From: Nitrospira japonica
Lineage (GTDB): Bacteria > Nitrospirota > Thermodesulfovibrionia > Thermodesulfovibrionales > SM23-35
Direction of reading: 5' to 3'
DNA: 41,664 bases
Assembly (NCBI GenBank): GCA_020725385.1
Contig: DYFC01000064.1
Coordinates: 1-41,664, forward strand
The position numbers were made by a program, and so were the translations under genes. Positions within the stretch are counted from its first letter, which is position 1; the number at the start of each line of letters is the position of its first letter. Below are positions 1-41,664 of this stretch, one piece after another. The notes beneath the pieces are model-generated. The model made no database searches. It saw only the letters and a program-made list of their open reading frames with translations, and was not told the DNA's origin.

Positions 1-370
1 AATATTACTAAGCTACAAAATAAACTTATGGGATTGGTTACATCAAAAAACAATATAAAAAAGAAAGGTAATTTCGTTTATAATTTTAATGAGGCAACAG
101 AGAAACTTTTCGTTTAGATTTTTATGTGAGGCAACAGGTAGGCAAGGCAATAAAGAATTTATTCTACTCTATATTATTGTTAAATAAATCTTCCAAAAAA
201 TATAATAAAACGCTAATCCCTTAATGACATGGTAAAAAAATTAACCAGCGGTTGAATTCTAAAAACAGTGGTAAAATAGCGCAGCAAGATCTGTGTATGT
301 CTATAATACGGTGATCATATATTTCTATATTATCTTGACACCATTTTTATATTATGTTGGAATAAAATAT

Positions 371-459
371 AGGCTTCAGAAACACGGTGAATCTTCTGGC
401 CGTAGGTCATTCAAATGAATGGATCGCGTGAGGGTAAGGGGGAGCCCCTCCTGAGGCCT
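371..459. ncRNA. Candidate structured RNA/DNA element, family unassigned
   Basis: GC-rich island in AT-rich DNA. Closing stem AGGCTTCAG(371-379)/CTGAGGCCT(451-459) with inner hairpins ACGGT/GCCGT, CATTC/GAATG and AGGGG/CCCCT. Confidence 0.35.
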
Positions 460-683
460 CAAAGTTTATTTGCACAAATAATACATAAAAATTAAACGTT
501 GCTCCAAATATAGCTAAAAATAGAAAGATTATCATGCTCCATTTGTTTATTGCCGATGCAGCATTAATGAATTCTTGACTAATTTCAATTAAAACAATTC
601 CTTAAACTATTACCCAATTGTTCTCCGGAAAGAGTTTATATGCCCCTATATTTACATCATATGTTGTGAATGGGCATAAGAGA

Positions 684-722
684 TTGTAAAAGAAGATGAG
701 ATAGTGTATCATAAGTGTATCA
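684..722 (+). promoter_or_regulatory. Sigma70-like promoter of the TA operon with overlapping direct-repeat operator
   Basis: TTGTAA(684-689)-N17-TATCAT(707-712). AGTGTATCA occurs at 703-711 and 714-722. SD AAGGAGG precedes ATG 744. Confidence 0.55.
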
Positions 723-743
723 CTACTAAGGAGGTAAAACAAT

Positions 744-968
744 ATGCCCGCAAAGAACCCGAGAATAAATGTGGTACTTGAAAAGCCTTTATACAAAAAT
801 GTAGAACGGCTTGCTGAACGAGATGGGGTTTCCTTATCCTTAAAGGTTCGCGATCTTGTTAAGGAAGCATTAGAGATCGAGGAAGACATAGGGCTTATCA
901 AAATCGCTGAGAATAGAGAAAAAACTTTTAATAGAAAGAAATCACTAAAACATGATGAGGTTTGGTAG
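744..968 (+). CDS. RHH/CopG-type antitoxin
   Basis: 74 aa with an N-terminal beta-strand/helix-helix pattern (RINVVL...LAERDGVSLSLKVRDLV). Overlaps the downstream RelE-like gene and has a strong SD. Confidence 0.85.
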   Translation: MPAKNPRINVVLEKPLYKNVERLAERDGVSLSLKVRDLVKEALEIEEDIGLIKIAENREKTFNRKKSLKHDEVW

Positions 969-1246
969 AGTTGAGTTTTGATCTTAAATATCACCCAGAT
1001 GTTCGAGACATAGATATTCCTCAATTAAATGAGACTCTAAAAAATCGTATTAAGATAGCTATAGAAGAACGTCTTGCGATAGCTCCCCAGCTATATGGAA
1101 AACCTCTTAGAAAAAGCCTCAAAGGGTATTGGAAACTTAGAGTCGGTGATTATAGAGTAGTCTATAAAATTAAAGGAAAAGAAGTCTGGATATTAGCTAT
1201 TATTAATAGAAAAGATGTGTATAAAAAGGTTATCAAAAGGATTTAA
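962..1246 (+). CDS. relE: RelE/ParE-family type II toxin
   Basis: GKPLRKSLKGYWKLRVGDYRVVY motif typical of RelE/StbE toxins; follows the antitoxin. Confidence 0.88.
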   Translation: MVELSFDLKYHPDVRDIDIPQLNETLKNRIKIAIEERLAIAPQLYGKPLRKSLKGYWKLRVGDYRVVYKIKGKEVWILAIINRKDVYKKVIKRI

Positions 1247-1273
1247 TGGGTTATTTGAAACTTGAGACTTGGA

Positions 1274-1354
1274 TTACTCTTTCGTGGCTTTATAAATCTC
1301 AAAAGCAAGTGCATCAGCCTTCTGCCAGACAATAAGTCTTTTGTAGTTTTGCAT
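1274..1354 (-). pseudogene. N-terminal fragment of a four-helix-bundle (23S rRNA IVS-like) protein
   Basis: Manual translation gives MQNYKRLIVWQKADALAFEIYKATKE*, matching the family LxVWQKA...IYxxT start, then a stop. Confidence 0.7.
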
Positions 1355-1444
1355 AAAGGATTATACCAGAACTTATCGGTCTACTGCATTATTGCTTTAA
1401 TTAAACTGTCGTACTGTCATACTGCCGCTCTGATAAACTTTCGT

Positions 1445-1481
1445 GTTTCAATCCTTGTTTTATTGGAAGTAGAATTCAGAC
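1445..1481 (-). CRISPR. Solitary 37-bp CRISPR direct repeat (no array)
   Basis: Minus strand reads GTCTGAATTCTACTTCCAATAAAACAAGGATTGAAAC, with typical length and the ...AAAACAAGGATTGAAAC 3' end. Lies about 85 bp downstream of the cas8b fragment on the same strand. Confidence 0.75.
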
Positions 1482-1518
1482 CAATTAGCGCAACAGTTTA
1501 CAGAGCGATAGAGTACAG

Positions 1519-1581
1519 TTAAAAAGACTTCTTAATGCCCCACAACAATTTGCTGACTTCTTCAATCAAAATATTAATGGT
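1519..1581 (-). pseudogene. C-terminal fragment of a four-helix-bundle protein
   Basis: Manual translation TINILIEEVSKLLWGIKKSF* resembles the family terminal helix. It is joined out of frame to the end of the cas8b fragment. Confidence 0.55.
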
Positions 1582-2150
1582 TTTTGCATTCCGCAGATAG
1601 AACAATATTTATTATTACTTGCAGATATCCCAACAGTTTTTTTAGTTTCAATTTCTTTGAGTGATTTCCTGAATATTTCAAAGTCACCGATATATTTCCA
1701 ATCTCCGTTTTCCTTAATTTTTATAGTTAAAAGCTTACCTTCTTCTTTATCTATGTCTTTAATGTAAGTCTGTATTTCTTTAGTAATTTTATCTTTGTTA
1801 TAAGAAAGGATATTCTTAATATTCTCTAAAAAGTTCTGTTTTTCTTCTAACCTATTTTTTTCAAACCATTTTTGTATTTTATTCTCAAAAGTTTTCTTAA
1901 TATCTGTAATCTTGGCTGTTGGTATTGGATTTGTACCGTTAGGGGGACCTTTCCTAAAAAGATATTTCATTTTTTTTGACGAGTCATAATCTTCCAATTC
2001 AACGCCATCAAAATCATTCCTTTCAGTATCAATCCTTATAGAAACTATCTTCCCTCCTGGTTTAAACGGTTCTTGAACAAGGGTATCTAATTCATCTTTA
2101 CCATATTTATCTCTCTGCCATCTTCCTATTTCTCTTATTGCGGAAAGCAT
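1566..2150 (-). pseudogene. cas8b: 3'-truncated type I-B Cas8b (TM1802/Csh1 family)
   Basis: MLSAIREIG start and KYLFRKGPPNGTN motif. Ends just after the CSICG zinc-finger half at 194 aa, far shorter than full-length Cas8b. SD GAGGAG present. Confidence 0.75.
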
Positions 2151-2309
2151 TCTTTATCTCCTCTTGTATTCTCAAAACGCCTCATAATATAAACTTCCGA
2201 AAAAATCCTCACAGACGTCCTGTCTGCATCAATCAGCTTCTTACACATTATCGAAACTTCCGTCTTTCCAACCATTATGAAGACACATATAAATATTAAA
2301 CTCCAACGG

Positions 2310-2531
2310 TTAACTCTTTCCTTTTGCATGCAGTATTGTTAGACCAACAAGCTCTTTGTCATGATAATGATAAATAATATCTTCTTCCATTATGCTGTCA
2401 TTTGCCTGTTGAGGCTTTCTGAAACTTATATAAAGCACGTCTGCCTCATCATCATAATCAACCCATATCTTATTGGACGGCATCTTTAAAATATAAGGAA
2501 TAGCCTCTTTTATATCCATTACTTTCTCCAT
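2310..2531 (-). CDS. DUF2283 family protein (putative antitoxin)
   Basis: YDDEADVLYISF...LVGLTILHA signature. Confidence 0.85.
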   Translation of the reverse strand: MEKVMDIKEAIPYILKMPSNKIWVDYDDEADVLYISFRKPQQANDSIMEEDIIYHYHDKELVGLTILHAKGKS

Positions 2532-2599
2532 ATAACCCCCTTTTTTGTAATCTTTTCCGGTTTAGAAGTCATAAATACTGTTATTATAAAACCATCATT
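2519..2599 (-). pseudogene. C-terminal remnant of the toxin-like partner of DUF2283
   Basis: Manual translation NDGFIITVFMTSKPEKITKKGVIWRK* overlaps the DUF2283 start. No matching 5' part is recognisable. Confidence 0.55.
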
Positions 2600-2659
2600 G
2601 CATGCGCATCCTTTCAATTTTGGCTTACCATTTTTATTACGCTGTAACCCAACTAAATT

Positions 2660-2789
2660 TCGAGTTGCTAATACCATTAAACCTTCGCCCTATTCTTCAC
2701 CAAATCCCGAAAGACCCCTTACAGCCGCACATCAAAAACTTTAATGGCTCCTTGCAGGTTATCTCCATCTCTGTCTTTTCGATTTTCAT
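2660..2789 (-). pseudogene. Collapsed gene relic, possibly Cas6-like
   Basis: ATG coupled (TAATG) to the upstream stop. MKIEKTEMEITCKEPLKF continues in a shifted frame as AAVRGLSGFGEE*GEGLMV, loosely resembling a Cas6 N-terminus joined to a G-rich loop. Confidence 0.3.
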
Positions 2790-3465
2790 TATTCACCCGG
2801 ATAAACATTTCCAACTTCCAGAGGATACCATGTTTTGCCTTTTAGGCCAACAACGAGATTTACAGTGTCGCCTTTTCTAAGAAGTTTTGCAATCTCCTTT
2901 GTAATCTTTATAGGACCTGTTATTTCATCTTCGAACTCATAAAGAAGGTAGAGCTTGTCTTCAACAATGTCTGTTATGCTTCCATAACCTTCTCTGTATT
3001 TATCATCATCGTCTAAATCATAATCCAGAAATTCTTCAGAATACTTGTCACAAAGTTCATAGAGAAGGGAAGCTGCTTTTTCTACTCGCGGAAGGTCTTT
3101 AGAAGCCTTCTTAGTTACAGTAAATACATCTTCAATAGCTCCTTTTTCAAGAAGTCCTTTTTTATCAAGCCATTGAATGTATTTTTTCATAATGCCGGGT
3201 GCTGATGTGTTAATCCATGCCGGGCCGATGACTTTTCTTATCAGATACCAATTAAGGAAATCCGCAACCTGACCATCATATAGTTCGCTCGTGTCCGCAG
3301 TTAAGATTATCTCTCCATCCTCGTTTTCCTCATAAGACAATTCAGCATAATTTGCAAGGTAATCATGGAACAACTCAAGAATAAATTGATACTTTTCTAT
3401 GGTTTTTTACTTAGTTCTCCTGATAACTCTTCTAAAAAAATACTCATGCTTTCATCAATTCTCAT
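2789..3465 (-). pseudogene. Acidic hypothetical protein with a 1-nt frameshift near the 5' end
   Basis: ATG 3465 gives MRIDESMSIFLEELSGELSKK. Adding one A to the A6 run (3403-3408) continues TIEKYQFILELFHDYL into ORF 2789..3373. Confidence 0.6.
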
Positions 3466-3696
3466 AAATTCTCAATATTTCTTTTCCTTTAAAATTTAAT
3501 CTATTTTTTATACACCTTAAAAATCTTACTAATTGATATTTTTTTGAACATAATATGTTTTTCTGAATATGCTACTATTGTTGCTTCATACATTCCCTTT
3601 TTTTCGCAATATTATATCACGATATTTCAGATTTCAATAGTATTCTTGAGATCATAATAAGTTGGATAGATTTGTACGAAACCATATGTAAAGAGG

Positions 3697-3767
3697 CTGG
3701 ATTCCTGCTTGAGCCTGCCGCCGAAAAAACCGGGGCAGAAATGACACAAAAGGTTTTCGCAAGAATG
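3697..3767. repeat. REP-like palindrome (CTGGATTCC...AATGACA) with nested hairpin
   Basis: The reverse complement aligns to 10223-10271, including the flank CAYTCTTGCKAAAACCTTYTGTGTCATT. Confidence 0.7.
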
Positions 3768-3845
3768 GAAAAAGATAGTAGAGCCCTAAATTCCTAAAGT
3801 ATAAATTGAAAAAATTATTTGCCTTCCTTATTATTTATGTCAATT

Positions 3846-4280
3846 TTATACAACAGCTATTCTCTGATCTTTATAAGGTTGTGGCCATTTATATGTATTT
3901 ATAAGCCATGTCAGGTGTTTCATTAATTCTGGCTGATTATTTACATTTAATTCTTCATCAAAGAAAATACCGATTAAATATATATTCTTAAATTTTTCCT
4001 GCCAGTCAACTTTTCCTGTTGCAGTATTTTCTCTTACATTTCCATCCTTATCAATAAATATAATTCTTATTTTGACTTTTTTACCCTTTCCAATGGAACG
4101 TTCGGAATATAACCCAATACCTGATAATGAAATATTGGCTATATTGGCATTATAAATTTTTCTTTCTCCATATACTGATACTTTTGCATTCCCGAAAAAC
4201 TGGTAACGATACCATTTTCTAATATCCTCAAATTTTTCTTTTCCGGTTCTTTTTATTATTTTTCGTGCCTTATTTTTCAA
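3846..4280 (-). CDS. PilZ-domain protein
   Basis: RxxxR (RKWYR) and NxSxxG (NISLSG) motifs; GKVDW...IGIFF beta-barrel end. Confidence 0.8.
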   Translation of the reverse strand: MKNKARKIIKRTGKEKFEDIRKWYRYQFFGNAKVSVYGERKIYNANIANISLSGIGLYSERSIGKGKKVKIRIIFIDKDGNVRENTATGKVDWQEKFKNIYLIGIFFDEELNVNNQPELMKHLTWLINTYKWPQPYKDQRIAVV

Positions 4281-4306
4281 TTCGCCCCCCTTCTCAATTT
4301 GACTAT

Positions 4307-4411
4307 GCTTTTTGCTCCATGCTCTACGCTCTTCGCTTTATCCTCTTTATGTTTTACTCTTCGCTCTTTGCTCTTAGCTCTTTGCTCTACGCTCTATGCT
4401 CTTTGCTTTTT
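4307..4411. repeat. Degenerate heptamer tandem repeat (GCTCTWY)x15
   Basis: 15 in-register 7-mers such as GCTCTAC GCTCTTC GCTCTTT, directly after the metF stop. Confidence 0.85.
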
Positions 4412-5291
4412 ATAAGAGCCCTGCCCTTTCCATAATTATTGGAACTTTGTCTTCCATTCCTATTGCCATTATATGAACACCATCGCATATATTTTCATCT
4501 TTCAATTGTTTTATATGCCGCGCTGCTATATTCAATCCTGTATCAAGCGCTTTTTCTTTTCCGGCAGCCTTTAACTCATCAATTAATTCTTTTGGAACTC
4601 TTATGCCAGGCACGTTCTTATTCATAAAATTTGCCATGCCAGATGATTTTAAGACAACTATACCAGCAAGGATTTTAACAGGAAATTTTCGGGCTTCTTT
4701 CATAAAATTTTTAAAGGCTTCTAAATCATAAATTGCCTGTGTCTGGAAAAACTTTGCACCTGCTTTTACCTTTTTTTCGAATTTAAGGAGTTGTGGCTCA
4801 ATAGGGTCAGATTCAGGTGTAACAACAGCGCCATAAAAAAAGTCTGTAGAACCTTTAAGGTCATTCCCTGCCATATCTTTACCATTATTCATTTGTCCAA
4901 CAACCTGTAATAACTGAACAGATTCAATATCATAAACTGGTTTAGCATCTTTGTGGTCACCCGCGGTTACATAGTCACCTGTCATACAAAGAACATTACG
5001 AATTCCCATAACATATGCGCCCAATAAATCAGATTGTAACCCTATTCTATTTCTATCCCTGCACGTCATCTGTAATATCGGCTCAAGTCCGTTCTCAAGA
5101 GCTATTTTACATATAGCCATAGAACATATTCTCATAACAGCAGATTGATTATCAGTTACATTAGCTGCGTCTATTTTGCCTTTGAGAAGTTTAATATGAT
5201 GAAGAACCTCGTGAATATCAGTTCCTTTTGGAGGTCCTATCTCTGCTGTGACTACAAATTTCCCTGATTCAAGAGCATCTTTAAATGACAT
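4410..5291 (-). CDS. metF: Methylenetetrahydrofolate reductase, MetF subunit
   Basis: TAEIGPPKG, NVTDN, LQMTCRDRNRIGLQSDLLGA, TGD, AGAKFFQTQ motifs. Confidence 0.95.
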   Translation of the reverse strand: MSFKDALESGKFVVTAEIGPPKGTDIHEVLHHIKLLKGKIDAANVTDNQSAVMRICSMAICKIALENGLEPILQMTCRDRNRIGLQSDLLGAYVMGIRNVLCMTGDYVTAGDHKDAKPVYDIESVQLLQVVGQMNNGKDMAGNDLKGSTDFFYGAVVTPESDPIEPQLLKFEKKVKAGAKFFQTQAIYDLEAFKNFMKEARKFPVKILAGIVVLKSSGMANFMNKNVPGIRVPKELIDELKAAGKEKALDTGLNIAARHIKQLKDENICDGVHIMAIGMEDKVPIIMERAGLL

Positions 5292-5306
5292 TTTTGCCTC
5301 CTGTTT

Positions 5307-6608
5307 TTATTCTTTACCAATATCTGTTCTGTACCTGATTCCTTCATATTTTATTTTCTGAATATTTTCGTAAGCTATTGTTCTTGCTTCCTGTAATGTT
5401 TTACCTTTACCAATAACATGTAACACTCTTCCGCCATCTGTCACAAGGCCTTTTGTCTCGGAGAAATTTACACCAGCAAAGAAAATTTTGCAATTGTTGT
5501 CATCAATATTTTCAAGTCCGGATATTGGATAACCTTTACCATATCTTGCAGGATAACCAGGATACCAGCCTTTACTCTTTCCATTTTTCATCTGCCTTGT
5601 TCTTCCCTGTGCTGCAACAACATCGCAATAATAATCCTGACTCCACTCAACTTTACTATTTTTTAACACACCGTTTATTATCTGATAGCTTATGTCACTT
5701 AATGGTGTAATCAATCTTGGAAGAATTACTTCTGCTTCAGGGTCGCCAAGTCTCACATTTGCTTCAAGAAGATGCGGCACATTATCAACAAGCATTAGAC
5801 CGCAATAAAGTATTCCTTTATAAGGGATGCCTTCTTTTTCTCTGAAACCTTTAATTAAAGGTATTGCAACTTTCCCGGAAACAAGTTCTGCAAGTTCATT
5901 GCCTTCAAGCCTATGGGGTGAATAAGCTCCCATTCCTCCTGTATTTAAACCTTCGTCATTATCATATGCTCTTTTATAATCCTGAGCAACAGGCATAGGA
6001 GCTATATTTTCACCATCAGTAAATACAAAAAAAGAAATCTCGGTTCCAAAAAGTCTTTTTTCAATTACAACCTTATTGCCTGCTTCACCAAATTCTTTTT
6101 TAACCATAATCTGTTCAATAGCATACAATGCTTCCTCTGTATTCGAACATACTATCGAACCTTTGCCAGCAGCAAGACCATCTGCTTTCACAACAACAGA
6201 ATATCCTATGTTTTTTACATAATCTTTTGCAAAATCAGGATTATCAAAAACCTCAAACTCAGCAACCGGGACACCTATTTCCCTGCATAGTAACTTTGTG
6301 TAAGCTTTACTACCCTCCAGAATCGCTGCTCTTTTCTGTGGTCCAACAATCGGCACATTCTCAGAATTAAAAAGATCAACAATGCCATTCGTTAGTGGAC
6401 TTTCCGGTCCAACAAAAGTTAAGTCAACCTTTTCTTTTTTTGCAAGGGCAAGAAATTCCTCATTTGTTCTTGCATTTTCGCATCTAATTTCTGTTGCTAT
6501 TCCAGCGTTTCCCGGAGCGCAAATTACCTCCTTTACATTAGGATCATTTTTAAACTTCCAGGCTATCGAATGTCCCCTCCCCCCGCTGTCAACAACAAGT
6601 ACTTTCAT
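5307..6608 (-). CDS. purD: Phosphoribosylamine-glycine ligase (deviant)
   Basis: APGNAG, VGPE, KADGLAAGKG, QDYKR, NTGGMGAYSP, RLGDPE, GGRVL, YRTDIG. Confidence 0.88.
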   Translation of the reverse strand: MKVLVVDSGGRGHSIAWKFKNDPNVKEVICAPGNAGIATEIRCENARTNEEFLALAKKEKVDLTFVGPESPLTNGIVDLFNSENVPIVGPQKRAAILEGSKAYTKLLCREIGVPVAEFEVFDNPDFAKDYVKNIGYSVVVKADGLAAGKGSIVCSNTEEALYAIEQIMVKKEFGEAGNKVVIEKRLFGTEISFFVFTDGENIAPMPVAQDYKRAYDNDEGLNTGGMGAYSPHRLEGNELAELVSGKVAIPLIKGFREKEGIPYKGILYCGLMLVDNVPHLLEANVRLGDPEAEVILPRLITPLSDISYQIINGVLKNSKVEWSQDYYCDVVAAQGRTRQMKNGKSKGWYPGYPARYGKGYPISGLENIDDNNCKIFFAGVNFSETKGLVTDGGRVLHVIGKGKTLQEARTIAYENIQKIKYEGIRYRTDIGKE

Positions 6609-7499
6609 TTATCTTTTTCTTCCTTTCAGATAGAGATTGAATATAGAATTTATTTTCTTTGCGTCATGATTTTTCAAGGTACCTTTTTCAATTCCTAATT
6701 TCATAGTGTATTTCCCGAGTTCACAATATAAATTAATTAATTCATTCTTTATTTTTGAGATTGCCTTTAAATGATCATTTATTATTACAGAATCACCTCT
6801 TGCTATCGGACCGGTTAAAGCCATAGGCACCCCGAGTTTACTAATATTTTTTACAGTTCCATTTATCAAAGGCATAAGTGCTTTTAAAGCATCTTTTTTA
6901 TTAATACCGGCCATTTCAAATAGTTCTACACCAAAGCCAACAGTTGCAACAAGGAAATTCGATGCAGCGCATGCTCCTGCATGATATAGTGTTTTTTTAT
7001 CTATATCGAGCCTTATTTCTTTTCCTCTAAGAGCCCGAATGATTTTCCTTGCGCTCTTTAGTGCTTCTTCATGTCCTTCTATAAAAAAATATGAACCTGA
7101 AAGTCTTTTTATAGCTTCCTTCACATTAGCAAGACTTTGTAATGGATGAAACGATGCAGTGTATGCACCCTGCTTTTTAGCTGAAATTAAAACCTTTGAA
7201 GATAAAGCTCCACATGTATGAAAGACGATCATACCGGGTTTGAAACCACCTGTTTTCGCAATATGGTCGCATGCTTTTTTAATAGATTTATCAGAAGTTG
7301 TTATAAATACAATATCAGCTTTTTTTGATGCATCTGCAAGGTCTGTAGTAGCATAACCCTGTCCTATGAATTCAAGAGCCCTTTTCGCAGAATCAATTGT
7401 TCTGCTTGCAATTGCTGAAATAGTATATCCTTCTTTACTTAGAAGATAACCTAAGGAAGTGCCAACTACTCCTGCACCTATAATAGAAACTCTTTCCAT
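6609..7499 (-). CDS. Rossmann-like + DUF2520 oxidoreductase (PanG-like)
   Basis: GAGVVG, HTCGA, FHPLQS, YHAGACAASN, ALTGPIARGD motifs. Confidence 0.88.
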   Translation of the reverse strand: MERVSIIGAGVVGTSLGYLLSKEGYTISAIASRTIDSAKRALEFIGQGYATTDLADASKKADIVFITTSDKSIKKACDHIAKTGGFKPGMIVFHTCGALSSKVLISAKKQGAYTASFHPLQSLANVKEAIKRLSGSYFFIEGHEEALKSARKIIRALRGKEIRLDIDKKTLYHAGACAASNFLVATVGFGVELFEMAGINKKDALKALMPLINGTVKNISKLGVPMALTGPIARGDSVIINDHLKAISKIKNELINLYCELGKYTMKLGIEKGTLKNHDAKKINSIFNLYLKGRKR

Positions 7500-7519
7500 C
7501 GCATAAGATATTTATTTAA

Positions 7520-8173
7520 TTAAATACCTGCTTTAAGTTTTCCCGGTCTCATATTTTTAGACCAATCCTTAGGACTGTTAATATTTTTTAAATCATCAAT
7601 TTTATCGAGTTCTTTCATTCTTTCATATATAAGTAACCACGCACACGGAGTTTCTGGATTCGCTTCACACTTGCCGTTTTTTGAGCCGCCACATGGACCG
7701 TTTAACAATCCCTTTGGACATCTTGTTACAGGACATATGCCACCGGTTAAAGAAAGAATACAATCTCCGCAAGCAGCACACATCTCGATGAAATTTCCTT
7801 CTTCATCGGAAACACCTATAAATTTTGTATTCATTGCAGGAAATACCGGAATTTTTCTGAATTTTTCCGAAAGAGCCTGAACACCTGCTCCGCATGCCAT
7901 TGAAAGAACAGCATCAGATTCTTCAATATCTTTTTTTATATTTTCCAGGTATTTTGGTTCGCATTGTCTTGAAATGGTCTTGCCTTTCAAGATTCTTTTT
8001 TCTTTATTATTACGACTCGAAATACGTAATGCAGAAGATAGAAGTTCGACCTGTTTCTGTCCTCCTGTAAGGCAGACACTTACACATTCACCACAACCAA
8101 CAATAAGAACCCTCTTAAAATTTTCTATCATCTTTTTTATATCTTTTAAAGATTTAATTTCTGCTATTACCAT
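7520..8173 (-). CDS. metV: MetV, Zn/Fe-S small subunit of methylene-THF reductase
   Basis: GCGECVSVC, RQCE, ACGAGVQ, CAACGDC, CPVTRCPKGLLNGPCGG, CAW. Confidence 0.92.
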   Translation of the reverse strand: MVIAEIKSLKDIKKMIENFKRVLIVGCGECVSVCLTGGQKQVELLSSALRISSRNNKEKRILKGKTISRQCEPKYLENIKKDIEESDAVLSMACGAGVQALSEKFRKIPVFPAMNTKFIGVSDEEGNFIEMCAACGDCILSLTGGICPVTRCPKGLLNGPCGGSKNGKCEANPETPCAWLLIYERMKELDKIDDLKNINSPKDWSKNMRPGKLKAGI

Positions 8174-8209
8174 GCTGTCACCTTCTTTAATTGAAATATT
8201 CTTTGAATT

Positions 8210-10156
8210 TTAATCATAAACTATTGTCAATTGCTCCGGATCCAGACCGCTTTCTTCAAGTATCTTCTTTGCTTCATTCACATGTTTGTTTAACCAGTTT
8301 CCACATTCTTTAAAATGACACTCCCTGTCTTTACATGCAAGAATTTTAACTTTAGTACAACCTTCTTCAAATGGTTTTATAAACTGCGAAATATCAATTC
8401 TTGCAACACAAGGTTTGCCTATTGATATTCCTTTTGAGATTTCTGTTTCAGGTTTTACTGCCTTCTTATAATGGCAGTAAAATTCTATTTCAGAAGCATT
8501 ATCTGTAATATTTTTTACTGCATCTATCGCATGTTGCAATTTATTCATACTTTGTTCTCTTGTCTCAAGTTTCATATCAATTGCAAGCGCAGGACACTCG
8601 GATGCACAAATGCCGCAAGCCTGACACTGACTTATATCAATTTTTGGTTTATCATCCGAAGCAACAGGAACATTGTAAGGACAAACACGTACACAATTAA
8701 GACACCTGACACAATCATCAGAAATTTCAGCTCCTGCCCCGCAATTAAGGCACCGTTGAGCTTCTGAAATCGCTTGTTCCCAGGTAAATCCAAGATTAAC
8801 TTCCTTAAAACTCTTGATTCTTTCTTCAACGGTCAATTGCGCCATTTTTTGTTGGGGTCTTTTTTCTATGAGCGGAATAATTTTTTCATCAAGAGGCCTT
8901 AATACAGTTGGCTCTTCATTTTCTTTTGGTGGTAAACTGCGTAAATATCTGTGTATTGCTATTGCAGCTCTTTTACCCGAAGCTATTGCATCAATTACAC
9001 TCATAGGTCCGCTTACAACATCACCACCAGCGAATACTCCTTTAAGGTTAGTAGTTCCGGTATCGTCTTTTACTACTATAGTGCCCCTTTTCCCCGATAT
9101 TTTCTCTATATCCTTAATATCATCTGTTCTTGGATTGTATCCTATAGCTAAAATTACAGCATCTGCCATTATTTCAAATTCAGAGTCTTCAACTGGCACC
9201 AATCTTCTCCTTCTTGATTCATCAGCTACAAAACGCATTTCAGTACAACGAATTTTTTCGATCCTGCCTCTTCCAATAAATTCCAATGGAGCAGAAAGAT
9301 AACGGAATTTCACACCTTCGCTTTCAGCTTCTTCTACTTCAATTCTTCCAGCAGGCATTTCATTTATAGTTCGTCTATATAAAACCGTGACATCTGGAGA
9401 ACCAAGCCTAATACAAGTTCGGGCAGCATCAAGAGCAGTATGTCCGCCTCCAATAATAACTACCTTTTGTCCGAGATATGGCCTTTGTCCTCTACTAACC
9501 TGTTTTAGAAATTCTACTGCAGTGATAACTCCAGGTAGTTCTATTCCTTTACATTTAGGAAACATGCTTTTTTCGCTGCCAAGTGCAATAAAAACCGCCT
9601 GATACTCTTTCATTAGTTCATCAACTGTAATATCTTTTCCAAGAGCAGTATTGGTTCTTGCCTCAACACCCAATGATAATATACGTTCAATATCATTCAT
9701 TACAACATTCTTGGGCAATCTATATTCAGGAACTCCACGTGTCATCATTCCACCTAATTCATCATGAGCTTCATAGACAACAACATTGTATCCGAGTAAT
9801 GCAAGGTCATGAGCTGCTGTTAAACCTGATGGACCACCGCCTACTATAGCGACTTTTTCTGTATAATAAGGACCTGTTTTGAAAACATCTTTTTGTTCCA
9901 TCGTTTCATCAGAAGCAAATCTTTTTAATGAAGCTATTGCAATCGGTTCGTCAATTTGCCCGCGTCTGCATGCAGACTCACATGCGCGGGTACATATTCT
10001 TCCACATACAGATGGAAAAGGATTAACCTCTCGAATTATTCTTATTGCTTCGGATACATCACCTTTTGAAATCGCATAGACATAACCACGAACATCTGTT
10101 CGAATTGGACATGCAGCCTGACAGGGAGGCATAGCATTAACGCTCATATCAATCAA
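8210..10156 (-). CDS. FAD/NAD(P)H oxidoreductase (GltD/NfnB-like) fused to a 2x[4Fe-4S] ferredoxin and an MvhD-like domain
   Basis: PPCQAACP/CGRIC...CESAC, GGGPSG, GGGHTALD..YRR, AGGD; CxxCxxCxxxCP twice; C-terminal FYC...PCVARID...ACKDRECHF. Confidence 0.85.
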   Translation of the reverse strand: MIDMSVNAMPPCQAACPIRTDVRGYVYAISKGDVSEAIRIIREVNPFPSVCGRICTRACESACRRGQIDEPIAIASLKRFASDETMEQKDVFKTGPYYTEKVAIVGGGPSGLTAAHDLALLGYNVVVYEAHDELGGMMTRGVPEYRLPKNVVMNDIERILSLGVEARTNTALGKDITVDELMKEYQAVFIALGSEKSMFPKCKGIELPGVITAVEFLKQVSRGQRPYLGQKVVIIGGGHTALDAARTCIRLGSPDVTVLYRRTINEMPAGRIEVEEAESEGVKFRYLSAPLEFIGRGRIEKIRCTEMRFVADESRRRRLVPVEDSEFEIMADAVILAIGYNPRTDDIKDIEKISGKRGTIVVKDDTGTTNLKGVFAGGDVVSGPMSVIDAIASGKRAAIAIHRYLRSLPPKENEEPTVLRPLDEKIIPLIEKRPQQKMAQLTVEERIKSFKEVNLGFTWEQAISEAQRCLNCGAGAEISDDCVRCLNCVRVCPYNVPVASDDKPKIDISQCQACGICASECPALAIDMKLETREQSMNKLQHAIDAVKNITDNASEIEFYCHYKKAVKPETEISKGISIGKPCVARIDISQFIKPFEEGCTKVKILACKDRECHFKECGNWLNKHVNEAKKILEESGLDPEQLTIVYD

Positions 10157-10222
10157 CCTCCTTTTTAATTATTAATATACTTGGTTCCTCTCCAATTTAG
10201 TTGCTTCAAAACTCTCTTTTGA

Positions 10223-10423
10223 CACTCTTGCTAAAACCTTCTGTGTCATTCCTGCGCAAGCAGGAATCCAGTTTTATCCTCTGTCATACCATGACCCTCT
10301 GGTCAAGCCAGAGGATAAACTTGACCAGATAATCCAGTAATTACCTGTCATACCACAACTTGATTGTGGTATCCAGTGATAAGCCTTAATTTCTGGATTC
10401 CCCGATCAAGTCGGGGAATGACA
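10223..10423. repeat. Cluster of four REP-like palindromes (TGTCAT...ATCCAG)
   Basis: Units at 10244-10271, 10282-10337, 10346-10376 and inverted at 10393-10423. Confidence 0.85.
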
Positions 10424-10480
10424 GTTTGTCAACTTATTCAACAACTTTTTGTGAGAAAAACTTTACATTTCTACTATATA

Positions 10481-10611
10481 TTAACCTAAAAAATGTATTT
10501 AAAATAATGCAGATGTTACGAAATCCGTTATTAGTATCCGTTTGTCATCCGTATAAAAAAATACGGACACGTGAAACGTTTTTCGTGCAATGGCTGAATT
10601 ATTTTAGTTAA
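10481..10611 (+). mobile_element. TTAA-bounded MITE-like element
   Basis: Left end matches 41482-41520 at 36/40. Right end TGCAATGGCTGAATTATTTTAGTTAA resembles three other copies. Confidence 0.65.
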
Positions 10612-11474
10612 ATTATTCCTCCATGCATCTTAGCTGACTGAACAGTATTTTTCATCAGCATAACAATAGTCATCGGACCCACACCACCCGGGACAGGCGT
10701 TATTGCTTTTGCTTTCTCTTTCACTGAGTCAAAATCAACATCACCACAGAGACCTGATTCAAGTCTATTTACTCCAACATCTATTACTACAACTCCCTCT
10801 TTAACCATATCACCGGTAATAGCTTTTGGTTTTCCAACTGCTACTATCAATATATCAGCTCTTCTTGTATGAGAAGCGAGGTCTTTTGTTCCTGTATGAC
10901 AGATTGTAACAGTAGCATTTCCACCTTTTTTCTGAACGAGCATATTTGCAATTGGCTTCCCAACAATATTGCTTCTTCCAACTACAACAACATCTGCTCC
11001 ATTTGTTTCTGTATTAGTGCGTCTTAAAAGTTCAAGTATTCCATTAGGTGTGCATGGCAAAAAACATGGTTCACCAAGCATCATTTTACCAACGTTCACA
11101 GGATGAAAACCATCAACATCTTTGGAAGGGTCAATCGCATAAAGTACATTTGTTTCATTTATTCCTTTTGGCAAAGGCAACTGAACTAAAATTCCATGTA
11201 TTTTTGGATTATTATTTAATTTATCTATTAAAGATAATAATTCTGTCTCACTCGTGTTACCCGGAAGGTCGATTCTTTCCGAATAAATCCCAAGTTCCTT
11301 GCATGCTTTTTCTTTTGCTCCAACATAGACTTTTGATGCTTCGTTGTCTCCTACAAGAACTGTAGCTAATCCAGGAATAATATTGTGTTTTTCCTTTAAG
11401 TTAGCTATCTCGACTTTAAGTTCTTCTTTTATTTGTTTTGATATTTCCGAACCCTTAATTAACTCTGCAGACAT
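10608..11474 (-). CDS. folD: Methylene-THF dehydrogenase/cyclohydrolase
   Basis: HGILVQLPLP, KDVDGFHP, PCTP, GRSNIVGKP, TPVPGGVGPMT. Confidence 0.97.
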   Translation of the reverse strand: MSAELIKGSEISKQIKEELKVEIANLKEKHNIIPGLATVLVGDNEASKVYVGAKEKACKELGIYSERIDLPGNTSETELLSLIDKLNNNPKIHGILVQLPLPKGINETNVLYAIDPSKDVDGFHPVNVGKMMLGEPCFLPCTPNGILELLRRTNTETNGADVVVVGRSNIVGKPIANMLVQKKGGNATVTICHTGTKDLASHTRRADILIVAVGKPKAITGDMVKEGVVVIDVGVNRLESGLCGDVDFDSVKEKAKAITPVPGGVGPMTIVMLMKNTVQSAKMHGGII

Positions 11475-11515
11475 CTGTACCGTCTCCTTTCTTAAATAGG
11501 GTTTTTAATTGAAAA

Positions 11516-12079
11516 TCAATCCCTTTTCTTTATAAGTTCAAGTAGTTCTTCACGTGTAGATTGTTTGCTTCTAAATATTCCTCTAACAGCAGAAGTAACA
11601 GTTCTTGCTCCTGGCTTTTTTACTCCCCTCATGCTAAGACATAGATGTTCGGCATCAATTATAACCATAGCACCCTTTGGCTTTAGTCTTTCCATTATCA
11701 AATCAGCCAGTTGGGTAGTCATTCTTTCCTGAACCTGTAGTCTTTTTGCAAGAATTTCTACTGATTTAACAAGTTCACTTAATCCAACAATTTTTCCGCC
11801 TGATGGAATATAAGCTATATGAACTTTCCCAAAAAAAGGTATTAGATGGTGTTCGCAGAATGAATAAAATGAAATGTCTTTTAACAGAACCATTTCATCA
11901 TGGCTTTCGCCCTCTATTGCCTTGAGTAATTCTTCTGTCGGGGTCTCGTGTCCTGAAAATATTTCTTCGTACATTCGTGCGACTCTACCGGGAGTTTCGC
12001 GAATTCCAGCTCTATCAGGGTCTTCGCCGATGCCTTCAAGAATTAGTCTTACACCTTTTTCAATCTTTTTTAAATCCAT
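11516..12079 (-). CDS. folE: GTP cyclohydrolase I
   Basis: [33 protein letters not shown]. Confidence 0.93.
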
Positions 12080-12105
12080 TTTATTTTCCTCAAAAACGGG
12101 TTAGT

Positions 12106-12134
12106 ATTTTAGCACCTGCAATAAATATTGTCAA
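12106..12134 (-). promoter_or_regulatory. Sigma70 promoter of folE-folD
   Basis: TTGACA-N17-TAAAAT with extended -10 TG. Confidence 0.7.
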
Positions 12135-12181
12135 AGTTTTTAATTTTATATCAGCAATTCCCGGAGAATTTTAAAGATTTA

Positions 12182-12259
12182 AGATCACTCGCTGCGCTCG
12201 AAATGACAACCTTTTTTACTCTTCGTTCTTCGCTCTTTGCTCTTCGCTCTTTGCTATAA
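12182..12259. repeat. Degenerate REP-like half plus six GCTCTTY heptamers
   Basis: AGATCACTCGCTGCGCTCGAAATGACA at 12182-12208; heptamers at 12218-12259. Confidence 0.6.
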
Positions 12260-12266
12260 CTATATA

Positions 12267-13073
12267 TCATTTATTTATAATTCCTGCAAATATTTTTCTG
12301 ATTTCTCTTAATAATTGTCTTTGAACATAAGGATTTCCTGCTACAATATTCCCCGAAAATAAAAAATCATTCTTTCCATCAAATCCTGTAATTAATCCGG
12401 CTGCTTCTTTTATTATTAATGCACCCGCAGCAATGTCCCAGGGGCTTAACCCTATTTCAAAAAAACCATCACATCTTCCGCAGGCAACATATGCAAGGTC
12501 AATGGCTGCAGAACCAGCTCTTCTTAAATCACTAACTTTCACAAAAATATTTCTAAATAGTCTTAAATAATCATTTATAAATTGTTTATGTCTAAATGGG
12601 AAACCTGTTGTTATTAAAGAATATTTTAAATTTTGTGTTTTGGAAACTTTTATTGGTTTCCCGTTAAGAAAAGAACCCTTATTCTTTATACCTGTAAATA
12701 ACTCCTCCCTGAGAGGGTCGTATATTACACCTATTATAATTTCTCTTTTATATTCAAGAGCAATTGAAATTGAAAAAACAGGATACCGGTGAATATAATT
12801 TGTAGTACCATCAAGCGGGTCTATTATCCATCGGTATAAATTACTATTTCTGTCTTTTATTGATTCTTCAGTATAAAAAGCATGAGACGGGTACTTTTTT
12901 CTTATAGCATTTATTATTATTTTTTCGGATTCAGTATCAACCTTTGTAACAAAATCGGATGCTTGTTTTTGTCCTATATCTGAAACAGACAAAGTCCCGA
13001 GTTTACTTTTAACAAAATCTCCGGCAAGAATAGCAGATTCAATCGCTGTATTTAAAAAATCATTTATTTTCAT
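12267..13073 (-). CDS. suhB: Inositol monophosphatase family protein (SuhB-like)
   Basis: DFVT, WIIDPLDGTTNY, RRAGSAAIDL, PWDIAAG. Confidence 0.88.
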   Translation of the reverse strand: MKINDFLNTAIESAILAGDFVKSKLGTLSVSDIGQKQASDFVTKVDTESEKIIINAIRKKYPSHAFYTEESIKDRNSNLYRWIIDPLDGTTNYIHRYPVFSISIALEYKREIIIGVIYDPLREELFTGIKNKGSFLNGKPIKVSKTQNLKYSLITTGFPFRHKQFINDYLRLFRNIFVKVSDLRRAGSAAIDLAYVACGRCDGFFEIGLSPWDIAAGALIIKEAAGLITGFDGKNDFLFSGNIVAGNPYVQRQLLREIRKIFAGIINK

Positions 13074-13635
13074 TGATATTAATTATCCTCTGATCTGTAA
13101 TAATTATATCAACTTTAATGTCATGGGGTTCTGAAGGAATTTCTTGAACTATCTGTTCTTCGTATGAAAGTGCAATGACAGGTGAATTAGTTTTTTTATC
13201 TGAAAGAATTATATCATAATAACCGCCACCATAACCTATTCTATTACCATATATATCAAAACTTACACCCGGAACTATAATTAAGTCAACATCGTTTATT
13301 CCGGCTCTTTTACTCTCATCGGGTGCCGGTTCATATATTCCCATATAGCCTGAATTCAGATCCTTTGTACTTTCAATTTCATATAGATATAATTTCCTTT
13401 CTTTCTTTTCAACTTTCGGAACTATAACCTTTTTTCCTGTAATTAGAGAATGCTCTATTATCGAAAAAGTATCTACCTCGGATCTGAATGAAACATAAAT
13501 AAATACGCTTTTCGCTTTTATAAACTCGGGAAGAGAAAATAATTTATGTTTTATGCTTTCATCTTTTAAAAATCTATTATCTTCCGGGATCAAATCCCTT
13601 TTTAGAATAATTTCTCTTCTTATCTTATCCTTCAA
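13060..13635 (-). CDS. 5-formyltetrahydrofolate cyclo-ligase
   Basis: SEVDT, DLIIVPGVSFD..GNRIGYGGGYYD, HDIKVD. Confidence 0.93.
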   Translation of the reverse strand: MKDKIRREIILKRDLIPEDNRFLKDESIKHKLFSLPEFIKAKSVFIYVSFRSEVDTFSIIEHSLITGKKVIVPKVEKKERKLYLYEIESTKDLNSGYMGIYEPAPDESKRAGINDVDLIIVPGVSFDIYGNRIGYGGGYYDIILSDKKTNSPVIALSYEEQIVQEIPSEPHDIKVDIIITDQRIININENK

Positions 13636-14687
13636 ATTAAATTTCCCGAGAAAAGAACAATTGCATATAAAAAATAAAAACTACCGCATAAAAGCAAAGT
13701 CAAAGGTGATAGCTTCTTCCTTATATTAAGTTCCGTAAGTATAATAATTGAGGAAATTATCGCAAATATAGCTGAAAGCAATGCCATTCCTGTAATCTTC
13801 CATTCTGTGAATAAAAGCCCTACAGTTACAGGAAATGTTGCTTGAAATACCATTGCACCGGTAATATTTCCAAGAGCAAGCGTATCCCTTCCTTTCCATG
13901 TCCATGTAACGCTGTTAAATTTTTCAGGAAGTTCTGTTGCAACAGGAGCAAGTAACAAAGCAAAAATCAAAGGATCCATACCGAATCTTATTGAAATATG
14001 CTCAAGACTTTCTACAAAAGTATGAGCTCCTTTAATCATTATTGTTAGTGCCCCAAGAACCTGCAAAAGAATAAGAATTATTGAAGGATTCTCTGTCCCT
14101 GAAAATCCAAAATATTTTAGTAATTTAACTAAATACATTTCCTCTGAATGTTCAATATCTCCACTTTCACCTATTAATGTCCTGTAAATATAAAATATAT
14201 ACCCGAAGACTAAAATAATTGATATTGAAACTAAAAAGATATGGGATCTTCCAAATAATGCAGGCAGACTTACAGCAATAGAATACATACAAAGAAAAAA
14301 TATTAGATCTCTTATTGTTGATTTATATTCTACTTTAAGCTCAAATCTCCTTTTTTTTCTAAAAAAAGCAATTGTAACTGTAATTCCCACAAGAAACATT
14401 GCGATTGTAGAAAGCATAAAAGGAGCTCCAAGAATAGCGCCGACCCCTATATCCTTTGCGGATTTTCCTGCGTAGAAAAAAATAGCAACCATGGGTAAAA
14501 TTGTCTCGGGTAACGCAGTACCAACAGCAGCAAGAATACTCCCAACAACAGCCTGGGAGAGTGAAAACCTTTTACCCAGTGTTTCAATTCCATTTGTAAA
14601 AAACTCGGCTGATACAAGAATTATTAAAAGTCCGAGAATTAGAAACAAGATTTCTAAAAACATTAATGTATAACTAAAACAGGACAA
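13632..14687 (-). CDS. Sodium/calcium exchanger family antiporter
   Basis: Alpha repeats GTALPE and ATELPE with about 10 hydrophobic segments. The true start may be the ATG at 14663. Confidence 0.88.
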   Translation of the reverse strand: MSCFSYTLMFLEILFLILGLLIILVSAEFFTNGIETLGKRFSLSQAVVGSILAAVGTALPETILPMVAIFFYAGKSAKDIGVGAILGAPFMLSTIAMFLVGITVTIAFFRKKRRFELKVEYKSTIRDLIFFLCMYSIAVSLPALFGRSHIFLVSISIILVFGYIFYIYRTLIGESGDIEHSEEMYLVKLLKYFGFSGTENPSIILILLQVLGALTIMIKGAHTFVESLEHISIRFGMDPLIFALLLAPVATELPEKFNSVTWTWKGRDTLALGNITGAMVFQATFPVTVGLLFTEWKITGMALLSAIFAIISSIIILTELNIRKKLSPLTLLLCGSFYFLYAIVLFSGNLI

Positions 14688-15517
14688 TCAGATTTTTTCA
14701 ATACCGAATCCGTAACACTACCTATTAATAAACCTTTTATAAGACCAAGACCTCTCGCTCCAATAACAATCAAATCTATTTCTTTTCTTTTTGCATGTAA
14801 AACAATCTTTTCGGATGGCTCTCCTTCATATACAAAAGAATTTGCTATTATCTTATTTTTATTCAATATTTCCGAGATGTTATTTATTGTACCTTCATAT
14901 AATGGTTTAACTATTTCATCATATCTTATTTTTTTGTATATCCTTTTATTAGATATAAATTCAGGTAAAACATGAATCACGTCTAATTCGGAACCAAATA
15001 TGGAAGCCAATTTACTTGCTTCAATCAGTGCTTTTTCAGAAATACCGGAAAAATCATAAGGGCATAATATCTTTTTAATGAGAATATCCTCAAATGATAT
15101 ATGCCTGACTTCTTTACCCTTTACTACCAGCATAGGAACTTTAAGGCTTTTAATTAATTTCTCGGAACTGCTTCTTCTTAGAGGATGATGTGCGAAACCC
15201 AGGATAACAAGATCTGCTTGAGAGTCCTTTAAAGCTTTTTTAAACGATTCCTGAAGTCTTCCGGTTAGTATTTTTGTTTGAATATTTATTTCACTTTCAG
15301 AAAGCGACTTTTTAATATTATTTAATTTTACTTGAGCTTCTTTGCTTTCGTCTTTAATATACGATTCTAAATACATTGGAGGTGTCACAAGATAATCTAT
15401 AACATAAATCAAATCAAGAGAGGCATTGAAAATCTTTGCAAAAAAAGCCGAGTAAGCAAGAACTTTCTCGGTTTCTTTTCCAAAATCAATTCCAGAAAGT
15501 ATTCTCTTGATTTCCAT
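14663..15517 (-). CDS. Tandem-domain universal stress protein
   Basis: Two USP domains; DLIVIGARG...GSVTDSVL...PVLVI. Confidence 0.9.
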   Translation of the reverse strand: MEIKRILSGIDFGKETEKVLAYSAFFAKIFNASLDLIYVIDYLVTPPMYLESYIKDESKEAQVKLNNIKKSLSESEINIQTKILTGRLQESFKKALKDSQADLVILGFAHHPLRRSSSEKLIKSLKVPMLVVKGKEVRHISFEDILIKKILCPYDFSGISEKALIEASKLASIFGSELDVIHVLPEFISNKRIYKKIRYDEIVKPLYEGTINNISEILNKNKIIANSFVYEGEPSEKIVLHAKRKEIDLIVIGARGLGLIKGLLIGSVTDSVLKKSDCPVLVIH

Positions 15518-15533
15518 ATAATTACAATAAATA

Positions 15534-16316
15534 TCAATTAGTTATATGTTTTTTATAAAGTTTTTCTTTAATTATTTTTACGGCATCAACTACTTTGGGG
15601 CAAAGATAAAAGGGTGATACACCCTTTATATCAGCTTCCATAACATCATCATCAAATTTTATAACTCCAATTACTCTCATATTTTCAAGATTATCTTTTA
15701 TGAATTCAATATCTTTATCGTCTCGTATTTTATTAGCAACTATAAATACATTTTTAATACCGAGTTCTTTTGCCATCTTATGAACAGTCTTTGCTGTTTG
15801 TAAACTTCTCTGTCCGGGTTCTACAACAACAATAAAAGCATCAACATATTCTGATGTGCCTCTTGTTAAATGTTCAATTCCTGCTTCCATATCAACAATT
15901 ACTACTTCATTTCGTTTTGTAATAAGGTGTTTTAAAAGACTTCTTAACAAAACATTCTCGGGACAATAACAACCCGACGATGCTGCTTTAACTTTCCCCA
16001 TAACCAGTAATGTTATACCGTTTATTTTATATCCAATACCTTCCGGAAGATCATCAACTTTTGGATTAAGCTTATATATTCCACCAGGGGCTCCCGGTTT
16101 TGCACCGGTCCTTTCTTCAATCAAATCTGCCATTTCTACCAATGGTTTTATTTTAGAAACATCCTCAAGAGGAACACCAAGTGCGGAAGCAAGATTAGCG
16201 TCAGGGTCTGCATCAACAGCTATGACTTTCTTTTTTTCTTCTGAAAACAGATGAGCAAGAACAGCGGCAAGGGTTGTTTTTCCAACCCCGCCTTTACCTG
16301 TAATAGCAATCTTCAT
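15534..16316 (-). CDS. cooC: CooC/AcsF nickel-insertion ATPase
   Basis: GKGGVGKT, DADPD, GCYCPEN nickel-binding CxC, DMEAGIEHLTRGT. Confidence 0.9.
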   Translation of the reverse strand: MKIAITGKGGVGKTTLAAVLAHLFSEEKKKVIAVDADPDANLASALGVPLEDVSKIKPLVEMADLIEERTGAKPGAPGGIYKLNPKVDDLPEGIGYKINGITLLVMGKVKAASSGCYCPENVLLRSLLKHLITKRNEVVIVDMEAGIEHLTRGTSEYVDAFIVVVEPGQRSLQTAKTVHKMAKELGIKNVFIVANKIRDDKDIEFIKDNLENMRVIGVIKFDDDVMEADIKGVSPFYLCPKVVDAVKIIKEKLYKKHITN

Positions 16317-16900
16317 AACACTTTCTTTGTCGAAGGCACTCCTTTTACTCTCGGGTCAATTGTAACAGCCTGTTTCAATGCCCGTCCGAGTGCCTTAAAA
16401 ATAGCCTCGATAATATGATGTGTATTTCTTCCATAAGGGCTATTTATATGCAGTGTTAAACTACTATTTGCAGCAAATGCCTGCATAAAATCTTCGATCA
16501 AATCCGGGTCAAAATCTCTCAATTTACTTTTTTTGGGAAATTCCACTTTATAAACAAGATAGGGTCTGCCGCTTATATCAATGCTAACATTTGCAATCGC
16601 TTCATCCATTGGAACAGATGCCTGTCCATATCTTGTTATTCCTTTCATATCACCGAGAGCTTGTTTTACTGCTTTTCCCAAAACAATTCCTACATCCTCG
16701 ACAGTATGATGATCGTCTATCTCGGTATCACCTCTGGCTTTAATTTCAATATCAAAGAGTCCGTGTTTGCTCATAAGTGAAATTATATGGTCAAGAAAAG
16801 GAATCGAGGTGTTTATAGAATAGTTTCCTACACCATCAAGATTTATTGTAAGTTCAATGTCAGTTTCTTTTGTTTTTCTTTTTAAGGTCGCTTTTCTCAT
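16313..16900 (-). CDS. hisB: Imidazoleglycerol-phosphate dehydratase (monofunctional)
   Basis: RKTKET, DDHHTVED, PMDEA, NTHHIIEAIFK, PSTK. Confidence 0.97.
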   Translation of the reverse strand: MRKATLKRKTKETDIELTINLDGVGNYSINTSIPFLDHIISLMSKHGLFDIEIKARGDTEIDDHHTVEDVGIVLGKAVKQALGDMKGITRYGQASVPMDEAIANVSIDISGRPYLVYKVEFPKKSKLRDFDPDLIEDFMQAFAANSSLTLHINSPYGRNTHHIIEAIFKALGRALKQAVTIDPRVKGVPSTKKVL

Positions 16901-17949
16901 TAAGCCCCCGTATTTAATATACTTTTCCTTAATTCTTTAAGAAAAATATTATTTTCTTTTGGCGTGCCCACTGTTACTCTTAAGCACCCTTTGACTACTC
17001 CATTCATATTTCTTACAAGCACACCATTCTTCAGCATAGATTGATAAACAATATCAGGTTTTTCTACCTTAAAAAGTATAAAATTTGCCTCAGACGGGTA
17101 TGGCTCAACTCCTTTAATTTTTATCATATTTTTAAAAAGCCTGTCTCTTTCATTACATATTGCATTTATATATTTACCGGGCAATTCTTTTTTCTTCAAG
17201 ACTTCACATGCAATTGCCTGAGAAAAGGAATTAAGATTAAATGGTAATCTTACTTTGTTGACCTGATTTATAATATCCGCATTGGCTATTAAAAATCCTG
17301 TTCTTAAAGCTGCCATACCTATTTTGCTCAATGTCCTCATTATCACAAGGTTCTCATAATCACTAAGTAAAGGCATGAAACCCTTTTTACTCGAAAAAGG
17401 TTGATATGCTTCGTCAATAATAACAAGTGATTTTTGAGCTGTTTCTTCAATTATCTTTAAAATCTTTTCCGATGAAAAACAATTTCCTGTTGGATTATTA
17501 GGTGAACTTAAAAATATTAATTTAGGTTTTTCTTTTTTAATACGTTTAATGATTTGATCAATATCAAGGTCAAATGATTCGTCTAAAGCTATTGATATTG
17601 TTTTTTCTCCAAGCGCTGTTGCAATAATCCCATACATCGAAAACGTTGGCTCCGGGAATAATACCGGACCTCCAAAAGTTGCAATCAAATAATAAATAAG
17701 TTCATCGGAACCATTACCCTGAAGTATATTTTCAGGCTTTACTAAAAATTCTTTTGCTATTATATTCTTTAATTTTTTTGCTTCCGGATCAGGGTATCTG
17801 TTTGTTTCTATATTCTTAACAATATTATAAAAACCTTTGAATCCGTATGGGCTTTCATTTGCGTCAAGCTTGACTTTACATGGTATTTCTTTTGCCTGAT
17901 AAGCTGTTAAAGAATATACACCGGACTTAACAAATTTCTTTATATTCAT
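16900..17949 (-). CDS. hisC: Histidinol-phosphate aminotransferase
   Basis: LDANESP, NRYPDP, GNGSDE, SPNNPTG, DEAY, RTLSK. Confidence 0.95.
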   Translation of the reverse strand: MNIKKFVKSGVYSLTAYQAKEIPCKVKLDANESPYGFKGFYNIVKNIETNRYPDPEAKKLKNIIAKEFLVKPENILQGNGSDELIYYLIATFGGPVLFPEPTFSMYGIIATALGEKTISIALDESFDLDIDQIIKRIKKEKPKLIFLSSPNNPTGNCFSSEKILKIIEETAQKSLVIIDEAYQPFSSKKGFMPLLSDYENLVIMRTLSKIGMAALRTGFLIANADIINQVNKVRLPFNLNSFSQAIACEVLKKKELPGKYINAICNERDRLFKNMIKIKGVEPYPSEANFILFKVEKPDIVYQSMLKNGVLVRNMNGVVKGCLRVTVGTPKENNIFLKELRKSILNTGA

Positions 17950-17985
17950 AGCAATGGAATTATACCATAACTTTGGAAGATTTAT

Positions 17986-18112
17986 TTAACTAAAAAACAT
18001 TATTCTTGAAGGATGCTGTTTGCTCAAAATATTTCAGGAAATAAGATCTATAATCGAATAAACCCGGAATAAACCAAAATTTTTTAAGCAGTATCCTTAT
18101 TATTTAGGTTAA
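17986..18112 (+). mobile_element. TTAA-bounded MITE-like element (degenerate copy)
   Basis: TTAACTAAAAAA left end; AGCAGTATCCTTATTATTTAGGTTAA right end. Confidence 0.5.
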
Positions 18113-18127
18113 AATAAAATCATACTT

Positions 18128-18856
18128 ATGGTAAAAATAAAAAATCTTCTACAAAATATCAATTTATTGAACATCTTTTTATTCCTGATATGTCTATATT
18201 TTGCAAATTATATATTGTTTCCTATTCTTTCTCTAAAAATATATTACACATTGCCATCAACAAAAGCTGCTGGAGAAGACATATCCAATGAGCTTTCCTC
18301 AAGCCAAAGGATTCCTTCTATGTCTGAATATACTTTAATTTCCGAGGAGAATGCTTTCCACCCGGAAAGGAAAATCCCGGTTGAAAAAAAAGCTGAAGAG
18401 CAACCTCCTCCACCACCAAAGCCCGAATTGGTATTGTATGGTACATTAATTACCGACGACATAAGTTATGCATATCTTGAAGATTTAAAGTCATTAAGAA
18501 ATACACCGGGCAGGGGTAGAAGACAGATAACCCTTAAAAAAGGCGATAGTCTCGGCGGTTTTGTTCTTAAGGAAATTGAAACAGATAAAATTACAATGGT
18601 AAGGGGTGATGAAAAACTAATAGTTGAAGTACGTAATACACAAAGGTCAAAGACCCAAGCACCTGTTCCTGCAACAGCTTCCTCAAAACAGCAGCCTGCT
18701 GCAACCTCTTCAAGAAGGCTTGTACCTCAAACCCCGGCCTCTTCTAATGTTATGGCTCCTTCTTCAGAATCTTCAAGCAGAGCAGTTATAAACCCTCCAC
18801 GCAATGCCGAAGAACAGACTATTATGGATTTTTTCAATAAAACAAAAACAGATTGA
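18128..18856 (+). CDS. GspC/PilP-like bitopic membrane protein
   Basis: N-terminal TM segment, NAFHPER, proline linker, LVLYGT...AYLED...KGDSLGGFVLKEIETDKI (HR-domain-like), low-complexity tail. Confidence 0.7.
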   Translation: MVKIKNLLQNINLLNIFLFLICLYFANYILFPILSLKIYYTLPSTKAAGEDISNELSSSQRIPSMSEYTLISEENAFHPERKIPVEKKAEEQPPPPPKPELVLYGTLITDDISYAYLEDLKSLRNTPGRGRRQITLKKGDSLGGFVLKEIETDKITMVRGDEKLIVEVRNTQRSKTQAPVPATASSKQQPAATSSRRLVPQTPASSNVMAPSSESSSRAVINPPRNAEEQTIMDFFNKTKTD

Positions 18857-18874
18857 AAAATCATTGCTTATATT

Positions 18875-20935
18875 ATGAATCTCGACAGGGTATTTCAAAC
18901 TGCTTTTGATTTCTATAAAAAGGGCGATATTCAAAGAGCCGAACAATCTTTCCGTAAATTACTCGAAAAGAAGCCAAATCATCCGGAATCCCTCCGTCTT
19001 CTTGGAATTATATTATTACAAACAGGTAAATTTAAATCAGCTATAGAAATCTTCCTGAAAGATATACGTCTTAATCCAAAAAATGCTGATGGCTATAATA
19101 ATCTTGGCCTGTCTTATTTTGGACTGGAACAATATGACAAAGCCATTGAATCTTTCAATCAGGCAATAAAACTGAATCCTTCCCACTTTCATGCTTATTA
19201 TAATCTCGCAAATTCTTATAAAAATTTAAGACAATTTGAAGAAGCGATCGAATGCTACAAAAAATCTCTGAATATAAATCCATATTTCGTTGAAGCACAT
19301 AATAATCTTGGAGATGTATATCAGGAAAAAGGCATGTTTGATGAAGCTATACAGAGTTATAAAAATGCTCTGAGAATCAATTCAAATTTCGGCAACATCT
19401 ATAATAATCTCGGGCTTGCGCTATACAAAAAAGGAGTTTTTGAAGAGGCATTAAGCTACTTTAAAAAGGCTCTGGAACTGAATCCAAAACTTGGCGATGC
19501 ATATAATAATATTGGCAATTATTTTTTCAATAATAATGAAATAGATAAAGCTATTGAATATTATTCAAAAGCCCTGAAATTAGAACAGAATTATGCCACA
19601 TATAATAATCTCGGGAATGCTTTCAAAGAAAAAGGTTTGCTTGAGGAGGCAATCAAATTTTATGAAAAAGCACTAAATGCCAATCAAAATGCAATAGACA
19701 CATCAATCGATTTGGGCGATGTGTTCAGAAAACAGGGAAAGCTTGATGAAGCTATATCACATTTTCAGAAACTACTCGATAATAATCCAAAAAATCCTGT
19801 TGTATATATTAATTTAGCGCTCGTATTTCAGGAAAAAGGACTATTCGATGAAGCTTTTAAATACTATAACAAAGCCCTTGAAATTAATCCAAATGTTGCT
19901 GAAGGTTATAATAATCTTGCCCTTGCTTTTATTGAAAATGGCCATTACGAAGAAGCCCGCTCAAATCTGGAAAAAGCTATCCAGATAAAACCAACCATGG
20001 CAAATGCACATTTTAATTTTGCAACTCTTTTATTGCTTGAAGGTGACTTTACAAGAGGCTGGGAAGAATATGAATGGAGATGGAATGCATCTGATTTCAA
20101 ATTTATGAAATTCAATTATTCACAACCTCAGTGGAACGGTGAAAAGTTTGAAGGATTAAAAATACTTTTGCACGCGGAACAGGGATTAGGCGATACGATT
20201 CATTTTATGAGATACATAAACCTTGTTCTGGAAAAGAATCTCGAAGTTATATTCAGGTGTCCGAAAGAATTATTAATACTGGCAAAATATTCTTTCCCGG
20301 AAATTCAAATAATCACCTTTGAAGAACCTCTGCCTGATTTTGACTTCCATTGTCCTTTAATGAGTCTTCCGTATGTATTTGAAACAACAATTGACAATAT
20401 ACCATCAAAAATACCATATATTAAAACAGAAAAGTCATTAATCGAGAGCTGGAACCAAAAAATCGGTAAAGACCCGAATTTCAAGATCGGCCTTGCATGG
20501 TCGGGTAATCCAAAATATAAAAGAGACCGGCATCGTTCATGTTCACTAAAAATTTTTTCCACGATTGCACAAATTGAAGGTATTTCATTATACAGTCTGC
20601 AAAAAGGACATGGTACCGAACAATTAAAGGAACTGCGCGATGAATTAAAAATTATCGACTTTGATAGTGAAATAAAGGATTTTTCAGATACTGCAGCTAT
20701 AATCGAAAATTTAGATCTTACTATATCCGTAGATACTGCAGTGGCACATCTTACAGGTGCAATGGGAAAACCTGTATGGACAATGTTGCCCTTTGTGCCA
20801 GACTGGAGGTGGATGCTGAACAGGGAAGACAGTCCATGGTATCCAACCATGCGTCTCTTCAGGCAGCATACTCCCGGCGACTGGGTTACGGTATTATCCA
20901 ATATAAAGAAAGAACTCAGATTAATACTCGGGTAG
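18875..20935 (+). CDS. TPR-repeat glycosyltransferase (GT-B, GT9-like C-terminus)
   Basis: About 11 TPRs, then GWEEYEWR, EQGLGDTI, SVDTAVAHL, DSPWYPTMRLFRQ. Confidence 0.88.
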   Translation: MNLDRVFQTAFDFYKKGDIQRAEQSFRKLLEKKPNHPESLRLLGIILLQTGKFKSAIEIFLKDIRLNPKNADGYNNLGLSYFGLEQYDKAIESFNQAIKLNPSHFHAYYNLANSYKNLRQFEEAIECYKKSLNINPYFVEAHNNLGDVYQEKGMFDEAIQSYKNALRINSNFGNIYNNLGLALYKKGVFEEALSYFKKALELNPKLGDAYNNIGNYFFNNNEIDKAIEYYSKALKLEQNYATYNNLGNAFKEKGLLEEAIKFYEKALNANQNAIDTSIDLGDVFRKQGKLDEAISHFQKLLDNNPKNPVVYINLALVFQEKGLFDEAFKYYNKALEINPNVAEGYNNLALAFIENGHYEEARSNLEKAIQIKPTMANAHFNFATLLLLEGDFTRGWEEYEWRWNASDFKFMKFNYSQPQWNGEKFEGLKILLHAEQGLGDTIHFMRYINLVLEKNLEVIFRCPKELLILAKYSFPEIQIITFEEPLPDFDFHCPLMSLPYVFETTIDNIPSKIPYIKTEKSLIESWNQKIGKDPNFKIGLAWSGNPKYKRDRHRSCSLKIFSTIAQIEGISLYSLQKGHGTEQLKELRDELKIIDFDSEIKDFSDTAAIIENLDLTISVDTAVAHLTGAMGKPVWTMLPFVPDWRWMLNREDSPWYPTMRLFRQHTPGDWVTVLSNIKKELRLILG

Positions 20936-21075
20936 ATTTTTACCTTTAATTTTCAAAATTTCTTGTTATATAATTAATAAATATATAAAATTAGCTGTTT
21001 CCCTCTTTTTTTCGGGAAGCATTCATCAAAAAATAATCTCGAAGATAAATTCTCTATATTGAAAGGAGATATCCA

Positions 21076-22647
21076 ATGCTTACAGTCTCAGTTGCAGTCT
21101 TTAATCCCAATCCTGAAATTTTTAATAATTTTCTTCGTTCATTAAAAACATATACACCAGAAATGACCCAGCTTCTTATTTTCGACAATGGCTCCGATTC
21201 AAAAGAATTTGTCGATATAGTTAAGAAATATTTTAACGATTCTACTACAGATAACAAGGTTAAATTAAAAATAACCCATAATAATAAAAATATTGGATTT
21301 GGCAGAGCGCATAATCAAAATCTCTCTTTTGCAAACAATAAATTTTTTGCAGTACTTAATGATGATATTGAATTCTTTGAAAACTGGGCATCTCCTATGA
21401 TTAAAATTCTGGATGAGAATCAAAAAGTAGCACAGGTTGGTCCAAAAAAAAATGTTTTTAATACTTTAAAAGGCGACAAAATCGGACAATGGGAAGATAC
21501 AGAAGAACCGGAATACTGCGAAGCTGTATGCTTTATTATGCAAACCTCGCTCGCAAAAAAATACCATCTCTTCGATGAAATATACCAATACGGTTATTTT
21601 GAAGATATGGACCTGTCATTACGGCTTAGAAAAGATGGTTATTCCATAAGGAATGCTGATATTAACTGGCAGCATCATCGGGGCACGACAACAATCAGAA
21701 TGATAGCAGAGAATTTTGACCTTCCCGGATATTACATTCTTAATGAATATAATTTCAAAAAGCGCTGGAATGCCTATGTTATGAAAGGAAGATTCGGTAG
21801 AACCATTGTTATTAAAAGAGCGGGAGATCTCGAGGATGTATTTCTTTTAACACCTGTAATTGAAGCCCTCAGAGAAAAAGAACCTGACAGTGTAATTTTG
21901 CTCATGACCAAAACTCCTGAATCGGTACAGGGATGTCACGACATAGATGGTTATGCCGGGTATAACAATCCAGTCCCCTGCGATGTGCTTTTTGATCTTG
22001 ATTATTCATATGAGAAAGATTTCCGCAAACATATTGTTGATGCCTATTCTGAAATCACAAATGTAATAACCAGAAAAAAATCCGGCACACTATATATAGA
22101 AAAAAATGACATGGAATATGTTGATAATCTTTTGAAGGATATTCACCTGCCTGTTGCACTTGATTTCAGTGATGCTCCGGACGGAAAAAGATGGAAAAGA
22201 CAGAATTATGTTGAATTAGGAAGAAAAATTAAACAGGCAGGATTCAGCATAATCACGGTAGGTAAAACTTCAGAACAAACAGCGGATTATCTTGATGCAG
22301 ATTTAAGTTTAATCAACGTGTTATCTTATCAACAAACAGCCCTGACAATAGCAAAGAGCAAGCTTTTCATAGGAACCGATGGACTTCTCGCGCATTTTGC
22401 ACAATCAACCAGGACTCCGAGCATTATTCTATATGGCTGCACACTTCCGGAATATGTTGCAGATATTTCTCTTTCTTCACTTTTTCCTATAGTATCTCCG
22501 GTTGCCTGCAAGGGTTGCAGACATAGATATGCGGCAGGAACAATTGTTGCGTGTCCGAGAAATTTCGCCTGTATGGAAGTAATCAAACCGGATGATGTAT
22601 TTGAAGCTTTCAAAGAGATAACAGCAAGGTTGAATATCGCTCCATAA
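21076..22647 (+). CDS. GT2 + GT9 fused glycosyltransferase
   Basis: FDNGS, NIGFGRAHN, LNDD, YFEDMD; then RAGDLEDV, FIGTDG..AH and CxxC...C..C. Confidence 0.82.
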   Translation: MLTVSVAVFNPNPEIFNNFLRSLKTYTPEMTQLLIFDNGSDSKEFVDIVKKYFNDSTTDNKVKLKITHNNKNIGFGRAHNQNLSFANNKFFAVLNDDIEFFENWASPMIKILDENQKVAQVGPKKNVFNTLKGDKIGQWEDTEEPEYCEAVCFIMQTSLAKKYHLFDEIYQYGYFEDMDLSLRLRKDGYSIRNADINWQHHRGTTTIRMIAENFDLPGYYILNEYNFKKRWNAYVMKGRFGRTIVIKRAGDLEDVFLLTPVIEALREKEPDSVILLMTKTPESVQGCHDIDGYAGYNNPVPCDVLFDLDYSYEKDFRKHIVDAYSEITNVITRKKSGTLYIEKNDMEYVDNLLKDIHLPVALDFSDAPDGKRWKRQNYVELGRKIKQAGFSIITVGKTSEQTADYLDADLSLINVLSYQQTALTIAKSKLFIGTDGLLAHFAQSTRTPSIILYGCTLPEYVADISLSSLFPIVSPVACKGCRHRYAAGTIVACPRNFACMEVIKPDDVFEAFKEITARLNIAP

Positions 22648-24176
22648 TGGAAACCGGTTCGCTTACTATAGTTTTTTCCACAAGAGAAGAAAATCCCGGC
22701 TTCATAAAACACCTGGAAGAAACCTCAGGAATTCATTCTATTGAGATTCTTCAATTTATAAACATGGGTGAATATTCACTCACAGAAATTTATAATAAAG
22801 GGCTTAATGAAGCTAAAAATGACATAATCGTGTTTTCCCACGATGACATAATTCTTGATAAAAAAGATAAATGGGCAGAAAAAATATTAAGTCATTTCAA
22901 TAAAAGTGAATTTGGGATAATCGGAAAAGCAGGCACTACCAGCCTTACAGAATCGGGACGCTGGTGGGATGAACCACATCTAATGGTCGGAGAGGTATGG
23001 CATCAACAAACAGATCCTAACACAGGAAAAATAAATAAATGGGAAAACAAATATAGCGGTAATTTTGGCAATAGAATTATAGAAACAATAATTATAGACG
23101 GTCTATTTTTTGCAGTTCATAGAAGAAGAATAAAAACACATTTTGATGAAGACTTCAAAGGTTTCCATTTTTATGATATAGATTTCAGCTTTGCAAATCA
23201 TCTTTCGGGAGTCAAAATAGGTGTTGTTTTCGATTTCGGAATTACTCATAAATCAATCGGCATAACAAATCAACAATGGGAAATGAATAGAGCAAAATTC
23301 GTTTCTAAATGGAAAAGTTTTCTTCCCTATAGCATAACTCCTGATATTATATACAATAATTTTAAAATAGAACTATCCACACAGCCAAAGCTCGCTGTTA
23401 TAATGAGAAGACATAATTCCGGGTCTTTGCTACGATGTATTAACAGTATTTCAAAGACAACATCATATGAAAATTACAAAATATATATAGCTGACAATAA
23501 ATTCAATCATGAGGAATCCGAAACCATTGAAGATATTTTAAAAGAAAACAAAAATATTATATTTCCTGATTACCACGATAAAAGTATTGTTAAAACTTAC
23601 AATTATATAGTTCAAAACCACGTCGATAAAGATGCAGAATTAATACTATTCTGTGAAGATAACATTGAATTATTAAACGACTCTTTAAGCAGATTTGTTG
23701 AAATTTATAATGACAGAAAACAATTGATAGGGACAATGGGGCTTAGACTCCATACAACAAATAATAAAATTTACCATGCGGGTATTTCATTATATGTCGA
23801 TAACAGTAATCGACTAAGAATATCTTTTTCAGGAAATGGAAGTTATTATTCATACAATCCCGGCATACAATATTACGTAACTGCAATAACAGGTTCTTTT
23901 ATGTTAGTAAGCAAGGAATTATTTTTCTCCCTTGGAGGATTTGCAGAATACTATCAGGAAGCATTTTATGATATTGAATTTAACTTAAGAGCAATTGTAT
24001 TCGGAAGAGCAAATTGTTTTGTAGGAGATGCTGTAGCATATTACCATACCCCTTTGGTCAAAGAAAATGATAGTTGTAATAATGAAAATTTCAATAAAGA
24101 TTTTCAAAAATTGATCAATTTCATAAATCAAAATTTAAATAACCAAAACATAATGCAGCATATACATTTTCTCTAA
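22647..24176 (+). CDS. Two-domain GT-A (GT2-like) glycosyltransferase
   Basis: YNKGL..AKNDIIVFSHDD, IDGLF, GFHFYDID; the second GT2 domain is degenerate (CEDN). Confidence 0.78.
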   Translation: METGSLTIVFSTREENPGFIKHLEETSGIHSIEILQFINMGEYSLTEIYNKGLNEAKNDIIVFSHDDIILDKKDKWAEKILSHFNKSEFGIIGKAGTTSLTESGRWWDEPHLMVGEVWHQQTDPNTGKINKWENKYSGNFGNRIIETIIIDGLFFAVHRRRIKTHFDEDFKGFHFYDIDFSFANHLSGVKIGVVFDFGITHKSIGITNQQWEMNRAKFVSKWKSFLPYSITPDIIYNNFKIELSTQPKLAVIMRRHNSGSLLRCINSISKTTSYENYKIYIADNKFNHEESETIEDILKENKNIIFPDYHDKSIVKTYNYIVQNHVDKDAELILFCEDNIELLNDSLSRFVEIYNDRKQLIGTMGLRLHTTNNKIYHAGISLYVDNSNRLRISFSGNGSYYSYNPGIQYYVTAITGSFMLVSKELFFSLGGFAEYYQEAFYDIEFNLRAIVFGRANCFVGDAVAYYHTPLVKENDSCNNENFNKDFQKLINFINQNLNNQNIMQHIHFL

Positions 24177-24220
24177 TTACTTAATTGTAATTATAACTAA
24201 CCAGTTTTAAACAAAACATA

Positions 24221-24509
24221 GACTCATCGTGAAAGTGAGTGGGTAAAAAATGATGAACATAGACTTCAATCTTGCTTGTAATAAGGATAAAAGAACATGG
24301 CAGGAGGTGGAAATATCCCAAAGGGTTAATCTTCTATTTGTCATTATCCGGCTTGACCGGATAATCCAGTATAAAGAAAATGGGAATCTTTCTCAACATC
24401 TGTATGTGTAAGCAAGTAAAACTGACGAGAAAATTTCTGGATTCCCCGATCAAGTCGGGGAATGACATAATTTATTATCGGTATTACCCACTCGATTACG
24501 CGAAGACCC
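24221..24509. mobile_element. MITE-like element with imperfect 26-bp terminal inverted repeats enclosing an inverted REP-like pair
   Basis: TIRs 24221-24246 and 24484-24509 match at 19/26. Palindromes lie at 24339-24369 and 24437-24467; 24432-24467 is identical to 10388-10423. Confidence 0.6.
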
Positions 24510-24543
24510 AAAATATATAAAAAGTCTTACTTAGAAGATAAAA

Positions 24544-26304
24544 ATGAATGCAAACGAAGCTATTGAGTTAGCACTAAAAGAACAAAAATCAGGAAATCTG
24601 AAAATCGCAGAAAACATATACAGAAAAATTCTTGAAGTTCAACCCGATAACGTTAATGCTCTACATTTTTTGGGCCTGATTTATTTTGAAAAAAAAGATT
24701 TTGACTCGGCTATAAAATACATTGGCGAAGCTTTGAATTTAGAACCAACTTATCACGAGGCATTATTAAATATGGGGGTAGTTTTACAGGCTAAAGGCAG
24801 TTTTGACGAAGCTCTGCAATACTTCCAAAAATCACTTCAATTCAATCCAGATTGTGCAGAAACCTTTAAAAACATAGGAACCATTCTTCAAGCAAAAGGT
24901 GATTATGATGAAGCTATAATAAATTACAAAAAGGCATTAGAAATAAATCCTGAATTACCGGATATATATAAAAATCTTGCCTATCTTTTTAGAGATAAAG
25001 GAATGCTTAATGAAGCAATAATCTTTTTTAAGAAAGCCCTGGAATATTATCCCGACCTTTCCGATATTCATAATAATCTTGGATTGGCTCTAAATGATAC
25101 CGGGAAAATCGATGAAGCAATAGAGTGTCTAAGAAATGCTATAAGATTAAATCCAGAAAATGCCGAGCTTTATAATAACATGGGGGTCATACTCCGGGAA
25201 AAAGGACTTTTTGACGAAGCCACAGGATGTTTTACACAAGCTATTATACTTAACAACAGATTTCTGGAAGCTTACAATAATATAGCCGTCTCCCTTAGAG
25301 AAAAGGGGCATATCGAAGAGTCAATATATTTTTTAAAAAAAGCACTGGATATTAATCCGGATTTTGCATCTGCACACTGGAATCTTGCTCTTATTTTTCT
25401 CTTAACAGGAAACTATCCTCAAGGATGGGAAGAATATAAATGGTTCTGGAAACTCAAAGGCACAAATGATTTTCATTTTTCCCAACCTCAATGGGATGGT
25501 TCCAAAATTGAAGGTAAAACTTTACTTGTATATGCCGAACAAGGATACGGCGATACAATACAATTTATAAGATATATACCTCTGATTACAGAGACCGGCG
25601 CTGAGGTTATTCTTCTTTGTCAGGAGGAACTCAAAGAATTATTTCTCAACTTAAGAAATCTAAAACAGGTTATAACTTTTGGTGAAAAATTACCGCATTT
25701 TGACTTTTATTGTTCAATTTTAATGCTTCCCGCAATATTTCAGACAACACTTGAAAATATTCCTGTGAATATACCATATATTTTTACAGAGCAATCACTT
25801 ATTAATGAATGGCATGAAAGACTTGATAATAATTCAAAACTTAAAATTGGTTTAGTATGGTCAAGCGGACATAGAAATTCTACACTTCGATTTAGGTCAG
25901 GCAATCTTAATTCTTTCTCTATGCTTACATCAATAGAAGGTGCCGAATTCTATAGTCTTCAAAAGGGTATTTCAAATGAAGAGGCAAATAATTTTTATCA
26001 AAAAATGAAAATTTATGATCTTACAAACAACATATCCAATTTTAATGATACAGCAGCTTTAATAATGAATCTTGATTTAATTATTTCTGTTGACACTTCT
26101 GTCGCGCATCTTGCAGGAGCATTGGGCAAACCTGTATGGGTGTTATTGCCCTCGGTGCCTGACTGGCGCTGGATGTTAAACAGGGAAGACAGCCCTTGGT
26201 ATCCTACAATGAGACTTTTCCGTCAAACAACACATGGAGACTGGGATACAGTGATAAAAAAGGTATATAATGCAATTTTAGACTTTATAAAAATCAAATC
26301 TTAA
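24544..26304 (+). CDS. TPR-repeat glycosyltransferase, paralog of 18875..20935
   Basis: About 8 TPRs; EQGYGDTIQF, SVDTSVAHL, DSPWYPTMRLFRQ. Confidence 0.88.
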   Translation: MNANEAIELALKEQKSGNLKIAENIYRKILEVQPDNVNALHFLGLIYFEKKDFDSAIKYIGEALNLEPTYHEALLNMGVVLQAKGSFDEALQYFQKSLQFNPDCAETFKNIGTILQAKGDYDEAIINYKKALEINPELPDIYKNLAYLFRDKGMLNEAIIFFKKALEYYPDLSDIHNNLGLALNDTGKIDEAIECLRNAIRLNPENAELYNNMGVILREKGLFDEATGCFTQAIILNNRFLEAYNNIAVSLREKGHIEESIYFLKKALDINPDFASAHWNLALIFLLTGNYPQGWEEYKWFWKLKGTNDFHFSQPQWDGSKIEGKTLLVYAEQGYGDTIQFIRYIPLITETGAEVILLCQEELKELFLNLRNLKQVITFGEKLPHFDFYCSILMLPAIFQTTLENIPVNIPYIFTEQSLINEWHERLDNNSKLKIGLVWSSGHRNSTLRFRSGNLNSFSMLTSIEGAEFYSLQKGISNEEANNFYQKMKIYDLTNNISNFNDTAALIMNLDLIISVDTSVAHLAGALGKPVWVLLPSVPDWRWMLNREDSPWYPTMRLFRQTTHGDWDTVIKKVYNAILDFIKIKS

Positions 26305-26319
26305 TCTTTTCAAAAAATT

Positions 26320-28404
26320 ATGGATATTAACTTAAAGATAAGACTTGCATATGATCATCTTCAGGCTGGAGATATTGAACAATCTATAAAGATATGCAGG
26401 GAGATTATAGCATATGAACCTTTAAATCCATATATTCTTGAGTTTCTCGGGATAATTTTTCATAAAAAAGGTGATTTACAGTCTGCAATCGAATATATCA
26501 GGAAAGCTGTAGAAATCAAACCTGATAGCAGTGAAACTTTGATTAATTTAGGAACGTTACTCGAACAACAGGGAAACTATTTTGAAGCCCAAGAATGTTT
26601 TGAAAAAGTCCTACGTATAAACCCTGAATCAATTATTGCAAAAAATAAATTGGGTTTGATTTTTCTAAAAACCGGGCAATTCTCCAAAGCTGTTTCTGTT
26701 TTTAAGCAACTCACAGAAATTTATCCATCATATGAAAACTACTTCAATCTCGGAATATCATATTATAGTAACAATGAAATCAATAATGCCTTGGAAAGTT
26801 TTAAGAAAGTTATCTCATTAAAACCTGATTTTTTAGATGCATATATTAATCTTGAATCAATTTTAAAAGAAAAAGGCCTGTTTGAGGAAGCAAAATATTA
26901 TCATAATCTGGCTATTAAAATAAAACACCCATTTGATACTTTACCTAATTCAACAGGTAATATTCATCAAGATTTATGCAATAAATGGATAAAATGCATG
27001 TCTATCTTTCCTTTAATTTATTCGGATGAAAACGAAATATTAAAAGTTAGAGAAGATTACACAACCCTATTACAGGATATATCAAATACAATTTTCAATT
27101 CTAATATTGATAGGATAAAGACACTTTACGATTATACAGGGAAATACAAACCTTTTTATCTTCCTTATCAGGGATTAAATGATAGAGAGTTACAGAAAAT
27201 ATACGGGAATGTCTTACATAAAATTATTTTATCCAAATATCCATTCCTGGCAAATGATAGTTCTAATGTTCCAAATCTTCAAATGGATAAAATTCGTATA
27301 GGATTTGTGAGCGGTTTTTTCTATTACCACTCTGTTTGGAAAATACCGGTTAGAGGCTGGATAGAAAATCTAAATAAGGATAAATTCTCTCTCTATGGAT
27401 ATTACACAGGAAATAAAAAAGACGATGAAACAAACTTTGCGCGAAAATGTTTTGATCATTTTTTTGAAGAGCTTCATGATTTTGAATCGCTTGCTAAAAA
27501 AATTCTCGAAGACCGTATTGATATATTAATTTATCCGGAAATTGGAATGGACCCCTTAGCATTAAAACTTGCTGCTGTTAGACTTGCTCCTGTACAATGT
27601 GCATCATGGGGACATCCTGAAACATCGGGGCTTCCAACAATAGATTATTTTATATCCGGAGAAATGCTCGAAATATCTAATGCAGATAATCATTATACCG
27701 AAAAATTAATAAGACTGCCAAATCTTTCGATTTTTTATAATCCTCCTAAATTTCAGAAAATCAACATGGGTAGAGAATCATTCGGGCTACGACAAAATTC
27801 TATTCTTTACCATTGCTGTCAGGCACTTTATAAATTTCTACCACAGTACGATGAAATTTTTCCAAAAATAGCAAGAGAGGTTGGTAACTGTCAGTTTATA
27901 TTTTCATCTTTCCCTTTCATAAGTAAAGCATTAGAAAAATTTCGGTTACGTCTTAATAATGTCTTTGCAAAATATAAATTAGATGCAGATAAATTTATTG
28001 TATTCCTTCCTCAACTCAACCCATTACAATATGATGCACTTAACCGCTTGAGTGATATTTTTCTCGATTGCATAGGCTGGTCGGGTTGCAATTCAGCACT
28101 TGAAGCTTTATCCCGTAATCTTCCTGTTATAACAATGCCCGGAGATTTAATGCGAAGCCGTGAAGGAGCTGCAATTTTGAATAAAATGGGCTTGGGAACA
28201 ACCATCGCAAATTCAATTGAGGAATATATAAGCCATGCTGTTATATTAGGAAATAATCCAAAATTCAGGAAAGAAATATCAGAGGAGATTGCCAATAAAT
28301 TTCATCTTGTATGCAATGATAAAACATCCATCACCGCACTCGAAAATTTTTTTACAAAAATGGTGGAAAATCGGTCATCAAAATCTAATGATAAAAAATG
28401 TTGA
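26320..28404 (+). CDS. TPR + GT41 (SPINDLY/OGT-like) glycosyltransferase
   Basis: TPRs, then RIGFVS..HSV, RLAPVQ..WGHPETSG..IDYF, LYK, DIFLD, PVITMPG..R. Confidence 0.85.
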   Translation: MDINLKIRLAYDHLQAGDIEQSIKICREIIAYEPLNPYILEFLGIIFHKKGDLQSAIEYIRKAVEIKPDSSETLINLGTLLEQQGNYFEAQECFEKVLRINPESIIAKNKLGLIFLKTGQFSKAVSVFKQLTEIYPSYENYFNLGISYYSNNEINNALESFKKVISLKPDFLDAYINLESILKEKGLFEEAKYYHNLAIKIKHPFDTLPNSTGNIHQDLCNKWIKCMSIFPLIYSDENEILKVREDYTTLLQDISNTIFNSNIDRIKTLYDYTGKYKPFYLPYQGLNDRELQKIYGNVLHKIILSKYPFLANDSSNVPNLQMDKIRIGFVSGFFYYHSVWKIPVRGWIENLNKDKFSLYGYYTGNKKDDETNFARKCFDHFFEELHDFESLAKKILEDRIDILIYPEIGMDPLALKLAAVRLAPVQCASWGHPETSGLPTIDYFISGEMLEISNADNHYTEKLIRLPNLSIFYNPPKFQKINMGRESFGLRQNSILYHCCQALYKFLPQYDEIFPKIAREVGNCQFIFSSFPFISKALEKFRLRLNNVFAKYKLDADKFIVFLPQLNPLQYDALNRLSDIFLDCIGWSGCNSALEALSRNLPVITMPGDLMRSREGAAILNKMGLGTTIANSIEEYISHAVILGNNPKFRKEISEEIANKFHLVCNDKTSITALENFFTKMVENRSSKSNDKKC

Positions 28405-28541
28405 AATTAGAAAGAGTTTAAAGCGATAGAACTCGAACCGAGCGTCTTTTCCGTCAGGCTTCTACCGGCAACTGGGATTCTATTTTTTCAGAAGTTCTGA
28501 ATGAATTAAATATATTCATTAGGAATAGGTCTCTTAAATGA
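28388..28541 (+). pseudogene. Collapsed relic of a third TPR-glycosyltransferase paralog
   Basis: FKAIELEPS (28417-28443, TPR-like) joined out of frame to RLFRQASTGNWDSIFSEVLNELNIFIRNRSLK* (28443-28541). Confidence 0.7.
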
Positions 28542-28552
28542 TAAAATTCATT

Positions 28553-28601
28553 GTAACCCTAAAAACATATTATTCAGCAATGTCTATATTATTTACGTTA
28601 A
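28553..28601 (+). mobile_element. Minimal remnant of the TTAA MITE family
   Basis: Right end AGCAATGTCTATATTATTTACGTTAA resembles AGCAATGTCTGCATTATTTGGGTTAA at the window end. Confidence 0.5.
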
Positions 28602-29524
28602 AAAACTGTCACCCCGTCGATTCTTTTAAGCCCTGCCTTTATCGCAAAATTTAACGCCTCTTCATATTCATTTTTCGTAATTCTTCTGTTTAGAGGCGGG
28701 TAATCAAAAGCTTTAAAGCATGGATGATATTGATCCATAATATTAATGTAAGTATTGATCGAAATTTCATTGGCAATAAAATTCACAATATCCTCTGTAC
28801 CTGCGATTCGTTCGGGTAAAACTAAATGTCTAACGAGTAATCCCCGATGTGCTATACCATATTTATCTATAATTAAATCACCTACCTGCCTGTGCATTTC
28901 TTTTAATATTATTTTTGCATTTTCAGGATAATTTTTAGCCTTTGAATACCTTTCAGCCATCGACGGGTCCCAATACTTGAAATCAGGCATATAAATATCA
29001 ATAACACCATCAAGTAATTGAATTGCATGAATAGATTCATAACCCCCGCAGTTATAAACTATCGGTATTTTAAGTCCTTTCTTAGATGCAATTAAAATAG
29101 ATTTCAGAAGCATGGGCATCTGATGGGTAGGTGTCACAAGATTAATATTATGACAGCCCTGTTTTTGGAGTTCCATCATAATATCTGCGACTTTTTCAAA
29201 AGATGTTTCAACACCTTCACCAAGATGACTTATTGAGTAGTTCTGACAAAAAATACATCCGAGATTACAGTGTCCCATAAAAATTGTACCTGAACCAAAA
29301 CGCCCAACAAGGGGTCTTTCTTCTCCAAAATGTGGTCCGTAACTTGAGATAAAAGGTCTAATCCCGGTTTTACAGAAACCCTTCTCTCCCGATGTTCTAT
29401 CAACCCTGCATTCACGAGGACATAATGTACACTCTTTTAAGATTGAAAAAGCCTCTTCAACCTTGTCAGAAAGTATTCCCGGTGGTAATTTTAAGTATGC
29501 CGGAACAAAAGAATAATCTTCCAT
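28598..29524 (-). CDS. Radical SAM protein, PflX family
   Basis: CTLCPRECRVDR, HFGEE, CNLGCIFCQN, HNINLVTPTH, YMPDFKY. Confidence 0.9.
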   Translation of the reverse strand: MEDYSFVPAYLKLPPGILSDKVEEAFSILKECTLCPRECRVDRTSGEKGFCKTGIRPFISSYGPHFGEERPLVGRFGSGTIFMGHCNLGCIFCQNYSISHLGEGVETSFEKVADIMMELQKQGCHNINLVTPTHQMPMLLKSILIASKKGLKIPIVYNCGGYESIHAIQLLDGVIDIYMPDFKYWDPSMAERYSKAKNYPENAKIILKEMHRQVGDLIIDKYGIAHRGLLVRHLVLPERIAGTEDIVNFIANEISINTYINIMDQYHPCFKAFDYPPLNRRITKNEYEEALNFAIKAGLKRIDGVTVF

Positions 29525-29546
29525 AAAAATATATTTGAAACATCGG

Positions 29547-31199
29547 TTATCTCATAATCGCTCCACTTCCTGCAGAGCTTACAAGTTTTGCATATCGGGC
29601 AAGATAACCTTTTGTTATTTTTGGTTTAACCGGTTTCCAGTTCTTTTTTCTTTCATTTAATTCTTCATCTGTTAACATCACATCTATTTTTCTATTTGGT
29701 ATATCAATTATTATCCTATCTCCATCTTTTAATAAGCCTATTGTTCCGCCCTCCATTGCCTCTGGTGAAATGTGGCCGATACAAGGTCCCCTTGTTCCAC
29801 CGGAAAACCTTCCATCGGTTATCAAAGCAACTGAATCGCTCAATCCCATTCCGGCAATGGCTGCAGTTGGTGAAAGCATTTCTCTCATACCAGGGCCACC
29901 TTTTGGACCTTCATATCTTATAACAACAACGTCACCCGGCTTAATCTCTCCATTCATAATTGCTTTCATGCCCGATTCTTCAGAATTATATACCTTTGCA
30001 GAACCTTTAAATATCATCGTATCCTGACTCACCGCAGTCTGTTTAACAACAGCACCATCAGGAGCAAGATTACCTCTAAGTATTGCAATGCCTCCCTCTT
30101 TATGGTAAGGATCTTCTAAAGGTCTGATAACATTTTCATCAACAATTTCTGCTGAATCCGCTATTTCATATGTCTTTTTGCCACTAACAGTAATATTGTT
30201 ATATAGCTTTCTTTTCAACCTTTTCATTAAAGCAGGGATACCTCCAGCCCAATCAAGGTCTTCGAGATAATGTGTTCCGCCTGGAAGCATATTAGCTAAA
30301 TGAGGGGTTCTTTTGCTTAAAATATCAAATGTCTCAAGAGGAAGTTCAATCCCGGCGTCATGAGCAATAGCAGGTATATGGAGTGCTGTATTTGTTGAAC
30401 CACCAAGAGCAAGGTCAACCATTATGGCGTTTTCAAAAGCTTCTTTTGTCATTATTTTTCTTGAAGTAATTTTTCTCTTTATAAGTTCAATAATACGTAC
30501 TCCACTTTCAAATGCAATTCTCTTCTTGTCAGCAGATACCGCAAGCGCGGTTGCACAACGCGGAAGACTCATGCCTAATGCTTCAGTAACACATGCCATA
30601 GTATTAGCAGTGTACATTCCCTGACATGAACCGGCACCAGGGCAGGCACACATCTCAAGAGATTCAAGCTCTTTATCTTTAATTAGACCTTTTTTATATT
30701 TTCCGACTGCTTCAAATGTATCATTTACTAAAGATAGCCTTTTTCCTCTTAGATGGCCTGATAACATGGGACCTGCTGTTACTACTATCACCGGTATGTC
30801 CAGTCTTCCTGCAGCCATTAGCATGCCCGGTGTTATCTTGTCACAGTTTGTTAGCAACACGAGCCCATCAAACTGATGTGCCTGGGTGATTGACTCTACC
30901 ATGTCTGCTATCAATTCCCTTGAAGGAAGTGAATAATGCATTCCTTTATGACCCATTGCTATACCATCGCAAATTCCAGGGATACCAAAAATAAAAGGAT
31001 AGCCACCACCTGTATGAATTCCTTTTTCAATAAATCTTTCAAGGTCACGCATGCCTATATGTCCTGGTATAATGTCTGTAAAACTTGAAGCAACACCTAT
31101 AAAAGGTTTTTTCATTTCTGTTTTACATATTCCTGTTGCATAAAGAAGTGCTCTATGAGGTGCCCGCTCAAGTCCCTCTTTTATTGCTTTACTTCTCAT
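29547..31199 (-). CDS. ilvD: Dihydroxy-acid dehydratase
   Basis: [46 protein letters not shown]. Confidence 0.97.
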
Positions 31200-31221
31200 T
31201 CTAAAAACCTCCTGTCAATAT

Positions 31222-31269
31222 AATAATCCCCTCTTGCTCTTTTTTAACAAAGAGCAAGAGGGGATTATT
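31222..31269. terminator. Perfect 21-bp-stem hairpin between ydcH and ilvD
   Basis: AATAATCCCCTCTTGCTCTTT-N6-AAAGAGCAAGAGGGGATTATT. Confidence 0.6.
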
Positions 31270-31285
31270 GTTTATTTAGTCTGTT

Positions 31286-31516
31286 CTAATTAACTGTAAC
31301 TGATTTTTTATATTCCCTTATCATTTCAGCCATACGATCTTTTCTTAAAAGTTTTAACTTCTGTATCCTTTTCCTCTCGAGTTCCTCTTCAGGAGTAAGA
31401 TAACGCTTACTGTCAATTTCAGCAAGTAAGCTATCAAGATTTCTGTGTTCTTCGCTAAGTCTTCTGAATTCCTCGTTTTCTCTTTTTAATGTTTCTGCGA
31501 TTTCCTGTTCTTTCAA
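31286..31516 (-). CDS. YdcH/DUF465 family protein
   Basis: EFRRLSEEHRNLD...KLKLLRKDRM coiled-coil pattern; SD AGGAGG. Confidence 0.88.
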   Translation of the reverse strand: MKEQEIAETLKRENEEFRRLSEEHRNLDSLLAEIDSKRYLTPEEELERKRIQKLKLLRKDRMAEMIREYKKSVTVN

Positions 31517-31591
31517 TCTGTCCTCCTTTTTAAAAAGATTTTAAAAATATAAATTAGTTCTTTGCTCTTATCAATCTAACTTGCTTTAAAA

Positions 31592-32950
31592 TTATATATC
31601 CTTAATAATCCTTTCTGCAAGTTTCGAAGAATTTTCGATACAATCATTTACTCCTATTCCCTTGAAAGCATTGCCAGTTATGTAGAACCCTTTGAAATTC
31701 TTTAATATTCTATCTATTTTTTCAAGTTTGGAATCATGATTTATAAAATATTGAGGTATCCCTTTTTTATGAATAAAAACTTTTCTTAAATCCGGATCTG
31801 CCTTAATATTCATAATCTTATTCAATTCATCCATGACAAGATTTATCTGCTTTTCTTCATCCTGTTCCGCAAGCTCGGACATGCGCGCGCCTCCAAGCAT
31901 TGTTCTTAATAGAACATAGCCTTCAGGTGCTCTATTCGGAAAGACGCTCGAATCCCATAACGTGCCAAGAATTTTTCTTCCTTCCCTGTAGGGGATAAGG
32001 AAACCAAAACCATCAAGTGGATGCTTTATCTTCTCTTTTTTAAATCCAAGACAAACAACAGATATTGAAGGATAATAAATAGTATTCAATAAATTTGATA
32101 AACTCTTGTCTAATTCTTTTGTTACTTCAGATAGGGCAAATGCAGGGATTGTACTTATAATTATTTCAGAGTCAATTTTTGAGCCATCTGATAATTGTAT
32201 GGTATATATATCATTATTTTTGTCTATTGATACTGCTTGTAACCCTGTGTGTAATCTTGAACCTAAGAAATCTGTAAGAGAATTAATAAGCGTTCCCATT
32301 CCATTATAAAAAGAAGTAAGAACACCTCCGGGACCTGCTCCAACCTTTTTACCTGTTTTTTTAACCTCTTTTTGTAATTTCATCATACCTTTGATAAGCC
32401 CGCCATAATTTTGTTCAAGATTATAAACTTTCGGAAAACAACTTTTAAGGCTCATTTTTTCCGGGTCACCTGCAAAAATACCGGATGCCATCGGGTCAAT
32501 CAATTTTTCATAAGCTTCTTTACCAAGTCTTCTTCTTGCAAAATCAGCAAGTGTCTCATCTTTATTCGAGCCTTTTGGTACAAACAATTCCCAGACGATC
32601 CTTAATCTGCCATATAAACTCAAAAGGTCTGATTTGAAAAAAGATAGCGGTGATTCAGGCAACATTTTAAGTTTGCCATCTGAAAAAATAAAACGTTTTC
32701 TTGCATTATCATTGCTTCTTAAAGGTGAAAGCCCGAGTTTACCGGAAAGTTCAAGAGTCTTTGGTCTATTGTCAAGAAAACCGTTCACTCCTCCTTCACA
32801 AATAAACCCATCAGCCTTATCTGTCCAGATCTTTCCCCCTGCTTTTTTTTCGGATTCTATTACTGTAAGGTCAATTGAAGGATCTTTCTCAAGAAGAAAA
32901 TATGCGAGTGAAAGCCCTGATATACCAGCGCCAATAATTACAATTTTCAT
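31592..32950 (-). CDS. hemY: Protoporphyrinogen/coproporphyrinogen oxidase (HemY type)
   Basis: GAGISGL, GGKI, GIFAGD, GFGFLIP, IPQY, GIGVNDCI. Confidence 0.92.
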   Translation of the reverse strand: MKIVIIGAGISGLSLAYFLLEKDPSIDLTVIESEKKAGGKIWTDKADGFICEGGVNGFLDNRPKTLELSGKLGLSPLRSNDNARKRFIFSDGKLKMLPESPLSFFKSDLLSLYGRLRIVWELFVPKGSNKDETLADFARRRLGKEAYEKLIDPMASGIFAGDPEKMSLKSCFPKVYNLEQNYGGLIKGMMKLQKEVKKTGKKVGAGPGGVLTSFYNGMGTLINSLTDFLGSRLHTGLQAVSIDKNNDIYTIQLSDGSKIDSEIIISTIPAFALSEVTKELDKSLSNLLNTIYYPSISVVCLGFKKEKIKHPLDGFGFLIPYREGRKILGTLWDSSVFPNRAPEGYVLLRTMLGGARMSELAEQDEEKQINLVMDELNKIMNIKADPDLRKVFIHKKGIPQYFINHDSKLEKIDRILKNFKGFYITGNAFKGIGVNDCIENSSKLAERIIKDI

Positions 32951-33304
32951 ATATCAAATTTTAACATAATGAACATCAATATTACAGTAATATAAAAACC
33001 TTTTTAATTTAGCTTTAGCTAAATTTTTCTTGACTTTCAAAACTATATTTATTATCTTAAATCTAATAAATATAGTGTTTTTAAAATTTTGAGCTACTTA
33101 ATAATTAAGCTTAAGATTATTTTTTAAGAGAAATATCTATAAAAGTAATTTGTGCAAATAAAATACATCAGGTTTTAATAATGAAATTTAAAGGCTATCT
33201 TAAAATGCCGGTATGAAATGATGACCGGCTAAAGGGGGTGGAAAAGCATTTGTAAAAGGTGATAGGGGAAATATAAACAATCAAATCAAAAGTAGGAGGG
33301 AAAA

Positions 33305-33673
33305 GTGTTAAAACAAAATTTAGTTAGAAATATTATTTTATTGACGATACTCGTGTTCGTTTCCTTATCTTTTGCACAGGCTGAAGATAAAACAATGGTT
33401 GGTACATTATCAGCAACCATGGATGAGAAAAATAATACTGTAACTGCTATGTTTGTAGGTTATTGTGAAGGAGAACCCGTGATAATTGGACCTTCAACAT
33501 GGTCAAGTTCGGCCGATGATTTTTCCAAAGCCAGCACCGAAGATATTGGCAATAAACTATGCGGGAGTGAAAAATCTGTAAAAAAGGTTACAAAATCAAC
33601 CAAAACAAACAAAGATGTTGTTGCAGAAATTGTAGTTACAGGCCCTAGTTCCGCTATTATTGTAGGTAGATAA
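33305..33673 (+). CDS. Small secreted hypothetical protein
   Basis: Signal peptide ending AQA, two cysteines, SD AGGAGG before GTG. Confidence 0.75.
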   Translation: MLKQNLVRNIILLTILVFVSLSFAQAEDKTMVGTLSATMDEKNNTVTAMFVGYCEGEPVIIGPSTWSSSADDFSKASTEDIGNKLCGSEKSVKKVTKSTKTNKDVVAEIVVTGPSSAIIVGR

Positions 33674-33687
33674 AAATAACTTTTTCA

Positions 33688-33716
33688 ATGCCTCTGGGAA
33701 AGACTCTCAGAGGCAT
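33688..33716 (+). terminator. Hairpin after the secreted-protein gene
   Basis: ATGCCTCTGGGA-AAGAC-TCTCAGAGGCAT; no U-tract on the + strand. Confidence 0.45.
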
Positions 33717-33741
33717 AATGAAAGGAGGGCTTCGAGTCATA

Positions 33742-34026
33742 ATGTTTAAAAAAGAGCTGCGAATGTACGAGAGAACGCCTTTTGTTGAGTCTTTAAAATA
33801 TTCTGTTGCAATAATGGATTTTAGGAGCCTGAAAAAAGTCGATGATGTTGCAGTTGTAATTGATCTGAGTGAAAAAGGCATGGGAATTTTAACAAGCCAG
33901 CCGCTTGAAGCAGGAAATGTATTAACTTTTAAAAGAAAAAACAAAACACCGACAAACACAGCTGTTGTAAAATGGGCAGATAGAATAGATGAGACAACTT
34001 ATAGAGCAGGTTTGAAATTCACTTAA
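33742..34026 (+). CDS. Stand-alone PilZ-domain protein
   Basis: RMYER and DLSEKG motifs; AVVKW...YRAGLKF end. Start moved to the ATG after GGAGG (uncertain). Confidence 0.82.
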   Translation: MFKKELRMYERTPFVESLKYSVAIMDFRSLKKVDDVAVVIDLSEKGMGILTSQPLEAGNVLTFKRKNKTPTNTAVVKWADRIDETTYRAGLKFT

Positions 34027-35120
34027 ACAAAAATTAACGGGCTGACAGAAATTTCAAGTGGCAACTTATATTTGCCGGGTTTTGCATCATCTGATAAAAT
34101 TATTCTGTATTTTAGTTTCACCATTAAAGGGTCTCTGCCATGATACGGATGTAATGTTATCGCACCTTCGGGAGTAACCTTTACCTCATGATCCAATCCT
34201 TCAATGCTGATTTCCCTGAACGGTCCGGAAAGTCCCTTAAAAACAACCATATATCCTGAGAGATTAAAATTCTGTATTTCTAACTGGGCAGCTGAAGGAA
34301 GTTCAATGTATCCACGATTTATGTCTTCCGGAGTTATCTCAAGTTCTGAAGTATGATAAATAACTTTCAAAGCTGTATGTGCATCAGTAGAACCCGAAAT
34401 TGCCACTTTATCATTCTTTGTATATTCTCCTGCATATACTTTCACAAAAGGAGCAAAAGACAAAATTAAAACCAGCATAGCTGTAATAAGTTTATTCTGT
34501 AAAGATATTATTTTAGATAAGTTTGAATATGTAATATACCCCTTTTGAACAAGAATATCACCTATATTATTTGATGAGAATTCTTTTGCTGCCAAAGCTT
34601 CTTTTAGTTGTTCATTTGTTATTAGACCCGATGAAACTAATAGCTGTCCAAGCCTTAGTTTATTAGCACTATATGGTATCTCTGATTGTTTTCTCTGAAA
34701 TAACAACACAGCATTTAATTGTTCTTCAGAAATAAACCCAAGTCCGAGCATTACCTTTCCAAGTTTTTCACCTGTTTTTTTCTGTATCCTTAATGCAGTA
34801 TCGAGTTGTTGTACAGTGATTTCCCCAGCTTGTAATAATAAATCTCCGAGTTTTTTGCGCACACCTGCCGAAAGATTCAAAGCATCTTCGATACTATTCA
34901 GATTTTTATTTATGGAAAGAACAGCTTTAAGTTCTACAGGATCAAGAACCCCCATATCTACAAGAATTTCTCCAAGCATTTTATTTGTTTCTGTCTGTCT
35001 TTCAAGGGCTCTTTTCAAAGATAACTTTGAAATAAAATTTCCAAATCGCAAGAATTGGCCGAGTTTTAATCCTTTAAAAACTTTTTCTTTAGTTGTATCT
35101 TCATATTTATTTTTTTGCAT
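34023..35120 (-). CDS. Triple-MshEN c-di-GMP receptor fused to an internal signal/TM segment and an exported beta-rich domain
   Basis: Three pairs of 24-aa xLGxxLxxxGxxxxxxLxxxLxxQ motifs with 5-aa linkers, then KLITAMLVLILSFAPFVKVYA. SD GAGGG precedes ATG 35120. Confidence 0.78.
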   Translation of the reverse strand: MQKNKYEDTTKEKVFKGLKLGQFLRFGNFISKLSLKRALERQTETNKMLGEILVDMGVLDPVELKAVLSINKNLNSIEDALNLSAGVRKKLGDLLLQAGEITVQQLDTALRIQKKTGEKLGKVMLGLGFISEEQLNAVLLFQRKQSEIPYSANKLRLGQLLVSSGLITNEQLKEALAAKEFSSNNIGDILVQKGYITYSNLSKIISLQNKLITAMLVLILSFAPFVKVYAGEYTKNDKVAISGSTDAHTALKVIYHTSELEITPEDINRGYIELPSAAQLEIQNFNLSGYMVVFKGLSGPFREISIEGLDHEVKVTPEGAITLHPYHGRDPLMVKLKYRIILSDDAKPGKYKLPLEISVSPLIFV

Positions 35121-35235
35121 ATTTTTTCCCTCAAAATATTTTTTGCAAAATATATGCCATATCATATGGCCTGAAGAAAAATACTTATTCTTGCATAGCT
35201 ACAAAAATTCCATTATAAATCAAAAAGTTTTATGC

Positions 35236-36477
35236 TTAAATACGTGAATAATTTACTCCTTTTTCAGCGCCGTCAACTCTAAATATGGAATCATAGTCAA
35301 TAATCTGTCTAATCTGTTCCATATTAATCTGGTTATAAAAGACAGGCTTTATTAATCTTCCATTACCGGGGTAATTTATAAGATACTTAACAAGGGTTTT
35401 ATCTGATAAAATCATCTTTGAGATGCAGGTATTTTTATATAGTCTTATATATGTGTTTATATTAATACTATCCGGTAATGGTCTTTTCAGATTATCAAGG
35501 TGTTGTTTTATTTCAGACTCTTTTTCATACGGGAATCCTGTTAGTAAATCAACAACTACTTTAATTCCTGCTGATTTAGCACTAAAAATGAAGCGTTCAA
35601 TATCAGACCAGTACATATCACACTTTTTATAAGTATCAACAGTTAAAGTTATTAAATAAACTCCTGTTTCCTTCATCAATTGGAAGAGTTTTTTGTTAAA
35701 GTTATCGGGCTTCATATAAACCGCCCATTTTATGTCCAGACTTTCCTTCTTCAAAGCATTACAGAAGTCTATACAATATTCGAGGTTTTCGTTGAATTCA
35801 GAGTCGCATAGATGAAAATGGTTGCATCCAATATCAACAAGCGCCTTAATTTCACTAATTACATCATTAGGGTTTTTAAAAAAAACTTTTGTATTCGCTT
35901 CAATGCAGTAACAACAGGATGAACTGCAGCCTTTATGAGTCTCAAACCCTGCAACCCCACCCTTTTCTATATATTTTTTATAATCAATTGCCGAAATTAG
36001 TCGATCAAGTATAACCATGCCCGAACATGCCGAATAAAATATCCTCGTATTTAACTCATTGTTTAAATTTGAAAGAATATAAGGAAGGTCTTTTTCAGCA
36101 GGACCGGAGACTATAAAATCAGCTTTAAGATACTCAAGAATTCCCTCTGGATCTGCAATTATTCCAGCACCGCCAACGATTATTTTTAATCCATAAGCAT
36201 GTTTGAGATAATCAATAATTATTTTTATCTCATCGAGGAAAAACTCATTGTTTAAGAAAAGTGCAGAGTCAATGTTTCTTACAGTGATGCCGGCTATATC
36301 AGGCTTGAAAGAAATTACAGCATCATCGATTTCTTTAAAGATATTTTCAGTAAAACATAGATCAACTATTTCTGTCTTATGTCCTGCAGAAATTAATGAA
36401 CCTGCAATATATTCGAGCCCTACGGGAGGGACAGGTGGATACATATATCTGTTAGGATTAATAAGCAGAACCTTCAC
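35236..36477 (-). CDS. B12-binding radical SAM protein (putative methyltransferase)
   Basis: PPVGLEY, GITVRNID, VGGAG, ETHKGCSSSCCYC, DSEFN. Confidence 0.88.
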   Translation of the reverse strand: MKVLLINPNRYMYPPVPPVGLEYIAGSLISAGHKTEIVDLCFTENIFKEIDDAVISFKPDIAGITVRNIDSALFLNNEFFLDEIKIIIDYLKHAYGLKIIVGGAGIIADPEGILEYLKADFIVSGPAEKDLPYILSNLNNELNTRIFYSACSGMVILDRLISAIDYKKYIEKGGVAGFETHKGCSSSCCYCIEANTKVFFKNPNDVISEIKALVDIGCNHFHLCDSEFNENLEYCIDFCNALKKESLDIKWAVYMKPDNFNKKLFQLMKETGVYLITLTVDTYKKCDMYWSDIERFIFSAKSAGIKVVVDLLTGFPYEKESEIKQHLDNLKRPLPDSININTYIRLYKNTCISKMILSDKTLVKYLINYPGNGRLIKPVFYNQINMEQIRQIIDYDSIFRVDGAEKGVNYSRI

Positions 36478-36480
36478 AGC

Positions 36481-38370
36481 TTAATATCTATCTTTATTCC
36501 ACATCTCTGGAGTAAATCTTACCACTCTATTTCTTCCTGTCTCTTTTGCTTTATAAAGAGCAACATCAGCAAATTTAATAGCTTCCCAAAACCCCTGTGT
36601 GTCTTTTGGCAATTCGCTTACCCCTATACTAATGGTCTTTGTTATTGTTACTCCAGCAATAGAAATCTTTGTTTGTTCCATATTTGCTTTTATTTTTTTT
36701 GCGATCTCAACAGACATATCAGGCTGAATATCAATTAGAAGAACAAGAAATTCTTCACCGCCAAATCTTATTATTAGATCAGAATTTCTTACGCTCTTTT
36801 TTATAATATCAGCTGTAATTTTAAGAACTTTATCTCCATTGTCGTGCCCGTATTTATCATTTACCTCTTTGAAAAAATCAAGATCGCACATTAAAATTCC
36901 AAGAGTTGTGTTTCTTCTTTGAATGCCCGCAACTAAACTTTCGGAAGTTTCCTCAAGAAATCTTCTGTTGTAAATATCAGTTAGCCCGTCTCTTATTGAT
37001 GTTTCTTTGAAAGCTCTCATCACCCTTTTCGCTTCTAAAACAGGCTGGGCTTCTCTTATATACTGCCTTGCTTTAAGAATTCTCTGTTTTACCTCTGCTT
37101 TTGTAACCTCGGATTTATCAAGTATTAACTGGATAACACCTCCAACCTTACCCGAGATAAATATAGGATGACATATATATATTTCATTTTCTTTTATTTT
37201 TGCATACTTACAAATATCAGGATGTTCTTCAGAGGAAATAATATGTCCTGTTCTTTTTGCCCTGCAAAGATCACAATTAATCAATATATCAGCCTTGCAA
37301 TTTATCTCTGAAACATCAACATCTTTAGGGAAAACAGTCTTTATGTTATTTTTATAAGTTGAGATCTCATACATAGTACATTTAGGAAGTCCATAATTAC
37401 CTGTTATTATTTCTCCAAGCCTGTTATAAACATCTTCAACTGTCTCATCCTCTTCTATAACTTTCTTAAAATTTGTCAAACCCTCAAGCTCTTCAATAAA
37501 CTTATTGTATTCATTTGCCAATGTTCCAAGTTCATCTTTTGAGCTTATTGATATTTCTTTTGCAAAATCCATTTTAGTTGTAAATGCCCTAAAATTTGCT
37601 GCTATCGAATTAATCGGCCTAACTAAATTTATCGATATAAGATATCCAAATATTATTGAGAGTGTTGCTCCGGTAAGAAGTGTTAACAGTATCAAAACAA
37701 AAGCAACTTTAACTCCTTTTTTGATTGCCCCTATATTCAAGTTACTTTCCTTTGACAGATTAATAGCAATTGTATCAAGTATATTTAGAGAATTTTGATT
37801 TAAGCTATTATATTCAGAAAGTTTCAACTTGAGTATGTTTGAAATTTGAAGAGGTTTTTTTATATTTTTTATTTCTTGAAGAATAGATTTTAGCTTTTGT
37901 AGATTATAAATTACTTCTTCTATTTGTTTTTTTTTCACATCACCGGTAATTTTTTTAATAGAGAATTCATTTATTAAGATATTTTCACCTGAATACTCTC
38001 TAATAACTCCGCCTTTTAACAATGTTTCGAGATTAAAAATGCATTCATCTAAAAGTTTTTCATTTCTAGATATTATTGATTCTATTTCTTTAGTATTTTT
38101 AAGAAGAATTGTATTATTAACAGAAATATTGGCATATGCTAATTTTTTAATAGTACTACTAATTGCTCTCTGATGCGGCTCATTATAATTAACTAATTTA
38201 CTTGATTCATAATTAAGATAAAACAAGAAAAAAAGCCCGATTACAGAGGTAGCAACAATCCAGAAAAGGGTTCCTGCAGAAAAAAGCATAAACTTTTTTC
38301 TGATGGGAAGATCAGTAAAAGTGAGTGTTTGCAATAAATTATTGAAAATATTTTTAATAGTTTCCTTCAT
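36481..38370 (-). CDS. Membrane diguanylate cyclase (periplasmic sensor-HAMP-GAF-like-GGDEF)
   Basis: Two TM segments, HAMP (SKDELGTLA), DGLTDIYNRR, DLDFFKEVNDKYGH, I-site RNSD, GGEEF. Confidence 0.92.
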   Translation of the reverse strand: MKETIKNIFNNLLQTLTFTDLPIRKKFMLFSAGTLFWIVATSVIGLFFLFYLNYESSKLVNYNEPHQRAISSTIKKLAYANISVNNTILLKNTKEIESIISRNEKLLDECIFNLETLLKGGVIREYSGENILINEFSIKKITGDVKKKQIEEVIYNLQKLKSILQEIKNIKKPLQISNILKLKLSEYNSLNQNSLNILDTIAINLSKESNLNIGAIKKGVKVAFVLILLTLLTGATLSIIFGYLISINLVRPINSIAANFRAFTTKMDFAKEISISSKDELGTLANEYNKFIEELEGLTNFKKVIEEDETVEDVYNRLGEIITGNYGLPKCTMYEISTYKNNIKTVFPKDVDVSEINCKADILINCDLCRAKRTGHIISSEEHPDICKYAKIKENEIYICHPIFISGKVGGVIQLILDKSEVTKAEVKQRILKARQYIREAQPVLEAKRVMRAFKETSIRDGLTDIYNRRFLEETSESLVAGIQRRNTTLGILMCDLDFFKEVNDKYGHDNGDKVLKITADIIKKSVRNSDLIIRFGGEEFLVLLIDIQPDMSVEIAKKIKANMEQTKISIAGVTITKTISIGVSELPKDTQGFWEAIKFADVALYKAKETGRNRVVRFTPEMWNKDRY

Positions 38371-38482
38371 ATTTCTGCTGTGCTTAAATGCTTGTAATTA
38401 TATTATAATGTCTTAATATATGCAATTAAATTAATTGCTAAAATATTAGGGCTTAAGAAGAAAATTGAATAACTTCGAAGAA

Positions 38483-40468
38483 TTATTTAAAACCTGCTTC
38501 AATCATCCTGGTTTTAATTGCTTTTATTCTGTCTCTTATTTCTGCAGCTCTTTCAAAATCAAGCCTTTTTGCAGCCTTTTTCATCTCGGACTCAAGTCTC
38601 TTTATATCTTTTTCACCATGCCCGTAATCTTCAATTTCCTCTGCAGACTTTGGTACTGTCCAATAATCTGACTCATATATTGAACCGAGAATATCCTTAA
38701 TGTTTGACTTAACAGTCTCGGGTGTAATCCCCATCTTTCTATTGTATTCTTCCTGAATTTTTCTACGTCTTTTTGTTTCTTCGATAGCCCGTTGCATCGA
38801 ACCTGTAATTATATCTGCATAAAAGATTACCGCTCCATTAATATTTCGGGCTGCACGTCCGGATGTCTGTATTAATGAACGTTCTGACCTGAGAAATCCC
38901 TCTTTATCGGCATCAAGTACAGCTACTAGTGAGACTTCCGGAAGATCGAGACCTTCGCGTAAGAGATTGACCCCGATTAAAACATCAAATACTCCGAGTC
39001 TTAGATTCCTTACTATTTCTACACGTTCGAGAGTATCAATATCTGAATGAAGATAGCATGCTTTTATATTAAGCCCTTTATAATAATCTGTAAGGTCCTC
39101 GGCCATTTTTTTAGTTAATGTTGTAACAAGTATTCTTTCATTTCTGGCAGAGCGCTTTTTTATTTCTTCAAGTAGATCATCCACCTGACCTTCTATAGGT
39201 CTAACGAAAATCTCGGGGTCAAGAAGTCCTGTAGGTCTGATTATCTGTTCAACTATTTTTCCTCCTGATTTCTTTATCTCATAATCCCCGGGGGTTGCTG
39301 AAACATAAATCACCTGCTGAACCTGATTTTCAAATTCTTCAAATTTAAGAGGCCGATTGTCAAGCGCGGAAGGTAATCTAAACCCGAAATCTATTAAATT
39401 TTTTTTCCTTGATCTATCACCTTCATACATTCCACCTAATTGCGGAATAGTTGCATGAGATTCATCTATTATTATCAGAAAGTCATCAGGGAAATAATCT
39501 ATTAAAGTATAAGGCGGCTGACCGGGTAGTCTTCCGCTTAAATGTCTGGAATAATTTTCTATGCCGTGACAGAAACCAAACTCTTTTAACATTTCAAGAT
39601 CATAGAGTGTTCTCTGTTCGATTCTTTGTGCCTCTAATTTTTTTCCTTCTCTTAAAAAATATTCAATTCTTTCTTTTAATTCATCTTCAATCTTTTTTAA
39701 TGCAGTCTCAAGGCGGTCTCTCGGGGTAATCCAGTGGCTGTTAGGAAATATCGCAATTTTACTTTTTCTCTGCAATTTCTTACCTGTAAGAGGGTCAAAC
39801 TCGACTATTGAATCAATATAGTCTCCAAAGAAATCTATTCTTATTGCTTTTTCATTAGACAAAGATGGTACTATTTCAACAATATCACCGCGAACCCTAA
39901 AAATACCTCTTTTGAATTCTGTTTCTGAACGCATATATTGTATTTCAACGAGTCTATGAAGTATGTCATCTCTTTTAACTTTCATGCCTTCTTCTATAAC
40001 AAGATGCATATCAATATAATCCTGTGGGGAACCAATACCGTATATGCAGGACACAGAGGCGATAACAATTGTATCTCTTCTTTCTAAAACCGAAGTTGTT
40101 GCAGAATGTCTCATCCTGTCAATATCATCATTTATCAAAGCATCTTTTTCAATATAAGTATCTGTTGTAGGTATATAAGCTTCAGGCTGGTAATAATCAT
40201 AATAACTTACGAAAAATTCTACAGCATTCTCCGGAAAAAGTTCTTTGAATTCTCCATAGAGTTGTGCTGCGAGAGTTTTATTGTGAGCGATAATTAGAGT
40301 TGGTTTATTTACATTTGAAATCACATTTGCAATCGTAAAGGTCTTGCCCGAACCTGTTACGCCAAGAAGGGTTTGATGCTTTAAACCTTTTTCTATACCC
40401 TCTGAAAGCTTTTTTATTGCATCTGGCTGGTCGCCTTTTGGTTTGAAATTAGTAGTAAGTTTAAAAAT
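38483..40468 (-). CDS. uvrB: Excinuclease ABC subunit B, extended to a non-canonical start
   Basis: [27 protein letters not shown] tail. In-frame upstream extension [15 protein letters not shown]...[11 protein letters not shown] lies before GTG 40324. Confidence 0.93.
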
Positions 40469-40470
40469 AC

Positions 40471-41277
40471 TTAAATTACCTCCTCATCAGAAAAAATATC
40501 TCTTAGTTTTTCATATTTACTTCCAAACTTGCTCTGTAATTGATTGTCAAATCTCCTAACAATCTTCATTATATAAATATCATGCTTGATAAATTCTTCA
40601 GCTATTGTAATAAATCCCCTATTTTTACTCCAAGCTCCCTCAACATTTCCGAATTTCAAGATAGTACCGGTAAGAGCTTCCTTAGAATCAGAAACAACTG
40701 TCAAACATCTTCCCTTTTTTTCCTTAAAAACTGATTCCTCAACAGGATGCTGGTAGATTTTTCCTATTTTCATACCCGCATTCCCAAAATGTAATATTGC
40801 AACCCTTACACCTCTTTTTTCAGCATTTCTAATTGGATCTTCAAGCCTGAGAAATTCATCTTTCCAGATGGATATAAGCAATGTATGAGTCGCTTTGTCA
40901 ATTAATGTTCTTGTTTTTTCGATTAAAAAGTCATAATCAATAATATTCCAGGTAGTTAAATCTTCAGACCCGTGTAGAAAATCAGATAAACTTCTTTCAA
41001 TATTCTTTAAGGACACCTCAAGTTTGTTTTTCTGTTTATTTATGAAATCATTCAATCCTATCGGAATGTATCTTTGCTTATTATTATCAGCTATGACATT
41101 GACAAGCCCGTTTACAAGTAATTTTTTTATAACTTCATATATCTTTGATGTTGGAATTCCAGAAGATTTTGCAAGTTCATAAGCCGTACAGGGATAATCC
41201 TTAAGAAGCGCAAGATAAGCTTTTGCCTCATATTCTGAGAGTCCTAATGATACAAATTGAGAGATAGTTTTTTTCAT
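40471..41277 (-). CDS. TrmB-family transcriptional regulator
   Basis: [15 protein letters not shown]...[15 protein letters not shown] winged HTH plus an effector domain. Confidence 0.9.
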
Positions 41278-41279
41278 AT

Positions 41280-41327
41280 TTAACTACCAGAGTAGTTAAT
41301 AATATACTAATTTTTAATATCTGTCAA
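41280..41327 (-). promoter_or_regulatory. Sigma70 promoter plus palindromic operator
   Basis: TTGACA(41327-41322)-N17-TATTAT(41304-41299); palindrome TTAACTAC-N4-GTAGTTAA at 41280-41299. Confidence 0.75.
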
Positions 41328-41400
41328 TCCCTCTTGAATAGCCATTTTATGAAATATTATAAAATCACAATAAGATATAAAACTGCCAAGCTAACAAGCT

Positions 41401-41428
41401 TAAAAGCAAGGAGCAGAGAGCAAAGGGC
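41401..41428. repeat. Four heptamers (AAAGAGC-like), reverse orientation
   Basis: TAAAAGC AAGGAGC AGAGAGC AAAGGGC. Confidence 0.5.
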
Positions 41429-41481
41429 TCGCATCTTTCTTACACAGACAACGGTCATGGAGAACAAATATACGAACACGA

Positions 41482-41664
41482 TTAACCAAAAAATGCATTT
41501 GAAATAATGCAGATGTTGCGAGAAAATTTATTTTTCGATACCTTAGTGTACATTTAAAGATGATTTGCCATGAACTTTTTTATTCATTGCCAATAAATAT
41601 CTTTTGATATAAAAATTATCGAGTTAAATAAATTTTTGAGCAATGTCTGCATTATTTGGGTTAA
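41482..41664 (+). mobile_element. TTAA-bounded MITE-like element
   Basis: Left TTAACCAAAAAATGCATTTGAAATAATGCAGATGTTGCG; right GCAATGTCTGCATTATTTGGGTTAA, which is inverted to the subterminal left motif. Confidence 0.65.

Follow-up and report, generated by a model that had tools for sequence, protein, structure and literature searches.

A triple-MshEN protein with a hydrophobic segment and an undescribed exported beta domain: a possible membrane-tethered c-di-GMP receptor from a family linked to chaperone-usher pilus operons

MshEN is an established c-di-GMP receptor. According to PMC5013675, its motif comprises two 24-aa stretches, RLGxx(L/V/I)(L/V/I)xxG(L/V/I)(L/V/I)xxxxLxxxLxxQ, with 5 residues between them, and the isolated MshEN_N binds c-di-GMP with a KD of 0.35 μM; the same paper reports MshEN in fusion with domains of unknown function. 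Another setting, given in PMC8669469, is an NfrB-type glycosyltransferase with a C-terminal MshEN. As for signals passing from the cytoplasm to the periplasm, PMC3032545 and PMC3032553 describe the LapD-LapG system, in which a cytoplasmic c-di-GMP receptor module of an inner-membrane protein controls binding by the periplasmic domain. Here we describe a gene that joins three MshEN units to a hydrophobic segment and a beta-rich domain. It lies in the window, i.e., the whole stretch of 41,664 nucleotides of Nitrospirota DNA that was analysed.

The sole long frame at the site is an ORF at 34023..35165 on the minus strand. Within this frame the ATG at 35120, which the initial annotation had taken as the start codon, is the likely start and gives a 365-aa product, because a GAGGG stands 7 nt 5' of it, as seen on inspection of the start site, and all close homologues are 364-366 aa long. 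The features of the gene and its product are as follows.

34026..35120, minus strand: coding sequence of the 365-aa protein, with three MshEN units, a hydrophobic segment and a putative exported beta domain (from the frame, the start site and the homologue lengths)
34023..34025, minus strand: stop codon of the 365-aa protein gene
34908..35066, minus strand: MshEN_N unit 1, residues 19-71, linker TETNK, partly degenerate (47.7 bits)
34695..34853, minus strand: MshEN_N unit 2, residues 90-142, linker KKTGE, best match (63.9 bits); aligns with MshE 5htl and PilF 6f8l
34497..34655, minus strand: MshEN_N unit 3, residues 156-208, linker EFSSN (59.6 bits)
34431..34496, minus strand: residues 209-230, NK-LITAMLVLILSFAPFV-KVYA, a candidate signal-anchor or internal signal peptide; a small-x-small site precedes G231
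34026..34430, minus strand: residues 231-365, a low-confidence linker of ~18 aa and then a predicted beta-sandwich of an undescribed exported family

The six 24-aa motifs begin at residues 19, 48, 90, 119, 156 and 185, and the translation pairs them through the three linkers just as the initial annotation had read them. The curated NCBIfam model NF053729 ('c-di-GMP_motif, MshE-related'), which describes a 53-residue MshE-related c-di-GMP motif, matched three stretches of the protein (E 4.6e-45, 151.2 bits against a cut-off of 38), and the top score went to unit 2, the middle pair that had been named as closest to the consensus. As examined by eye, motif 1a is degenerate: position 7 is R, and the G of position 10 stands at 9. 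Motif 1b opens with M. Units 2 and 3 fit the published motif, the exceptions being position 11 of motif 2a (E) and position 24 of motif 3a (K). These two units look fully c-di-GMP-competent, and unit 1 is doubtful. Among solved structures, residues 1-230 matched Thermus PilF (6f8l) best, at 7.5e-12, and MshE (5htl) at 1.5e-9. The Pfam and NCBIfam searches found no T2SSE ATPase domain in the 365-aa protein, nor a HAMP domain, a degenerate GGDEF-EAL module or a LapG-binding periplasmic domain; the match of the PilB model was confined to residues 172-225, and the NCBIfam NfrB model matched the MshEN units weakly. Profiles and sequence confirm the overall architecture given in the initial annotation, namely three MshEN pairs, a hydrophobic segment and a C-terminal beta part, all without an ATPase.

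The end of the third unit runs almost directly into the hydrophobic segment. In the full-length AlphaFold2 model, the overall pLDDT of which is only 57.9, a single helix (residues 198-221) continues the last MshEN helix. The 19-aa window of highest hydrophobicity covers residues 211-229, LITAMLVLILSFAPFVKVY, and it is followed by VYA-GE and then by 135 aa; the hydrophobic segment itself consists of 16 residues between two lysines. These residues can be laid out as a signal peptide, with NK as a positive n-region, LITAMLVLILSFAPFV as an h-region and KVYA-G as a site with small residues at -3 and -1, which is the n/h/c arrangement with a V-x-A site that had been pointed out before. The close junction is a property of the family, given that 0-2 aa separate the non-polar run from the last unit in 55 of the 63 fused proteins examined. 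The mean net charge before and after this run was +1.65 and -0.44 in the 63 fused proteins, and +1.53 and -0.08 in 77 unfused forms, i.e., relatives of the beta domain that have no MshEN unit. From the flanking charges, together with the existence of stand-alone exported forms, we infer that the N-terminus is cytoplasmic and the C-terminus periplasmic.

Two readings of this segment have to be weighed. The one that we favour, tentatively and at somewhat less than an even chance, is that the protein is a membrane-tethered inside-out c-di-GMP receptor which follows a LapD-like logic with unrelated parts. It is preferred because bitopic proteins of such a layout are normally not cleaved, and because the fixed junction argues for coupling between the MshEN array and the membrane segment. 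In the other, its main rival, which we regard as unlikely, signal peptidase I would cut after VYA and the MshEN array would be a c-di-GMP-responsive pro-region that controls whether, or at what rate, Sec engagement or cleavage takes place, so that a suitable c-di-GMP level would be required for the release of the mature beta protein into the periplasm. A specific form of this, slightly more doubtful again, is that c-di-GMP bound to the unit whose last helix enters the h-region would decide the access of the signal peptide to the Sec machinery or the signal peptidase. In favour of such a pre-protein, fused forms resemble unfused ones in the length of the non-polar run (median of 17 aa and 18 aa, respectively), the flanking charges, the length of the linker and the small-x-small sites, and sites of this kind (VYA, TYA, AHA, AQA, AYA, VHA and ACA) are kept in close and distant fused relatives. 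The hydrophobic segment thus appears as signal-peptide-like as that of the stand-alone forms, and it may be cut off, with loss of the tether. On the other hand, [AV]xA sites, which were present in 53 of 63 fused and 56 of 77 unfused proteins, were no commoner in the fused forms than in shuffled Ala-rich tails (53 observed against 47.3 expected), and therefore their count cannot decide on cleavage; taken alone, the sequence does not choose between a tethered receptor and a cleaved signal peptide. Also against a pre-protein, we found no literature that combines an internal signal peptide, signal peptidase and c-di-GMP, nor do we know of a bacterial protein in which a cleaved signal peptide follows a folded cytoplasmic domain longer than 200 aa.

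We then considered the part that follows the segment. When the C-terminal part was modelled by AlphaFold2 with an alignment of 149 rows, an all-beta sandwich of ten strands and one short helix was predicted (pLDDT 90.4, pTM 0.79), with low confidence for the first ~18 residues. This prediction, and the existence of stand-alone relatives with ordinary N-terminal signal peptides, uphold the earlier description of the C-terminal part as exported and beta-rich. The variable and poorly predicted linker suits conformational signalling badly, which would count against the membrane-tethered receptor. The C-terminal domain of the 365-aa protein had no Pfam or NCBIfam match; among its relatives, Pfam matched the domain in 0 of 149 at E<=0.01 and in 0 of 85 at E<=5, SCPU included, and those Pfam families that do match these relatives map to the MshEN part. 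A profile search of PDB sequences with the beta domain gave 0 matches at E<=10. No PDB entry reached E<=1e-3 in a Foldseek search, and the highest TM scores (0.45-0.48) were those of the chaperone-usher pilins PapA, FimA and BPSL1626 and of CanA. The nearest named clusters in the Atlas were CS1 fimbrial (0.89), SCPU and DUF4402 (0.88) and also WxL, all below 0.9, so that these clusters are leads only. In addition, an hhalign comparison of the beta domain with 14 SCPU neighbours gave a probability of 38% over 62 columns. By sequence, then, the beta domain is not an SCPU-family member, and its likeness to chaperone-usher pilins in fold and sequence is weak.

The fusion is widespread. A word-based search returned 7 close relatives including the query, one of which displayed a source name, 'hypothetical protein' of a Nitrospirae MAG. 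When a profile of the beta domain was run against 1.84 billion cluster representatives, 749 matched at E<=1e-3 and 290 at E<=1e-10, and in most of the 150 matches listed (of the 749) the domain lay at or near the C-terminus. The domain thus represents an undescribed exported family, without a name, of several hundred clusters. We built an MshEN-unit HMM from the family of the window protein and applied it to 156 proteins, i.e., the listed profile matches plus the close family. No unit was found in 90 of them (median length 168 aa), one unit in 19, two in 15 and three in 32, so that 66 are fused, and the fusion recurs in several phyla; one ORF contained four HMM stretches, and one relative has a receiver domain in addition. 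Whether the fusion was a one-off had been set as a test beforehand, and the 66 fused proteins of 156, together with the recurrence of the fusion in several phyla, show that it is not. An MshEN-TM-beta architecture or a link of it to pili was not described in the literature that we found; note that this literature was covered in part and that the supplementary architecture tables of PMC5013675 may list the architecture.

The relation between fused and unfused forms bears on both readings of the segment. Stand-alone forms carry N-terminal signal peptides, and their existence is proved by whole-genome loci. Specifically, in one genome (G040) a stand-alone 163-aa protein has a classic signal peptide, and a distinct gene for three MshEN units comes after it, and another (G022, locus L025) encodes a 172-aa form that has no MshEN part and whose N-terminus is the tail of the last motif together with the same hydrophobic segment. 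In a quick domain tree the fused proteins are mixed with the unfused ones, and the starred branches require no fewer than 12 changes of the unfused state; truncated gene calls among the 'unfused' metagenome entries could inflate this mixing. These observations fit a cleaved pre-protein, since the identical mature domain occurs behind an ordinary N-terminal signal peptide, the locus L025 form keeps the tail and the segment as its own N-terminus, and such volatility in the number of units is easiest to understand if the mature product is unaffected; the possible inflation of the interleaving by truncated calls weakens the last point. Conversely, it speaks against a membrane-tethered receptor that the stand-alone forms manage their periplasmic task with no cytoplasmic portion, and that fused and unfused forms are mixed on the tree.

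We also examined the gene neighbourhoods of the beta domain. In a sample of 401 Nitrospirota genomes, the beta domain was found in 36 and the PapD_N chaperone in 34; when the two lists were compared by hand, 24 genomes had both, 12 the beta domain only, 10 PapD_N only and 355 neither. The 24 genomes with both span nine families, and related genomes among them are not independent. In 14 of these 24, the beta gene and PapD_N lay within 6 kb on one contig. At three loci (L030, L065 and L080), Pfam identified SCPU, PapD_N chaperone and Usher genes around the beta gene, an example of the order being SCPU-SCPU-[MshEN3-TM-beta]-chaperone-usher-SCPU. Other phyla were scanned with one genome per species and a closer alignment of eight sequences, which gave 53 loci, 52 of them with a beta ORF, from Polaromonas, Ramlibacter, Massilia glaciei B448-2, Thermomonas, Gallionella, Casimicrobiaceae, Steroidobacteraceae, Syntrophorhabdaceae, Acidobacteria and others. 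With HMMs built from the Nitrospirota chaperone-usher clusters, a chaperone or usher was detected in 36 of the 52 loci (Proteobacteria, Acidobacteria and others); note that the 16 loci where neither was detected include several short contigs. In 31 of the 36 the nearest pilus gene was at most 300 nt away, and in 29 the orientation was convergent. A chaperone or usher accompanied 15 of 18 fused and 21 of 34 unfused forms, and at the locus of M. glaciei B448-2 (L102) a beta gene with two MshEN units stood adjacent to a pilus operon. The suggestion in the initial annotation of a fimbrial-subunit-like passenger fits the SCPU/PapD/usher operons around the gene; in fold and sequence, the likeness to pilins is weak (TM of at most 0.48, hhalign 38%). 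The link of the family to chaperone-usher pili had not figured in that annotation.

The pilus association bears on the direction of signalling as well. A domain that meets a chaperone or an outer-membrane usher has to leave the inner membrane, which adds to the case for a cleaved pre-protein. The opposite direction, i.e., outside-in coupling, would have the periplasmic domain report the state of pilus assembly or of the envelope to the MshEN units and alter their affinity or oligomeric state, thereby tuning free c-di-GMP or a cytoplasmic partner. Consistent with this, the domain accompanies periplasmic assembly machinery, and signalling genes (GGDEF, REC-HD-GYP-type, sigma-54 activators and a hybrid kinase) are frequent neighbours. 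We nevertheless consider it very improbable, since no output activity is known for MshEN itself, the stand-alone forms lack a cytoplasmic part altogether and the linker is flexible. As a separate matter, a gene cluster found beside 15 of 28 loci ('cluster 1') had been taken up as a possible GGDEF link and was dropped because it is heterogeneous, the 10 members checked comprising 3 GGDEF proteins, 3 REC-HD_5 proteins, 3 sigma-54 activators and 1 hybrid kinase; therefore no general adjacency to a cyclase is claimed.

In the genome from which the window comes, the surroundings of the gene are different from those in most of the family. The neighbouring genes are as follows.

33305..33673, plus strand: sm122, a clade-specific small protein of 122 aa, predicted to be exported, of no recognised family; convergent to the target gene
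33688..34026, plus strand: PilZ-domain protein with RxxxR and DxSxxG motifs in its translation; its 3' end overlaps the stop codon of the target by 4 nt
35236..36477, minus strand: B12-binding radical SAM protein, its gene placed between those of the cyclase and the target, with synteny in family-level relatives
36481..38370, minus strand: membrane HAMP-GGDEF diguanylate cyclase, two genes upstream of the target, with GGEEF and, five residues upstream of it, RNSD (RxxD site)

No match to SCPU, PapD_N or Usher was found in this genome, which is 96.6% complete, and tblastn of 32 chaperone-usher proteins against it returned OmpA-like domains only. Among five family-level relatives with the fused gene, a chaperone was present in one, on a different contig. 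The cyclase gene is syntenic in relatives, and the target gene converges tail-to-tail on a two-gene unit of sm122 and the PilZ gene; neither this unit nor the lack of chaperone-usher genes in the genome had been pointed out in the initial annotation. Sm122 has 38 close homologues, query included, and it had no Pfam and no Atlas match; its profile gave 19% against SCPU, from the signal peptide only, and 1% against the beta domain. It occurs in 5 of the 401 genomes, four of which are exactly the beta-domain carriers of family f1 that lack PapD_N, where it is adjacent to the beta gene, and the fifth has no beta-domain match. A predicted complex of the beta domain with mature sm122 scored 0.01 (mark 0.32), and this carries no weight either way. 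The position of UvrB, which also lies beside the locus, is plain synteny.

The absence of detected chaperone-usher genes here, the cyclase and PilZ genes that flank the locus and the many MshEN proteins of the genome (17 matches, including a 128-aa protein that consists of MshEN units only) would suit a further reading, in which the protein is a membrane-anchored buffer or scaffold for c-di-GMP. The units would then store or present the c-di-GMP made by the neighbouring cyclase and may recruit a cytoplasmic partner, and the periplasmic domain would be a means of placement or a remnant. We hold this to be improbable. The beta domain is the best-conserved part of the protein in close relatives, with 45 of 135 columns invariant at 46-80% identity, it is intact in four chaperone-less genomes of the window's family, and MshEN meets the membrane segment at a fixed junction, all of which argue against a mere anchor.

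Returning to the preferred reading of a membrane-tethered inside-out receptor, we propose that it would work as follows. The protein would be inserted into the inner membrane, its N-terminus facing the cytoplasm, and would bind up to three c-di-GMP per chain, one per MshEN_N four-helix unit. Two residues after the last MshEN helix, the single hydrophobic segment would begin, and it would bear in the periplasm a flexible linker of ~20 aa and a beta-sandwich of ~115 aa. Occupancy of the MshEN array would alter the state or the clustering of the membrane segment, and on this change would depend whether a partner in the periplasm is retained or released by the periplasmic domain. In most lineages, where the beta family is probably an accessory of SCPU-type ('archaic') chaperone-usher pilus operons, the partner would be among the components of pilus assembly. 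In the source genome, the likeliest partner would be sm122, because chaperone-usher genes were not found there, and the likeliest source of c-di-GMP would be the upstream HAMP-GGDEF cyclase. The cyclase and PilZ genes of the window, and GGDEF or REC-HD-GYP-type genes near other fused loci, are in line with such a receptor. Note that any role assigned to the protein in this genome is an extrapolation from the family, the usual pilus system of which is absent here, and that sm122 has no recognisable family.

To our knowledge, c-di-GMP has been found to control chaperone-usher pili only through transcription, the chaperone-usher pathway itself has no cytoplasmic part, and it is not known to receive cytoplasmic input after translation; nor do we know of such a component, or of any cytoplasmic sensor, in the described Csu systems. 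If the proposal is correct, a widespread protein would wire one to three high-affinity c-di-GMP modules, across the inner membrane, to a periplasmic domain linked to pilus operons, thereby providing a post-translational entry point. Inside-out c-di-GMP signalling would then have a second example, unrelated to LapD; alternatively, the protein would be the first with a ligand-gated signal peptide. In the case of a pre-protein, c-di-GMP would act directly on whether a periplasmic component of chaperone-usher pili is exported or released.

Compared with LapD-LapG, only the proposed inside-out logic is shared. LapD has degenerate GGDEF-EAL domains, a HAMP domain and two membrane helices, whereas the present protein is unrelated to it in sequence and consists of MshEN units, one short segment and a flexible linker before its beta domain. 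With V. cholerae MshE (5HTL) it shares the 53-residue unit of two 24-aa motifs and a 5-aa linker, but it has neither the MshEN_C subdomain nor a secretion ATPase, and instead has three consecutive units with a membrane segment and an exported domain behind them. Thermus thermophilus PilF (6f8l; c-di-GMP-binding domains 8pdk and others) likewise has several MshEN-type units per chain, with four matched stretches; PilF is, however, a cytoplasmic type IV pilus ATPase, whereas our protein has no ATPase and is predicted to cross the membrane. NfrB is also a membrane protein in which MshEN brings a cell-surface process under c-di-GMP control and a local cyclase feeds it, yet there the regulated part is a cytoplasmic enzyme domain, and here the only other domain is probably periplasmic. 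Finally, archaic (Csu/SCPU-type) chaperone-usher pili, as presented in PMC4654587 and PMC9452303, are related to the present family through gene order, with genes of the domain tail-to-tail with or inside SCPU-PapD-usher operons, and through the beta-sandwich fold, with pilins as the nearest though weak structural neighbours; by sequence the beta domain differs from SCPU (0/85 at E<=5, and 38% over 62 columns in hhalign). The MshEN receptor itself is thus known, and what is new here is the exported output domain family placed on it, together with its association with pili.

The target and the PilZ gene are convergent, and the 4 nt at positions 34023-34026 of the window are common to their stop codons. 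A tail-to-tail layout was also observed in other phyla, where genes for the C-terminal exported beta domain of the target lie tail-to-tail with the last gene of chaperone-usher operons, and in some loci (L095 and L115) the beta gene overlaps this last gene by 4 nt. In the loci L085, L087, L088 and L089 from Polaromonas MAGs, the usher gene is convergently faced by two tandem beta-domain paralogues.

The usher of a Nitrospirota chaperone-usher operon (L030, 748-3642, - strand) carries a C-terminal OmpA-family domain. At locus L062, where a chaperone is expected between the fused beta gene and the usher, positions 7523-8279 hold just two small frames, one of 79 aa and one of 82 aa; the PapD_N search noted for this locus gave no match in genome G173, and the chaperone could have been disrupted or have diverged.

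Elsewhere in the window, the HAMP-GGDEF cyclase (36481-38370, - strand) has a Cys/His-rich stretch of ~150 aa between HAMP and GGDEF. This stretch has no Pfam match and might serve to sense metals or redox state. Positions 18875-28404 (+ strand) encode a series of large TPR-repeat proteins with fused or adjoining glycosyltransferase domains (GT2, GT9 and GT41-like).

Other MshEN proteins were found in the window's own genome (G000) and at one further locus (L031), as follows.

G000, contig C39, 7527-8537, + strand: MshEN protein of 337-340 aa; N-terminal domain, three MshEN units, tail resembling the T2SSE_N C-subdomain
L031, 2918-3940, + strand: MshEN protein of 337-340 aa; same layout as the C39 protein
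G000, contig C18, 866-1249, - strand: 128-aa frame; MshEN units almost throughout, three overlapping NF053729 matches
G000, contig C29, 26535-27611, + strand: 359-aa frame; DUF4388-like N-terminus, one MshEN unit, hydrophobic segment, C-terminal tail

In genome G040, a gene for the 337-340-aa three-unit protein directly follows a stand-alone beta-domain gene and is itself followed by a PAS-GAF-HD-GYP-like gene. The 128-aa frame may encode a free c-di-GMP binder. The product of the 359-aa frame would be, beside the target, a second MshEN-membrane-periplasmic protein of this genome, and its C-terminal tail may resemble a GspG-type pseudopilin.
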